This document shows, in pieces, positions 1 to 64,000 of a DNA stretch of 64,000 bases. Every line of letters begins with the position of its first letter. Position 1 is the stretch's first letter. The stretch is from an uncultured Candidatus Binatia bacterium (GTDB lineage: Bacteria > Desulfobacterota > Binatia > UBA9968 > JAJDTQ01): contig OZ244070.1 of the NCBI GenBank assembly GCA_965215605.1, positions 640,001 through 704,000 of the forward strand, in the 5' to 3' direction. The translations under genes and the position numbers were made by a program. The notes under the pieces are model-generated. The model saw only the letters and a list, made by a program, of their open reading frames with translations, had not been told where the DNA came from and searched no databases.

Positions 1-1
1 G

Positions 2-1555
2 CCCGACGTCATCCCGGAGGTGACCAGCAACGTCACCTGGGCTAACGACGACCGGACGCTTTTCTACGCCAAGCAGGATCCCGAGACCCTGAGATCCTGC
101 CGCATCTACCGCCATGTGCTGGGAACGGATCCGGCGGAGGACGTGCTCGTCTACGAAGAGGCCGACGATACCTTCTCGGCCCACGTGTTCAAGACCAAGT
201 CGAAGCGATACCTCATGATCGTCTCCTCCCAGACCCTGAGCAGCGAGTTCCGCTATCTCGACGCCGGCGATCCCGCCGGAGCGTTCACGGTCTTCCTCCC
301 GCGGGAACGGGGTCACGAACACGCCGTGGACCATTTCGAGGACCGCTTCTTCATCCACACCAACCACGAGGCCAGGAACTTCCGGCTCGTGTCGACGCCC
401 CTGGACCGCACCGGCAAGGAACACTGGGAGGAGGTCCTGCCGCACCGTCCCGACGTGTTGCTGGAGGGCTTCGAGGTGTTCCGCGACCACCTGGTGCTGG
501 AAGAGCGGCGGGACGGGCTGGTGCAGCTCCGGGTGATGCCGTGGGACGGCTCGCAGGAACACTACCTGGAGTTCGGCGAGCCCGCCTATCTGGCCGGCAC
601 GAGCGTGAACCTGGAGTTCGACACCACGGTGCTGCGGTACGGCTACACCTCCATGACCACGCCGAGCTCCATCTACGACTACGACATGGTGACCCGTGAG
701 AAGACCCTGCTGAAGCAGGAGGAAGTGCTGGGCGGGTTCGACGCCGCCGACTACCGCACCGAGCGGCTGCACGCGACGGCCGCGGACGGCGTCCGGGTGC
801 CCATCTCGCTGGTGTACCGCCAGGGAATGGAACGGAACGGTGGAAGGCCGCTACTGCTGTACGGCTACGGCTCCTACGGCCACAGCCTGGACGCAACCTT
901 CGGCTCCTCACGCCTGAGCCTGCTGGACCGGGGCTTCGTATTCGCCATCGCCCACGTCCGGGGCGGCGAGGAGATGGGCCGGGCGTGGTACGAGGACGGC
1001 AAGCTGCTCAACAAGAAGAACACCTTCACCGACTTCATCGCCTGCGCCGAGCACCTGGTGGAGCAGGGCTACACCGCTCCGGAGCGCCTCTTCGCCATGG
1101 GCGGGAGCGCTGGCGGCCTGTTGATGGGCGCGGTGGTGAACCTGCGTCCCGACCTGTTCAAGGGTGTGGTGGCGCAGGTTCCGTTCGTGGACATCGTCAC
1201 CACCATGCTCGACCCGGACATACCCCTCACCACCGGCGAGTACGACGAATGGGGCAACCCCAACGACAAGGGATACTACGACTACATGCTGTCGTACTCA
1301 CCCTACGACAACGTCGAGGCCGGCGATTACCCCCACATGCTGGTGACCACCGGCCTGCACGACTCCCAGGTACAGTACTGGGAGCCGGCCAAGTGGGTGG
1401 CCAAGCTGCGCGCCGTCAAGAAGGACAACAACCGGTTGCTGCTGAAAACCAATATGGAGGCCGGACACGGAGGCGCATCCGGGCGCTTCAAGCGCTATCG
1501 CGAGATCGCCCTGGAATACGCCTTTCTGTTGGATCTGGCGGGGGTCGAGGAGTAG
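2..1555 (+). CDS. ptrB: Oligopeptidase B (S9A family), 5'-truncated by window edge
   Basis: GGSAGG nucleophile motif, DSQVQYWEP and GH (AGHGG) triad segments; frame open to the left edge. Confidence 0.93.
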   Translation, partial: PDVIPEVTSNVTWANDDRTLFYAKQDPETLRSCRIYRHVLGTDPAEDVLVYEEADDTFSAHVFKTKSKRYLMIVSSQTLSSEFRYLDAGDPAGAFTVFLPRERGHEHAVDHFEDRFFIHTNHEARNFRLVSTPLDRTGKEHWEEVLPHRPDVLLEGFEVFRDHLVLEERRDGLVQLRVMPWDGSQEHYLEFGEPAYLAGTSVNLEFDTTVLRYGYTSMTTPSSIYDYDMVTREKTLLKQEEVLGGFDAADYRTERLHATAADGVRVPISLVYRQGMERNGGRPLLLYGYGSYGHSLDATFGSSRLSLLDRGFVFAIAHVRGGEEMGRAWYEDGKLLNKKNTFTDFIACAEHLVEQGYTAPERLFAMGGSAGGLLMGAVVNLRPDLFKGVVAQVPFVDIVTTMLDPDIPLTTGEYDEWGNPNDKGYYDYMLSYSPYDNVEAGDYPHMLVTTGLHDSQVQYWEPAKWVAKLRAVKKDNNRLLLKTNMEAGHGGASGRFKRYREIALEYAFLLDLAGVEE

Positions 1556-1564
1556 CGGATCCGG

Positions 1565-1582
1565 GCGGGTTGTGAAACCCGC
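1565..1582. repeat. Short hairpin/REP-like palindrome between convergent genes
   Basis: GCGGGTT-GTGA-AACCCGC; similar core GGGCGGGTT..AACCCG at ~22103. Confidence 0.5.
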
Positions 1583-1584
1583 GC

Positions 1585-2532
1585 TTACTTGTCCTCGTCG
1601 TCCTCGTCCATCGACATGGCCTTCAGGTGCTTGTCGATGGTGGTGTAGCCCTTCCACTGGTCCACCAGCCAGTAGCGGATGCCGAACTCGAACCGGAGCT
1701 CCCGGCTCTCGCCGTCGCTGGGGTTGAAGTGCTGGTGGTGCATCATGCCGGGAGGGACATGGACCGCATCGCCCTGCTCCCACGTGTACTGCTTGCCGCC
1801 GATCTCCGAGTAGCCGGCACCCTTCAGGGCATAGAGATACGCCTCCGGATGGGCGTGGCTGTGGCTCTTGGAACGGGGCAACTCCACGAAGATCGAGCTG
1901 ATGGCCGCTGCCGTGGCCTTGAAACCGTTGCGGTTGCCGCTCCGCCCCATGAGGAAGTAGGTGGCGCCGTGCTTGGACTCGGCCGAAAGCTCGTGCTGGT
2001 CCTGGTGCATGGAGATGCGCCGCCCGTCCTCCGGCCAGTCCTGGGATTCCTCCGCGCCGATGGCGGCCAGCGTCGCCGGATCGGTGGCGCCGCAGTCCTC
2101 GAACTGGTCCATGCGGCCCATGTACACCGACGCCTCCAGGTGCCAGGCCAACCCGGAGATATAGCCCACCGGGACATCCCCCGTGTTGAACAACTGGTGC
2201 CGGGACCGGTAGGGCACGTGCAGGACGGTGCCCGGGCCGAAGTCATAGCGCTTGCCGTCCAGGACCATGCAGCCCGTGCCGCTCTCGACGTAGATGGCTT
2301 CCTCGCCGTGGCTGTGGCGTCCGGTGTGCCAGCCCACCGGGATCTCCGCCCGCATCATCATGCTGCCGCCGGTGGGAAAGCCCAACTCCGGCGCAATCAT
2401 CAACGCCGCCTTGGCGTCCTGCCGCGTCCGGACCCACTCGAGATCCTTGTGGCGCGCCACCCGGGGCGCGTTTTCCACGAACTCCTCGTTCCGTTCGGTC
2501 GCGTTCAGCCATTCGCTGTAGAAATCACTCAT
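1585..2532 (-). CDS. Bicupin protein (putative dioxygenase/isomerase)
   Basis: Two cupin motifs (HSHGEE...H; HAHPE...HHQH); start MSDF after GAGGA RBS. Confidence 0.8.
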   Translation of the reverse strand: MSDFYSEWLNATERNEEFVENAPRVARHKDLEWVRTRQDAKAALMIAPELGFPTGGSMMMRAEIPVGWHTGRHSHGEEAIYVESGTGCMVLDGKRYDFGPGTVLHVPYRSRHQLFNTGDVPVGYISGLAWHLEASVYMGRMDQFEDCGATDPATLAAIGAEESQDWPEDGRRISMHQDQHELSAESKHGATYFLMGRSGNRNGFKATAAAISSIFVELPRSKSHSHAHPEAYLYALKGAGYSEIGGKQYTWEQGDAVHVPPGMMHHQHFNPSDGESRELRFEFGIRYWLVDQWKGYTTIDKHLKAMSMDEDDEDK

Positions 2533-2791
2533 CGGTTCCTCCGCTCGGGCCGTCCCGTACACGTCCCGGCCAACCCTCGTTTGCTTGAGCCTTCTTAGAC
2601 GAATTCCAACCCCACCACAAGAACACGGGCCGGCTGTTTGACATTCCAACCATCATGAACTAATGAAATTGACCGTTCAACAAACATCCAAAGAGAAACC
2701 GACCCTGGGGAGCTGACCCCACTCTTCTCCCCGCCCGACCGGGATCGGTTCAGTACAACCCTCTCTTGTGCCCGAGGGGTGAAGCAAATAC

Positions 2792-3745
2792 ATGGACAGT
2801 TCCTGTTTCTCGTCAGTTCGGGACGATAACGCCGCTGGCGCCAACGCGCAGCAATGGCAGTTCGCGTACCGTGAAGCCCTGAGTCCATACATCATCAGAC
2901 GGATCCTGATCATCGTCGGCCTCTACCTCGGTTCGTACAGCGCCATCTGCCCCCTGGGCACCAACGACGCCCCATGGGTTCAGCGCCTGGCCTATTTCGG
3001 CCTGTGTGCGGTCTTGTGCACCCCGCTGTGCCACGCCGAGTACGTGGTGACGCTCTACCTCACGCGGTTCTGGACGAAATGCCGCATCGCGTTCGCGGTT
3101 TCCGCGTACACACTGATCGCCGCGTCGAGTTCCACCGCCATCGCGTACGGAGTCGACACGATGTTCCATAGGGAACTCGCCGCCTACGGTTTACCGGTGG
3201 TGCTCCTGTTCATGACGCTGTCCGTCGTGCTGTGCACCGCGGTCGTCCACTACCTGGTCGCCCAACGCGTGAGAGAGGAATCCGCTGGTGCTCCGGAAAC
3301 GGAGCCGGTTCCCGGACCGGCTCCGCCCGACCTTCCCGCCAGCCGCCCGGAGAGCCGGGCGGAACCCCTCCCGGCAACCCTGCAAACCCCATCCCTGTTC
3401 CTCGACCGCGTGGACCCGGAGATCGGGCGGGACGTCATCTTTCTCAAGATGAGCGATCATTACGTGGAGGTCGTCACCGCCAGGGGCCGCTGCGCCATCC
3501 TGATGCGTTTCACCGACGCCGTCGCGGAACTCGGCGGCGAGGGCGTTCGCGTCCACCGTTCCTACTGGGTCGCTTACCGCCATGTGCATGGTTGGACGAG
3601 ACGCAACCAACGCACGGCGCTGCGGCTCGACGGCGACCACGTGGTTCCGGTCAGCCGTACCTACCTCGGCGCCGCACGGGCAGCGCTCGATCGTTATCGC
3701 GCCAGCGTCCACGCCACCGGCCGTCCACCCTCCGAGCACGCTTGA
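2792..3745 (+). CDS. Membrane-anchored LytTR-family DNA-binding protein
   Basis: Four hydrophobic helices, Pro-rich linker, C-terminal DHYVEV...RVHRSYWVA...VPVSRTY LytTR motifs. Confidence 0.85.
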   Translation: MDSSCFSSVRDDNAAGANAQQWQFAYREALSPYIIRRILIIVGLYLGSYSAICPLGTNDAPWVQRLAYFGLCAVLCTPLCHAEYVVTLYLTRFWTKCRIAFAVSAYTLIAASSSTAIAYGVDTMFHRELAAYGLPVVLLFMTLSVVLCTAVVHYLVAQRVREESAGAPETEPVPGPAPPDLPASRPESRAEPLPATLQTPSLFLDRVDPEIGRDVIFLKMSDHYVEVVTARGRCAILMRFTDAVAELGGEGVRVHRSYWVAYRHVHGWTRRNQRTALRLDGDHVVPVSRTYLGAARAALDRYRASVHATGRPPSEHA

Positions 3746-3771
3746 CAGTCGTCACGGGCGGAGTCTATAAA
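3742..3771 (+). promoter_or_regulatory. Sigma70-type promoter
   Basis: TTGACA (3742-3747), 18 nt, TATAAA (3766-3771) in a high-GC background. Confidence 0.65.
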
Positions 3772-3774
3772 TGA

Positions 3775-3965
3775 GGCTCGCTCGGAAGGTCATGCGGAAC
3801 GTCAATGCCTTGGCGCGGTCCAAGAGTGCTCCTGCCCGGCCGCGCCGTCCTGGGTTCCCAGCAGCGACATCGTCCGTTCATGAAATCCTAAGGAAATGAC
3901 GCCTCGAGGCGTCATTTCGAGCACTTGCATCGGTGAGCCGACCCCCGCGTCTGGCGCGGGGCGGC
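3775..3965 (+). ncRNA. Candidate structured ncRNA / cis-regulatory leader (unassigned family)
   Basis: Closing stem 3775-3784/3931-3939; stem 3812-3820/3838-3846; pseudoknot 3825-3831/3919-3925; perfect 26-bp palindrome 3893-3918; terminator-like hairpin 3937-3965. Confidence 0.5.
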
Positions 3966-4013
3966 AATTCGTTTCGTGTCTACGACCACAAGGAACCGCA
4001 AGGAGGTTTGAGC

Positions 4014-5003
4014 ATGGCGACAAATTTGAAGTTCGGACTGCTGTTGCCCCATTTCGGGGATCAGGGATCGGTCGAGAAGTGCATCGAGGGGTCGAAGCTA
4101 GCCGAGTCGTTGGGATTCGACTCCGTCTGGGTCCGCGACCATCTGGTCTTCGAGCCCCACGGCATGGAAGGCACGGACAATACCCATATCGAGTGCGTCG
4201 CGATCCTGTCGGCGATCTCGTCGGTGTGCAAGAAGCTGATCCTGGGCTCGGGTACGATGATCTCCCACAGGCACCCGATCCACCTCGCCCAGTGCATGGC
4301 GGCCCTGAGCGTGCTGGCCGACGGCAAGGTCATCATGGGAATCGGCGCGGGAACGTTCCAGCACGAGTTCGCCGCGGCCGGGCTCAAGAACACTCGGGAC
4401 GACCGCTTCAACATGGCCAAGATCAACTCCAACATCGTACGGCGCCTCTGGGCCGGCGAGAAGGTAGACTACGAGGACGAGTACTACTCCTTCACGGATG
4501 TGGAGCTCAAGCCGACGCCGTTGGCGCCCATACCCATCTGGTACGGCGGCGGCACCCCGGCTTCGTGCCGGCGCGCCGTGGACTACTGCGACGGCTGGAT
4601 GCCCGGACGGATCCCGCTGCGCACTTTCCACAAATGCATCAAGTACCTTCATGACCTTTGCGACAAGGCCGGCAAGCCCATGGTTACCACCGGCGCCATC
4701 CCCATCACCAGCATCGCCAAGGACAAGGACACGGCGGTGAACAAGGTCAACGCGCCCGGGCTCATCAACGAGGGCAACAAGAAGCCCACCTGGGTCAAGC
4801 CCGAGTCCGGCACCTTCTCCAAACTCGAGGACATCGAGGGACTGCTGCTGGCGGGTACGCCCGAGGACATCGTCCGCGACACGCAGCGGTACGAGGAAGG
4901 CGGCCTCAACCACATCGTCTACGACCTCCGGTTCCGCTACGCCGACTGGTACGAGCAGATCGAGCTGTTGGGCAAGGAAGTCCTGCCGGCGGTGCGCGCC
5001 TAG
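4014..5003 (+). CDS. LLM-class flavin/F420-dependent oxidoreductase
   Basis: FGLLLP...GFDSVWVRDH, PIWYGG...DGWMP luciferase-like motifs; AGGAGG RBS. Confidence 0.9.
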   Translation: MATNLKFGLLLPHFGDQGSVEKCIEGSKLAESLGFDSVWVRDHLVFEPHGMEGTDNTHIECVAILSAISSVCKKLILGSGTMISHRHPIHLAQCMAALSVLADGKVIMGIGAGTFQHEFAAAGLKNTRDDRFNMAKINSNIVRRLWAGEKVDYEDEYYSFTDVELKPTPLAPIPIWYGGGTPASCRRAVDYCDGWMPGRIPLRTFHKCIKYLHDLCDKAGKPMVTTGAIPITSIAKDKDTAVNKVNAPGLINEGNKKPTWVKPESGTFSKLEDIEGLLLAGTPEDIVRDTQRYEEGGLNHIVYDLRFRYADWYEQIELLGKEVLPAVRA

Positions 5004-5025
5004 GCGCCGGACCGACCGGACGAGG

Positions 5026-5057
5026 CGGCAGGGGCGACCGGTCCGTCGCCCCTGCCG
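5026..5057. repeat. REP-like intergenic palindrome
   Basis: CGGCAGGGGCGAC-N6-GTCGCCCCTGCCG, perfect 13-bp stem. Confidence 0.6.
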
Positions 5058-5109
5058 GAGATCGTCCCGCCGACATTTGCCGCGGCGCAGACCACGATGG
5101 GAGAGCCAC

Positions 5110-6024
5110 ATGCAGACAGAGGACGTCACTTTCTACAGCGAGGGCTACAAGGTCCACGGCACCATGTACCTGCCGGACGGCGACGCGGGCAAACCCTGGC
5201 CGGGCATCGTCCAGGGCCCGGGTTTTCTGGGTCTCAAGGACGCCAAGCACTACATCCTGATGTTCGAGCGGCTGTGCGAGGCCGGCTACGCCTGCCTGTG
5301 CTTCGACTACCGCGGCTGGGGCCAGAGCGAGGGGCCGCAAAAGGGGTGGGTCATGCCCGCCTGGCAGGCGGAAGACATCCGCAACGCCATCACCTACATG
5401 GAGACCCGTGACGACGTGGACTCCGACCGCATCGCCACCTACGGCTCCGGCGGCACCGGCGGCGGCAACGCTGTGCTGGTGGGGGCCGCCGACGAGCGGG
5501 TCAAGGCCGTGGTGTGCTACCTCGGCGTGTGCAACGGCCGCGACTGGCTTCATTCCATGCGCCGGGAGTACGAGTGGATCGACTACCTCAAGCGCATCGA
5601 GGAAGACCGCCGGCAACGGGTACTGAACGGTTCCGGCGAACTGGTGGCGGCGCGCGAGGAGATCATGGTGCAGACCCCGGAGCGCAAGACCACCAATATC
5701 AAGAAGGAAGTGGCGTCGAAGATTCCCAACCAGATGCCGCTGCAGTGCGCCGACGCCATCCTGGACTACGCGCCGGAGGACGTCGTCCACAAGATCTCGC
5801 CTCGCGGCGTCCTGTTCGTCGCCGTGGAGTACGACGCCACCACGCCCGAGGAACACTCCATCCGCATGTACGAGAAGGCCGGAGAGCCCAAGAGACTCGT
5901 CATGCTGAAGAAGACGACCCATTACGGCGTCTACAACGATTACTTCGACCAGATCGCCGGCGAGGTGGTGGACTGGTACAACCGCCACCTGAAGTACGAC
6001 CGCATCGGCATTACCGAACCGTAG
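5110..6024 (+). CDS. Alpha/beta-fold hydrolase (S9/S15-like)
   Basis: FDYRGWGQSEG motif, elbow GSGGTGGG, C-terminal D and H (THY). Confidence 0.82.
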   Translation: MQTEDVTFYSEGYKVHGTMYLPDGDAGKPWPGIVQGPGFLGLKDAKHYILMFERLCEAGYACLCFDYRGWGQSEGPQKGWVMPAWQAEDIRNAITYMETRDDVDSDRIATYGSGGTGGGNAVLVGAADERVKAVVCYLGVCNGRDWLHSMRREYEWIDYLKRIEEDRRQRVLNGSGELVAAREEIMVQTPERKTTNIKKEVASKIPNQMPLQCADAILDYAPEDVVHKISPRGVLFVAVEYDATTPEEHSIRMYEKAGEPKRLVMLKKTTHYGVYNDYFDQIAGEVVDWYNRHLKYDRIGITEP

Positions 6025-6116
6025 GGACAACGATGGAGAGTTCGGCGGGGGTCAGGCCCTCACCGAACTCGAAGGATGGGTAACCGTTTGAGACCAAAGG
6101 GCGAGGAGTTTTGATC

Positions 6117-7131
6117 ATGGGCAAGTTCGAATTCGGCATCCGGGTGCCCAACTCGGGACCGCTCTCCAGCAAGGAGAACATCGTCAAGGCTGCGCAGAAC
6201 TCCGAGGAGCTGGGCTTCGACACCATCTGGCTCCACGACCACGTGGTCTGGAGCTCGGAGATGCACCGGCACCACATTTCCTCGGGTGCCGCCGAGGCCC
6301 TCACGGATGCCCAGGAGGCCAACTTCTTCGAGTGCATGACCACCATGTCGTACTTGGCCGCGAAGACGAAGAACATCCAGATCGGCGTGGCCTGCCTGGT
6401 GATGCCCCTGCGCAACCCCATCTACGCGGCCAAGCAGTGCGCCACCCTGGACCACCTGTGCGACGGGCGGTTGCTGGTGGGCGTGGGGCTCGGCTCCAAG
6501 GCCACCCGCGATTCCAGCGAGTTCGACGTATTCGAGGTGCCCATCAAGGGCCGGGGCAACCGCACCGACGAGTACATCGAGGCCATGAAGGCCATCTGGA
6601 CCCAGCCCATGGCCTCCTACGAGGGCAAGTACCTCAAGTTCGACAACGCCGAGATCCACCCCAAGCCGCTGCAGAAGCCCCACCCTCCGGTGTGGGTAGG
6701 CGGCTGGATGGACCAGGCGGCGGTGCGCGCCGGCCGTTACGGCGAGGGCTGGATCCCCGGCTGGCTGTCACCCAAGGAGATGGCGCGGGGCTGCGAGCTC
6801 CTCAACAAGGCGGCCGAGGACGCCGGCCGGGACCCCGCGGGGATCAAGATCGCGGTGGAGAAACTGGCCTGCATCGCCCGCACCCGGGACGAGGCCATGA
6901 CCCTCGCGCTGCCCACCATCCGCGAAAGCTCTCACACCTACGAGCGCGACGTGGACAACATCCAGTTCGCCCTCGACCGCCACATCATCGGATCGGTGGA
7001 TGACGTCCGCCGCCGCATCGACGAGTTCATCGAGGCCGGCGTGCAGCACTTCGAGCTCAAGCTCATCTACCCGGACATGGACACCATGCAGAAGGAGATG
7101 CTGCTCTGGTCGGAGGAGATCATACCGCACT

Positions 7132-7139
<8 letters not shown>
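6117..7139 (+). CDS. LLM-class flavin/F420-dependent oxidoreductase
   Basis: GFDTIWLHDH, ATLDHLCDGR, PKPLQKPHPPVWVGG. Confidence 0.9.
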
Positions 7140-7628
<489 letters not shown>

Positions 7629-7632
<4 letters not shown>

Positions 7633-9929
7633 GCGAGGACAATAGCCGCGACTTCGAGGTGGTCAACCGCTCGGTGCCGCGCCGCGACGGCCGCGCCAAG
7701 GTGTCGGGCCGGGCACTCTACGTGAGCGACGTCAAGCTCGCGGGCATGGCCTACGCCAAGGTGCTGCGGAGCCCCTACGCCCACGCGGCCATCGTCTCCA
7801 TGGACACCTCCCGGGCCGAGGCCCACCCCGGCGTGTACAACGTGCTGCGGGGCGACGATTTGGAAGGGCTGAACCCGTATTTCGGCCACGCCGTCAAGGA
7901 CCATCCGCTGGTGGCCATCGACAAGGTCCGCTACGCCGGCGAGCCCGTGGCCGCGGTCATCGCCGAGGACGAGCTCACCGCCTACGAGGCCCTGGAGCTC
8001 ATCGACGTCGAGTACGAAGAGCTGCCGGCGGTGATGGAGCCCCAGGAGGCGCTGGCGGGGGACGCGCCGCTGCTCCACCAGCGCCAGTTCGAGGCCGGCG
8101 CGCTGCGCGGGTTCGAAGGAGAGGTCACCGCGGGCCGGGGCAGCAACCTGTGCCAGGAGCACCACATCAAGTGGGGGGACGTCGACGAGGCGTTCGCCAC
8201 GGCCGCGGCCGTGGCGGAGGGCGAGTACTACTTTCCCATGGCCTATGCCTACGCCATGGAGCCCTACGTGGCCATCGCCGAGGTGGGCGACGACAGCGTC
8301 ACCATCTACTCCTCGGCCCAGCACCCCTTCATGGTGCGGCACGACCTCAAGACCATCTTCGACATGCCGGTGAGCCAGATCCGCTTGATCGTGCCGTTCG
8401 TGGGCGGCGGCTACGGCAGCAAGTCCTATACCAAGATCGAGCCGCTGGTTTCGGCCTGCGCGTGGAAGGCGCGGCGCCCGGTGAAGCTCCAGCTCAGCGT
8501 CGAAGAAGCCATGCTGACCACCCGCGGCGACGACGCCCTCACCTGGATGCGCACGGCGGTGGACGCCGACGGCAAGATCATCGCGCGCCAGGCGAATATC
8601 TACATGAACACCGGCGCCTACGCCGAGAACAGCCCTCTGGTGTGCGAGAAGTCGTCCAACCGCTGCGTCGGACCCTACGCCATCCCCAACGTCCAGATCG
8701 ACAACCACATGGTCTACACCAACACGGTGCCGGCCAGCTCCTTCCGGGGCTTCGGCTGCGCCCAGGTGACCATGGCCGGCGAGTCCCAGATCGACGAACT
8801 TGCGGCCAAGATCGGCATGGACCCCTACGAGTTCCGCGTGCTCAACGCGGCGCGGCCCAGGCAGGAGTTCTTCCCTGGCATGCGCCCCTTCGACGGCACC
8901 CTGACCGAGGACCTCAAGATCGTCGCCGACAACATCGGCTGGAAGGAGCCGCTGCCCGCCGGCCACGGGCGCAGCATCGGCTGCTCCGCCAGCGACGCCG
9001 GCGCCTATCCGCTCACCTCCACGGCCGTCCGCGTGCACGCCGACGGCTCGGCGTCGCTGATGATCGGCAGCACGGAGTTGGGCCAAGGCAGCCACACCGT
9101 GCTGCCGCAGATTGCCGCCGAGGAGCTCGGCATACCCTTCGACCTGGTCCGGGTCGTGTCTTCCGACACCGCCATCACGCCCTACGATCGGTCCACCGGC
9201 GCCAGCCGCACCACCACCCTCATGGGCCGGGCGGTGCAGGAGGCCAGCCGGGAGGCCATCGAGCAGATGGCGCGCATGGCCGCGGACGTGCTGGGAGTCG
9301 AGGAATCGGAGATTCAGCCGGTTCGCGGCGGCATCACCTGCGGCGAAGCGAGGCTCAACTGGTCCGAGGTGCTGACCCGCTACTACAAGCTGCCGGACGG
9401 CGAGGTCATCGGCCGCGCGTACATCCGCAAGGACAAGGACTTCGCCCAGTTGCCGGTGTTCTGGGAAGCCGCCTCCACCGGCATCGAGGTATCCGTGGAC
9501 GAGGAGACCGGCAAGGTCACCATGGAGAAGCTCGGCACCTGCGGCGACGTGGGCCTGGCCATCAATCCGGCGCTGGCCGAGGGGCAGGACATCGGCGCCG
9601 CCACCACCGGCATGGGCATCGGCATGTTCGAGGAGCTGGAGTTCGACCGCAACCAGTTGCTCAACGGCAACCTGCTGGAATACCGCCTGCCGCGCTTCTC
9701 CGACATGCCGCGGACGGTGAAGCTGGAGCTGGTGCAGAACCGGGACGGGGTGGGACCCTACGGCGCCAAGGGCGGCGGCGAGGCATCCCTCAACTCGCTG
9801 CCCGCCAACATCGCCAACGCGGTGTACAACGCCACCGGCGCGCGCATTCGCCGGGCGCCGCTCACGCCGGAGAAGGTCTGGCGCGCGATCCGGGAAGCCC
9901 GCGCCGCACGTGGAGAGAACGAATCATGA
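7629..9929 (+). CDS. Xanthine dehydrogenase-family molybdopterin-binding large subunit
   Basis: GGGYGSK, SSFRGFG, ELGQG, KGGGE motifs; ATGA overlap with the small subunit. Confidence 0.93.
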
Positions 9930-10795
9930 TGCCGCTGCGACGCTTCGCCATCCACCGCCCGGCCGACCTGAGCGAGGCCGCGGAGATGCTCGAGCACTAT
10001 GGTGAGGACGGCACCCTGTACGCCGGCGGCACCGAACTGCTCCTGGCCATGCGGCACGACCTGCTACGTTACCAGCACCTGATCGACATCAAGGCCGTGC
10101 GAGGCCTCGACGGCATCGAGCGCCGGGATGGGCACCTGCACATCGGCGCCGCCGCCACCCACCGGACCGTCGAGCGCTCCGCCGTGGTGCGGGAGTTCCT
10201 TCCGGTCATGGCCGACGTGGCAGCCAACGTCGCCAATGTGCGCGTGCGCGCCACCGGCACGCTGGGCGGGAATCTCGCCTTCGCCGAGCCCCACTCCGAT
10301 CCGGCGACCCTGCTGCTGGCCCTGGGCGGCACCATCCGGGCGCAAGGCAAATCGGGCGAACGGACGCTTGCCATGGACGAGCTTCTGGCCGGCGCCTATG
10401 AGAACTCCTTGGCGCGGGACGAGGTCCTGACCGGCGTGGACGTCCCGCTGCCGGCACCGTCACAGCGCTCGGCCTACCTCAAGTTCCAGGTACACGAGCG
10501 GCCCTTGCTCGGGCTGGCGCTCTCGCTTGCGCTTGACGATGACAGCGGGGAGATCCGCGAGGCCCGTTGCGCGGTGGGTTGCGTGAGCCCCACGCCGTGT
10601 CGTTCGACCGCCGCGGAGGGCCTCATCGCCGGGCCCGCGGATTCGGTCGAACAGCGGCTGCAACAGGCCGGCGAAGCCCTCGCCGACGAGGCCGCGCTGA
10701 CGGACGACCGCGAGGGTAGCGCCGAGTACAAACGCCACCTCATCGGCGTGCTGCTGCGCCGCGCCGCGAAGAGGTGCCTCGACGGCAACAGCTAA
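9926..10795 (+). CDS. Molybdenum hydroxylase FAD-binding medium subunit
   Basis: AGGTELL and ATGTLGGN...SD motifs; ATGA overlap. Confidence 0.92.
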   Translation: MMPLRRFAIHRPADLSEAAEMLEHYGEDGTLYAGGTELLLAMRHDLLRYQHLIDIKAVRGLDGIERRDGHLHIGAAATHRTVERSAVVREFLPVMADVAANVANVRVRATGTLGGNLAFAEPHSDPATLLLALGGTIRAQGKSGERTLAMDELLAGAYENSLARDEVLTGVDVPLPAPSQRSAYLKFQVHERPLLGLALSLALDDDSGEIREARCAVGCVSPTPCRSTAAEGLIAGPADSVEQRLQQAGEALADEAALTDDREGSAEYKRHLIGVLLRRAAKRCLDGNS

Positions 10796-10871
10796 ACGCT
10801 GTAACCGCCCTTCTTGTCTGCCGCCCGATCTGTCGGCTTCCTGACCCCGAAAATACCGGTATGCCCGCACC

Positions 10872-10928
10872 CGTCATCCCCGACCTCGGGGCAAGCCCGG
10901 GACAAGCCTGATCCGGATTCGGGCAGTC
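10872..10928. repeat. Degenerate REP-like element (GTCATCCCCGA type)
   Basis: CGTCATCCCCGACCTCGGGG...TGATCCGGA, related to hairpins at 12593 and 38974. Confidence 0.4.
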
Positions 10929-11624
10929 ATGCGTTTTCCTTCTCCACTGATTCCGGGCACCCTCGTCGAGCGCTACAAGCGCTTCCTGGCCGATGTCCGA
11001 CTCGACGACGGCACGGTGGTGACGGCTCACTGCACCAACACTGGCAGCATGCTGGGCTGCAAGGAGCCCGGCAGCCGGGTCTACCTCTCGGACCAGAGCG
11101 GCAGGGGCCGGAAGCTGGACTACACTTGGGAGATCATCCGGGTGGGCCGGACGCTGGTGGGGATCAACACTCTGGCGGCCAACCGGCTGGCGCGGGAAGG
11201 GATCGAGACCGGCGTCATCCGAGAGCTGCAGGGCTACGAGGGCCTTCGGGCCGAGGTGCCGACGCGCCCGGGGTCACGCCTCGACTTCCTCCTGGAACGC
11301 CCCGCAGAGCAGTGTTACCTCGAGGTCAAGAACGTGACCCTGGTGGTGGACCGGGCGGCAACCTTTCCCGACGCCGTCAGCGAGCGCGGCACCAAGCACT
11401 TGAAGGAGCTCATGCGGCTGCGGCGGAAGGGCCACCGGGCGGTGCTGCTGTTCGTGATCCAGAGGGCAGGCTGCCCCTCGTTCAGGCCCGCGGACGAAAT
11501 CGATCCCGAGTACGGACGGTGGCTGCGTCGCGCGGTCGAGGCGGGGGTCGAGGTCTATCCCTACGGCGCCCGTGTGACCACCCGGGCCATCTCTCTCAGG
11601 GACCCTGTTCCGCTGCACCTGTGA
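10929..11624 (+). CDS. sfsA: DNA/RNA nuclease SfsA
   Basis: RYKRFLAD, HCTNTGSMLG, EVKNVTL, FPDAVSERGTKHL. Confidence 0.95.
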   Translation: MRFPSPLIPGTLVERYKRFLADVRLDDGTVVTAHCTNTGSMLGCKEPGSRVYLSDQSGRGRKLDYTWEIIRVGRTLVGINTLAANRLAREGIETGVIRELQGYEGLRAEVPTRPGSRLDFLLERPAEQCYLEVKNVTLVVDRAATFPDAVSERGTKHLKELMRLRRKGHRAVLLFVIQRAGCPSFRPADEIDPEYGRWLRRAVEAGVEVYPYGARVTTRAISLRDPVPLHL

Positions 11625-11684
11625 GGAAAAGGCGGGCGGTCCGCGCCAAACCGGCGAACCCGTGGAGCCGGCTCGGCGCCGGCG

Positions 11685-12554
11685 TCAGGCGAGGCTCTTG
11701 ATGAAGCCCGTCACGGCCCGGTTGAACTGCTCGGGCTGCTCCCGGTAACAAAAATGGCCGGCCTTGTTGATGACGTGCAACTGTGCGTTCTCGGTGCTGC
11801 CGGCAATGAAATCGAACAGCGAAAGGCCCCTCTTGTACTGGGCCGTGGGGTCGTTGTAGCCCCACACGACCAGAGTGGGCGCCTTGAGCCGTCCCTCCAT
11901 CATCCACTGGAGGCTCTCTTCCTTGTCGAGGACGAGGTTGCGCATGAACAGCTTCAATCCCCCGCCGCTCATCTTGCGCACGGACTCCTGGTACTTGGGC
12001 AACTCGGATATCTCCACGGCCGCGTCGATCCAGCGGTCCGTGATGTGCCCGGTGCCGTAGGAGTAGTGCTCCACCACCCATCGCTGGCTCTCCCGGCTGA
12101 GGTACGGCTCCGGCCTCGCCGACATGACCCGCTCGGTAAGCGAAGGCCCCGGCGAAAGGCTGCCGCTGTCCACGATGATGCAGGATCGGACGATCTCCGG
12201 GTGCAGCAACGTCAGCCGCGCCACCACGTATCCGCCCCGCGAGTGGCCGCACACGTGAACATCCTCGAGACCCATGGCCTTGAGGAAGCCGTGGGCGTGC
12301 TCCACAACGGCGGCGGGCGTGTAGTCGTCGTCGGTCTTGGGGTTGCCGGTGTGCCCCTGACCGAGCTTGTCCACGGCGATGACCCGGAATGATTCGGCCA
12401 ACGCGTCGAAATTGAGCTCCCAGTCGAGGGCGCTGTCGCAGGCGTCGGTGGTGCCGAAGTGACTGCCGTGCCACAGCACCAGCGGCTCACCCGTCCCCTT
12501 CTCGAAGTAGCGCGTGCGGACCCCGTCCACGTCGATGAACCTTGCGTCGGTCAT
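11685..12554 (-). CDS. Alpha/beta hydrolase (meta-cleavage product hydrolase-like)
   Basis: GHSRGG nucleophile, WGYND, AGH. Confidence 0.85.
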   Translation of the reverse strand: MTDARFIDVDGVRTRYFEKGTGEPLVLWHGSHFGTTDACDSALDWELNFDALAESFRVIAVDKLGQGHTGNPKTDDDYTPAAVVEHAHGFLKAMGLEDVHVCGHSRGGYVVARLTLLHPEIVRSCIIVDSGSLSPGPSLTERVMSARPEPYLSRESQRWVVEHYSYGTGHITDRWIDAAVEISELPKYQESVRKMSGGGLKLFMRNLVLDKEESLQWMMEGRLKAPTLVVWGYNDPTAQYKRGLSLFDFIAGSTENAQLHVINKAGHFCYREQPEQFNRAVTGFIKSLA

Positions 12555-12592
12555 TGGCACGATGGCACCTCCCGAACAGGATTGCGGATTCT

Positions 12593-12620
12593 GTCGACCC
12601 CGGATCATGTCCGGGGTGAC
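12593..12620. repeat. REP-like palindrome
   Basis: GTC-G-ACCCCGGA-TCATG-TCCGGGGT-GAC; a second partial copy CCGGATCAAGGCCGG follows at ~12632. Confidence 0.55.
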
Positions 12621-12696
12621 CATAGCGAACTCCGGATCAAGGCCGGATCCCGGCTTTCGTCGGTTCCTGGCCGACGGTCATGAGCCGACGGACGCG

Positions 12697-13893
12697 TCAG
12701 CGCTGCAGCGCCATGAACAGGAACACTTTGGCCGCCTCGACGACGCTCTTGAGAGGGACGAGGTCGTTGTCCGTATGTTGGAAGCGGACGGCGCGGGAGC
12801 CGTAGTTCACGGTCTCGATGCCGCGGACATTGAGCAGGCCGGTGTCATTCGCCGCGGTGGAAAAGCTGTATTCCGGCTCCCGCCCCAACAGGGTCCGGAT
12901 GGCGCCGGCCAAGGCCACCACCACGCCCGCGTCCTTCCCCACCTCGCACGGGTACATGAACTCTTCCTTTTCCACCGTGATCTCGTAGGGCTCGATCTGG
13001 CCAATGGCGGCGGCCAGTTGCGCCACGGCGCGGTCGGCGTCGTCGCCGGGCAGCAGCCGGCGGTCCATCTTGACGTGGCACTCGCCGGGAATGGTGTGCG
13101 TCGACTTGGGGTAGCTCTCGATGGCCGTGGGCGTCAGGGAGACTCGGCCCAATTCCGGGTGGCTCTTGTCCTCGGGATGGGGCATCAACGGCGCCAACCG
13201 CTCCAGCACCTTGACGGCGCCGTCCACGGCGTTGATGCCGTCCCACGGGCGGCTGCTGTGGGCCTGCCGGCCGCGCACGATGATGCGCACGTCGATGCGA
13301 CCCTTGTTGCCCAACTGGATTTCGGGGGGCCCGTCGATGACGCCCCAGCGCGCGTCGATGGCGCCGCTGGACAGCACGTAGTCGAGGGACTCGTGCTTGC
13401 CGCTCTCTCCCGCGGTGCTGGTGACGAAATAGAGGTCCCCCGGAAGCTCCCAGCCGCCGCGGGCAATGAGCCTCACCGCGCTCAACATGGCCGCCAGGCT
13501 GCCCTTTTGCTCGCAGGCGCCCCGGCCCCAGCCGCACGGCCCGTCGAGCCCGTAGGGAGCGCCGTCCACGATCTCTCCGGAATAGGGGTTGGGCATGGTG
13601 CTGGGGGCCGCATTCATGGCGTAGGACACCAGCACCAGGCCGGGGGCGGGGGCGGTTCCGGCGCCTGGCAGCCGGGCCGTGAGGTTGCCCATGTCGTCGA
13701 TGACCGCGTGGATACCTTCGGCCTCAAGCTCGGGCCGCACCACGTCGCGGATCAGCGCCAGCACCTGCGGCTCCCTTTCCAGCAGCTCGGTCTGGGGGCT
13801 GGGCGTCTGCAGCAGCTTCACCAGGAGGCGCCGGATCTCGTCCTGGTCGAGTCCTTCCTCAATGCGTTGTCTGGCTTCGTTGGCGTCCATCAT
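12697..13893 (-). CDS. M20/ArgE-DapE family protein with atypical metal ligands
   Basis: WGRGACEQKG, GRQAHSSRPWDGINA dimerisation segment, QHTDND. Confidence 0.8.
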   Translation of the reverse strand: MMDANEARQRIEEGLDQDEIRRLLVKLLQTPSPQTELLEREPQVLALIRDVVRPELEAEGIHAVIDDMGNLTARLPGAGTAPAPGLVLVSYAMNAAPSTMPNPYSGEIVDGAPYGLDGPCGWGRGACEQKGSLAAMLSAVRLIARGGWELPGDLYFVTSTAGESGKHESLDYVLSSGAIDARWGVIDGPPEIQLGNKGRIDVRIIVRGRQAHSSRPWDGINAVDGAVKVLERLAPLMPHPEDKSHPELGRVSLTPTAIESYPKSTHTIPGECHVKMDRRLLPGDDADRAVAQLAAAIGQIEPYEITVEKEEFMYPCEVGKDAGVVVALAGAIRTLLGREPEYSFSTAANDTGLLNVRGIETVNYGSRAVRFQHTDNDLVPLKSVVEAAKVFLFMALQR

Positions 13894-13929
13894 GCGTGTT
13901 CCGGAACGGGCGTGGTCGATCGGAGTTCC

Positions 13930-14907
13930 CTACATCTCCACCTCGGTGCCCACGCCCTGCTCCCGTGCGCGCCGGTAGACCAGACTCGCGGCGGCCACGT
14001 CCTGGGCGGCGATGCCCACCGACTTGTACATGGTGATCTCGTCGTCCCCGGTCCGCCCCGGCCTGGCGCCGGACAAGACCTCGCCGATCTCGCCGCGCAC
14101 GTGGTCCGGCGTGATGGCGCCCTCCTTGACGGCCAGCAGGATGTCCCCGCACTCGGTGTTGATGGCGTCCAGCGAGTCGACGATCACCGTCGACCGCTTG
14201 ACCGTGTCGCCGCCCATCTCCCGGGCCTCGGGCCGGTGCGAGCCCACGGCGTTGATGTGGACGCCGGGCTTCAGCCAGCCGGCCTCCAGGATGGGCTCGG
14301 CCGCGTCCGTCACCGCGGTCAGGACGTCGGCGCCGCGCACCACCGCCTCGGCGGACTCCTGCGGCTGGATCGGGAAGCCCAACTCGTCCTCCAGCTCCTC
14401 CTTCACGTAGATGGCGTTGACGCGGGACGGACTCCAGATGAGCACCCGTTCGATGGAACGGACCCGGCTCAGCGCGCGGATATGGGTCCGCGCCTGGGTG
14501 CCGGCGCCCAGGATGCCCAGCACCGGCGTGTCCTGCTGCGCCAGCGCCTTGGTGGCCATGGCCGAGGCGCAGGCCGTGCGGACGGCGGTGATGTAGACGC
14601 CGTCCATCAACACTTCGAGCCTGCCGGTTTCGGCGCTGTACAGGGAGATGGTGGCCAGGATCGGCGGCAGGCCCTGTTTGGGGTTGTCGCGGAAATAGGA
14701 GATGATCTTGATCCCCAGCGCCTTCCCCTCGCTCATGAACGCGGGCATGCTGGTGATGCGTCCCTGGATCTCGGGCAACGGCACCACCAGGCGGACCGGC
14801 ATCGCAACCTTGCCTGCGGAGAACTGGATGTGCGCCTGCTCCAGCGCCGCGATCAGCTCGTCGAGATCGAGGAGTTTCCTTGCCTGTGCTTCCGAGATGA
14901 CCAGCAT
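13930..14907 (-). CDS. Ornithine cyclodeaminase/mu-crystallin family (imine reductase)
   Basis: ITAVRTA, GAGTQA, HINAVGS, YKSVGIAAQD. Confidence 0.92.
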   Translation of the reverse strand: MLVISEAQARKLLDLDELIAALEQAHIQFSAGKVAMPVRLVVPLPEIQGRITSMPAFMSEGKALGIKIISYFRDNPKQGLPPILATISLYSAETGRLEVLMDGVYITAVRTACASAMATKALAQQDTPVLGILGAGTQARTHIRALSRVRSIERVLIWSPSRVNAIYVKEELEDELGFPIQPQESAEAVVRGADVLTAVTDAAEPILEAGWLKPGVHINAVGSHRPEAREMGGDTVKRSTVIVDSLDAINTECGDILLAVKEGAITPDHVRGEIGEVLSGARPGRTGDDEITMYKSVGIAAQDVAAASLVYRRAREQGVGTEVEM

Positions 14908-15095
14908 ATGGCTTCCTTGTGCTTGGGATTCTTGAGACCGAAGGGATGACATATCGGGCAACGCGGGCAATTGCAACGATGACTGCCGGCGGCCGCCCGC
15001 CGCGCGCGGGCAGCGCCGGCGGGATCGTTTCACTTGCTTCGTCAGTGGTGTATTCTGTGCCGTGCATCGACGGTGAAGGGCGGAAGGAGACCGAA

Positions 15096-16127
15096 ATGAA
15101 GCAGGAGCGCATCGCCGATTCCATCGACCGGCTCAACCGGGACATGACCGGGAAAAGCCTCGAAGGACACTGGAGCCTGGGCCTGGAGGACCTGCCCCCC
15201 TACCCCGTCACCAGCGTGCAGCCCCACCTGTGGCGGTGGGAGGACGTGCACGAAAGCATGATCCGGGCCGGGGAGGTGGTGAACCTGGAGCAAGACGCGG
15301 AGCGCCGGACCATACGGCTCCTGAACCCCGGCATTCCCGGCGGCCACGGCACCACCCACACCATCCACTTCTCGTTCCAGTACGTAAAGCACGGCGAGTA
15401 CGCGCGAGCCCACCGGCACACGGCCGCGGCCTTCCGCTTCGTGCTCCAGGGCCGGCACGCCTACACCACCGTCAACGGCCAGCAGTGCGTCATGGAAGAA
15501 GGCGACCTCATCCTCACGCCCCAGCTCACGTGGCACGACCACGTCAACGACTCCGGCGCGCCCATCATCTGGCTCGACGGCCTGGACATTCCGCTGACCC
15601 AGGCGCTTCACCAGCTCTTCTTCGAGCCCTACCACCAGGAGCAGCAGGCCCTGGAGACGACGAGCGACGAGGTGGCGGGGTTCTACAGCCACGCCCGGCC
15701 GGCGCTGGAGCCGCCCATGCGGTTCTTCCACTACAAGTGGGCCGATACCGAGCGGAGCCTGGAGCGGCTCCGGCGGAACGGAGCCGGCCGGGACCCCTAC
15801 GACGGCTATCTGCTCGAGTTCCTGAATCCCGTCACCGGCGGGCCCACCATGCCCACCATCCAGTGCGCCGTCCAGCTCCTGGAGCCCGGCCACGAGACCC
15901 TGCCCCATCGGCACACCAGCACCGTCATCTACCACGTGTATCGCGGCTCCGGCACCTCCATCGTCGGCGGCCGGGTCTTCGAGTGGCGGCAGGGCGACTC
16001 CTTCGTGGTGCCGCTCTGGAACCAGCACGCCCACGTCAACACATCATCGGACACCGACGCCATCCTGCTGTCCATGAGTGACGCCCCGGTGGTCAAGGCG
16101 TTGGATCTGTACCGGGAGGCGAGTTGA
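15096..16127 (+). CDS. Gentisate 1,2-dioxygenase-like bicupin
   Basis: AERR...LLNPG, AHRHTAAAFRF, WHDH, WLDGLDIP, NPVTGGPTMPT. Confidence 0.88.
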   Translation: MKQERIADSIDRLNRDMTGKSLEGHWSLGLEDLPPYPVTSVQPHLWRWEDVHESMIRAGEVVNLEQDAERRTIRLLNPGIPGGHGTTHTIHFSFQYVKHGEYARAHRHTAAAFRFVLQGRHAYTTVNGQQCVMEEGDLILTPQLTWHDHVNDSGAPIIWLDGLDIPLTQALHQLFFEPYHQEQQALETTSDEVAGFYSHARPALEPPMRFFHYKWADTERSLERLRRNGAGRDPYDGYLLEFLNPVTGGPTMPTIQCAVQLLEPGHETLPHRHTSTVIYHVYRGSGTSIVGGRVFEWRQGDSFVVPLWNQHAHVNTSSDTDAILLSMSDAPVVKALDLYREAS

Positions 16128-16154
16128 CGAGCCCGTATGACGGCCTGCGTGGTC

Positions 16155-16970
16155 CTACCTGCGCAGTCCCTTGAAACCCACTTGGTGCGCATCGATCGGC
16201 GTGCGTACGTCGAAGTCCTCGCGCGCCAGAACGCTCCGCCCCCCGGTCCGGTGATTCTCCATCGAACTGCGGATAACGACGTACATCCCGTCGATTTTAC
16301 GTATCTTTTCGGTGTGCAGGGTCTTGATCTTCCGGCCCCCGCGGTCGTAAAAGGCAACCTGCCGCGGCACGAGCATCTCCATCATCACCTGCGTCTCCAG
16401 GTACGCATAGGGGTCGCGGTCGTCCTTGGGAACCGAACGCACGGTGACGACATCGCCGTTATCCTCCAGGATCTCGTGCTCATCCTGGCCGACGGTCCGG
16501 CCGCTGATGTCGGCGTTGGTGAAGTCCGAGCCCATGAAGCTCTTGTGCCTGTCGTCCACGCTGAGCTGCTTCACCGAGCGCAGGGCGGGCAGGTAGATCC
16601 ACTGCCGGGTGTCGTCCTCGCCGTCGAGGTTCTCGCTCAACAGCCCGGTGCCGCGCACGTTCGCCGGTTTGTAGAACTTGATGAGGCTCTTCGTCCGGTC
16701 GGGGAAGATCTTGCGAAAGGATCGGAAATAGCGCTCCCGCTTGCGCCCTTTGTCGTCCCTGATGATCAGGCGCACGTTCGAGGTCTGCTCCCCGTGCCGT
16801 CGCGCCTGGTCGTAAACGTCCTGCATGACGGCGCGCGCGTCGCGCGCCCCGGCGGGGGCGGACGGCGGTTCGGCCACAAGGAGGACCGGCGCGAGCAGGG
16901 CGGCGAAGGTCCACAGGCCCCTTTTCGACGTTTTCTGTCTGGCGCGCATGCGCTGGATGTAATCGAACAC
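16155..16970 (-). CDS. Outer-membrane lipoprotein-sorting (LolA-like) periplasmic protein
   Basis: P..VRGTGLL, QWIYLPALR, SFMGSDFT..D motifs; signal peptide; start uncertain. Confidence 0.85.
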   Translation of the reverse strand: MFDYIQRMRARQKTSKRGLWTFAALLAPVLLVAEPPSAPAGARDARAVMQDVYDQARRHGEQTSNVRLIIRDDKGRKRERYFRSFRKIFPDRTKSLIKFYKPANVRGTGLLSENLDGEDDTRQWIYLPALRSVKQLSVDDRHKSFMGSDFTNADISGRTVGQDEHEILEDNGDVVTVRSVPKDDRDPYAYLETQVMMEMLVPRQVAFYDRGGRKIKTLHTEKIRKIDGMYVVIRSSMENHRTGGRSVLAREDFDVRTPIDAHQVGFKGLRR

Positions 16971-17019
16971 CGTGGCACTGTCAAACCACGGCGAAAATGT
17001 ATCAACGAGTGCCCGATCC

Positions 17020-19314
17020 TCACCCGCTCCCGCGCCCGGTCAGTGTCAGAACGGAGGGGAGAAGCAGGAGGCTTGAGGCGAGCGCGACGGCGAGGCCGAA
17101 GATCGTGAACAGGGCGAAGCGCACGAGCAGGACGAGGTCGGAGAGCAGCAGCACCGCGAAGCCCGCGCAGAACAGCAGGCTCGTGACGATGATCGGCCCG
17201 CCGGTGAGGAGGATCGCTTCCCGGCTTGCGGCGGCGGCGGGCCGAGTCCGGCGCGCGCGGTTGTAGGCGTGCAGGAGATGGATGGTGTCGTCCACGCACA
17301 GCCCCAGGGTGATGCCGGCGACCAGCACGGTGGAGAAGTCGAACGGCACGCCCAGCCAGGCCATGAGCCCGGTGGCTGCGACCACGGGGAGGATGTTCAC
17401 TCCGAACGCCGCAAGACCCTGCCCCCAGCCGAAGAGGAAGACGAACAGGAGGCCGATGGCGAAGCCGGTGAGCAGCAGGCTGTACGCCTGGGTGCGCAGC
17501 ACCTGCCCGCTCATCGTGTGGACGAAAGCGGCGAAGCCGGTCAAGACCGGGTCGAGGGCCGCGCTCACCGGGGCCACGGCGAGCCGCGCCCGCTCGATGA
17601 AGTCGGCCAGCTCCCCGGAGGGCAGGTCGGGCAGGCGCAGGTGGATGCGCGCGGTGGCGTAGTCGAAATCGACGTGCGGGGAGAGGACGTCGTCCTTGTT
17701 TTCGGTGCGCGAGAGCTCCAGGAACAGGATCTCCTGCGCGAGCAGGTCCTCGGCGTCGGGAAGCCCGAGTACACCCGTGAAGGCTTGCTGCGTGCGGCTC
17801 ACGGGGGCGGTGTAGCTTTCGGCGTAGGTCACCGGCGGGAGGGCGGCGAGCGCCGTCTCCGTGGTCTCGACGGCTTCGAGGCCGGACAGGGACTTGAAAT
17901 GCTCGGGGGTCCCCGATTTGAGCATGATGTCGAGCCCCGCGGAGCCGCCGAGCCGGGCGTCGACGAGACCGAAATCCTTGCGGATCCTGCTGTCTTCCTT
18001 GAAGAACACCTGCAGGAAGCCGGTTTCCGTGCGCAGATGGAAAAGGCCCGCGCCGAACACCAGGCCGAGCGCGACGGACAGGGCCGCGACCCGCCCCGCG
18101 CGGGCGACGGTGAGCCGGTGGCAGGCTTCCAGGGCGGCGCGCAGGCGCCCGTTGCCGCCGCCCGGCCGGGGGTCCATGGCGTCGCCGGAGAAGCGGAACA
18201 CGCTCCAGAAGGCGAGGACGATCACGGGGTAGGCGAACGTGATGGCCGCGAGGGAGTCGACGCCGAAATCCCGCAGCGGGATGAGGACGCTGATGCCGAA
18301 GGCGCCGAAGCCCGCGGCGGTGGTGAGCGACGTGAACAGGCAGGGGCGCAACGCCCGCCCCAGCGCGTCGCGGGCGAGTTGGCCGGCCGGAGCCAGCGGG
18401 TCGGCGCGGCGCAGCGCGTCGCGGTGGGCGAGTATGTGAAGCCCGTCGGCCACCGCGATGACGGCAGCCAGGATCGGAAGGGCCAGGGTGGTCACGGTCA
18501 TCTTGTGACCCAGCACCACGATCCAGGACAGGCTCCCGGCGATGACCAGCAGCGCCGCCGCGAGCACCGGGAAGGCGCGGCGCGCGGAGCGCAGGAAGAG
18601 GACGAGAAAGAGCGCGATCACCCCCGCGCCCGCCGCCGCGAGCTGCAGCGTCTGCCGGCGGACCTTCCCGTTGATCGTATCCCGCAGCGCCGCGCCGCCG
18701 GCGAAATGAACCTGCCCGCCCACGCCCTCCCGGTGGAGCACCGTGCGCACCTTCTGCATGACCTGGCGCCGCCGCTCGGCGTGCTCGCTCGTATCCAGGC
18801 GCAGCACCAGGACCGCGAGGGAGCCGTCCCGCGACGCGAGCCGGCCCCCGTAGGGACTCTCGGCGAAGGCCCGGCGGTAGTCCTCGCGCGAGGCGAAGGC
18901 GCCGCGCCGCCTGGCGGCGTGGAACTCCTCGATGCGCACGCTCTCGCCGTCGGCGGCGATGCGTTGGGCCGAGGCCGGGGAACGGATGGAGACGAGGTCG
19001 TCCCGAAGGTTTGCCTTGAGCGCCTTTTCAACCGACAGCAGCCGGCTCGTTCCCTCTGCCGAGAAACTCCCGGCGGGCATCGGGAGCACGACCGCCAGCG
19101 TCTCGCCGGGAGCGAACTCGCTCTCCAGCTCGTCCAACGCGCGTTCCTGCGGATGTTCCGGGGGCAGCCAGCGGTCGCTGTCGAATTCAAGCCAGACGGC
19201 GGGCGCCGCGATCGCCGCGCTTGCCAGGAGCCAGAGGCCGAAGGTCAGCCGGCCCAGGCGTCGTTCCCGACGGCAATGTTGACTGGATGGTGACGCCGCG
19301 CCGTCAGAACTCAT
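17020..19314 (-). CDS. MMPL/RND-superfamily transporter
   Basis: Duplicated TM blocks with AVADGLH and GLCVDDTIH motifs. Confidence 0.88.
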   Translation of the reverse strand: MSSDGAASPSSQHCRRERRLGRLTFGLWLLASAAIAAPAVWLEFDSDRWLPPEHPQERALDELESEFAPGETLAVVLPMPAGSFSAEGTSRLLSVEKALKANLRDDLVSIRSPASAQRIAADGESVRIEEFHAARRRGAFASREDYRRAFAESPYGGRLASRDGSLAVLVLRLDTSEHAERRRQVMQKVRTVLHREGVGGQVHFAGGAALRDTINGKVRRQTLQLAAAGAGVIALFLVLFLRSARRAFPVLAAALLVIAGSLSWIVVLGHKMTVTTLALPILAAVIAVADGLHILAHRDALRRADPLAPAGQLARDALGRALRPCLFTSLTTAAGFGAFGISVLIPLRDFGVDSLAAITFAYPVIVLAFWSVFRFSGDAMDPRPGGGNGRLRAALEACHRLTVARAGRVAALSVALGLVFGAGLFHLRTETGFLQVFFKEDSRIRKDFGLVDARLGGSAGLDIMLKSGTPEHFKSLSGLEAVETTETALAALPPVTYAESYTAPVSRTQQAFTGVLGLPDAEDLLAQEILFLELSRTENKDDVLSPHVDFDYATARIHLRLPDLPSGELADFIERARLAVAPVSAALDPVLTGFAAFVHTMSGQVLRTQAYSLLLTGFAIGLLFVFLFGWGQGLAAFGVNILPVVAATGLMAWLGVPFDFSTVLVAGITLGLCVDDTIHLLHAYNRARRTRPAAAASREAILLTGGPIIVTSLLFCAGFAVLLLSDLVLLVRFALFTIFGLAVALASSLLLLPSVLTLTGRGSG

Positions 19315-20980
19315 ACACGAGCCCGAGACGCACCCCCAGGGCCGCGGCGTCCTCGAGTTCGTACGCTCCGGAGTCGGAATTGAGCTCGTCCATCAACTGA
19401 TCGCTCATGGCGGCGGCGTACTCCACCGACGCCGACCAGCGCCAGTTCTCGAACCACGTGCTGGTGTAGAAGGTGGAGACACCGAGAAACGGGCCGGCAA
19501 AGCCTCCGACGAGGCCGGCTGTCGTGGTGCGCTCCTCGTCGAAGTCGTAAAAGATGTAGGCGTTTGGAAGGGCCCCCGAAAACCCGATGCCGTCATCACC
19601 GGGATAGGCGGCCTTCACCAGCCGGTCGGCTTCCTTGGCCTTGCCGCTGAGCACGGTGTCCACGACAAAGACGGCGGCGCCAAAACGCCAGTGATCGTAG
19701 AGCGCGTCGAAGCCGGCGCCGGCCATGAGGAGATTCACGTCCACGTAGCCTCGCCCGTTGTTGTTGTCTACCATCCAGTCGTACAAGCCGCGCCGCGCGC
19801 GCCGCGCCACCAACGTGGCGTCGTCCGTCTCGTCTTGGGAGATGCTCTCCCGCCTGATCCCGCCGATGTCGGCCTCTGTGCCCATGTAGAAGGCTTCGCC
19901 CTTCCACGTCCACCGGCCCACCGGGACGGACAGCTCTACGCCCACGGTGTCACTGCCGGGCAGGAGGCTGCGCTCGATGACGCTGTAGGCGTCGTAGGTC
20001 TTGTCGCCTTGTTCCTGCTGGACCTTCTCGACCAGGGGCAGCTCGTCGAAAGCGAAGAGCGTATTGCGCCCGTTGTAGTACGTCAGGCCGAAGGTGAAGG
20101 AATCGCCATACCATACGGCGCGCGCGGCGTACGCATCGTAGTCGCTCCCGTCCTTGCGCGGCCGGGGCCGGCTCTCGGTTTCACCGAAAGTGGTCGCGTT
20201 CGCGACGAAGACTTCATTGGCGCCATCCGCCTCGTCCAGGATCTCCTCGTGGAGCGGGTCGAGGTTCGTCAAGGGGAACCAGTAGGCGCTGACCTCCAGG
20301 CGTTCAAAGGGAAAAGCGACCGCCGAGACCGCGGGCTGCGGCATGCGGTAGGCGGACTTTTCGATCGAAAGGTCGTCGCTCTGGAACTCGAGCGGCAGCA
20401 GGAGGTTCACCGGCGACACGATGTCGAACTGGCCCCAGATGGGCCTCTGGTAGCCGGCGCTCAGAGAGAGATTGTCCATCAAGTCGTACTGGAGGTAGGC
20501 CTCGCGCACCTCGGCCCCGCTGGCAGTCACCTCGAGTTTCCTGGTTTCCGGCAGGGCCCTCGGCACGAATCCTCCTGAGCTATCTCCTCCTGAGCCATCA
20601 TTTGCATTGGGGTCCCACACCGTTTGCACGTTATTGGTGCGCTTCTGTTCGAGAGAGACAGAGCGACGCGCGAACCCGCCCTCGAGGAAAAGCTTTGCGG
20701 ATCTGCCGGCCACCGTGAAAGGGTAGTCGATGCCCACGCGGGCCGCCATGAGGTTGCGGCTGACCGGGCTGCCGATGAAAACATCGCCCCCGATGCTGCC
20801 GAACACGTGCTTCTCGACGAAGCTGCCGCTCTCGTCGGCCCCTTGTCCGGTCACCACCGCCGGGTTCGAAGCCTGCTGTGCGTGCACGGCGAAGGAAAGC
20901 GTGAGCAGCGCGACGGCAATCGACACCACGGCAATTGAAGATGAGATACGGCTGATTCGGTCACGATGCCACAGATGCAT
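19304..20980 (-). CDS. Outer-membrane beta-barrel protein (DUF1302-like)
   Basis: Signal peptide, REAYL...G.Q...WG.FD motif, C-terminal GLVYEF barrel signature; GGAGG RBS before MHLW. Confidence 0.72.
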   Translation of the reverse strand: MHLWHRDRISRISSSIAVVSIAVALLTLSFAVHAQQASNPAVVTGQGADESGSFVEKHVFGSIGGDVFIGSPVSRNLMAARVGIDYPFTVAGRSAKLFLEGGFARRSVSLEQKRTNNVQTVWDPNANDGSGGDSSGGFVPRALPETRKLEVTASGAEVREAYLQYDLMDNLSLSAGYQRPIWGQFDIVSPVNLLLPLEFQSDDLSIEKSAYRMPQPAVSAVAFPFERLEVSAYWFPLTNLDPLHEEILDEADGANEVFVANATTFGETESRPRPRKDGSDYDAYAARAVWYGDSFTFGLTYYNGRNTLFAFDELPLVEKVQQEQGDKTYDAYSVIERSLLPGSDTVGVELSVPVGRWTWKGEAFYMGTEADIGGIRRESISQDETDDATLVARRARRGLYDWMVDNNNGRGYVDVNLLMAGAGFDALYDHWRFGAAVFVVDTVLSGKAKEADRLVKAAYPGDDGIGFSGALPNAYIFYDFDEERTTTAGLVGGFAGPFLGVSTFYTSTWFENWRWSASVEYAAAMSDQLMDELNSDSGAYELEDAAALGVRLGLVYEF

Positions 20981-21088
20981 TTCTCGAGTTCCTCCGTGTG
21001 TTTGGCTCAAACATTTGGCTTGATATTGTACCGTCTTTCCCATTCCTCGCCAACCGTGGTGGTTATATGTTTCCCGATGCCGGGTTGC

Positions 21089-21649
21089 CTCGGCGGCCGG
21101 GACATCACCCGCCGGCCCATGCACGAGCGCGCCCGGCTCGGGCTCGCCCGCTCGTTTCAGATCACCTCGGTGTTCGGCGGCTTCACCGCCGAGGACAACG
21201 TCGCCATGGCCGTGCAGGCCCACGACGGCCACTCCTTCCGGTTCTGGCGCGGGGCGCGCTCGGACCCATCGCTGCGGGAGCCGGCGCGCCGGACCCTGGA
21301 GCGGGTGGGCCTGGGGGGACGCGGCGGCATCATCGCCCGCAACCTGGCCCACGGCGAGCAGCGGCAACTCGAGATCGCCATGGCGCTGGCCACGCACCCG
21401 TCGCTGCTGCTGCTGGACGAGCCCATGGCCGGCATGGGCCCCGACGAGGCCAACCGCATGGTGGCGCTGCTGGGCGGGCTCAAGGGACGAGTGGCGATCC
21501 TGCTGGTGGAGCACGACATGGACGCGGTGTTCGCGCTGGCCGACCGGGTCACCGTGCTGGTGTCCGGACGCGAGGTGGCCACCGGCTCGCCGGACGCCAT
21601 CCGGGCCAACCGCGTGGTGCGGGAGGCTTATCTTGGAGAGGATACGTGA
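21089..21649 (+). pseudogene. 5'-truncated LivG-type ABC ATPase
   Basis: RSFQIT, LAHGEQRQLE, LLLLDEP, VEHD and REAYLG are present, but there is no Walker A and no plausible start. Confidence 0.8.
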
Positions 21650-22046
21650 TGCTTGAACTGGAAGGCGTCCAGACCTTCTACGGACCGAGCCAGATCCTCT
21701 TCGACGTAAGCCTCAGGGTGGACGCCGGCGAAATGGTGACTCTCATGGGCCGCAACGGCATGGGCAAGACCACCACGGTCAAGTCCATCATGGGACTGGT
21801 GCCGCCGCGGTCGGGAAAAATCCGGTTCCAGGGCGCCGAGATCCAGGGCTGGCCGAGCTATGCCGTGGCCCGGGCCGGCATCGGCCTGGTGCCGGAAGGC
21901 AGGCAGGTCTTTCCGAACCTCACGGTGCGCTGATGCAGATCGCCGACCGCCACTACATCATGGAGAAGGGCTGCATCACCTGGACCGGCGACTCCGCGGC
22001 CTTGGCCGCGGCGGACGACATCCGGCACCGCTACCTCGGGGTGTAA
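21649..22046 (+). pseudogene. LivF-type ABC ATPase with internal deletion and frameshift
   Basis: GRNGMGKTT...FPNLTVR* (to 21933), then LMQIADRHYIMEKG...RYLGV* in another frame (21930-22046); signature and Walker B missing. Confidence 0.85.
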
Positions 22047-22136
22047 CGGGCCCCATGATCAAACACCTTCCTCTTGCCACCTGGTAACGTGGGCAACCGC
22101 AGGGGCGGGTTTCGAACCCGGCCACGCCGGACACCC

Positions 22137-23027
22137 TCAGGGGCCCCGGTCGCGGCTTTTCCGTATGAACGTGCGCAGCCTGCCGCTGGCCGACCCTTCC
22201 CGGTACCTCCCCTTCACCGCATGACGGATCTGGCAGCAGCCGGGGATGTCGAGGGCCGTGCCTCCGGTGCCCAGCAGCCACCGATACGCGCGGTCCTCGT
22301 AGGCCTTGCGCCAGCGCGGCGCCGGCCGCTGGTAGAGGCCGATGGAGCCGCAGTAACCCACGGCCCGAGCCACGTCGCCGTGGGTGATCTGGTAGGGTCC
22401 CTTGGCGCGGTCGTGGTTGCCGCCGTAAGGGCGGAACGCGTCCAGGGGGATGTCGCGCACCGCCGGGGCCGCGCGGCCCTGCCTCAGGAACTCGTGGTCT
22501 TCCGGCAGCAATGACGTGCCCAGCGGCGACCTCGGGTGCACGAGCACATCGTCCCGCCCCTGCAGCAGATCCGCCAGCGTATCCAGGCAGCCTTCATGGA
22601 AGACCACGTCCACATCGGTGAACCAGACCCAGTCGGCCCCGGTGGCCCGGGCGGCCAGGTTCCGGCCGATGCTGCGGCGGAAGAGCTGCTTCGCGGGCAG
22701 CGCCCGCCAGCACCACGAAACGCCGGGCACGTCGATGGCCTCGAAAAACCGCAGCACCGGCAGCACCGACTCGTCGTCGGACGCGTGGTACACGGTCATG
22801 GTGACGTCGAGCTTCTCGGTGCGGTGGATGACCAGAGAACTGAGCTGGTAGAGGAGAAAATGCCCGTACCGCCAGCAGTGGCTCACGATTTCGAGGGAAA
22901 GCCTTCCGGTGCGCCTGGCCCGGGGAACGCTGGCAGGGTCCCGGTCCCGGAACCACGAGGCCGGCAGCGCTCCGCTCGCGGCAAAGCGATAGAACAACCC
23001 GGCGGCCGTGTCGACGAGTTCCGACAT
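22137..23027 (-). CDS. GT-A fold (family 2-like) glycosyltransferase
   Basis: GRNLAA...DWVWFTDVD DxD motif and ED motif. Confidence 0.75.
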   Translation of the reverse strand: MSELVDTAAGLFYRFAASGALPASWFRDRDPASVPRARRTGRLSLEIVSHCWRYGHFLLYQLSSLVIHRTEKLDVTMTVYHASDDESVLPVLRFFEAIDVPGVSWCWRALPAKQLFRRSIGRNLAARATGADWVWFTDVDVVFHEGCLDTLADLLQGRDDVLVHPRSPLGTSLLPEDHEFLRQGRAAPAVRDIPLDAFRPYGGNHDRAKGPYQITHGDVARAVGYCGSIGLYQRPAPRWRKAYEDRAYRWLLGTGGTALDIPGCCQIRHAVKGRYREGSASGRLRTFIRKSRDRGP

Positions 23028-23240
23028 TACCGGCGCTCTCCCGGTCGTCGCCGGCCCGCGCGCGCCGGCCGCACCGCGTGATTCATTGGACGAGACACCC
23101 TGACACCTTCGAAACGGACTGTGACGACGACGCCCCGGGAAGTCAAGCACACCTCGCTTCCCTTGACCGACCATTCCTCCTCCCGGCGGAGCCGTCGCCT
23201 AACTTGTCACCCAGTTGCCGTTGTAGTAGTTTCGGGGCCG

Positions 23241-24017
23241 ATGGAACCCTATATTCGATCAACCGACATCACGCTGACGTTCACGCCCAAGAACCGGGAC
23301 GCGGTCACCGCCCTCAAGGACTTCCGCATCGAACTGAACAGCGGTGAGTTCGTCTCCATCGTGGGACCGTCGGGCTGCGGCAAGAGCACCTTTCTGAACG
23401 TGCTGCTGGGGCTGCTCAAGCCGGACGCGGGCGAGATGGAGATCGGCGGGAAGAAGATCACCGGCCCGGGGGTCGAGCGCGCCATGGTGTTCCAGGAGTT
23501 CGGGCTGCTGCCCTGGCGGACAGTGCTCGCCAACGTGGAGCTGGGGCCCGAGCTCAAGGGAGAGTCGGTGGCCTCCCGGCGTCCGCGGGCTCAGGATCTC
23601 ATCAACCTGGTGGGGCTCACGGGATTCGAGGGCCATTTTCCGCATGAGCTGTCGGGCGGCATGAAGCAGCGGGTGGGACTGGCCCGGGCGCTGGCCACCG
23701 ACCCCGAGGTGCTGCTCATGGACGAGCCCTTCGCCGCGCTGGACGCCCAGACTCGCGACCTCATGCAAGCCGAACTGCTGCAGATCTGGGACAAGCACAA
23801 GAAGACCGTGCTGTTCGTCACCCACAGCATCGAGGAAGCGGCCTATCTGTCGGACCGGGTCATCGTGATGACCGCCCGGCCCGGAAAGACCAAGCGGATC
23901 ATCAAGATCAATCTGCCGCGGCCGCGGGGTTACGAGATGCGGCTGTCGCCGGAGTTCAACGACATCAAGCTCGACATCTGGAACTCCCTCAAGGACGAGC
24001 TGAACCCGCGAGAGTGA
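23241..24017 (+). CDS. ABC ATP-binding protein, nitrate/sulfonate/taurine family
   Basis: GPSGCGKST, LSGGMKQR, LMDEPF. Confidence 0.93.
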   Translation: MEPYIRSTDITLTFTPKNRDAVTALKDFRIELNSGEFVSIVGPSGCGKSTFLNVLLGLLKPDAGEMEIGGKKITGPGVERAMVFQEFGLLPWRTVLANVELGPELKGESVASRRPRAQDLINLVGLTGFEGHFPHELSGGMKQRVGLARALATDPEVLLMDEPFAALDAQTRDLMQAELLQIWDKHKKTVLFVTHSIEEAAYLSDRVIVMTARPGKTKRIIKINLPRPRGYEMRLSPEFNDIKLDIWNSLKDELNPRE

Positions 24018-24018
24018 C

Positions 24019-24804
24019 ATGGGATTCAAGGGACTATCGGAAGGCAGCGTGCGCTTCCTGCTTGGGGCCGGGGCGGTGGCGGGTTTCTTCCTCGTGTGGG
24101 AGTTCCTGCTCACCTTCGTCTTCGTCTTCAACCCGTTCTTCATGACCAAGCCGTCGCTGATGTGGGCAGCCACCGGCGACCTGATCCTGAGCGGCGAGCT
24201 CTGGAAGGACATCTACGTCAGCGGCACCCCCTTCGTGTTCGGCTTCGCGGCCGCGGTGATCGTCGGCATTCCCGTGGGCGTGGTCATGGGGTGGCGGCGG
24301 CGTGTGGCCTTCGCCCTGGACCCGTTCCTCACCGCCCTGTACGCAAGCCCGCTGGTGGCGCTGGCGCCGCTCCTCATCGTCATGTTCGGCGTGGGCGTCA
24401 AAGGCAAGACTATCCTGATCTTTCTCCTGGCGGTGTTCCCGTTCATCTTCAACGCCTTCGCCGGCGTGCGCTCGGTGGACAACCTGCTCATCAACGTCGT
24501 CAGGTCCCTGGGCGGCAAGGAGCGTGACCTCTACTTCAAGGTCATCCTGCCGAGCACCCTCCCCTACCTCGTGGCGGGGGCGCGCATCGCCATCGGCCGG
24601 GGCATCGTCGGCATCATCGTCGGCGAGTTCTACGCCGCCTCCGAGGGCATCGGCCACGCGCTGATCTGGTACGGCGACATGTACCAGCTTGCGCAGATGT
24701 TCGTATGCATCCTGGTGCTGATGATCATCGCCGTCATCTTCACCCAGGGCCTGCGCAAGGCCGAGCTCGCCATCGCGCCCTGGCGCACCCAGGAAACACG
24801 ATGA
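24019..24804 (+). CDS. ABC permease, SsuC/TauC family
   Basis: Six TM segments, EAA-like loop RSLGG, GE...ASEGIG. Confidence 0.9.
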   Translation: MGFKGLSEGSVRFLLGAGAVAGFFLVWEFLLTFVFVFNPFFMTKPSLMWAATGDLILSGELWKDIYVSGTPFVFGFAAAVIVGIPVGVVMGWRRRVAFALDPFLTALYASPLVALAPLLIVMFGVGVKGKTILIFLLAVFPFIFNAFAGVRSVDNLLINVVRSLGGKERDLYFKVILPSTLPYLVAGARIAIGRGIVGIIVGEFYAASEGIGHALIWYGDMYQLAQMFVCILVLMIIAVIFTQGLRKAELAIAPWRTQETR

Positions 24805-25601
24805 ACCGCTACCTGTCACAGTACCGGGAGAACGAGGAACACATCCTGGGATGGGGCTTCATCGTGCTCTTCCTGCTGGCCTGGGAATCCATCCCCCACG
24901 TGGTGACGCTGCCCAAGGGGTTGGCGCTCTTCTTCACGACGCCGTACCACATCGCCGTCAAGCTCGTGGAGATGAGCACCTCGGGCGAGGTGGCGTTCCA
25001 CTTCTATGTCAGCGCCAGCGAGTTCGTCATCGGGCTCGGGCTGTCCATCCTGGTGGCCCTGCCCGTGGGGCTGGTGATGGGGCGCTTCAACACCCTCAAC
25101 GCCATGTTCGACCCCTTCGTCACCGCCTTCAACGCCACCCCCCGGCTGGTGTTTCTGCCGCTGGTGGTGCTCTGGTTCGGCTTCGGCATCTGGTCCACCG
25201 TGGTGATCGTCTTCATCGGCGCCCTGTTCCCGCTCCTCATCAACACCTACGAGGGCGTCAAGAACATCGACCGCGTGCTGGTCAACGTGGTCCGCTCCTT
25301 CGGCGCCAACGAGTGGCAGCTCATGAAGATCGTGGTGCTGCCCAACTCGCTGCCCTACATCATCGCGGGCCTCAGGCTCGCCATCGGCCGCGCCATCCTG
25401 GGCGTGGTGGTGGGAGAGTTCTTCGGCTCCGACCAGGGCATCGGCTACCTCATGGCCGCGGCCGCCGGCAACTATATCGTGGACGTGGTCTTCGCCGGCC
25501 TCATCCTGTTCATGGGAATCTCCCTGGTGATGACCATGGCGGTCAAGAGGCTGGAAGACAGGCTGAGCCGCTGGCGGCCGGAGCAAGTGAAGACGTTCTA
25601 G
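24801..25601 (+). CDS. ABC permease, SsuC/TauC family
   Basis: RSFGA...VVLPNSLPYI..GLRL; ATGA overlap. Confidence 0.9.
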   Translation: MNRYLSQYRENEEHILGWGFIVLFLLAWESIPHVVTLPKGLALFFTTPYHIAVKLVEMSTSGEVAFHFYVSASEFVIGLGLSILVALPVGLVMGRFNTLNAMFDPFVTAFNATPRLVFLPLVVLWFGFGIWSTVVIVFIGALFPLLINTYEGVKNIDRVLVNVVRSFGANEWQLMKIVVLPNSLPYIIAGLRLAIGRAILGVVVGEFFGSDQGIGYLMAAAAGNYIVDVVFAGLILFMGISLVMTMAVKRLEDRLSRWRPEQVKTF

Positions 25602-25688
25602 CCGTTGATCTTTTTTTGCCCAGCACCTCTTTGGGCGCTCCGTCCTGTTCGTATACGGATGCGCATGGAACGTGCCAATTACGCGAAG

Positions 25689-26546
25689 ATGAACAGGTCG
25701 TTGTATTTCTCCCTGCTCATGCTAGCGTGCATGGCGCTGCCGGGATGGTCCGCGGAGTTTGCCACCCTGAAGGGCGCCACGCTGGTGGATGCGGACATGA
25801 ACGACGGCGACAGCTTCGTGGTCCGTGCGGACGGCCGCGAGCTGCACTTGCGGCTCTACCACGTGGACTGTCTGGAGACCGCTTCCAGCGGCAAGGCGCA
25901 GTTGGAACGGATTCGCGAGCAGCAGCATTATTTCGGTCTCGCGGACCCGAGTGAGGTGGTGCGATTCGGCAAGCTTGCCGCCGAATACGTGAAACGGGTT
26001 CTGGCCAGACCCTTCACCGTCCATACCCGTTACGCCCGGGCGTTGGGACGTTCGGCGACGGGGCGTTTCTACGCTTTCATTTCGACCGGTGACGGCCACG
26101 CTCTCGGAGAGAGCCTGGTTGTACGGGGTCTGGCCAGGGTGCACGGCCAGCCCCGGTCGGCTCCGGACGGCAGGCCGGCCAAGGCCGTTCGAGCGGCGCT
26201 TCTGGACCTTCAGGACGTCGCCATGTTGAGCCGCGCCGGGATCTGGGCGGCTACCGACACCGAACTGCTCGTGAAGATGCGCCAACGCCAGCGGGAAGCA
26301 GCGGAGGAGTTGAAGGAATTCGGTCGACGCGTGGCGAAAACGCGGACCGGCGGGGACGAGCCCCTCGATGTGAACGGCGCGTCAAGCGCGCAGCTTCAGC
26401 GGATTCCAGGTGTCGGCCGGGTCATCGCCGAGCGGATCGTCGCCGGCCGACCCTATCGAAAGGTCGAGGACCTGTTGAAGGTCCGCGGCATTGGCAGAAA
26501 GAAGCTGGAAGCCATCCGCCCCCACGTGAAGGCAGGCAACAAATGA
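25689..26546 (+). CDS. Exported thermonuclease (SNase)-like protein fused to ComEA-type helix-hairpin-helix domain
   Basis: Signal peptide, DGDSF...RLYHVDCLE, GRFYAF; C-terminal LDVNGAS..L..IPGVG...GIG; start uncertain. Confidence 0.78.
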   Translation: MNRSLYFSLLMLACMALPGWSAEFATLKGATLVDADMNDGDSFVVRADGRELHLRLYHVDCLETASSGKAQLERIREQQHYFGLADPSEVVRFGKLAAEYVKRVLARPFTVHTRYARALGRSATGRFYAFISTGDGHALGESLVVRGLARVHGQPRSAPDGRPAKAVRAALLDLQDVAMLSRAGIWAATDTELLVKMRQRQREAAEELKEFGRRVAKTRTGGDEPLDVNGASSAQLQRIPGVGRVIAERIVAGRPYRKVEDLLKVRGIGRKKLEAIRPHVKAGNK

Positions 26547-26549
26547 GCG

Positions 26550-26580
26550 TGCCCGGGGGCGCTCAGCGCGCCCCCGGGCA
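26550..26580. terminator. GC-rich hairpin between convergent genes (possible bidirectional terminator)
   Basis: 13-bp perfect stem TGCCCGGGGGCGC/GCGCCCCCGGGCA; no clear U-tract. Confidence 0.45.
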
Positions 26581-26608
26581 AACCGCTTCGGAACCGATCC
26601 CAACAAGC

Positions 26609-27634
26609 CTACAGCGGTTTTGCCTGGAGGTAGTAACCCCGCTCTCTCAGGGTTTCGTTCAGCAGGTCCCTGGCGACGAACTTCTCGACGTCGGGGAGCG
26701 GCTTGTCCTTGGGCCAGAGGTTCTTCGCGATCATGCGCTTGACGCGGGACTCGAACAGGCTCCTGACCAGGGCTTCGGGCATGTCCGGGCCGTACTGGTC
26801 GAACACTTCCTCCCAGACCCCTTCGGCTTCCCTGCGGTCCTTCATGGCGAAGTACTTCTGGATGACGTCCACGGACCCTTCCTTGTTGGTCTTCATGTAC
26901 TCCGCCGCCTCGGCCATGGCGTGGATGAAGGCCTTGGCCGTTGCCCGGTTGGCCTTGAGGAAGTCGTTGTGGACCCAGAAGCTGCCGCCGATGCGGGGCA
27001 GGTATTTGCCGGTCTTCAGGATGACCTTGAAACCGGCGAGCTTGGCCTTGGCGGCGTGGGGAAAGGTGAGCAGGCCGGCGTGGATGTCGCCGTTGATCAT
27101 GGCGGCAATCCGTTCGGCCTCGCCCCGGAAGCTGATGACCTTGTAGTCGCGTCCGGGCTCCATGCCGAAGTTCTTGGACAGCACGATGTCGGCCTCATCG
27201 TAGTCGGCGCTGCCGGGGCGCCCCAGGCCGATGATCTTGCCCTTGAGGTCCTTCACCGACTTGATGCTCGCGTGGGCGGTGACGGTCCACTGGGAGATCA
27301 GGGACTGGCCCACCAGGTAGGTGATGGGCGCGCCCTTGAGCGCGGCCTGGGAGCCGCCGCCGGGAATCGGCACGAAGTCGATCTGCTTAGCGATGCCGGC
27401 GTTGAGCAGAGCCTTGCCGCTCATGCTGCGGTACTTGCCTTCCAGCCCGTACTTCTTGAATATGCCCTGCTCCATGGCGATGTACGAGGGGATGTGGAAT
27501 CCACTCGCCGAGGTGGTCCGGCCCACGCTGATGGGCGTCATGTCCGCCGCGCTTGCGGCAGAGGCCGCAAGGGTTGTAATGCCGAAGGCCAACAACGCCG
27601 CCGGAGCCGTCCATTTGTTCCCGAATAGCTTCAT
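26609..27634 (-). CDS. ABC substrate-binding protein (NMT1/SsuA-like)
   Basis: Signal peptide, YIA.E.G.FKKYGL, DLKGK.IG. Confidence 0.88.
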   Translation of the reverse strand: MKLFGNKWTAPAALLAFGITTLAASAASAADMTPISVGRTTSASGFHIPSYIAMEQGIFKKYGLEGKYRSMSGKALLNAGIAKQIDFVPIPGGGSQAALKGAPITYLVGQSLISQWTVTAHASIKSVKDLKGKIIGLGRPGSADYDEADIVLSKNFGMEPGRDYKVISFRGEAERIAAMINGDIHAGLLTFPHAAKAKLAGFKVILKTGKYLPRIGGSFWVHNDFLKANRATAKAFIHAMAEAAEYMKTNKEGSVDVIQKYFAMKDRREAEGVWEEVFDQYGPDMPEALVRSLFESRVKRMIAKNLWPKDKPLPDVEKFVARDLLNETLRERGYYLQAKPL

Positions 27635-27740
27635 TTCATCACTCCTTGTTGTTTTCTTCACCACAAGCCGATGAGCGAGTGCACTCTATGACAGAGTCAT
27701 TCGGGTTTGCAAGGGGGATCAGGCGGGATGAGGTCGGCGG

Positions 27741-28388
27741 TCAGCGGCAGAAGGGCCAGACCTGGTACCAGGAGTCGCAACGGAAACGGGACTCGCATTG
27801 GGCGAGCTGGGAGCGGTACTGGGCGGCGGTGGCGGCCACGCGCTTGGCGGTGCGCTGGACCTGGGGCTTCTTCTTCCAGGTGCCGCGCCGGTAGCCGCCC
27901 TTGCCCTCGTGATAGGCGAGATAGAGTCTCTCCGGGTCGCTGCGGGAGATGCCCAGCTCGCGCGAGGTCTTGTGGTTGTACCAGCCGATGAAGTCCAGGG
28001 CGTCCTCCATGTCGCCCCGGCTGCGGAAGAGGCTTCCCCGCTCGGCCTCGTACTCGCTCCAGACAGGATCCTGGGCCTGGGCGTAACCCCTGGCGGACGA
28101 CGGGCGCCCCAGCGGAATGAAGAGCAGCCATCTCATGGGCGGCCTGGCGTCGCTCCGGAAGCTCGACTCATGCCGCACGAAGGCCATGAGGATATGCACC
28201 GGCGTCCCCCACTGTTTCTGGGAGTCGCGGGCGTAGTCGTACCATTCAGGGTTGTGGGCAAACAACTCGCAGACGTCCCGTTGATGTTGCGGCGGCGGCA
28301 CGTAGCTGCAGCCCGCCGCCCACGCCAAAAGGATCACCGCCAGCACCGTACGCAGGAGAGCCACGTCCTTTGGAAGACCCTTTGCCAC
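27741..28388 (-). CDS. Lytic transglycosylase-like (SLT) lipoprotein
   Basis: Lipobox AAGC, HESSF catalytic Glu, GYAQA, YLAYHEG. Confidence 0.82.
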   Translation of the reverse strand: MAKGLPKDVALLRTVLAVILLAWAAGCSYVPPPQHQRDVCELFAHNPEWYDYARDSQKQWGTPVHILMAFVRHESSFRSDARPPMRWLLFIPLGRPSSARGYAQAQDPVWSEYEAERGSLFRSRGDMEDALDFIGWYNHKTSRELGISRSDPERLYLAYHEGKGGYRRGTWKKKPQVQRTAKRVAATAAQYRSQLAQCESRFRCDSWYQVWPFCR

Positions 28389-28391
28389 GCG

Positions 28392-30332
28392 TCAGGGAGA
28401 CGCCGGCTCGCTCGCCGGCCGTAGCACCTTGACCCTCACCAGGTGGGCCACGATGGCCAGGGTCACGGCGGCGGCGCCCACGCTGAGGGTGACGGCGCCC
28501 GGGAAGACCATGGTGAAACCGCCCGCCACCAGGAGCGCCCGCTCCCAAATGACGGTTTCCTTCGAGACCCAGCCCTCGAAGCCCGCGGCCAGGGCGAACA
28601 GCGCAAGCGCGGCCGTGCCGGTGGAGAACAGGATCTCGGCAACGGTCCCGTCCATCAGCAGGCCGGAATTGAAGACGAACATGAACGGCAGCACGAACGC
28701 ACCGATGGCCAGCCGTATGCCGATGAGCCCCACGATCATGGGGTTGGCTCCGGCCAGGCCTCCGGCAAGGAACATGGCGGGGCCCGCGGGAGGCGACATG
28801 GGCGCGATGACGGCGAAGTAGACCGCGAACAGGTGCGCGGCCAGCGGCGACACGCCCAGGGACACGGTCACCGGGACGATCATGATCGCCGTCAGGATGT
28901 AGGTGGCGGCCACCGACAGCGGCGCGCCGAGCACCAGGGAGGCGATCATGGCGATCACCAGGGCCGGGAACAGGTAGCCGCCCGAGAAGAGCATCACCAT
29001 GGAGCCGAACTTGCCGCCGAGGCCGGTGGCGGAAATGGCGGTGACCATGATGGCGCCCGCGGCGATGGGCAACGCCACGATGATGGTGGTCCTGGCCCCG
29101 GTCTCCAGTCCCTTGAGCACGTTCTTGACGAAGTCCTTGCGCCCCTTTTTCCTCACCGCCGTCACCGCCAGCAAGGTGGCCATGGCCACCAGCGCGGCCC
29201 GGATGGGCGTATAGCCTTCCAGCAGCACCCAGACGATGACCACCAGCGGCACGATGAAGTGGCCGTCCTCCTTGAGCACGTCCCACGCCGTGCGCCGGCC
29301 CTCGGTGGGGGAGACGATCCCCATCTTCACGCTCTCCATGTGCACCTGCCAGAAGACCGTGAAGAAATAGAGACAGGCGGGTATGAACGCCGCCACGATG
29401 ATTTCGACGTAGGGGATGCCGCTGATGTCGCTCATCAGGAACACGGTGGAGGCCATCACCGGCGGCATGAACATGCCGCCCATGGACGCCGACAACTCCA
29501 CCGCGCCGGCGAACGCCGGCCGGAAGCCGACGCGCTTCATCATCGGGATGGTGAAGGAGCCGCTGGTGGCGACGTTGGCGATCTGGCTGCCGGAAATCGT
29601 GCCGAAAAGGCCGCTCCCCACCACCGCCACCTTGGCCGGGCCCCCGCGCGCGCGTCCGGCCATGGCGTCGGCCAGGTCCACGAAGAACGAGGCCCCGCCC
29701 AGGTGCAGCAGCAACTGGCCGAAGAGCACGAACAGGATGATGTAGGTCGCCGAGATGTTCATCAGCGAGCCCCACATGCCCTGGGGGCTCAGAAACAGCA
29801 CGTCGATGACAAGGTCGAAGGTCAGGCCCGAGTGCCACCAGATCCCGCCGAGAAGATTGCCCCAGAACATGTAGAGCAGGAACACCACGGTGACCAGCAC
29901 CAGCGGCATCCTCGACACCCGCCGCACCCCTTCGAGCACCAGCAGCACCAGCAGGCTGCCGAAGACGAGGTCCATCAGGGGAGGCTCGTCGATCTGGCTC
30001 AGCCACAGGGTGATGCGCTCCAGGTTGACCATCATGTAGCCCCAGATGGCCAGCGACAGCACCGCCGGGACGATGTCCCACACCCCCACCCGGGTCTTCT
30101 TGGCCCCCGGCGCGTAGACGATGAAAGAGAAGGCCAACAGCCACAACAGGTGCGTCGCCCGGTGCTGAAACACGTTCAGCTTGCCCACGCCAATGATGAA
30201 GACGTACAGGTGGTAGCACGAGTACAGGATGGCGAAGCCGGTGACGAGCTTGCCGGTGAGGCCCGTGAACTCCCTGCGGCTGCCCTCGGCGTACTCTTCG
30301 TACACCCGGCCCAGTGCGGTCATGAATGGCAT
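28392..30332 (-). CDS. TAXI-TRAP fused 4TM/12TM permease
   Basis: GGPAKVAV, GTISGS..ANV, MPPVM. Confidence 0.92.
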   Translation of the reverse strand: MPFMTALGRVYEEYAEGSRREFTGLTGKLVTGFAILYSCYHLYVFIIGVGKLNVFQHRATHLLWLLAFSFIVYAPGAKKTRVGVWDIVPAVLSLAIWGYMMVNLERITLWLSQIDEPPLMDLVFGSLLVLLVLEGVRRVSRMPLVLVTVVFLLYMFWGNLLGGIWWHSGLTFDLVIDVLFLSPQGMWGSLMNISATYIILFVLFGQLLLHLGGASFFVDLADAMAGRARGGPAKVAVVGSGLFGTISGSQIANVATSGSFTIPMMKRVGFRPAFAGAVELSASMGGMFMPPVMASTVFLMSDISGIPYVEIIVAAFIPACLYFFTVFWQVHMESVKMGIVSPTEGRRTAWDVLKEDGHFIVPLVVIVWVLLEGYTPIRAALVAMATLLAVTAVRKKGRKDFVKNVLKGLETGARTTIIVALPIAAGAIMVTAISATGLGGKFGSMVMLFSGGYLFPALVIAMIASLVLGAPLSVAATYILTAIMIVPVTVSLGVSPLAAHLFAVYFAVIAPMSPPAGPAMFLAGGLAGANPMIVGLIGIRLAIGAFVLPFMFVFNSGLLMDGTVAEILFSTGTAALALFALAAGFEGWVSKETVIWERALLVAGGFTMVFPGAVTLSVGAAAVTLAIVAHLVRVKVLRPASEPASP

Positions 30333-30450
30333 GAATCGGTGACTCGAGGTCGAGGTCGGCAGGCCGCGCGGCAGGGTGTGCCGCGCGACGAGGCGCCGGG
30401 CGCCGGCGCGGACGTCACGTCCAGGACCGGCGCCCGACTCGTACGCGCCA

Positions 30451-31455
30451 CTACTTCATGGCGCCCACTTCGCGGAAGTACTTCTTGGTGCCCTCGTGGA
30501 GATTCAGCGCCTCCGACGCGTTGTCCAGGGCCACCGTGTTGGCCGCGGTCAGCGCCTTGAACGACGTGTGCACGTTCACCAGGTAGTCCTGGCTGCCGAA
30601 GACCGCCTTGGTGATGGTGTATGCCTGATCCACGGACAGGTCCGACCGGATGGCAATGATGTCGGCCATGCGCACGGTGTGGAGGGATTCGGTGTTGACG
30701 AACTTGTAGCCGTATCCGAAGTCCCCCGGGTTGTCGAGCTTCACGTACTCGTACCCGAACTCCGCGCCGAGCTTGTCGATGGCGGCCTTGTCGAGGCCCA
30801 CCCAAACCATCTTCCGGTTGTTGGTGAGATCGACGATCCGGGCGCTCGGCTGCCCCCACAGACCTCCCAGGCCCTCGATCTGGCCGTCCTGGAGCAGTTC
30901 CAGTGAGGGTGCGGAGTACTGGTAGTGAATCTTCGCGCCCCAGGCTTCCATGGCCTTGAAGTTGGTGCCGTGCACCTTGGCCACGTCGTCAAACACTTGG
31001 TAGGAGCCGCTTCCCTTGGGACCCACCGAGATGCCGTTCTTGGCCTTGCGGGACACGTAGTCGCCGAAAGTCTTGAGGCCGGCCTTGGGGGTGGCCACGA
31101 ACATGAAGAGGTCCGCGCCCCAGAACGCCAGCAGGTTGAACTTGTACGCCTTCTTGAACGGCGCCTGACCCCGCTGGGCCGCCACCGCCATGCGCGCCGA
31201 CGCGCCCACGGCCACGTCCGCCTTGCCGGTGCCGATCAGCGCCAGACCCGCCGCGGGACTGGAGGTCGGGACGGCGACGTTGGAATTCTTGATGGCCCTG
31301 CGCAGGGCTTCGCCGATGCCTTCCGCCTTCACCTGGAGCGTGCCGCCGGCCGGCGACCCCGCCACCGAGATGTTCCACGACTGTGCGAACGCACTCATGC
31401 CCGGGAGCATCAGCGCTGCCAAAACCAAGCTTAAGAAAAGAGCTTTCCGGTTCAT
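30451..31455 (-). CDS. TAXI-family TRAP solute-binding protein
   Basis: GSPAGGT, G.KGSG, LHEGTKKYFRE. Confidence 0.9.
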   Translation of the reverse strand: MNRKALFLSLVLAALMLPGMSAFAQSWNISVAGSPAGGTLQVKAEGIGEALRRAIKNSNVAVPTSSPAAGLALIGTGKADVAVGASARMAVAAQRGQAPFKKAYKFNLLAFWGADLFMFVATPKAGLKTFGDYVSRKAKNGISVGPKGSGSYQVFDDVAKVHGTNFKAMEAWGAKIHYQYSAPSLELLQDGQIEGLGGLWGQPSARIVDLTNNRKMVWVGLDKAAIDKLGAEFGYEYVKLDNPGDFGYGYKFVNTESLHTVRMADIIAIRSDLSVDQAYTITKAVFGSQDYLVNVHTSFKALTAANTVALDNASEALNLHEGTKKYFREVGAMK

Positions 31456-31667
31456 TCAAATACCTCCTGGGTTTTGTCGATTTGGCCTGTTTATCCCATT
31501 TGCCATGCAACATCAACAACAAGTTCTCGTCGGCCAAGGTCTGCGGAACGGGCGGTCGATCCCCGCCGGATTTCCGGTTGAACGAACAGCTTGGCCTGGG
31601 TTGGACAAACGATCAGGGGTGGGCTACAGACCATACTCCAAACTATCTTGATCAGGAGGACCACCCA

Positions 31668-32663
31668 ATGAGACGAAGCAACATTGTCGGACGCTTGACC
31701 CTGGCCGCCATCGCGGCGCTTACACTGGCGTTCAGCGTTTCGAACCCGGCTCTGGCAGCCGACAAGGTGCTGGACAAGATTCACTTCCTCATTCCCGGCG
31801 GCGCCGGCGGCGGCTGGGACGGCACCGCCCGTGGCACCGGAGAGGCGCTGACCAAGTCCGGCATCGTCGGCTCGGCCTCGTACGAGAACATGTCCGGCGG
31901 CGGCGGCGGCAAGGCCATCGGCTTCCTCATCGAGAACGCCGCATCGAACCACGGCACGCTGATGGTCAACTCCACGCCCATCATCATCCGCTCACTGACC
32001 GGCCGTTTCCCTCACAATTTCCGCGATCTGACGATGATCGCCGGCACCATCGGGGACTACCAGGCGCTCATCACGGGCAAGAACAGCCCCTACAAGAACT
32101 TCGCCGACGTGGTGGCGGCCTACAAGAAGGACCCGAAGAAGGTATCCGTGGGCGGCGGTTCGGTGCCCGGATCGTTGGACCACCTGGTTGCCGCCATGGC
32201 CTTTCAGGCGGCCGGCGCCGATCCGACCAAGGTCAAGTACATTCCCTATGACGCGGGCGGCAAGCTGAACGCGGCCATCCTGTCCGGCGAGGTCTCCGCC
32301 GGCTCCACCGGCTTCTCGGAGGCCGTGGCGCTGGCGAAGGCCGGAGAGATGCGCATTCTGGCGGTGACCTCGCCAGCTCGCGTGCCCGCGTTCAAGGACG
32401 CGCCGACCCTGAAGGAGCAAGGCTTCGACGTGACCTTCGTCAACTGGCGCGGCTTCTTCGGCGCCCCGGGGCTGCCGGCGGACAAGGCGGACCAGTACCG
32501 CAAGGCCCTCGCGGCGATGTATGCCACGCCCGAATGGAAGGCCGTGCGGGACCGCAACGGCTGGGTGGACATCCACAACCCCGGCGACAAGTTCAGCGCG
32601 TTCCTGGAAAACCAGGAGAAAGTGATCAAGAAGTTGATGCAGCAGCTCGGCTTCCTGAAGTAA
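31668..32663 (+). CDS. tctC: Tripartite tricarboxylate transporter substrate-binding protein
   Basis: IPGGAGGGWD..AR, PTLKEQG, NWRG; AGGAGG RBS. Confidence 0.92.
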   Translation: MRRSNIVGRLTLAAIAALTLAFSVSNPALAADKVLDKIHFLIPGGAGGGWDGTARGTGEALTKSGIVGSASYENMSGGGGGKAIGFLIENAASNHGTLMVNSTPIIIRSLTGRFPHNFRDLTMIAGTIGDYQALITGKNSPYKNFADVVAAYKKDPKKVSVGGGSVPGSLDHLVAAMAFQAAGADPTKVKYIPYDAGGKLNAAILSGEVSAGSTGFSEAVALAKAGEMRILAVTSPARVPAFKDAPTLKEQGFDVTFVNWRGFFGAPGLPADKADQYRKALAAMYATPEWKAVRDRNGWVDIHNPGDKFSAFLENQEKVIKKLMQQLGFLK

Positions 32664-32742
32664 CCACCCGCCGTCCGGGGCGTCCTCGGTGACGCTCCGG
32701 ACCTCCCCCCCCTCCGCGTGCGCAACGAGCAGGAGTGGATTC

Positions 32743-33228
32743 ATGACTCTCGAACGCGCCATCGCCCTGATCTTCGTCGTCGTTTGCGTGGCCTACGGGT
32801 ACACGGCCTTTGTGGTGATGGAGGCCTCGCTCCTCCCGTTCGAGCGCAACATGACCTTCCTGCCCAACGTGCTGCCGAAATGGCTGAGCGTCATCGGGGC
32901 GGTGGTGGGGCTCGCCGTGCTGGTCCAGTCCGGTCCGGGAACTGGCGGCCAGGCCGCCGACGACGACATCGACATCGGCAACCTGCGGCAGTACAAGCTC
33001 GGCCAGGCGGTGCTGCTGCTGGTGCTCATGGTCGCCTACGCGCTGCTGCTTCGACCCGTGGGCTTCGTGACCACCACGACACTCTTCCTGGTCCTCGGGG
33101 CGGTGATTCTCGGCGAGCGACGCTACCTCCTCCTCGTTCCGGTTGCGGTGCTGGCGGCGTTCCTGATCTGGTACCTGGTGCAGGAAGTGCTCGGCATCTT
33201 CCTTCGCCCATGGCCCTGGTTCCTATAG
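32743..33228 (+). CDS. tctB: TTT small membrane subunit
   Basis: Four TM segments, located between tctC and tctA. Confidence 0.85.
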   Translation: MTLERAIALIFVVVCVAYGYTAFVVMEASLLPFERNMTFLPNVLPKWLSVIGAVVGLAVLVQSGPGTGGQAADDDIDIGNLRQYKLGQAVLLLVLMVAYALLLRPVGFVTTTTLFLVLGAVILGERRYLLLVPVAVLAAFLIWYLVQEVLGIFLRPWPWFL

Positions 33229-33241
33229 GGAGGACGGCCTG

Positions 33242-34762
33242 ATGATTGAAGGAATCCTCGCCGGTCTGTCCACCGCCTTCAGCATTCAGAACCTCCTCAT
33301 GGTCGTTGCCGGGTGCCTGATCGGAACTCTGATCGGCATGCTGCCGGGCCTCGGCCCCATGTCGATCATCGCCATCATGATCCCCATCGCCATACAGATC
33401 GGCGACCCCGCGGCCGCGCTGATCCTGTTGGCAGGCGTGTACTACGGCGCCATCTTCGGCGGCTCCACGTCCTCCATCCTCATCAACGCGCCAGGCGTGG
33501 CCGGCACCGTCGCCACGGCGTTCGACGGCTACCCCATGGCGCGTCAGGGGCAGGCCGGCAAGGCCCTGACCGTCGCGGCCATCGGGTCTTTCTCCGGCGG
33601 CACCATCGGCGCCATCCTGCTGATGGGGTTCGCGCCGGGGTTGGCCACCGTGGCGCTGCTGTTCCACTCCGCCGAGTATTTCGCGCTGATGGTGGTGGGC
33701 CTCGCCGCCATCGCCGCCTTCGCGGGCTCGGGCCAGGTCGCCAAGGCCTTGATGATGACCGTCCTGGGCGTGATGCTGGCCACCGTGGGCGAAAGCGCCC
33801 TGTTCAACGCACCGCGCTTCACCTTCGGTATCCAGGATCTGCAGAGCGGCATCAGCTTCATTACGCTGGCCATGGCGCTGTTCGCGTTGCCCGAGGCCCT
33901 GTACCTGGTCCTCAACCCGAAGCGTTCGGAACGCGAGGGAGACGACGGCCGCAAAATCGCCAACCTGCGCATCACGCGCGAAGAGGCCAGGGAGATCGCC
34001 CCGGTCATCGGCCGCCAGTCGCTCCAGGGTTTCTTCATCGGGGTGATGCCGGGCGCGGGGGCGACCATCGCATCGTTCCTCGGCTACGCGGTGGAACGCA
34101 ACATCGCCAAGGGGGAGGACCGGGCCAAGTTCGGCAAGGGTTCCATCAAGGGACTTGCCGCTCCGGAAACCGCCAACAACGCGGCCTGCACCGGCTCGTT
34201 CGTGCCGCTGCTCACCCTGGGCATTCCCGGGTCCGGCACCACCGCCATCCTGCTGGGCGCCCTCATCGCCCTCAACGTGGCGCCGGGGCCGCGCCTGATG
34301 GTGGACAATCCCTCCATCTTCTGGGCGGTGATCATTTCCATGTACCTCGGCAACGTCGTGCTGCTGATCCTCAACCTGCCGCTGATCCCGTACATCGCCA
34401 AGCTGCTGGAGATCCCCCGCAACTACCTGATCCCGTTCATCCTGTTCTTCACCATGATGGGCAGCTACATCGGCCAGAACAACGCCACCGAACTGCTGCT
34501 GCTCACCGGCATGGGGCTCGTGGCCACCGTCATGCGCATGGCCGGCTATCCGCTGGCGCCGATGCTCATCGGGTTCATTCTCGGGCCGCTGCTGGAAAAC
34601 AACTTCGCCCGTGCCATGAACCTCACCGACGGCATCAGCTTCATCTGGCAGCGGCCCATGACCCTGGCGCTGCTGGTCTTCGCGGTGGTGCTGATCTTCC
34701 TCCCGTCCATCCGCGCGGGCCTCGGACGGCTCAAGGGAAATGAAGCGGCCCAGGGCGACTGA
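33242..34762 (+). CDS. tctA: TTT large permease
   Basis: GMLPGLG, DGYPMA, APETANNA, LGIPG. Confidence 0.95.
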   Translation: MIEGILAGLSTAFSIQNLLMVVAGCLIGTLIGMLPGLGPMSIIAIMIPIAIQIGDPAAALILLAGVYYGAIFGGSTSSILINAPGVAGTVATAFDGYPMARQGQAGKALTVAAIGSFSGGTIGAILLMGFAPGLATVALLFHSAEYFALMVVGLAAIAAFAGSGQVAKALMMTVLGVMLATVGESALFNAPRFTFGIQDLQSGISFITLAMALFALPEALYLVLNPKRSEREGDDGRKIANLRITREEAREIAPVIGRQSLQGFFIGVMPGAGATIASFLGYAVERNIAKGEDRAKFGKGSIKGLAAPETANNAACTGSFVPLLTLGIPGSGTTAILLGALIALNVAPGPRLMVDNPSIFWAVIISMYLGNVVLLILNLPLIPYIAKLLEIPRNYLIPFILFFTMMGSYIGQNNATELLLLTGMGLVATVMRMAGYPLAPMLIGFILGPLLENNFARAMNLTDGISFIWQRPMTLALLVFAVVLIFLPSIRAGLGRLKGNEAAQGD

Positions 34763-34772
34763 CGGAGCCGCC

Positions 34773-34922
34773 ATGAGCACTTGAACCGGCCGGCGCGGAC
34801 TTGGGGCGGAACACATCGGCAGCCTGGTCCACCCGGGCGCGCTGCGGGAGGTCTTCCTCCGGTACGACCGGGGCGAGGCCTCGGAACAGGAGCTGTTCCG
34901 AGCTCAGGATGAAGCCATCGCG
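34773..34922 (+). pseudogene. N-terminal remnant of a cobalamin-independent methionine synthase II-like protein
   Basis: ATG AGC ACT TGA, then in frame AEHIGSLVHP.ALREVF...ELFRAQDEAI, cut off by the convergent SDR gene. Confidence 0.6.
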
Positions 34923-34942
34923 CCCTGCCGACGGCGGCGGCG

Positions 34943-35791
34943 CTACCGCCCCGGCGCGATGGCGGCCTGCCCGGCCTGGGGCCAGGCCACGGGCGCGCTC
35001 GCCTTGGACAAGCGCTCTTCCAGCGGCAGGCTCTCGTCCCAATGGTGGGCAATGAAGCGGCGGCCGTTGATGCCGTCGGACGCCTCGGAAGCGAGCCACA
35101 CCACCGGCTTCTCCATGACCGGCGGCTGGATGAGCTGATCCCGGGGGTAGGGAGCGTCCTGGGGTATGAGGTTGGTGTTGGCCGGTCCGCCCGGCACCAG
35201 CACGTTGGCCGTGACGCCCGTGTCCTGCAGCTCCTGGCACAGGGTGGCCATGAAGGCTTCGTGGCCCGCCTTGGACGGCCCGTAAGGCGAGCCGTGCGCC
35301 CGGTACATGGTATCCAGGCTGGTGGTGACGCCGATGATCCGGCCCCAACCCTTCTCGATCATGTGCCCGACGGCGGCGCGCACCATGTAGAAGGGACCTC
35401 CGCAGTTCACCGCGAATACCCGGACCCATGCCTCGGGGGAGACCTCCCAGCACTTCTCGCGGAACTCGGAAGTCAGGCCCACGTTGCGCGGGTTGGTGCC
35501 GGCGTTGTTGACAAGGATGTCCAGGCCGCCCAGGTCGGAGATGGCGGTGCCCACCGCCCTTGCCGCACTCTCCCAACTACTCACGCTTTCCACGATGGGC
35601 AGGACGCTGTCCTTGCCGGCCACGGCGCACACCTCGTCCGCCGTGCGGTTGACCCACTCCTCGCTGACGTCCATCATGGCCACGCGCGCTCCCGCGGCGG
35701 TCAGGGCGAACGTCATGCGCCGGCCGAAGCCGATGGGGCTGCCGGCCCCGGTCACCAACGCCACTTTTCCTTCCAAGGGTTTGTCAGCCAT
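34943..35791 (-). CDS. SDR-family oxidoreductase
   Basis: TGAGSPIGFG, NNAG, YGPSK. Confidence 0.9.
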   Translation of the reverse strand: MADKPLEGKVALVTGAGSPIGFGRRMTFALTAAGARVAMMDVSEEWVNRTADEVCAVAGKDSVLPIVESVSSWESAARAVGTAISDLGGLDILVNNAGTNPRNVGLTSEFREKCWEVSPEAWVRVFAVNCGGPFYMVRAAVGHMIEKGWGRIIGVTTSLDTMYRAHGSPYGPSKAGHEAFMATLCQELQDTGVTANVLVPGGPANTNLIPQDAPYPRDQLIQPPVMEKPVVWLASEASDGINGRRFIAHHWDESLPLEERLSKASAPVAWPQAGQAAIAPGR

Positions 35792-35904
35792 CAGCAGGTG
35801 CCTCCTGTTCCGTGATCTTTCGAACCGCACGCGTCACCGCGCGCCACGAAGGACCCTACACCGGCGACCTGCAACATACAAATTGGCGGCAGGAGGACGG
35901 TTCC

Positions 35905-37107
35905 TTAGCGCGGCGTTTCCAGCCGCGCCTCCAGGAAAGCGGGCCGGGCCGCGTTCCGGACGCGCGGGGGCCGTGCGCCGCCTGCGTCGAGGAGTCCCCG
36001 CAGGAAGGCGTCCTGGCGCTCCCGGGCGGCCCGCAGGGGAATGCCCCGGATCATGACGGCGAACAGCGTCCGCCCGAACTTCCGGGTGTACGCGACCCCG
36101 GCCAGGCTCGAGATCCGGAGCACGCGCACCGTCCCCGACTTGCCGGCCACGGCCCCGCGGTAGCGAGACTCCGCGAGCCGGTACTCCAGGGTGCCCGGAG
36201 TCAAGCCGGCCACCGGCAACACGTCCGGGAAGGACAGACCACGCGCAGCGAGGGTGCTCTCCAGCGCCTGGAACATGGCCACGGTGGCGCGCGGGGTCAG
36301 TTGGTTCGTCCTGCCGTCGCCCGCCGCGTTGTCGATGACCATCGAAGCCCGGGGGACCCCTCGAACGCTTTCCCGGAGGATGCGCTGGACGGTTTCCGGC
36401 CCGCCGATCCGGTACGAGAATTCATGGAAATTGTCGTTGGAGTGGCTGTTGAAATCCTTGAGGTGCCGCAGCAAGGGCGGCGACGCGTGCACCACCAGGA
36501 CACGCACCCGGCGCTGTTCCCGGGCGACCCGGCGGCCGAACCGGAGCTTGTAGTCTTCCAGCGGCAGGGGCTTGCCCGGGGACACCGCGGCGGTCACCGC
36601 CGGCCAGCGCTGGGCGCCCAGGCGACCCGTCCACGCGCGCTTGAGCCGGTCCCCGGCGGGATCGGGAGTCCAGTCGAAGTAGAACGGCCCCTCGACCCGG
36701 ATGGCGCCGTTGACCCGGCGTACACCCTCTTTCCGGAGCCTCAACAGGACCAGGAACGCGTTCTCGAACAGGAAATAGGGGTCGCCCTCCGCCCGGACCA
36801 CGAGGTCTCCCTGAAGGGTCCCATCGGCCAGGGGGCCGGCGGCGAGGAACGTCGTGCGAAAACGGCGCTCCGGCGGAAGTTTCGAGAGAAAGGCCAGCGT
36901 CGTCGCCACCTTCGTAACCGAGGCGGGGTGGTACGCGCGCCTGGAGTTCAACGCCGCCAGCGCCCTGCCGTCCTCCGCGCGCACGAAGACTCCGTGGTCG
37001 GCGCCTATCCGCGTCCGCGCCAGCGATTGCAACGGCAACTCGGCCGCGGACGCCGGCGCGGCGAAGAGGTGAACGGCCAGGAACGCCAGCCCCAGCGGTC
37101 GGTACAT
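35905..37107 (-). CDS. dacB: D-alanyl-D-alanine carboxypeptidase/endopeptidase (PBP4, S13)
   Basis: PASVTK (SxxK), SND, KSGT; signal peptide. Confidence 0.85.
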   Translation of the reverse strand: MYRPLGLAFLAVHLFAAPASAAELPLQSLARTRIGADHGVFVRAEDGRALAALNSRRAYHPASVTKVATTLAFLSKLPPERRFRTTFLAAGPLADGTLQGDLVVRAEGDPYFLFENAFLVLLRLRKEGVRRVNGAIRVEGPFYFDWTPDPAGDRLKRAWTGRLGAQRWPAVTAAVSPGKPLPLEDYKLRFGRRVAREQRRVRVLVVHASPPLLRHLKDFNSHSNDNFHEFSYRIGGPETVQRILRESVRGVPRASMVIDNAAGDGRTNQLTPRATVAMFQALESTLAARGLSFPDVLPVAGLTPGTLEYRLAESRYRGAVAGKSGTVRVLRISSLAGVAYTRKFGRTLFAVMIRGIPLRAARERQDAFLRGLLDAGGARPPRVRNAARPAFLEARLETPR

Positions 37108-37211
37108 CGTTTCCCTAACGGACATGGGACATGGAGGATAACGACGCTTCGCGAAACGCACAACACTCCGGCCCCTTGCGGCCCCGGACAGGCCGGAGTA
37201 TTCAAGGACGC

Positions 37212-38189
37212 ATGGGCGTCTTGATCGACGGGAAGTGGCACGAGGACGGCCAGGTGCAGACGGACTCCCGCGGGAGCTTCGTTCGAGACGACTCCGTCTT
37301 CCGCAACTGGATCACCATGGACGGCGCGCCGGGAACCACCGGCGAGGGCGGCTTCGGCGCGGAGGCCGGCCGCTACCACCTGTTCGTCTCGCCGTCGTGT
37401 CCGTGGGCGCACCGGGCCATGCTCCTGCGCAAGCTGAAGAAGCTCGAAGACGTGGTCTCCATGTCCACCGCGGACCGGCCCAAGACCGCGAGCTGGTCCT
37501 ATTCCCGGGGCATCGACGACCTGCAGGCCGGCCGCGACGGCATCTTCCGGCTCCACCAGGTCTACACCGCCGCCAAGCCGGACTACACGGGGAAGGTTAC
37601 GGTCCCGACCCTATGGGACCGCCAACGCCGCACCATCGTCAACAACGAGTCGTCCGAAATCATCCGCATGTTCAACGCCGCCTTCGACGGCCTGACCGAC
37701 GCGGGGCAGGACTACTATCCGGCCGACCGGCGCGAGGAGATCGACCGCATCAACGACTTCGTCTACGAGCACGTGAACAACGGCGTGTACCGGGCGGGCT
37801 TCGCCAAGTCGCAGGCAGCGTACGAGGAGGCGGTCAAGAAGGTGTTCCACGGCCTCGACACCATGGAGGGGTGGTTGTCCCAACGCCGCTACCTCGCCGG
37901 CGACCGGATCACCGAGGCGGACTGGCGCGCGTTCCCGACGCTGCTGCGCTTCGACCTCGTCTACCACGGCCACTTCAAGTGCAACCTGCGGCGCATCCAG
38001 GACTACACCCACCTGCGGGGCTACCTGCGGGAGCTCTACCAGTGGCCGGGAGTGCGGGAGACCTGCGACCTCGACAGGATCAAGGCCGGCTACTACGGCA
38101 GCCAGTCCCATGTGAACCCCACGGGCATCGTGCCCCTGGGCCCGTCCATGGACCACCTGAACCAACCGCACGGACGGGGCGGACTGTAA
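37212..38189 (+). CDS. yqjG: Glutathionyl-hydroquinone reductase (Xi-class GST)
   Basis: CPWAHR, TVPTLWD, NNESSEI, NNGVYRAGF, NPTGIVP. Confidence 0.92.
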   Translation: MGVLIDGKWHEDGQVQTDSRGSFVRDDSVFRNWITMDGAPGTTGEGGFGAEAGRYHLFVSPSCPWAHRAMLLRKLKKLEDVVSMSTADRPKTASWSYSRGIDDLQAGRDGIFRLHQVYTAAKPDYTGKVTVPTLWDRQRRTIVNNESSEIIRMFNAAFDGLTDAGQDYYPADRREEIDRINDFVYEHVNNGVYRAGFAKSQAAYEEAVKKVFHGLDTMEGWLSQRRYLAGDRITEADWRAFPTLLRFDLVYHGHFKCNLRRIQDYTHLRGYLRELYQWPGVRETCDLDRIKAGYYGSQSHVNPTGIVPLGPSMDHLNQPHGRGGL

Positions 38190-38209
38190 ACGTAACAAGG
38201 AGACCGATC

Positions 38210-38929
38210 ATGAGCGAACGCGTATGGGAGCGCTTTCTTACGGAACAGGACAAGGCCCACGTGGCGATGAAGGCCCCGAGGCCCATCGGCTTCGGCAAGA
38301 AGCCCGCCCTGCTCCTCATCGACCTTTACCGCTGGGTCTTCGGCGACAAGCCCGAGTCCGTGCTGGAAGCCACCAAGGAATGGCCCGGGAGCTGCGGCAT
38401 GGCCGGGTGGAACGCCATCCCCCACATCCAGAAGCTGCTGGCAACGGCGCGCGAGGTGGGCATTCCCGTCATCCACATCTCCGGCCTGCCCGAGGCCGGC
38501 GTCGACGAGTGGTCGTTCCGGCGTGACGCGGGAACCGACAACCTCTCGGCCGAAGCCCTGGAACGGCGGCGCACGAAGTTCGACATCATCGACGAGGTGC
38601 AGCCGCAGTCGGGAGAGGCGGTGCTGCGCAAGCTCTCGCCCAGCGCCTTCTGGGGCACCCCGCTGGTGGCGCACCTGAACCAGCACGGCATCGACACCGT
38701 CATCGCCTGCGGCGAGAGCACCAGCGGCTGCGTGCGCGCCAGCGTGGTGGACGGCTGCACCTACCGCTTCCGCATGGTGGTGGCCGAGGAATGCGTGTTC
38801 GACCGGCACGAGGCCTGCCACGCCATCAACCTGTTCGACATGCACCAGAAGTACGCCGACGTGCTGCCGCTGGACGACATCGTGCAGTACCTGCACGCGT
38901 GGCGCGCGGAGCGGCCGGCGGAAGCGTGA
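38210..38929 (+). CDS. Isochorismatase-family cysteine hydrolase (maleamate/N-carbamoylsarcosine amidase-like)
   Basis: D...K...TSGCVRAS triad; NLFDMHQKYADV. Confidence 0.87.
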   Translation: MSERVWERFLTEQDKAHVAMKAPRPIGFGKKPALLLIDLYRWVFGDKPESVLEATKEWPGSCGMAGWNAIPHIQKLLATAREVGIPVIHISGLPEAGVDEWSFRRDAGTDNLSAEALERRRTKFDIIDEVQPQSGEAVLRKLSPSAFWGTPLVAHLNQHGIDTVIACGESTSGCVRASVVDGCTYRFRMVVAEECVFDRHEACHAINLFDMHQKYADVLPLDDIVQYLHAWRAERPAEA

Positions 38930-38973
38930 GTCGCGCCCGCGGCCGCGCCCGGCACGAAACGCCACCCCACCCT

Positions 38974-38999
38974 GTCGTTCCCGCGAAAGCGGGAATGAC
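38974..38999. repeat. REP-like palindrome between convergent genes
   Basis: GTCGTTCCCGC-GAAA-GCGGGAATGAC. Confidence 0.65.
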
Positions 39000-39016
39000 G
39001 TTCCGGAACTCTCAGG

Positions 39017-40165
39017 TCAGCCGTTGGACAGGTTGCTGGGGCGGCCATTTTCCGGCAGCTTCACGCCGCCCTCGCCCGCGGCCTGACGCAGCCGGTCCCA
39101 CTCGTCCCTGAAGCCGAAGGTATGGCCGCGGAAATGCGGCACGACGTAGCGGGCGAACAGCTCCAGGGATCGGCGCAGGTTCTGGCTGCCGGTCCACTCG
39201 TGGGTGGTGAGCATCAGGCCGCCGAAGCCGCCGGTCTCCTGCTGCATGCGCTCGATGTGGCGGATGGCGTCGTCCGGGGTGCCGATGATCCAGTCCCGCC
39301 GGTCCGCGGCGGAACGGGCCGTGATCTCCGACGCCGGCTGGTCGGGATAGGACTCGTAGGGCCTCTTGAGGCCGATGGCGAAGAAGTACTGCATGTCCCG
39401 GGCGATGCCCGCCTCCACGTCGGCCCAGGCCTGCTCGCGCGTCTCGGCCAGGTAGACGCTGGTGGCGATGCGCCAGTTGTCCCGGTTGGCGGTCTTGCCA
39501 TACCTGGCGGCGGCGGCCTCCACGGTCTTCCACTGCTCGGAGTGGGCCGGGTTGCGCCAGCGGTTCTTGCCCGCGGGGGACAGCAGCATCATGTCGTGCT
39601 TGCCCACCATCTCGAGGCTCTCGGAGGTTCCCGAGGAGGCGACGGCCAGGGGCATGCGCGGCCGCTGATACGAACGGAGTTGCAGCCGCATGCCCTCGAA
39701 GCTCCAGAACTCGCCGTGGTGGTCGATGGGCTCGGGCGACTCCAGCAGCCGCACAATGACCTCCACCGACTCGTTCAGCATGGCATGGAGCTTCTCGTTG
39801 GGAAGGCCGAACAGCTTCTTGTCGGTGACCAGCGCGCTCGGCCCCACGCCCAGGATGGCCCGCCCGCGGGTCAGGTGGTCGAGGAAGGCCATGCGCTCGG
39901 CCACGTGGAACGGATGGTGGAACGGCGTGTTGATGACCGAGGTGCCGAGGCGTATGCGCTTGGCGTGGGCCGCGGCCTTGGCCAGCGCCAACTCCGGCGC
40001 CGGCATGTTCTCCCAGCCCCCGGAATGGTGCTCGCCGATGAAGAACTCGTCGAAGTCCAGTTCCTCGGCGTAGTGGATGAGCGAGATGTCCCGGTCGAAG
40101 GCCAGCGCCGGGTTCTCCGACGGGAGATGGATCGGCATCATGAAAAAGGAAAACTTCATCGTCAT
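39017..40165 (-). CDS. LLM-class flavin-dependent monooxygenase (limonene monooxygenase-like)
   Basis: FMMP.H, IGEHHSGGWE, LDHLTRGR, GGFG; overlaps the upstream gene's stop. Confidence 0.88.
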   Translation of the reverse strand: MTMKFSFFMMPIHLPSENPALAFDRDISLIHYAEELDFDEFFIGEHHSGGWENMPAPELALAKAAAHAKRIRLGTSVINTPFHHPFHVAERMAFLDHLTRGRAILGVGPSALVTDKKLFGLPNEKLHAMLNESVEVIVRLLESPEPIDHHGEFWSFEGMRLQLRSYQRPRMPLAVASSGTSESLEMVGKHDMMLLSPAGKNRWRNPAHSEQWKTVEAAAARYGKTANRDNWRIATSVYLAETREQAWADVEAGIARDMQYFFAIGLKRPYESYPDQPASEITARSAADRRDWIIGTPDDAIRHIERMQQETGGFGGLMLTTHEWTGSQNLRRSLELFARYVVPHFRGHTFGFRDEWDRLRQAAGEGGVKLPENGRPSNLSNG

Positions 40166-41523
40166 ACCTCGAAGTAGCCGCCGGCGATGGCGTCGTTCCA
40201 CAGCTTGACGGCGGCCGGCGCGACCCCGTGCGGCAACCCCTCCTCTGCCTTCCAGAAGGCGTGCACGCCGGCGCCGAGGTGCGTCAGATGGGTCCTCGGC
40301 GCGGGCCGCATGGCGGCGAACGCGGGCAAGATCACTTCCCGGTAGACATCGGGGCTGTGGTCCCGGCTGTCCTTGGTGATAATGAACAGGAATGGCGGCA
40401 GCGGCGGCGCGTCCGGCCCGGACAGCTCCCGCGGATAGCCCCGGTAACGCTCCATCAACGCCTGGGTCTCGTCGGCATTCATGCCGAGGCGCCCGGCGCT
40501 GACCCTGGCGGCCTCGGTCAACGACGCGGCGATGTCGTGGGTGATCACATATTCCGCCTTGAACTGCGGACGGGCCTTCCCCCGGTCCCAGTTGTCCAGG
40601 ATCTCTTCCATCAGCATGGGCAGTTGCATCAGCGCCGCCGGCCCCTGCTGCCCCAGGGCCTCGGGCCCGGCGTAGCGCGCCAGGTCGCGCCAGGTGCGGA
40701 TGTACAGCTCGTTGAACGGGTCGCTCCGGACGGCGTCGTCGGTGCTCACCCGCTCGAAGCCGGAGACCTTCCCCAGCGAGCCGCTCCAGTTGTCCCGCAT
40801 GGCGCCCACGTGGCCGAAGGGCGTGTGCTCGGTGGCCACCACGCCGACGAAATTGGGCACGCGCTGGGACAGCATGGAGACGAAGGGCCCGCCGGTGGAG
40901 TGGCCTTCGCCGTAGATGGAAAACGTCCCTTCCGGCAGGTGCCTGCGCATGGCCTCCTTCATGCCCTCCTCGAAGGCCACGGGCCACGCCGCCATGCGGT
41001 AGTAGAAGTTGGTGCCGGGTTTGGCCCTGGCGACGGTCCGGGTGCCGTAGCGCGGCCGCATGGACACGTCCCGGGTGACCTCGTACTCGTCGCGCCCGAT
41101 GGGCTCGCCCTGCTTCCAGATGGGCGTGCGGACGCCGCCGTCGGCGTGGATGGTGTCGTCCGGCCAGTCCCGGCTCGCGTCCGGGAAGTAGAAGCGCCCC
41201 GGAAAGGTGCCGCTCAAGACCTTGAAACCGAACTTGCCGGCGGCCAGCGTGGCGACCCGGTCCATGGTCTTGTAGTCGCCCGAGCCGCCGTGGAGCAGAA
41301 AGATCCCCACCCTCCTGCCGTCGGCGCCGCAAGGGATCCTGGCTTCGTCCCGGGGCTGGTAGATCGCCATGCCGAGGTCCCATTCCATACCGAGGGCGTC
41401 GATCCGGACGATATCTTCCTCGACGCTCAACGAGATATCGGGCATGGACAGCACCGCGTCGGAGTCGCGGATGATCTGCTCGCGGGAGACCGCGGCCGGC
41501 AGTTCGATCTGTGAAACGGTCAT
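40162..41523 (-). CDS. Uncharacterised alpha/beta-hydrolase-like protein
   Basis: LHGGSG oxyanion-like motif, GHSTGG elbow, DSRDH and GVH; typical codon usage. Confidence 0.65.
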   Translation of the reverse strand: MTVSQIELPAAVSREQIIRDSDAVLSMPDISLSVEEDIVRIDALGMEWDLGMAIYQPRDEARIPCGADGRRVGIFLLHGGSGDYKTMDRVATLAAGKFGFKVLSGTFPGRFYFPDASRDWPDDTIHADGGVRTPIWKQGEPIGRDEYEVTRDVSMRPRYGTRTVARAKPGTNFYYRMAAWPVAFEEGMKEAMRRHLPEGTFSIYGEGHSTGGPFVSMLSQRVPNFVGVVATEHTPFGHVGAMRDNWSGSLGKVSGFERVSTDDAVRSDPFNELYIRTWRDLARYAGPEALGQQGPAALMQLPMLMEEILDNWDRGKARPQFKAEYVITHDIAASLTEAARVSAGRLGMNADETQALMERYRGYPRELSGPDAPPLPPFLFIITKDSRDHSPDVYREVILPAFAAMRPAPRTHLTHLGAGVHAFWKAEEGLPHGVAPAAVKLWNDAIAGGYFEV

Positions 41524-41712
41524 GGGGCTCCTCCCGCAGTCTCTCTACTACAGACGGCCACCGCCTGCCACAGGATTGCCGACGGTCGGGGTTGCCGGCG
41601 GTCGGCCACACGGCCCGGTCCGCGTCGCGTCCCGGAAGTTGTCGTGCCTTGCCGACTACAGGGAATCCTGCGCATAGTGGTCTGCGAGCTTCAGGTGGAG
41701 GACACTGGCGTC

Positions 41713-43212
41713 ATGTTCCGCTTCTCCCCCAATCCCAACAGCGCCCATCGGATCCCTTGGACCGACTGGAGCCCGGCCGCCTTCGACCGCGCCCGCGCCG
41801 AAGGCAAACCGGTGATGCTCTTCCTGGGCGCCTTCTGGTGCGGTATCTGCCAGCGCATGGACGAGACCACCTTCTCCGACACCGAGGTCGTCGCGCTGCT
41901 GAACGCCTACTTCGTCCCGGTGCGGGTGGAGGACGCCCAGCGCCCGGACATCGACGTGCGCTACAACCGCAACGGCTGGCCCACCATCGTGTTCCTGAGC
42001 GCGGAGGGCGACTACCTGGCGAGCGTCAACTACCTTTCACCCCGGGACTTCAGCGACGTGCTCGTGCGGGTCCACGTCGGCTATCAGGAGCGCGCATCTT
42101 CCAGCGCGCCCGGTCCGCCGGCGCCCGCCTCGCCGGCCGCCGACCCGGAGTTGCGACCCGAGGCGGCAAGCGAGATCGCGGGAATCGTCTGGGACCTGGC
42201 CGATCCCGTCCACGGCGGCTACGAAACCGAACGAAAGTTTCCCCACTGCGGGGCCAACGAGCTGCTGTTGCGGCATCATGCGGCCACCGGCGACGCGCGT
42301 TACCTGAACCACGTGCGGCTGACCCTCTACAACATGCGCCTGAGCAAGACCCATGACCCCGAGGGCGGCTTCTTCCGCTACTCATCGAAGCCGGACTGGA
42401 GCGAGCCCCACCACGAGAAGCTGCTGTCCGACCATGCCGGCCTGCTGGACAACGCCCTGCACGTGTTCGAGCTCACCGGCGAAGCCTTCTTCCGGGAGCT
42501 GGCGGAGGAGATCCTGGACTACCTGGACCGGGGCTTCCGCGACGCCGCCGAGCCGTATTTCCACGGCTGCCGCGATTACATCCGCATCACGCCCGGCCGG
42601 GACACCCCTCCGGGGTCCCTGCTCCACGGCAACCGGGGCATGTTCTCCATCACCGATCCCTGGATGTACACCGACGCCAATGCCCGCGCCGTTTCCGCCA
42701 GCCTTCGGGCTGCCCGGACCCTGGGACGGAAGGACTGGAAGGAACGCGCCCTGGAGACGCTGCGATTCCTGCTGGAGCGCTGCTGGGACGACTCCCGCGG
42801 CATGGCCCACTACTTCGACGACGGGCCCCGGTTGCGGGGAGTCCTCACGGACCAGGTCCTCACGGGAAGAGCCCTGGCGGAGGGGTTCGAAGCCACCGGC
42901 GAACGGGTCTTCCTCGACCGCGCCGAAGCGCTGGCGGTGTTCATTCGGACCCGTCTGAACAATCCGGCCGGGGGCTTCTTCGACATCGCGGAGAAAGGGC
43001 CCGCGTTTCTCCAGTATCCCCTGACCCTGGTTGACGGGAACGGCGCCGCGGCGCGTTTCTTCCTGAAGCTCCACGATCTGACGGCGGAGTCGCATCTCCT
43101 CGACGCCGCGCTGTGGGCGTTCAAGTGCTATCACGGCGACTTCACCGACCACGGGGTCCACGCGGCGGAGTATGCCACGGCGCTGGCCGCCTATGCCGAA
43201 GGGGCCATATGA
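41713..43212 (+). CDS. DUF255/YyaL (SPATA20-like) thioredoxin-domain protein
   Basis: WCGICQRM...F.D, RPDID..Y..GWP, KFP, GGFFRYS, EKLL.D. Confidence 0.88.
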   Translation: MFRFSPNPNSAHRIPWTDWSPAAFDRARAEGKPVMLFLGAFWCGICQRMDETTFSDTEVVALLNAYFVPVRVEDAQRPDIDVRYNRNGWPTIVFLSAEGDYLASVNYLSPRDFSDVLVRVHVGYQERASSSAPGPPAPASPAADPELRPEAASEIAGIVWDLADPVHGGYETERKFPHCGANELLLRHHAATGDARYLNHVRLTLYNMRLSKTHDPEGGFFRYSSKPDWSEPHHEKLLSDHAGLLDNALHVFELTGEAFFRELAEEILDYLDRGFRDAAEPYFHGCRDYIRITPGRDTPPGSLLHGNRGMFSITDPWMYTDANARAVSASLRAARTLGRKDWKERALETLRFLLERCWDDSRGMAHYFDDGPRLRGVLTDQVLTGRALAEGFEATGERVFLDRAEALAVFIRTRLNNPAGGFFDIAEKGPAFLQYPLTLVDGNGAAARFFLKLHDLTAESHLLDAALWAFKCYHGDFTDHGVHAAEYATALAAYAEGAI

Positions 43213-43276
43213 CGTTTTGCCATTGCCAGGGGAATGTGGAATCATGTGGCCGACTCGGCGAGATTGAGGTGAATCC

Positions 43277-44557
43277 GTGAACCTGACACTGGCGTACCAC
43301 CCGGTGGAGGCCCTCCGTTTCGGCGCATCCACCGGGCTCGACGGCACCACCCTCGACATCGACGTGGATGAGCTTCGCGGGCTGCTGCTCGAGGACGAAG
43401 CGATCGAGGACGTCGCCTTCGAGCGCGTGGCTCCCGGCGAGGACTGCCGCGCCGGACCGGTGTTCGACATCATCGAGCCCCGGGCCAAGGCGGCCGGCTC
43501 CAGCCCCGACTTCCCGGGCATCCTGGGGCCTCCGTTGACCGCCGGCATGGGCACCACCCACGTGCTGTCGGGCATGGCCGTCGCGGTCCTCGACGAGCAC
43601 GCCGCGGGAGGATCGCGGGGCTCCATCGGCCGCGTCCTGGAGATGACCGGACCGGCCGCGGAGGGTTCCTGCTACTCGAAGCTGCACCACCTGGTGGTCA
43701 TCCCGCGCATGGCCCCGGGCAGGGACGGACCGGCGGCCCAGCGGGCGAAGCGGGTGGCCGGTCTCAAGGCTGCCGTCCACCTGGCCCGGGCGGCGGCTTC
43801 GGACGCACCCGCGGAAAGCGTAACCTTCGCCCCGGTGGACCCCGGGCCGCCGGGGCGGCAGGGTCTGCCCCGGGTAGCGTACGTGGGGCAGATCTTCTCC
43901 CGCCAGAGGCGGTCGGAACTGGACGAACCGGTGCTCTACGGCCACAACACCACCGGCATGCTGCCGGTGCTGCTGCATCCGGACGAGTGGCTGGACGGCG
44001 GCGTGGTGACCTCCTACTACACATCCATGGGAGGCGCCGAGACCTACCTCTACCAGAACCATCCCATCATCACCGAGCTCTACCGGAGACACCGCGCGGG
44101 CGAGCTGAACTTCGTCGGCACGGTGGCCAGCATCGCCGGCTCGGACAACACCGACCGCGACCGGAACTGCCGCACCGCCGCCGCCCTGGTGCAATGGGCG
44201 CTGAAGGCCGACGCGGCGGTACTCACCAAGTACGGCGGCGGCGTGCCCCACGCCGACCTGGCGGAGACCGCGCGCTTGCTGGAGTCGGCCGGCATCCGTA
44301 CCTCGGTCATGGTCTCGGACGTGTCGCGGGACCGCCGGGTGGAGTCCGCCCTGCTGTTCAACTTCCCCGAGCTGAACGCCATCGTCTACGGCGGCGGCAA
44401 CGACACCCGGTGGCAGGTGCCGCCGGCCACGCGGGTGATCGCGGCAACGCCGGCCGTGGGCGAACTGTTGGCCGGCGTACGGGAGCTGGGCGCCATGAAC
44501 GTGGCGGGCGTCACCAACCAGCAGGGCGCGTCGCGGCTGCGGGCGGTGGTTTACTAA
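43277..44557 (+). CDS. Glycine/sarcosine/betaine reductase component B proprotein-like (GrdE-like)
   Basis: DIIEPRAK, G.G.THVL.G.AV, HP.E.LDG, Y..QNHPII..LY..H; GTG start. Confidence 0.85.
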   Translation: MNLTLAYHPVEALRFGASTGLDGTTLDIDVDELRGLLLEDEAIEDVAFERVAPGEDCRAGPVFDIIEPRAKAAGSSPDFPGILGPPLTAGMGTTHVLSGMAVAVLDEHAAGGSRGSIGRVLEMTGPAAEGSCYSKLHHLVVIPRMAPGRDGPAAQRAKRVAGLKAAVHLARAAASDAPAESVTFAPVDPGPPGRQGLPRVAYVGQIFSRQRRSELDEPVLYGHNTTGMLPVLLHPDEWLDGGVVTSYYTSMGGAETYLYQNHPIITELYRRHRAGELNFVGTVASIAGSDNTDRDRNCRTAAALVQWALKADAAVLTKYGGGVPHADLAETARLLESAGIRTSVMVSDVSRDRRVESALLFNFPELNAIVYGGGNDTRWQVPPATRVIAATPAVGELLAGVRELGAMNVAGVTNQQGASRLRAVVY

Positions 44558-44605
44558 GCGTTACCCGCGGCAGAACCGACACTGCAAGAACGGAGGTCTG
44601 CAACC

Positions 44606-45892
44606 ATGAGGATCGTTCACTACCTCAACCAGTTTTTCGGAGGAATCGGCGGCGAGGAGCAGGCCGGGAGCCCGCCGCGGGAGGTCGAGGGCGCCGTCGG
44701 CCCCGGCCGCCTGCTGGAGCAGACTTTCGGCGAAGAGGCCACCGTCGTCAAAACCGTGGTCTGCGGCGACAACTACGCCGTCGAGCACCAGGACGAGCTG
44801 GTGGTCGCGGTGCTGGATCACGTCCGGGACGCGCAGGCGGACCTGTTCGTGGCAGGGCCGTGTTTCGACGCCGGCCGCTACGGCATGGCGGCGGGCGCCT
44901 TGTGCAGCGCGGTGCAGACGGAGCTCGGCATTCCGGCCGTCACCGCCATGCACGAGGAAAACCCCGGGGTGGACCTCTACCGCGAAGGCCTCTACATCAT
45001 CGACTCCGGAAAGAACGCGGCGAAGATGAAGGAGGTCGTGGGGCGCATGGCCGGACTGGCACGTAAACTGGCAGGGGGAGAGGCCGTCGGCCTGCCCGAA
45101 GAAGAGGGCTACCTGACCCGGGGGCTGATACGGGACCGGTTCGTCGACAAGTCCTCGGCCGAGCGGCTGGTGGACATGGTGCTGGCAAAGGCCCAGGACC
45201 AGCCGTTCGACACCGAGATGCCTGTCACCTCGTTCCAGCCGGTGGCCAAGCCCCGGGGCGTGGACGACATCTCCAAGGCCACGGTGATGCTCATCACTGA
45301 CGGCGGCCTCGTGCCCAAGGGCAACCCGGACAACATCGAGGGCATGGCCGCCACCCGCTGGGGCGCCTACGACATCTCCGGCGACGACGACTTGGCGGGC
45401 GATGACTACGAAATCTCCCACGGCGGCTACGACCCGCGCTTCGTGCAGGCCGACCCCGACCGCCTGGTCCCCCTCGACGCCCTGCGGCAGTTGGAGAGAG
45501 AGGGTGCCGTGGGCAGGATACACGGGGAGTTCCTGTCCACCTCCGGCCTGTCCAACCCCCTTTCCAACACCCGCCGGCTGGGCCGGGAGATGGCCGAGAA
45601 AGTCAAACGCGAGGGGGTCGACGCCGTCATCCTCACCTCCACGTGAGGCACCAGCACTCGCAGCGGCGCTGCGATCACCACCGAGCTGGAAAAGGCCGGC
45701 GTCCCGGTCGTTCAACTGACCTCCGCCCTGCCCATCGCCAAGATGGTGGGCTCCAACCGTGTCGTGTTGGGAACCGGCATCATCCACGTGGCCGGAGACG
45801 CGAACCTGCCGCCCGACGAGGAGAAGGCGCTGCGGCGCAAGCTCGTGGAGGAGGCGCTGGATTCGCTGAAGGCCGAGGGGGGCGCGGACTAA
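44606..45892 (+). CDS. Glycine/sarcosine/betaine reductase selenoprotein B-like (GrdB family), Sec at TGA 45644-45646, 428 aa
   Basis: HYLNQFFGGIGGEE, GP.F.AGRYG, HGGYD, VILTST-U-GT; homology continues in frame (ELEKAGVPVV, VGSNR, EEKALRR) to TAA 45890-45892. Confidence 0.9.
45658..45674 (+). promoter_or_regulatory. Putative bacterial SECIS hairpin
   Basis: TCGCAGC-GGC-GCTGCGA starting 11 nt after the in-frame TGA, with G in the apical loop. Confidence 0.75.
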
Positions 45893-47076
45893 CCCCCGGC
45901 CGGCTCGAGGCGCGCGAGCACACCCGGCTGCTCGTCGCTCAGAAGGTAGACGTATCCGTTGGGGCCCACCCGGACATCGCGGATCCGGCCGATGACCCCC
46001 TCCAGAATCCGCTCCTCGCGCACCACTCGCTCTCCGTTGAGCTCGAGCCGCGCGAGCAGGCGGAACGCGAGCGCGCCCACCAGCAGGTTGCCGCGCCAGC
46101 CGGGGAACTTGTCACCCTCATAGAACGCCATGCCCGAGGGCGCGATGGATGGCGTCCACTGGTGCAGCGGCTGGGCCATGCCTTCCCTGTGGGTCCCCTC
46201 GCCGATGCGCGTGCCGATCCCGTAGTTCCTGCCGTAGGTGATCACCGGCCAGCCGTAGTTGACCCCGGCCCGGATGATGTTGATCTCGTCACCGCCCTGC
46301 GGGCCGTGCTCATGGGTCCATAGCTCGCCGGTCCGGGGATGGATGGCCGCGCCCTGTATGTTGCGGTTGCCGAGCGTGTGGATTTCGGGCCTGGCGCCGG
46401 ACACGGACAGATAGGGGTTGTCCTTGGGCACGCCGCCATCCTCGGTGAGGCGGATAACGGAACCCGCGTGGTCGCCCGGGTCCTGGGCGCGCGGCCGGCT
46501 GCCCCGGTCCCCCAGGGTCAGGAACACGTGCCCCTTGGCGTCGAACACCACGCGTCCGCCGAAGTGGCGGCCTCCCCACGACTTGGGCAGGGCCCGGAAC
46601 AGGACCTGGACGTCCTTGAGCTGGTGGCCGTCAAGCCGCCCCCTGGCCAGCTCGGTGCCGTAGCCGCCGGTGCCGCTGCCGGCATACGCGAGATAGACCA
46701 GGCGGGTCCGGGAGAAATCCGGATGCAGCGCCACGTCGTGCAGCCCGCCCTGCCGCCTCGCCGCGATGTTTTCGGGAAGACCGGAGATGGGAGCAGGATC
46801 CAGCGTCCCGTCGGCGGCCACGTAACGGAGCCGCCCGGGCCGCTCGGTGACCAGCATCCGCCCGTCGGGCAGGAACGCGAGCGACCAGGGCCGGTCGAGC
46901 CCACGGGTCAGGATACGGACCTGTACGGGGTGCCGCTCCGTCCGTTCCACCATGTCCGCTGCCCCAGCCCCGTACCAGCCGAGGATCAGCACAAGAGCGC
47001 CGGCAACGAGGCGAGGTGACAGGCGTCGGAACCGCGACTGCTGCCGAGTCAGCCTTATACTACCGGTCATCGACAT
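45889..47076 (-). CDS. PQQ-dependent soluble aldose sugar dehydrogenase (YliI-like)
   Basis: PWSLAFLPDG, HFGGR, GNRNIQG, EHGPQGGDE, NYGWP, RIRDV. Confidence 0.92.
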   Translation of the reverse strand: MSMTGSIRLTRQQSRFRRLSPRLVAGALVLILGWYGAGAADMVERTERHPVQVRILTRGLDRPWSLAFLPDGRMLVTERPGRLRYVAADGTLDPAPISGLPENIAARRQGGLHDVALHPDFSRTRLVYLAYAGSGTGGYGTELARGRLDGHQLKDVQVLFRALPKSWGGRHFGGRVVFDAKGHVFLTLGDRGSRPRAQDPGDHAGSVIRLTEDGGVPKDNPYLSVSGARPEIHTLGNRNIQGAAIHPRTGELWTHEHGPQGGDEINIIRAGVNYGWPVITYGRNYGIGTRIGEGTHREGMAQPLHQWTPSIAPSGMAFYEGDKFPGWRGNLLVGALAFRLLARLELNGERVVREERILEGVIGRIRDVRVGPNGYVYLLSDEQPGVLARLEPAGG

Positions 47077-47194
47077 CACCTTTCCTGTATTGAAACATCT
47101 TCCGGCGCAACCGCCTCTACGTCATCGAACCGGGCAAAATCGTCGAGGTTCGGGACGCAAACGGCGGGTCCCGTCACTTGGCTACCGGACCATG

Positions 47195-47950
47195 CTACGG
47201 CATGACCATGCCGCCGTTGACGTGCAGCGTGGCGCCGGTGACGTAGTCGCTCTCCTCGCCGGCAAGGAAGAAGATGCCGTCCGCGATCTCCTCGGGCATG
47301 GCGGCACGTCCCATGGGCAGCGTGCCCGACAGGGCGGCCCATTCATCCTCCTCGTACTTGCCCCGCACCCGCTCGGTGCCGGTGAGTCCGGGGGCGATGG
47401 TGTTGACGCGGATGCCGTGGGGGGCCAGTTCGGTGGCCAGGGACTTCGAGAAAGCGATGATGGCGGCCTTGGAGGCGGCATAGTGAGTGCGCTCCGCGCC
47501 GCCCGTGACGCCGAAGTTGGACGCGGTGTTGACGATGGTCCCGCGGCCCGCCTGCTTCATGGGGGCGATGACCGCCTGAGAGCACAGGAACGTGGTCTTG
47601 AGGTTGAGATCGAGGCACTCTTTCCACTGGGCCGAGGTGACGTCCTGGATGGCGCCCTTGTGGAATGTGCCGCCAGCGAGGTTCACGAGGACGTCGATGC
47701 GGCCGCAGGCGGACAGGATGCGCTCGAACGCGGCGGTCACCTCGGACTTCCGGGTAAGATCCGCCTGGATGAACTGGCCTTCCACCTTCCCCGCCTCGAG
47801 CCGCGACAAGGTCGCTGCTCCTGCTTCCGCATCCCGGTCCAGAAGCACGGGCACGTAGCTCTCTTCGCTGAAGCGCAGCACCGTGGCGCGCCCGATGCCG
47901 CTGGCGCCGCCGGTCACGACAACCACCTTGGTTTCCATCGCGCTAAACAT
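47195..47950 (-). CDS. SDR-family oxidoreductase
   Basis: TGGASGIG, YAASK, VNGG. Confidence 0.92.
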   Translation of the reverse strand: MFSAMETKVVVVTGGASGIGRATVLRFSEESYVPVLLDRDAEAGAATLSRLEAGKVEGQFIQADLTRKSEVTAAFERILSACGRIDVLVNLAGGTFHKGAIQDVTSAQWKECLDLNLKTTFLCSQAVIAPMKQAGRGTIVNTASNFGVTGGAERTHYAASKAAIIAFSKSLATELAPHGIRVNTIAPGLTGTERVRGKYEEDEWAALSGTLPMGRAAMPEEIADGIFFLAGEESDYVTGATLHVNGGMVMP

Positions 47951-48324
47951 GTGCCTTGAATCCCTGCCCTACGTGCGCAACAGGCCGCAGAGGCATCATA
48001 AATCGTTGTTTTTCGCTGGGTTATTTTTTGATCCCAAACGTCCCAAAGCCTTGCATCGCCGCCACCGATACTCCTCAGACGCCACCAGTTTGACCCCAGT
48101 CACTTTCAGACACGCTTATGGTGCACATGCCGCCTCAGCCTGTAGGTGTCTTGTGTCAGGAGATGGCGACGTGGCCGAAAACGAGTACCGTAGTCTCTCC
48201 GAACACATTATCGAACGTCTATCGGCGGATGACAAGGACACCGCGTTCTGGGGCCATCGACCGCAAGGTGGCGGAGAGCATCGGGGCGGACATCCTGCGG
48301 GAGGCGCGCGACCGCGCCCGGCGG

Positions 48325-48618
48325 TCAGGCGGTGGCGAACCTCCTGACCTCGACCGGCTCGCGGTCATGCTGCGCGTGCCAGAGGTCGTACTGCATCTGC
48401 TGGGTCAGCCAGCTCTCGGGGCTGCCGCCGAAGGCCTCCGACAACCGGATGGCCATCTCAGGGGATATGCCGAGGCGGCCATTGAGCAGCAGGGACAGCG
48501 TGTTGCGCGATACCGCGAGCCCCTTCGCGGCCTCGGTCACGGTCAGGCCCAGGGGTTCGAGGCACTGGCGCCGGATGAATGCGCCCGGATGGGGCGGATC
48601 GTGCATGAGCATGGGCAT
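48325..48618 (-). CDS. higA: HigA addiction-module antitoxin
   Basis: [23 protein letters not shown]...Q..YDL. Confidence 0.93.
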
Positions 48619-48625
48619 TGCCTCC

Positions 48626-48904
48626 CTAGTGATAGTCGAGGTAGTCGACGTCGGCGGCGTGACCTTCGTCAAACCGGAAAATGACCCGCCAGTTGGCGCG
48701 TACCGTCACCGCCCAGAAACCGGCATATTCGCCACCGAGCCGATGAAGCCGGAAACCCGGCAGGTTCATGTCGTCCGGGCTCGCCGACGCGTTGAGGCGC
48801 ACGAGGATGTCGCCTACGGTCTCGCGGTGCTCCGGGTGGATGCGCCGCGCGTCGCCACGCTCCATGAAGCGCCGGAGCGTCCGGCTCCTGAAGTTGCGTA
48901 TCAT
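48626..48904 (-). CDS. higB: HigB (RelE-family) toxin
   Basis: [24 protein letters not shown] terminus; toxin-first gene order. Confidence 0.93.
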
Positions 48905-48909
48905 GATGG

Positions 48910-48938
48910 AGCGTAATGTGCACTATGGCGCATGTCAA
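48910..48938 (-). promoter_or_regulatory. higBA sigma70 promoter, probably leaderless, with spacer operator
   Basis: TTGACA-N17-TACGCT ending 5 nt before the ATG; no SD; imperfect palindrome ATGCGC-N6-GCACAT. Confidence 0.7.
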
Positions 48939-49034
48939 CATCGGACGTCCGCCAGGATGTCTGGCCGACTGCGGACGGCGTGATTCATGGCCTGCCGCTC
49001 TCTTCGGTGTGGAGCCGCGGGGGAAACACCAGGC

Positions 49035-49160
49035 TTAGCCGGTGCATCGTCGGGCAGAACCCGAAATCGTCGCTGAGGCGTCCATCTTGCCGCGCAGAAT
49101 GTCCGCCGCCTTCAGGAGGAAGGACTCGAGCTGGGCGAGGGTGATTTTCTCTTGTCTCAT
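49035..49160 (-). pseudogene. hsdM: Type I restriction-modification HsdM N-terminal remnant
   Basis: MRQEKITLAQLESFLLKAADILRGKMDAS, then loss of similarity and a stop after 41 codons. Confidence 0.78.
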
Positions 49161-49399
49161 CTTCTGCCCCGTCTCACGCGCACCGGCCGCGGCATTTACG
49201 AAAAAGTCTAAACTCCAGGGACGTGCGCGCGATGGGGGACGTGGTCCTTGTGCTCACTCCGCTTGCGATCCGCGTGCGGCATCATGGCAGCTAGACGGCC
49301 CACCGGAAAGAATACCCCAAAATCAAAAAGTTACGCGTGTTTGAGAGATGCTAGTTCCGATTGATCCCTTCGTTCCAGATTGCATGCGAGGGCGCGGCC

Positions 49400-50149
49400 C
49401 TACATCATGATCGCCCCGCCGTTGACCACCACGGTCTGCCCGGTGACGAACCGCGCCCGGTCGCTGGCGAGAAAGACCGCAGCCTTGGCCATGTCCCGGG
49501 GCTGGCCGATGCGCCCCAACGGGATCCTGGCCGCGTTGGCATAGAGCTCCTCTTCGGTTCTGTGGCCCCGGGGCTGCGCGGTGTCGGAGACCCCTGGACA
49601 GATGCAGTTCACGGCGATGCCCGCGGGCGCCAGCTCCAGTGCCAGGCTCTTGGTGAAGCCGATGATGCCGCCCTTGGTGGCCGCGTAGTGGGCGCCGTTT
49701 CCGGCCCCCTGAAGGCCCCGGCCGGAGGTGATGCTGATGATACGGCCGCTGCGCTGTTGCAGCATCCCCGGCGTCACCGCGCGGCTGCACAGGAACGTCC
49801 CGAACAGGTTGGTGCCGATGACCCGCTCCCATTCGTCCTCGGGCATGTCCTCCACCGTGTTGGTGGGATAGATGCCGGCGTTGTTGACCAGGATGTCGAC
49901 CTGGCCGAAGCGGTCGAGGCAGGCCCGCACCATGGCGTCGACGGAGGCCTCTTGCGAAACGTCGGTGGGGTGGCAAGAGGCCGTACCGCCGCCCTCCTCG
50001 ATCTTCCGCTGCACCGCCCTGGCGTTGTCCTCACGCAATTCCGCTACCATTACCGCGGCACCCTCTTCGGCCATGGCCACGGCGATAGCTTCGCCGATTC
50101 CCTGGCCGCTCCCGGTGACGATGGCCGTCCGCCCTTCGAGTCTACGCAT
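49400..50149 (-). CDS. SDR-family oxidoreductase
   Basis: TGSGQGIG, NNAG, YAATK. Confidence 0.92.
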   Translation of the reverse strand: MRRLEGRTAIVTGSGQGIGEAIAVAMAEEGAAVMVAELREDNARAVQRKIEEGGGTASCHPTDVSQEASVDAMVRACLDRFGQVDILVNNAGIYPTNTVEDMPEDEWERVIGTNLFGTFLCSRAVTPGMLQQRSGRIISITSGRGLQGAGNGAHYAATKGGIIGFTKSLALELAPAGIAVNCICPGVSDTAQPRGHRTEEELYANAARIPLGRIGQPRDMAKAAVFLASDRARFVTGQTVVVNGGAIMM

Positions 50150-50247
50150 AGGAATGCTATTTAGAACCTTCGCTCCGCGCTGGCAAGACGGTCCGCGGCA
50201 TGGCCGCGCCCCCGCGACGGCGTTTCATCCGAGGAGAACCGGGAGAA

Positions 50248-51042
50248 ATGAACACGGCAGTGCCCCTCGACATCCGCAACGTCTCGTACGCGGCGGCGCA
50301 GCACACGATTCTCGATTCCATCGACTGGACCGTAGGCCAAGGCGAGCACTGGGTGATCCTGGGGCCCAACGGCTCGGGCAAGACCACTCTGCTGAAGATG
50401 GCCTGCGGCTATCTGTGGCCCAACCAGGGCGGGGCCATCTACCGCAACGGCAGCCGGCGGGTGGACCTGCGGGAGTTGCGCAAGGGTATCGGCTGGGTCA
50501 CGGTCTCCCTCACCTCGCAGATACCGGCCAGGGAACGGGCGCTCCGGACGGTGGTGTCCGGCATGTTCGCCCAGATCGGCCTGCTGGAGATGTCCACCGT
50601 CCATCCAGTTGACGAGGACTTCGCGCGGGCCGAGGCCATCATGGACCGCATGGGGTGCCTGGGGCTCAAGGACCAGGCTTTCGGCACTCTCTCGCAGGGC
50701 GAGCAGCAGAAGGTCCTCATCAGCCGGGCGCTCATGGCCCGTCCCTACCTGATGTTCCTGGACGAGCCTTGTGCGGGGCTGGATCCGGGGGCGAGGGAGA
50801 GCCTGCTGGCGGCGCTCCAGGAGCTGGGGCGCACCACCGACGCCACGGCGCTGGTGTATGTCACCCATCACATCGAGGAGATCCTGCCCGCCTTCGAGAA
50901 GACCCTCGTGCTCAAGGGCGGGAGGGTCTTCCGGTCAGGGGAGACGGCCAAGGTCATTACCGAGACGTTGTTGCAGGAGCTTTACCGGACCCCGCTGGCC
51001 CTGAGACGAAGCAATGGGCGGTACTGGACGGTGGGCGCCTGA
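50248..51042 (+). CDS. Stand-alone ABC ATP-binding protein (YlmA/ModF-like)
   Basis: GEHWVILGPNGSGKT, LSQGE, LDEPC, VTHH. Confidence 0.88.
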   Translation: MNTAVPLDIRNVSYAAAQHTILDSIDWTVGQGEHWVILGPNGSGKTTLLKMACGYLWPNQGGAIYRNGSRRVDLRELRKGIGWVTVSLTSQIPARERALRTVVSGMFAQIGLLEMSTVHPVDEDFARAEAIMDRMGCLGLKDQAFGTLSQGEQQKVLISRALMARPYLMFLDEPCAGLDPGARESLLAALQELGRTTDATALVYVTHHIEEILPAFEKTLVLKGGRVFRSGETAKVITETLLQELYRTPLALRRSNGRYWTVGA

Positions 51043-51060
51043 AGAACAAGGGAGGATACC

Positions 51061-51834
51061 TTGAAGGTCGTAACGTGGAATCTGAACTCCATCCGCGCGC
51101 GGGAGGAACGCTTCCTGAACTGGCTCTCGCGCCAAGGCCCGGACGTGGTCTGTCTTCAGGAGACCAAGGTCACCGACGAGCAGTTTCCCTACGACGCCGT
51201 GAAGGAGCAGGGCTATCACGCCGCCGTGCACGGCCAGAAGACCTACAACGGCGTGGCGATCCTGTCGCGGGAACCCATCGACGACGTCCGGGTCGGCTTC
51301 GGCGACGGCGTCGACGACCCCCAGGCCCGCTGCATCGGCGCGATGATCCAGGGCGTCCGTTTCATATCGGTGTATGTTCCCAACGGGAACAAGGTCGAGT
51401 CGGACAAATACGTCTACAAGCAAGAATGGTTGGAGCGCATGTTCGGCTACCTCGACAAGACCCACGCACCCGGGACGCCGCTCCTGATCTCCGGCGACTT
51501 CAACATCGCGCCCGACCTGGCGGACGTGGCCGAGCCGGACGTGTGGCGCGGCACCGTGCTCTTCAACCCCGACATGACGGACGTGATGACGCGGCTTTCG
51601 GATTGGGGGCTCGAGGACGTGGTCCGGAAGCACAATCCGGAGCCGGGGCTCTATTCATGGTGGGACTACCGCCAGCTCGGGTTTCCGCGCAACAAGGGAC
51701 TCCGCATCGACCACATTCTCGCCACCCCGGAGCTGGCGTCGCGCTCGACGTCGGCCGGTGTCGACCGGGACGAGCGCAAGGGCCCGAAGCCGTCGGACCA
51801 CGCGCCGGTGATGGCGGAGCTGGACTGGCCGTAG
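51061..51834 (+). CDS. xth: Exodeoxyribonuclease III
   Basis: TWNLNS, LQETK, YNGVA, GDFN, RIDH, SDHAP. Confidence 0.95.
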   Translation: MKVVTWNLNSIRAREERFLNWLSRQGPDVVCLQETKVTDEQFPYDAVKEQGYHAAVHGQKTYNGVAILSREPIDDVRVGFGDGVDDPQARCIGAMIQGVRFISVYVPNGNKVESDKYVYKQEWLERMFGYLDKTHAPGTPLLISGDFNIAPDLADVAEPDVWRGTVLFNPDMTDVMTRLSDWGLEDVVRKHNPEPGLYSWWDYRQLGFPRNKGLRIDHILATPELASRSTSAGVDRDERKGPKPSDHAPVMAELDWP

Positions 51835-51852
51835 AACTAAGGCGGGTATGGA

Positions 51853-51895
51853 GTCATGCGGGGGTCCGCCGGCTTGCCGGGGACCCCCGCATGAC
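51853..51895. repeat. Long inverted repeat between convergent genes (REP-like or bidirectional terminator)
   Basis: 15-bp perfect arms GTCATGCGGGGGTCC/GGACCCCCGCATGAC with an inner CCGGC/GCCGG. Confidence 0.65.
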
Positions 51896-51906
51896 GTTTC
51901 AGACGT

Positions 51907-52419
51907 CTACTTCTTGCGGGGAACCGCCGCCCAGGCCTCGATCTCGATGAGCATGTCCTGCAGATCGATGCCGACGCCGCGCAGCAGGGTGGCGGGACGG
52001 GGATGGGCCCGCAGATCGGGCTCGTGCTCCTCGAAGAACGCGTACATCGCGTCGCGCATGTCGAAGACGTCCTCACGGCGCGTGAGGAAGTAGCGGATCA
52101 TCACGATGTGCTTGAGCTCTCCGCCCATCATCTCGAGATTGTCCTTGATGTCCTGCCAGGCCTGAGTGGTCTGCTCCTTGATGCCGCCGACGACCTTGCC
52201 GCGGCCGGCCCGCTCCTCGTTGGGCTCCCGGCAGGGCGCGTCCTCGAACGGATCGCGCCCAGTGGAACCGGAAAGGAACAGGATGTCCACGTCGCCCCGG
52301 GTGCGGAAGCCCGTGGCCCAGTTCATCCTCTCCTTGTGATAGTGCGGCCACAGCGTGCCCCAGTCGTACTCGGTCTTCTCGGCTTCCTGCCGTTTGACCG
52401 CTTCTTCGTTCGTTGCCAT
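51907..52419 (-). CDS. RidA/YjgF-family protein with N-terminal extension
   Basis: LFLSG, EQT.Q, PATL, LIEIEAWA. Confidence 0.82.
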   Translation of the reverse strand: MATNEEAVKRQEAEKTEYDWGTLWPHYHKERMNWATGFRTRGDVDILFLSGSTGRDPFEDAPCREPNEERAGRGKVVGGIKEQTTQAWQDIKDNLEMMGGELKHIVMIRYFLTRREDVFDMRDAMYAFFEEHEPDLRAHPRPATLLRGVGIDLQDMLIEIEAWAAVPRKK

Positions 52420-52486
52420 CGTGAATCGCCTCCTTGTGGTTTGAGTTGATACTTCGGAATTCGCGGACCCGGGATGGGGCGGAACC

Positions 52487-53089
52487 CTATCCCAGGCCGA
52501 CGAAAGGAATGGTAATGCCCTCGGTGCGCTCGATGTAGCGGACGAACCGGTACTTGTACTCCGCCAGATCGACGTTGGGGCGCGGGATCTCGCGGTGCCA
52601 GAGGCTCTCTTCGACCTTGCACACCACGTAGTGGAGCCCCTCTCCGGTGACGCCAGGCAGGCCGTGCTCCTTGAAGCCCTCGATGTCGTCCACGGTCACG
52701 GCGTTCTCGATTCCCGAGGCGCGGGCGATGGCGGCGAGGTCGGTCTTGCCGGCCGTTGCCGTGGGCTCGCTCATGGTGCTGCCGCTGTAGACCTCGTTGT
52801 CGAACACCAACACCGTCAGGTTGGACAAGTCGAGGTTGCCCAGGGTCGGAAGATTGAACAGCGACAGCAGCACGCTGCCGTCCGACTCGAGCACGATGAC
52901 GCGGCGGTGGGGCAGCGCCAGCGCCAGTCCCATGCCCACGCCCGTGGCGCACCCCATCATGCCCACCAGCAGGTTCCCCTCGTGCTGCGACAGGTGGAAC
53001 CACTCGATGCGCTGGCCGCTCTGGGAGGAGAGCACCAGTTGATCGGTCATCAGCGGCGCCATGAGCTCGAGACAGTCGCGCCGGATCAT
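52487..53089 (-). CDS. ThDP-dependent decarboxylase beta subunit (ComE/sulfopyruvate decarboxylase-like)
   Basis: MG..G.GLALA, SDGS...DN..Y ThDP-binding motif. Confidence 0.85.
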   Translation of the reverse strand: MIRRDCLELMAPLMTDQLVLSSQSGQRIEWFHLSQHEGNLLVGMMGCATGVGMGLALALPHRRVIVLESDGSVLLSLFNLPTLGNLDLSNLTVLVFDNEVYSGSTMSEPTATAGKTDLAAIARASGIENAVTVDDIEGFKEHGLPGVTGEGLHYVVCKVEESLWHREIPRPNVDLAEYKYRFVRYIERTEGITIPFVGLG

Positions 53090-53592
53090 CGGGCGAACTC
53101 CCCGGAGAAGATCAGGGCGGCCGGCGCCCGCATGGAGTCGCTGACCCGCTGGGCGTCCCGGATGTGCCGATCGAGATTGTCGGCGTTCTCGATGACGCGG
53201 TATTCGAGGCCCAGCCCTTCGAGGGTGGGGATCATGCGCATGCCGATGGTCACGTAGAGGAAGCTGTTCCGTTGATCGGCGAAACTGCCCAGAAAGCCGA
53301 TGAGCAGCAGGATCGGCACGCCCATCTGCTTGCCCACCGTGAGCAGGGAGTAGGCGGAAACGTAGGGCCCGGTGCTCTCCATGTAGCAGGCCACCCGCTT
53401 GCCGCCGAGGGCCGCGCCCGCGGCGATGGTGATGGCCTCCTGCTCGCTGGCGGCCGCCACCATCTGGACGGTGCCGTCCTCGCGCAGGAGCGGCAGGATC
53501 TGGCTGAGCCGGCTCTCCGGCAGGTAGGTCAGGAAATCGATGCCGGCCGCCTTCAGGCCGTGGACGATCTTCTCGGCGAGTACGGGTTCCAT
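53086..53592 (-). CDS. ThDP-dependent decarboxylase alpha subunit (ComD-like)
   Basis: LPES, EQEA...AGA.LGG, MESTG. Confidence 0.85.
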   Translation of the reverse strand: MEPVLAEKIVHGLKAAGIDFLTYLPESRLSQILPLLREDGTVQMVAAASEQEAITIAAGAALGGKRVACYMESTGPYVSAYSLLTVGKQMGVPILLLIGFLGSFADQRNSFLYVTIGMRMIPTLEGLGLEYRVIENADNLDRHIRDAQRVSDSMRAPAALIFSGEFAR

Positions 53593-53613
53593 GAGCGGTT
53601 CCTGTCCTGACGG

Positions 53614-54888
53614 CTATCGCGCCCAATTGCAGATGGTCGCCGCCGAAAGCGCATAGATCTTCGCCGCGCGCACGATCTCGTCGATGTCGATCTGCTCCGA
53701 CCGGGTGGTAAAGCGGCCGCCGCCGAGGCCGAACTTGCAGGCGGGAATACCCATCTCGTTGTAGATGTTGGTGTCGGTCCAGATGCTGGAACGGAAGGTG
53801 TTGGCCGGGGTGGTATTTTCGCCGAACAGCTCCTGGTGGGTCTCCTCGATGACATCCACCACGGGCTCGATGCCCTTGGCCTCGTAGCCCATCTTCGACG
53901 TGTACATCTCGATGTCGTACTCGTAGCCGGTGGCGTCCATCACCGCGCGCAACTGCCGCTGCACCTCGAGGGGCCGAAGCTCCGGCGGGATGCGCACGTC
54001 CAGGTACAGCGAGCAGATGCCCGGGTGGTAGTTGGGCCGGTAGGGCGCGCCGCCCTGCACCGAGCCGAGGTTGACCTTGGGGATGATGGGGCCGTTGGCC
54101 GACTGGTACACGTGGTTCGCCTCGAACTCCTCCGCCCAAGCGTCCACCGCCTGCACCACCCTGGACATCTTCAGCACCGCGTTGTGCTCCTCCGGCGGTT
54201 CCTGCTGGCGAGTGACGCCCCAGGCCGCGTGGGGATTGCCGAAGGTGTCGATCTTGAACTGGGCCACGCCAGCCTGGGTCCAGATGATGGACAAGGCCGA
54301 GCGGTCCGCGACGATGGCGTAGTCGGACTGGACGCCGTAGGTGAGCAGGTGGCGGGTGCCGGTGCCCTCGCCGCGGTACAGTCCGGACTGGTACGGCCCG
54401 ATGGGGGTGCGGGATATCTCGCCCGCCACCGCCGCCAGGATCAGGTCGCCCTTGACGGCCACGCCGCTCTTCTTGAGCGCCTTGCCGGCCACCATGAAGG
54501 CCGCCAGCCCGGACTTCATGTTGGACGCCGCCAGGCCGAACACCTTGCCGTCCCGGATGGCGCCCCGGAGCTCGCTCTGCGGCTCGAGCTCCCGGCACAG
54601 CATGAGGTCGTCTTCCTGCCCGGTGAAGCTCGTGTCCATGTGGCCGTTGATCATCAACGACACGCCGCCGCCGGTGCCCTGGAGCACCCCCACCGCGTTC
54701 ACCCGGTTGGGGTCGATCTCCTGGCGCACGGGCTTGAGACCGTTGCGGCCGTACCAGTCGAGAATGAACTCGCCGATCTCCTTCTCGGACCCGGTGGGGC
54801 TCAGGATGTCCACCAGATCCCGCGTGAGCTCAGCCAGCTCCTGGCCGTCGATGTGCTGGAGTATCTGTTCCTTGGTGCTGTCGTCCAT
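53614..54888 (-). CDS. M20-family protein with atypical metal ligands
   Basis: SPTGSE, INGHMDT, SNMKSG. Confidence 0.82.
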   Translation of the reverse strand: MDDSTKEQILQHIDGQELAELTRDLVDILSPTGSEKEIGEFILDWYGRNGLKPVRQEIDPNRVNAVGVLQGTGGGVSLMINGHMDTSFTGQEDDLMLCRELEPQSELRGAIRDGKVFGLAASNMKSGLAAFMVAGKALKKSGVAVKGDLILAAVAGEISRTPIGPYQSGLYRGEGTGTRHLLTYGVQSDYAIVADRSALSIIWTQAGVAQFKIDTFGNPHAAWGVTRQQEPPEEHNAVLKMSRVVQAVDAWAEEFEANHVYQSANGPIIPKVNLGSVQGGAPYRPNYHPGICSLYLDVRIPPELRPLEVQRQLRAVMDATGYEYDIEMYTSKMGYEAKGIEPVVDVIEETHQELFGENTTPANTFRSSIWTDTNIYNEMGIPACKFGLGGGRFTTRSEQIDIDEIVRAAKIYALSAATICNWAR

Positions 54889-54904
54889 GGTGTGGCGGGG
54901 TGTT

Positions 54905-55081
54905 TCAGCTCTTCCGTTGCTTGTCGATCTTCATGATCGGCATGACGCCGGAAACGTCGACCTTGTAGAGGTCCTGGAGCAGCCGGTGGGTTTCCTCCGC
55001 CTGCCTGGCGATGGACTCGATCTCGTCCTCGCTGAGATTGAACCCGTACTCCTTGTCGATCTCTCGAATTCGATCCTTCAC
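54905..55081 (-). CDS. Small helical protein (GatC/AtzG-like accessory subunit?), 58 aa
   Basis: GGAGGAG RBS plus GTG; pattern G..LS.DEI...A...L...DV..V.P. Confidence 0.6.
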   Translation of the reverse strand: MKDRIREIDKEYGFNLSEDEIESIARQAEETHRLLQDLYKVDVSGVMPIMKIDKQRKS

Positions 55082-55218
55082 GGCCGCTCCTCCGATCTGC
55101 CAATGTCCGTCAGGGGATTGCGCGTGGCGTGAGCCTGTGGCCCTCGAACCGCTCGTAACACGCGGCCCCATGCGTGTCAACGCGAGGTTAGCGGGCTTTC
55201 CCACCAACACACAGAGGG

Positions 55219-57075
55219 TCACCGTCTCCCGCTTCTTTGGCGGGTTTCCAACTTGTCCAGCTCTTCCATCAAACGTCGCTTGGCCTTGTGTCGAAGGCGC
55301 AACGCCGAAATATAATCGCGGTACTCGTCGCTGCGGCCAAGACTCTGCAGGAGCTTTTCCATCCTCGACAAATGAGGCACGGCCTCCCGATACGCGCGCG
55401 GCTGGACTCGGGCGATCAGATTTTCCGCCTTGCGTCTCCAAACCTCGAGACTCACGTCGGGATGGGTTCCCGCCACAGCCTTGGCGACAGCTTCGGCATG
55501 ATAGTCCTGATTGGGTGCCTCCCGAAACCACCGTAAGGCGTCCTCGGTTCGACTCTCGTACAGCGCGATAGCGATCAGGTCATTGTGATCAGGGAAGGTT
55601 CGCGGAACTCGCGGGTCGGACCACTGAAGCCCGGTGTCGGGCAACGGCCACCCAGCCGTAGACGAAGGTGCGGCTCCCGTCTCCAGGAAGCGCAACAACG
55701 CGTGCCGCACCGGTTGCCAGCGGTCTGCCTTTCGGCCTGCTATTTCGGCATCTCGATAGTTGTCCATATGGGTATGCCACACGAACGCCTCCGCTCGCAG
55801 GGCCGCAACCAGCAACCAATCCCTCCGCTTCCGGGCAATTTCGACCAACAGTTCCACCAGCTTCCATGCGATGCCGGGCTGATCGTCCAGGGTCTTGTGG
55901 AAACCTTGATGGGCCCAGTGCGCAGCCTGATCATAGGTTTTGCTTGCCAACAGGCGTTGAACGAGCTCGACGTAGTTGTCGCAATAGGGCAACTCCTCGA
56001 TCATCAGCCTTATCGCCCGCTCATCCTCGCCGGCGTTGAACAACGCCGACTGCGTGCAGGCCAACAGCCTTTCCCGACGGTACTTTTTCGAAGACCAGCC
56101 GTCGTCGCTTGCAGGCTTGGGGGAAGAAGCCAACCGATTCCCGAATGCTTCGGCAACCTCACGCCAGTCGGTCCGGCTCAGTCGAGCCTCATCCACTGGC
56201 GGCCCCAGCCCCTCCAGCAAAGCGTACTCGTCGTTGATCAGCTTGTCCCAATACCAGATCATGAGCTTTGCGGCCGGTTGTTGTGTTTTCCCCCTCGCGT
56301 TCAACACCACGGCCAGGCATTCTCTGATCTGCCAAGCGGTTTCACCCTCGTCGTCCGACTCCTCGACCTGCGCGGTTCCCCGTTCGAATATCTCTTCTCC
56401 CAACTCCGCCACCACGGCTTCATGCCCGCCCTTCAACAGCTCTTCAAGTTGTACCCGAATCGGCGCATAGTCCGGCGTGTAGCCCCGGTGGTCCCAATGA
56501 TCCCGCCAGCCTCCCTCACTCGCCGTCTCGCGGATCCGCCGTCGCAGCCGGGCGACTGTCTGAGCCAATGCCTTATCGGTCAGCGGCGACGCCAAAGGCA
56601 ATGTATCGAGGAGCGACGGATCGTCAGCAAATCTGTCCAACGCCCACTCGACAAGCTTCGCCTTGGACATGGCCTTGAGGGCAACGCGCGCCTTCTCGAC
56701 ATCGAGGGCCTGCTCCGGCCCGCCCGCCAAGCCATACGCGGACAGCCGGACATCCAGTTCGTCAGACTCGATCTTCGGAACCGATTTCCCCGAACTGAGG
56801 TAGTCAAGATAAGTCAGGACCACGGCAACGGCGTGTTTGCATGGGCCTGCGTAAGGACAACTGCACTGGTGGTCAGGCGTGTCGCCGGTCATCCATACGA
56901 GGGTGAGATAGCTCTCGCCCCCCACAACATCGGCGACCAGATGCTCGTCCTGGGTCACGGCAAGATCGTGCACGCGGCGCCGGTAGCTCCGGCCGCGCTC
57001 CACGACCGCTGATCCCGCCCATTCCTCAAGGTCTTCCCAGCCGAGGGATGCAACGGATGCTATCGACATAACCAT
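55219..57075 (-). CDS. SWIM zinc-finger family protein
   Basis: ERG..Y, CSCPYAGPCKH, helical C-terminus; lower-GC codon usage. Confidence 0.87.
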   Translation of the reverse strand: MVMSIASVASLGWEDLEEWAGSAVVERGRSYRRRVHDLAVTQDEHLVADVVGGESYLTLVWMTGDTPDHQCSCPYAGPCKHAVAVVLTYLDYLSSGKSVPKIESDELDVRLSAYGLAGGPEQALDVEKARVALKAMSKAKLVEWALDRFADDPSLLDTLPLASPLTDKALAQTVARLRRRIRETASEGGWRDHWDHRGYTPDYAPIRVQLEELLKGGHEAVVAELGEEIFERGTAQVEESDDEGETAWQIRECLAVVLNARGKTQQPAAKLMIWYWDKLINDEYALLEGLGPPVDEARLSRTDWREVAEAFGNRLASSPKPASDDGWSSKKYRRERLLACTQSALFNAGEDERAIRLMIEELPYCDNYVELVQRLLASKTYDQAAHWAHQGFHKTLDDQPGIAWKLVELLVEIARKRRDWLLVAALRAEAFVWHTHMDNYRDAEIAGRKADRWQPVRHALLRFLETGAAPSSTAGWPLPDTGLQWSDPRVPRTFPDHNDLIAIALYESRTEDALRWFREAPNQDYHAEAVAKAVAGTHPDVSLEVWRRKAENLIARVQPRAYREAVPHLSRMEKLLQSLGRSDEYRDYISALRLRHKAKRRLMEELDKLETRQRSGRR

Positions 57076-57113
57076 TCAGGCGTGGGTCATGCGCATCGGC
57101 TGCAGGTCCCCTA

Positions 57114-57263
57114 TCAAACCGCTCCCTCTTCGTCGTCGGGCAGCCGCAGCAGGCGTTCGCCACGCCAGACCCGAACGATCCGAACGGCATTCCGATCCCG
57201 TCGATAGATGATCCTGAATGGCGGGTTCGTCAGTTCCCGAAGTGAAGCCTGCCCGAACTCCGG
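57114..57263 (-). pseudogene. RelE/ParE-family toxin, C-terminal half only
   Basis: PEFGQASLREL..PPFRIIYRR...IVRVWR.ERLL begins 1 nt after the antitoxin stop; no start codon. Confidence 0.78.
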
Positions 57264-57264
57264 T

Positions 57265-57528
57265 CTACTTGAGGCCGAGCCGGGATTTCGCTTCCGCCAA
57301 CGAAACCTCGCGTCCCTCTTCGATATCTGACAACCCTTCGACGACCGCCAGCATGAAGGTGCGCTCATCGTCGGCTGCTCCGAATTCTTCGACGGACTGG
57401 ACGACCGCGCCGCCTCGCCCGCGACTGGTGACAAGAACGGGACGGCGAGTTTCTGCGGCATGTTTCACTACGCGGCCGGGGTTGGTTTTCAGGTCGGTCA
57501 GGGGAACGATGTCTTGAGAGAACCTCAC
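57265..57528 (-). CDS. Phd/YefM-family antitoxin
   Basis: DIVPLTDLK.NP...RPVLVT.RG; GAGGAG RBS plus GTG. Confidence 0.87.
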   Translation of the reverse strand: MRFSQDIVPLTDLKTNPGRVVKHAAETRRPVLVTSRGRGGAVVQSVEEFGAADDERTFMLAVVEGLSDIEEGREVSLAEAKSRLGLK

Positions 57529-57563
57529 TCGCGTCTCCTCTATTGGACCTGTTGAACATACGC

Positions 57564-57593
57564 ATAATAGGTACTGTAAGTACATGCTGTCAA
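57564..57593 (-). promoter_or_regulatory. Sigma70 promoter with YefM-like operator
   Basis: TTGACA-N18-TATTAT; spacer carries GTAC-N5-GTAC. Confidence 0.62.
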
Positions 57594-57630
57594 TGAGTCT
57601 TCTTCCCGGCACGGTCCGGCGGCCCTCGTG

Positions 57631-57660
57631 GACCGTCAGCTCTCCGATCTTCGCGTACAA
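57631..57660 (-). mobile_element. IS3-family transposase OrfA scar
   Basis: Ten codons LYAKIGELTV, as in the L(Y/H)AKIGELTVERDFL leucine zipper; very short. Confidence 0.4.
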
Positions 57661-57841
57661 AAGCCACTGGCCGAACCAAGACCTTCTACGCCCGTGAAGC
57701 CGTCCTGATGTACCTGGAGGATTTCGAAGACATGTAACCTAGCCGAACAGCGGCTGACCGAGAGCCGCGCCGGCAGATCCGATAGCCTTCCGCTTGAAGA
57801 TGGAATGAAACGCTATGGCATGGAGGAGCGAGCTTGACCGA
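57660..57841 (+). pseudogene. Decayed RHH (RelB/CopG-like) antitoxin plus first codons of a RelE toxin
   Basis: KATGRTKTFYAREAV..YLED.EDM, 1-nt insertion (TAAC 57735-57738), then LAEQRL...AGRS...LE..MKRYGME; overlapping MAWRSELDR at 57815. Confidence 0.75.
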
Positions 57842-57928
57842 AGCCTGACGCCCGATGGGGCTTGTCGCGTGCGGCTGCTCCTACCAAGGCCGCACAAGAA
57901 GGCCTTCCGTTTGAGCCGCTGGTCCGGC

Positions 57929-57960
57929 TTGACATAGCGCCCTACATCTAGTCATATTAT
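57929..57960 (+). promoter_or_regulatory. Probable vapBC promoter
   Basis: TTGACA at 57929 followed by the AT-rich CATATTAT segment; -10 register ambiguous. Confidence 0.45.
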
Positions 57961-57991
57961 TAGCTAAGCTTCGACTCAGGGAGGCCAAACC

Positions 57992-58222
57992 ATGTCCGTG
58001 GTCAACGTCCATCAAGCCAAGACTCAGCTTTCTCGCCTGTTGGCGCAGGTCGAGGCAGGCGAAGATGTGGTCATCGCGCGGCGGGGTGAGCCGGTCGCGC
58101 GGCTCGTGCGTTGCAACCCGCGCGGCAAGCGGCAGTTTGGCGCCATGCGAGGACAAATCGTGGTGGACGACAGCATCCTCGATCCACTGCCCGAGGAAGA
58201 ATTGGCAGCTTGGGAGAGCTGA
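57992..58222 (+). CDS. Phd/prevent-host-death family antitoxin (VapB role)
   Basis: VNVHQAKTQLSRLL..V..GE.V.IAR.G.PVARL. Confidence 0.92.
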   Translation: MSVVNVHQAKTQLSRLLAQVEAGEDVVIARRGEPVARLVRCNPRGKRQFGAMRGQIVVDDSILDPLPEEELAAWES

Positions 58223-58228
58223 ATCGGC

Positions 58229-58615
58229 ATGAGGCTCCTTCTCGACACCCATGCTTTCATGTGGTGGCTGGCAGGCAACAGGCGGCTCTCCTCAGCGGCT
58301 CGTCGCGCAGTGGACGACAGTTCGAACGACGTGGTGGTCAGCGCGGCCACGGCTTGGGAAATCACTACCAAGCACCGCGTCGGCAAACTACAGGAAGCGG
58401 CGGCCGTCGCTCGCGACGTGACCGCCAGCATCGCCAGCCAGGGCTTCGAGGAACTGGCAATCACCGTTCAAGACGCGGAACGCGCAGGCCGATTGCCCGG
58501 CGCACACCGCGATCCTTTCGATCGAATGCTGATAGCCCAGGCATTGACGCACGACTTGACCGTTGTCTCAATCGACTCCGTGTTCGACAGGTACGGCGTC
58601 CCTCGTCTATGGTGA
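58229..58615 (+). CDS. vapC: VapC PIN-domain toxin
   Basis: LLDTH, SAA..WE, HRDPFDRMLIAQA, S.D. Confidence 0.93.
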   Translation: MRLLLDTHAFMWWLAGNRRLSSAARRAVDDSSNDVVVSAATAWEITTKHRVGKLQEAAAVARDVTASIASQGFEELAITVQDAERAGRLPGAHRDPFDRMLIAQALTHDLTVVSIDSVFDRYGVPRLW

Positions 58616-58649
58616 TTCACCCCTTCGGTGACTTGACGAAGGAGGCACC

Positions 58650-58883
58650 ATGGCCCTGAACCCCGTCGCCGACACCGGCCTCCGGTTCACGGTGAAGCGC
58701 TATCGGAGCGAGAAAACCGCCGACGAGGACGGCTGGTGACACGTCAGAATCGTCCTTGAGCCGGCCAACCACGAATACGCTCCCATCGAGTTGAAGACCG
58801 AAGACGAGGAGGCCGTGGCGGTTGTGGCCGAGTTCGTGGAGGTGGTCGGCACGGATTTCCCCAGCGACCTGCCTCGCGAGTGA
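58650..58883 (+). pseudogene. S24/LexA-like C-terminal domain remnant with premature stop
   Basis: TVKRY.SEK..DEDGW*H.RI.L.P.N..Y.PI.L...VAEFVEV; TGA at 58737-58739. Confidence 0.6.
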
Positions 58884-59016
58884 ATCACCGGCAAGGCCGA
58901 TAACCGATCAGCGCTTTCCCTTCACCTTGACACCCCGGAAACCGAAGCCCACAATAGGCTACGGTGCAAAGCCGCCCGAAATGCTTCCGGGCGGACCGGG
59001 CAACCGGACCCGTATA

Positions 59017-59163
59017 ATGATCGAAATGCTGGTGACCTATCCGGGCCTCGTCTTCATCGGGCTGTCGCTGCTGGTGGTTGTCGACACGGTGAGCGGGAAC
59101 CTGCCTCCGGCGGCGCTGGTCCCGTTTGCCCTGGGTACGGTGCTGGCGGTGATATTGCTGTGA
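59017..59163 (+). CDS. Small two-helix membrane protein (hypothetical)
   Basis: 48 aa, almost entirely hydrophobic, 19 nt upstream of the TPR gene; no clear RBS. Confidence 0.4.
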   Translation: MIEMLVTYPGLVFIGLSLLVVVDTVSGNLPPAALVPFALGTVLAVILL

Positions 59164-59182
59164 CAGGCTCGTGGGAACAACG

Positions 59183-59935
59183 ATGAGCGCAAAAGCGGAT
59201 ACGATCCCGAGGGCGGGAGAAGGGACGTTCCCCTTCGCGCGGGCAGCGTCGGGGGCGGTATTCCTGACGGCAATCCTGGCGTGCGGGACGGCCTTCCCGC
59301 AAAACGCTCCCACCAGCCAGGACGCGCCGTCTCCGGCTCTCCGTCAGGGCACGATCATTGAAGAGGACCTGTCGGCAACCGTACCCGCGCCGGCTCGGCG
59401 CGACCCGCTCCCCGACCCCGTAACCGCGCCGGTGGTTCCGGAGGCCACGGTCGAGAGCGGTCCCCGGCAGGACCCGGTCGACACTCCTGTCCCGGACGGC
59501 TCGTACGAGTTACCCTCTCTGGCGGCTTTCGACAGCACCACCATGCCCCGGCGAAGGGCGTCCGTGAAGCTGGTGCAACAAGGCCGGGATCTTCTCCGGA
59601 CCGAAAACTACGGGGCCGCGCTGAGCCAGTTCGAACGCGCCATCGGCGTGGACGCCACCAATCCCTACAGCCACTACTTCGTGGCCCGGGCGCACTACTT
59701 CCTGAAGCACTACCGCGAATCCCTGAATTTTCTCGACGTGGCGGAGTCGAGACTGGCCGCCGATGACCGCTGGCAGGCGGAGATCCATGTGCTGCGGGCG
59801 CGCAACGCCACCGCCCTGGGTTTTCACGGACAGGCGGACGTCAACTACATCCGCGCCCTCTCCCTCCAGCCGCGCCACGGATTCGCCCTCGCCCAACTCA
59901 CCACCCTGGACACCCCGGACCGGACAGGCCGCTAG
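59183..59935 (+). CDS. Exported tetratricopeptide-repeat protein
   Basis: Hydrophobic N-terminal segment, Pro-rich linker, three TPR-like helical pairs. Confidence 0.75.
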   Translation: MSAKADTIPRAGEGTFPFARAASGAVFLTAILACGTAFPQNAPTSQDAPSPALRQGTIIEEDLSATVPAPARRDPLPDPVTAPVVPEATVESGPRQDPVDTPVPDGSYELPSLAAFDSTTMPRRRASVKLVQQGRDLLRTENYGAALSQFERAIGVDATNPYSHYFVARAHYFLKHYRESLNFLDVAESRLAADDRWQAEIHVLRARNATALGFHGQADVNYIRALSLQPRHGFALAQLTTLDTPDRTGR

Positions 59936-60951
59936 GGCTCACCGTCGGAGCCGGCCGGCAGCTTGTAGCTGATGGCCAGGCGAACGGTCAGAGGGCCCGG
60001 AGTCGCGCGGGCGGGCACGGGACCGAAGGGCGCGGACTCCCTGACGTTGCGAAGGGCTTCCACATCCAGCACGATGAAGCCGGACGATTCGGACAACTCG
60101 ACGCCGGCGAGTTCGCCATTCTCGCTCACGGCAACCACAAGAGCGACAGTTCCCTGCTGACCCGTTCGCCTGGCGTAGGCCGGATATCGCGTTTGGCCGC
60201 CGATCTTCCTCTTGAGGGATTCGACGTAAGCCCACTCCCGGGGATTGTCCGCCGCGGACCGGGGCTGGGCTTGCGCCACGTGGACCGATGGCTCCGGCGG
60301 TTCCACGGGCTGGGTTGCCGGGCCCGGCACGGGCGATTCTACAGGCGCCGGCGGCTCCTCGGTCCGGAGTGCCTCCCCGGGTGCCGGCGACGGCTCCCCG
60401 GGCGCTTTCTGACCGGCGGCCTCGAGACGCGCGCGGATTCGCTCCACCGCCTGATCGACGGGCGAAAGGCGGGCCGGCGTCTTCGCCGCGGGTTTCTCTT
60501 GAGACGGGGCGGCCGCCGGCTCTTCGGGCTTGTTGACCAGCCGCGTCAGCATCCCGATTCGCTTCCGCGCCAGCGCGGCGCCGGCCTCGTGCCCCAACCG
60601 CCGGTAGACCCCCAGGACCCTGTAGTAGGCTTTCAGGGCATCCAGCGGCCGGCCCCGGAGCAGCTCCACTTCTCCCTTGTTGTGAAGCGCCAACGCCAGC
60701 GGCAGCTTGTCTTCCAGTTGCTCGGCCAGCGTCACCGCATCGTCCAGCCGGTTCAGCGCCTCGGGGTAACGCTCCGCCCGCGCGCTGCCGCGGGCCTCCA
60801 CGATCATGGCGTAGGCCTGCTTTTCCAACTCGGCGGCGGGCAACCCCTCCGGGTTGGCCCGCGCGTGCTCGGCCGTGACACCGCCGGCGAGCGCCAGCAA
60901 CAGCGCGGCGCGCATGAGGCGGCGCCAAGGGAACGGGTGGTGCTGGATCAT
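59932..60951 (-). CDS. TonB C-terminal domain protein with N-terminal TPR
   Basis: YP..AR..G.QG.V, SSG...LD..A, PF.P.P; LALALHNKG TPR. Confidence 0.8.
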   Translation of the reverse strand: MIQHHPFPWRRLMRAALLLALAGGVTAEHARANPEGLPAAELEKQAYAMIVEARGSARAERYPEALNRLDDAVTLAEQLEDKLPLALALHNKGEVELLRGRPLDALKAYYRVLGVYRRLGHEAGAALARKRIGMLTRLVNKPEEPAAAPSQEKPAAKTPARLSPVDQAVERIRARLEAAGQKAPGEPSPAPGEALRTEEPPAPVESPVPGPATQPVEPPEPSVHVAQAQPRSAADNPREWAYVESLKRKIGGQTRYPAYARRTGQQGTVALVVAVSENGELAGVELSESSGFIVLDVEALRNVRESAPFGPVPARATPGPLTVRLAISYKLPAGSDGEP

Positions 60952-61003
60952 GCCTCTGCTTCTCGCTCGTCCAGCGGCACGGCGCGCCTGCGGCCAGGGC
61001 GCA

Positions 61004-61822
61004 CTAGTGTTCCCCTCTTCCCAGGGCTTCCGAACGTTCCGTGGCCTGCACGACCGCGTCGATGACCGTCGCGCGAAACGCGCCCTGTTCGAGGGCGAAA
61101 AGCCCCGCGGCGGTGGTTCCGGCCGGGGACGTAACGGCGTCCCGCAATTCCGCCAGATGCGCGCCGGCGTCTCGGGCCATGGCGGCGGACCCGTACACCG
61201 TCTGAAGCGCCAGCTTCAGGGCGACGTCCCGGCTGAGCCCCATCTGAACGCCGGCGGCGGCGAGGGACTCGATGAAAAGAAAGACGTAGGCCGGCCCGCT
61301 CCCGCTCAACCCCGTGACGGCGTCGAGTTGATGTTCCTCCACGGCAACCGCGACCCCGACGCTCGAAAGAATCTTGCCCACCCTTTCGAGGTCCTCATCC
61401 CTGGCCCACCGGCCTCCCGCATACGCGGACGCCGCCTGACCCACCAGACACGGCGTGTTGGGCATGACCCGGACCACGCGCGTACCATCGGGCAACAACC
61501 CCTCGATGCGACTCAACGGCACCCCGGCCGCGATGGAAACCAGCAGCCTGCCTTCCAGCGGCGCCACGGCGAGCTCCTTCAGAACACCGTCCATGACCTG
61601 GGGCTTCACCGCCAGCACCACGATGTCCGACGATTCCACCAAGCCGATGTTGTCTTTCATGAAATGGACGCCGGTTTCCTCGACGAGAGCCTTCCCCAAC
61701 GCCTCGACGGGATCGCTGGCGGCCAGGTGGCTCCGGTCCACCAGCCCGGCCTTGAGTATCCCCTTGATGATGGCGCTGCCCATCTTGCCGGCGCCGATGA
61801 ACCCGATCTTGTCGTCGAGCAT
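61004..61822 (-). CDS. proC: Pyrroline-5-carboxylate reductase
   Basis: GAGKMG, RVMPNTP, SGSGPAY, VTSPAGTT. Confidence 0.96.
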   Translation of the reverse strand: MLDDKIGFIGAGKMGSAIIKGILKAGLVDRSHLAASDPVEALGKALVEETGVHFMKDNIGLVESSDIVVLAVKPQVMDGVLKELAVAPLEGRLLVSIAAGVPLSRIEGLLPDGTRVVRVMPNTPCLVGQAASAYAGGRWARDEDLERVGKILSSVGVAVAVEEHQLDAVTGLSGSGPAYVFLFIESLAAAGVQMGLSRDVALKLALQTVYGSAAMARDAGAHLAELRDAVTSPAGTTAAGLFALEQGAFRATVIDAVVQATERSEALGRGEH

Positions 61823-61927
61823 GGAAGCCTCCTTGCGGACCATGCGCGGACCGTCGCCGTTCGAACGTCTTCGCGGAAACGCCGGACGCGCCCGTGAGCA
61901 AGGCGCATGCCCCGGCCGTGGGAGCCG

Positions 61928-62326
61928 CTACACGGTCTTGAGCTGTACGGTGCCTTGCGCCACGCCGCGGATGTAGCCCTCGAACCCCTGGGGCGAGAAG
62001 GTCCAGGTCAGCCACAGGGGCTCGTCTTCGTCGTTGACGAAACCGTGGTTGGTCTTGGGGGGTATGAACACGACGGAACCCGGCACGATCTCTGCGGTGT
62101 CGTCTCCGACCGTGGCGACGGCACGGCCGCCGATCACGAAGAGGATCTCTTCGGCCTCGTCGTGCGAGTGCAGGGGAATCTTGCTGTGAGGATCCACCTG
62201 CTGCAGGCCCATGGAGAACTGGCGGGTCCCGGTCGTGCCCGGCTCGACGCACGGGTACAGGGTACGCGGCGCCTCGCCTTCGATGCGGACGACTTCAGCT
62301 TCATCCTTGGAAAAGAAGTACTTCAT
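61928..62326 (-). CDS. Cupin-2 domain protein
   Basis: HSH..EE and P...H motifs. Confidence 0.82.
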   Translation of the reverse strand: MKYFFSKDEAEVVRIEGEAPRTLYPCVEPGTTGTRQFSMGLQQVDPHSKIPLHSHDEAEEILFVIGGRAVATVGDDTAEIVPGSVVFIPPKTNHGFVNDEDEPLWLTWTFSPQGFEGYIRGVAQGTVQLKTV

Positions 62327-62368
62327 GGCGTCCTCCTCGGGTTTCCGCCGGCAGGGTGGGTCAGGATA

Positions 62369-62794
62369 CTAGTAACTCTCCTCTTCCGTGTCCGTCGTCG
62401 TGAGCCGGCGAAAGGTTCGATCCTCGTCGAAGTTCTTCGTCATGCGGGATTCCTTCTCCAGCCCTTCCTGGCAGCGCACGCACAAGCGCGTGAACGGCAT
62501 CACCTTGAGCCGGCCGACCCCGATATCTTCCCCGCACTCGTCGCAGATGCCGTAGGAACCCTCGCCGAGCCGGAGCAGCGCGTCCTCGATGGCCATGAGT
62601 TTCGCCCGTTCGCGATCGTTCAGTATCATGTTGATTTCACGATCCCGCTCGTCGCTGGCCAGATCGTAGGTGTCGCGTCCCTCGTCCTTGGAGCTCTCCA
62701 CCTCGTGCTTGAGCCGGTCCGGGATATCCTCCAACAGTTGACCCTTCATGCCGAGAAGGGTCTCCCGGAATTTCTTCAGAACGTCTTTCCTCAT
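62369..62794 (-). CDS. dksA: DksA/TraR C4-zinc-finger RNA polymerase-binding protein
   Basis: DxxDxA coiled-coil tip (DTYDLA), CDEC...CVRC. Confidence 0.85.
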   Translation of the reverse strand: MRKDVLKKFRETLLGMKGQLLEDIPDRLKHEVESSKDEGRDTYDLASDERDREINMILNDRERAKLMAIEDALLRLGEGSYGICDECGEDIGVGRLKVMPFTRLCVRCQEGLEKESRMTKNFDEDRTFRRLTTTDTEEESY

Positions 62795-62897
62795 TGTCGT
62801 CTCTCCTGGAAGCGACTCAATTCACCACTATTTCGAGTCGGAGTCAATACGGGAGACGGGGCCGCCACCGTCGAGTCTTGCCAAATGGTACGCGACC

Positions 62898-63620
62898 CTA
62901 AGAGCCAAACTCAACGATATCAACGTCTTGCGGTGTCCGCAATTCGAACAGCGCCGGATCCAGCCCTACCCCGTGGCGGACGTTTTCGAAACGGAAAGTC
63001 CAGCGATTGCCCGCCGAATCCTCGATCAGGATTTGTCGGATATCATGACTGTCCGGCGCGACCGAGAGCTGGATCTCGCCCACGCCGGTGTTGGCCTTGC
63101 GGGGAAAGAGCTTCAGCACGTGGGCGTCCGGCGTGGAGGCCGTCAACTCGGCGCTGAAATCCCGGTCGAGATCGCCGATGCCCAGCAGAAAGGAGAGCGG
63201 AAGGTCGGATCGAAACACCGATTCAAGGGCGGTCTTGATCACCTGCCGTTCGGCCGGCTGATAGAAGTAGAGGGCGCGCCCGTCGGACAACACGAACTGC
63301 CCGGCGGGCTCCTCGTAACGCCACAGCATCTTCGCCGGCTTGCTGAAGTAGACCCGGCCCTCGCCCTCGATGCGCCGGTTGAGGGTACGGTACTCGGTGG
63401 TCTGGCGGAAGTCGGCGCTGTAGTCCCGCGTGGCATCGTAGCGACGCTGCACTTCCCGGACGATTCCGGCGGCTTCCTGCGCGCGGGGACCCTGCAACGG
63501 CAGCAACAGGATCGCGGCGCACAGTGCCGCCGCGGTCCAGCCGGGGAAGACTGCCACGCCGCCGCTCACGAGGAGGGCACCTCCGGCGCCGCGGCCACCC
63601 CCCGGTCTGTTCGTCTCCAT
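62898..63620 (-). CDS. lolA: Outer-membrane lipoprotein carrier protein
   Basis: ADF.Q, KP.KM.W.Y..P, SDG..L..Y; downstream of ftsK. Confidence 0.87.
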   Translation of the reverse strand: METNRPGGGRGAGGALLVSGGVAVFPGWTAAALCAAILLLPLQGPRAQEAAGIVREVQRRYDATRDYSADFRQTTEYRTLNRRIEGEGRVYFSKPAKMLWRYEEPAGQFVLSDGRALYFYQPAERQVIKTALESVFRSDLPLSFLLGIGDLDRDFSAELTASTPDAHVLKLFPRKANTGVGEIQLSVAPDSHDIRQILIEDSAGNRWTFRFENVRHGVGLDPALFELRTPQDVDIVEFGS

Positions 63621-63623
63621 GGG

Positions 63624-64000
63624 TTACTCCTCGACCTTCTGCGCCAGGACCTCGCGCGGCCTGGCTCCATCCGCCGGTCCCACCACGCCGTCCCGCTCCA
63701 TCTTCTCGATCATGCGCGCCGCGCGGTTGTAACCCACCCTGAGGCGTCGCTGCACCATGGAAATGGACGCCTGGCGGGTCTCCGTCACCACCGCCACGGC
63801 CTGATCATACATCTCGTCGTAGTCGTCGTCCGTGTTGAGGAGGTCGCCGTTGGCATCGTCCCGGGCCTCCAGGATCTCCGGGCGGTACTGGGGCCGTCCC
63901 TGCTGCTTGATGAACTCGGTGACCTTGCGGACCTCCCTGTCCGACACGAAGGGACCGTGAAGCCGGATCAACCGCGCCGTTCCCGGCGGCAGGAAAAGCA
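63624..64000 (-). CDS. ftsK: DNA translocase FtsK, C-terminal gamma domain (partial)
   Basis: RLHGPFVSD, ASISMVQRRLRVGYNRAAR. Confidence 0.95.
   Translation of the reverse strand, partial: LFLPPGTARLIRLHGPFVSDREVRKVTEFIKQQGRPQYRPEILEARDDANGDLLNTDDDYDEMYDQAVAVVTETRQASISMVQRRLRVGYNRAARMIEKMERDGVVGPADGARPREVLAQKVEE

Follow-up and report, generated by a model that had tools for sequence, protein, structure and literature searches.

A 64,000-nucleotide stretch of DNA from an uncultured Binatia bacterium (the window) carries, between a gene for a LytTR-domain protein and an operon that starts with an LLM gene, a long leader which a sequence-only reading had proposed to be a new structured RNA, pseudoknotted and riboswitch-like. 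The question raised by this locus is what kind of element the leader is. All coordinates in that reading proved correct and are used here; features lie on the plus strand unless stated otherwise. The upstream gene (2792-3745) encodes a protein of 317 aa with a LytTR DNA-binding domain at its C-terminus (Pfam LytTR, E 9.8e-13), and its stop codon overlaps the -35 box of the leader promoter. The downstream operon (4014-10795) was annotated by Pfam and NCBIfam scans. It begins with the first LLM gene (4014-5003; Bac_luciferase domain, E 1.5e-40), whose ORF is in frame from 4014 and whose start codon is thus at 4014, not at 4015. There follow an alpha/beta hydrolase weakly similar to a lactonase family (5077-6024), a second LLM (6111-7139), and the 2Fe-2S subunit (ORF 7000-7632), the Moco subunit (ORF 7422-9929) and the FAD subunit (within ORF 8150-10795) of a xanthine-dehydrogenase-family enzyme, for which ORF bounds are given and the starts are approximate. 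The position of the leader is constant, between the LytTR-domain membrane-protein gene and the LLM / hydrolase / LLM / Moco-dehydrogenase operon. Its last segment (3977-4016) consists of a spacer, the Shine-Dalgarno sequence AAGGAGG (4000-4006) and the LLM start codon (4014-4016); CCGCAAGGAGG in this ribosome-site region was nearly invariant in the alignment.

The sigma-70-type promoter (3742-3771) had been read as TTGACA (3742-3747), an 18-nt spacer and TATAAA (3766-3771), and we found it as described; the pattern occurred once in 64 kb and in none of 100 shuffles. TTGACA and GTCTAT were unchanged in all 23 aligned sequences, and homology to the relatives started about 5 nt 5ʹ of the -35 box. 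Such a strong, invariant promoter, abutting the stop codon of the LytTR-domain gene, would drive transcription of the leader, probably from a start near 3778. Contigs from two RNA libraries, derived from relatives less than 95% identical, covered solely the coding region, from 4016 onward. The absence of a credible ORF from the leader was also confirmed, as the 42-aa ORF on the plus strand and the 73-aa ORF on the minus strand had no Pfam match. We rejected a leader peptide as well: no upstream ORF was frame-conserved, and frames and stops differed even between the closest sequences (e.g. G000 and G022).

The leader is present in a single copy in its own 4.06-Mb genome, and a DNA match was found in 26 of the 27 other genomes of the genus; in 18 of these 26 the match spanned the region from about 5 nt 5ʹ of the -35 box to the start codon, with 69-94% identity. 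A covariance model of the 5ʹ part of the leader (R1, built from alignment A2) gave one strong match (60-100 bits) in 24 of the 28 genus genomes, invariably at this operon. Other R1 matches were considered as second copies and rejected, being GC-rich chance matches or coding matches of 20-28 bits. A pattern scan of metagenomes returned eight loci, three of them true (one new sequence was added) and five chance matches. This brought the total to 24 distinct promoter-to-start sequences, plus the variants G020, G002 and G012. Parts of the leader can be missing: G020 lacks 3785-3874 through a deletion, G002 lacks the promoter and the 5ʹ part, the latter being replaced, and G006, G023 and G010 lack the palindrome hairpin (P4, see below) together with its linker. 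The modules of the leader are therefore separable. Neither the element nor its motifs were found 5ʹ of more distant LLM orthologs (70-80% identity; none of 57 loci), which means that the recurrence across lineages or copies expected of a riboswitch was not seen, with one locus per genome in one genus. A LytTR homolog was located immediately 5ʹ in 41 of the 107 loci searched, all 41 belonging to the genus, and no LytTR gene preceded LLM in the 57 distant loci. Within the genus, amino acid identity of the LytTR protein was 42-82% compared with 91-99% for LLM, indicating a fast-evolving gene that is syntenic genus-wide. The leader seems to have been added recently to an operon that is older.

A core conserved beyond the neutral rate, as would be expected of a riboswitch, was not found in the alignment: the leader blocks had mean pairwise identities of 0.29-0.88, as against 0.745 for four-fold sites in the LLM gene. 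Identity was 0.72-0.88 in P4, the ribosome site and the 5ʹ part, and 0.29-0.49 in the blocks 3843-3862 and 3943-3962. Identity to G000 was 0.40-0.93 for the leader, 0.66-0.90 for third positions of LLM1, hydrolase and LLM2, and 0.46-0.88 for third positions of the cupin gene. Overall, the leader is conserved no better than the synonymous sites of the neighbouring genes, and the invariance of the promoter hexamers (23 of 23) is the sole clear constraint at the sequence level. A caution follows: in young genera good alignment of an intergenic region does not amount to evidence of constraint, which here comes only from two helices and the direction in which they change.

Six helices had been proposed, with a covariation check as the way to judge them, and in our analysis two of these, the 9-bp stem and the palindrome, held up while the rest did not. 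Pairs were counted on the alignments, and substitution events were then counted by parsimony on the tree of the leader itself; the LLM gene tree disagreed with the leader types and was unusable as a species tree. The sample of 24 distinct sequences with about 20-25% neutral divergence has little covariation power. By a rough expectation for random substitutions, about 28% of events would keep pairing, and the helices that we rejected, in which only 18-40% of events kept it, served as an internal control. The fold of the single sequence was not significant: the plus-strand fold of 251 nt was not more stable than shuffles (z -1.08; 26 of 200 shuffles equally good), the minus-strand fold had a z of -2.77, and 7-nt complementarities were ordinary, with 22 inverted pairs within 501 nt.

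The first accepted helix is hairpin P2 (3812-3846), in which GGCGCGGTC (3812-3820) pairs with GGCCGCGCC (3838-3846) to form a 9-bp stem closing the 17-nt loop CAAGAGUGCUCCUGCCC. Its cells were paired in 93% of cases, compared with 27-57% for slid partners, and its covariation score was reached by none of 500 shuffles. Three pairs change on both sides, e.g. C-G to U-A at 3814/3844, and parsimony counted 15 events that preserve pairing, 3 that restore it and 2 that disrupt it. The U-G wobble at 3819/3839, present in 17 of 22 distinct sequences, is valid only on the plus strand and would be a mismatch on the minus strand or in DNA. The stem suggested by the sequence-only reading thus behaves as an RNA helix under selection, with 15 preserving against 2 disrupting events and three covarying pairs.

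The second is hairpin P4 (3893-3918), a perfect palindrome GAAAUGACGCC-N4-GGCGUCAUUUC with an 11-bp stem and a variable tetraloop. As a perfect 26-nt (13+13) palindrome it occurred once in the 64-kb window and in none of 100 shuffles, and it was found in all 24 sequences examined. Its non-Watson-Crick cells comprised 18 G-U or U-G, one A-A and two apparent A-C cells; the latter two arise from an extra A in the arm, and the A-A cell belongs to G020, which also lost its 5ʹ part. Two changes are compensated, a G-C to A-U change on both sides in G013 and the series A-U to G-U to G-C in G009/G017. Parsimony listed seven "disrupting" events, of which five fall in three sequences without a homologous P4 (L027-L029), and the remaining two, at 3893/3918, are alignment offsets. 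By a lineage count made by eye, about nine of the uncompensated changes are A-to-G or C-to-U transitions that hit the 5ʹ arm, whereas their mirror images, U-to-C or G-to-A, do not occur in the 3ʹ arm. This asymmetry, about nine to zero, would be expected of a plus-strand RNA helix but not of a symmetric DNA operator. The palindrome had been put forward with the reservation that it might be a multicopy REP. It is not one: the palindrome is present once in the window and at one locus in the 4.06-Mb genome, and with 18 wobble cells, one true mismatch in 24 sequences and two compensated changes it too behaves as a plus-strand RNA helix under selection. Taken by their substitution records, P2 and P4 are shown to be two plus-strand RNA hairpins under selection for pairing.

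Alternatively, the palindrome could be the operator of a dimeric regulator and the repeats downstream of the promoter could be LytTR sites, the RNA structure being incidental. Perfect 26-bp palindromes are typical of operators, and likeness to palindromic operators and REP repeats lies precisely in the perfect intergenic 26-bp palindrome; the gene for the DNA-binding LytTR protein keeps its place in the genus loci, and none of the 57 distant ones has it; and the leader holds the direct repeats GTCATGC/GTCAATGC and CCGTYCWKG. LytTR proteins bind direct repeats, with a site phasing of roughly 21 nt. The repeats here, however, are spaced by 12 and 29 nt as opposed to about 21 nt, 17 of 22 sequences retain a T-G "mismatch" in P2, and substitutions in P4 are strand-asymmetric (G-T occurs, A-C does not) while the centre of its tetraloop varies freely. 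Unlike operators and REP repeats, the palindrome is single-copy and its substitutions obey the pairing rules of one RNA strand. In G012, moreover, a 197-nt MITE is inserted exactly in the P4 loop and both arms are intact, so the half-sites are separated by about 200 bp and the arms are still perfect. We therefore regard DNA sites with incidental RNA structure as quite unlikely; the LytTR protein itself may still regulate the promoter.

The other proposed helices behaved as neutral sequence. For the 5ʹ segment of the leader (3773-3811; GGCUCGCUCGGAAGGUCAUGCGGAACGUCAAUGCC, with the direct repeat GUCAUGC / GUCAAUGC) alignments A1 and A2 gave no supported structure. The linker GAGCACUUGCAUCGGUGA (3919-3936) would supply the 3ʹ strand both for the pseudoknot and for the extension of the closing stem. 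The closing stem GGCTCGC (3775-3781) / GTGAGCC (3933-3939) is complementary as claimed (7 bp, one G-U), but selection was not evident, with 3 preserving and 14 disrupting events. The same holds for the pseudoknot AGTGCTC (3825-3831) / GAGCACT (3919-3925), where complementarity stood and selection did not (4 preserving, 10 disrupting); it was 75% paired on alignment A1, with no consistent compensation. In the extension ATGCG (3792-3796) / TGCAT (3926-3930) the strands are complementary, but pairing was just 65% and mostly through G-U. The small CTGG/CCAG hairpin (3850-3861), which had also been proposed, had to be dropped: it was 62% paired, and 4 of 23 sequences have lost the region to a deletion. 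It lies in a variable, partly dispensable spacer (3847-3892) that also includes the better-kept CCGUUCAUGAAAUCC; mean pairwise identity was 0.45-0.61 across 3843-3872, and the deletion removes a stretch of 27 columns.

We also tried pairings of our own. An extra hairpin given by RNAalifold (3789-3796/3806-3814) was 88% paired and was rejected on 8 keeping against 12 disrupting events; the event counts of this hairpin, of the closing stem and of the pseudoknot fit the random expectation given above. The CGGA/UCCG pairing (3783-3786/3873-3876) is invariant and hence uninformative. Inspection by eye gave no compensation between the P2 loop and the Shine-Dalgarno sequence or start codon, between the P2 5ʹ strand and ACCGCA near the ribosome site, or between segment 3788-3795 and the start codon.

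These results bear directly on a true riboswitch, in which a ligand aptamer would be built from the closing stem and the loop-linker pseudoknot, and that stem would compete, through its 3ʹ strand, with a terminator. The proposed helices do exist in this sequence, 14-20 of 23 sequences have the 5-bp core of the pseudoknot (UGCUC/GAGCA), in many relatives GAGCC lies next to the base of the terminator or overlaps it, and a layout in which a variable terminator comes after a 5ʹ part that is better kept is riboswitch-like. On the other hand, the events in both key helices are mostly disrupting, and changes of the pseudoknot were left uncompensated both in the loop (G004, G011) and in the linker (the G015 clade). 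By eye, we noted single mismatches in the closing stem in G008, G011, G022, G014, G027, G012 and G005, and the loss of its 3ʹ strand in G004 and G013. No multi-helix junction had covariation support, Rfam gave no match, and the element is confined to one genus, with a single locus per genome, and is missing 5ʹ of the 57 more distant orthologs. No multi-helix aptamer was accordingly found for the riboswitch suggested by the sequence-only reading, since only two separate hairpins are backed by covariation. A riboswitch is thus unproven and unlikely, and for the particular architecture of closing stem and pseudoknot we see very little chance.

Just 3ʹ of the linker there is a terminator-like hairpin (3937-3976), GCCG-AC-CCCCGCG / CGCGGGG-CGGC, with UCUGG as its loop and the U-rich tail AAUUCGUUUCG behind it. 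CCCCGCG (3943-3949) pairs with CGCGGGG (3955-3961) and GCCG with CGGC at the base, which gives an 11-bp bulged stem. By eye, about 15 of 23 sequences showed a GC-rich hairpin with a pyrimidine- or U-rich tail of the type AAUUCUUUUC, about 40-48 nt 5ʹ of the start codon, although sequence identity there was only 0.29-0.33. The persistence of such a hairpin at an identity of about 0.3 would fit a terminator whose sequence varies freely. The stability of this region was not above dinucleotide shuffles (mean z -1.0, 7 of 23 below -1.5), a simple terminator scan did not call the hairpin at 3937-3976, and terminator-like sites were not enriched in 40 kb of the window. It had been proposed that this hairpin competes with the closing stem; the hairpin is present, but no conserved competing or antiterminator helix was found among the relatives.

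The terminator-like hairpin could also mark the 3ʹ end of a stand-alone, trans-acting small RNA of about 190 nt, with the operon being expressed by read-through. An own strong promoter, the hairpins and the terminator-like 3ʹ end would all suit such an RNA. The roughly 40 nt left before the ribosome site, however, are too short for a second promoter, the element is single-copy and always tied to this operon, and no segment conserved above the neutral level marks a seed, which makes a small RNA improbable in our opinion.

Our tentative preference, held with slightly less than even confidence, is that the element is a cis-acting, structured leader of about 235 nt in the operon mRNA. Transcribed from the invariant promoter, this leader RNA carries P2 and P4 as local hairpins held paired by selection, and the GC-rich hairpin with its U-rich tail, about 40 nt 5ʹ of the ribosome-binding site, would be a putative terminator. 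The leader would act in cis on the operon, and a fraction of transcripts may stop, or be destabilised, at the P4/terminator region unless some factor intervenes; alternatively, the leader may set mRNA stability or translation. Within the cis-acting reading, attenuation is the most likely mode.

The hairpins could instead be constitutive, without a conditional switch, serving as 5ʹ stabilisers of the mRNA or as stops for read-through from the LytTR gene. This would agree with the support found for independent local hairpins only, with the lack of a conserved alternative pairing, and with the loss of modules in some species that retain the operon, but it leaves unexplained why the leader is long and why the distant orthologs have none. 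We consider constitutive hairpins unlikely, though the most credible of the alternatives discussed. From sequence alone, they are hard to tell from the conditional cis-acting leader.

Among known systems, attenuation leaders and riboswitch platforms share with the present locus a promoter, a long untranslated leader with conserved hairpins 5ʹ of a variable GC-rich hairpin and U-rich tail, the placement of this hairpin just 5ʹ of the ribosome-binding site, and a catabolic operon. They differ in that here we found no conserved terminator/antiterminator alternative, no leader peptide and no covarying multi-helix aptamer, and in that the element is confined to one locus in one genus. A search with cmscan, which the sequence-only reading had named as the check on novelty, had no hit that reached the gathering score, and with E relaxed to 10 yielded just noise of 14.5 and 10.9 bits; Rfam 15, including the raiA, FMN, Moco and NMT1 motifs, gave no match in 12 homologous loci either. 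The loose likeness to the raiA motif, also a long GC-rich structured RNA of unknown function, did not survive, as neither cmscan threshold returned that motif and the topology needs the unsupported pseudoknot and closing stem. HK022 put and Bacillus EAR are two-hairpin processive-antitermination RNAs. Like them, the leader has promoter-proximal hairpins ahead of a long operon with terminator-like sites; unlike them, in a comparison that was made via Rfam only and gave no match, it holds P2 and P4 at a distance of about 45 nt, and each of the two is lost on its own, in different species.

Two protein-binding leader types were also considered. ANTAR targets are tandem hexaloop hairpins accompanied by an ANTAR regulator, and CsrA targets carry GGA sites. 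We rejected the former on the loops of 17, 4 and 5 nt, which are not hexaloops, and on the single ANTAR gene lying about 1.3 Mb away, and the latter because no CsrA was found in the genome (97% complete). A full-text search of the literature for Binatia and riboswitch found no report. Although it falls in no described family, the element is a structured 5ʹ leader of a known kind and not a demonstrated new class.

There is, finally, a slim chance that we are dealing with a regulatory RNA of recent origin, restricted to the genus, that works as a narrow-range riboswitch or as a put-like antiterminator; it would have arisen de novo with the LytTR arrangement, and P2 and P4 would sense a substrate or factor. 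If so, passage of the polymerase through the P4/terminator region would switch on a pathway of flavin/F420-type LLM and Moco-hydroxylase enzymes in uncultured Binatia. Should the leader regulate the operon, it would be among the first regulatory RNAs described in Binatia, and the distant orthologs that have no leader would offer a view of an RNA leader in the course of forming.

Within the genus, the gene upstream of the leader promoter, which encodes a LytTR-domain protein (2792-3745, + strand), was found to be much more diverged than the genes flanking it on both sides (window 2792-3745 compared with 4014-7139; homologous loci L033-L054). Its amino-acid identity was 42-82%, with third positions at about 0.55, whereas the LLM gene following the leader retained 91-99% amino-acid identity, with third positions at about 0.8. 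The boundary in divergence between the LytTR-domain gene and the operon was located at the promoter.

We also noticed that the grouping of the loci by leader type and the LLM gene tree were in conflict (loci L003-L029), as exemplified by the placement in the tree of genome G009 beside G008 and of G006 beside G011. This suggests that species have recombined at the locus or, alternatively, that the gene carries insufficient signal.

Two further RNA features were noted in the window. The Rfam model Cis8_sRNA (RF02646, 'Ruegeria cis8 sRNA') matched the minus strand at 34286-34413 with 81.8 bits and was covered in full, which was unexpected here, since the relatives of this genome carry Binatia labels. 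On the plus strand, a 7-bp GC-rich hairpin with a U-poor tail (1565-1582) lies directly 3' of the stop codon of a prolyl-oligopeptidase gene, and could possibly exemplify the form that terminators take in this organism.

In G012 (L019:1672-1918), the palindrome hairpin P4 carries a MITE-like element of about 197 nt precisely within its tetraloop, at the site homologous to window 3904-3907. The element is bounded by 15-bp terminal inverted repeats, with the target duplication CTAGC/TAGC, and is present in G012 in at least 40 copies of 90-99% identity; its inner palindrome occurs in many copies in genome G000.

In G026 (L025:1225-1530), a different stretch takes the place of the terminator-like region, and in it the TTGACAG motif occurs for a second time, at about 80 nt 5' of the start codon. 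In G020 (L017), the equivalent of window 3785-3874 was cleanly deleted, and hairpin P2 with it, and in G002 (L021) the upstream part was different and promoter-like, and the 5' arm of the palindrome was duplicated. The deletion in the former and the replaced and duplicated parts in the latter therefore indicate that modules of the leader have been lost and gained separately.
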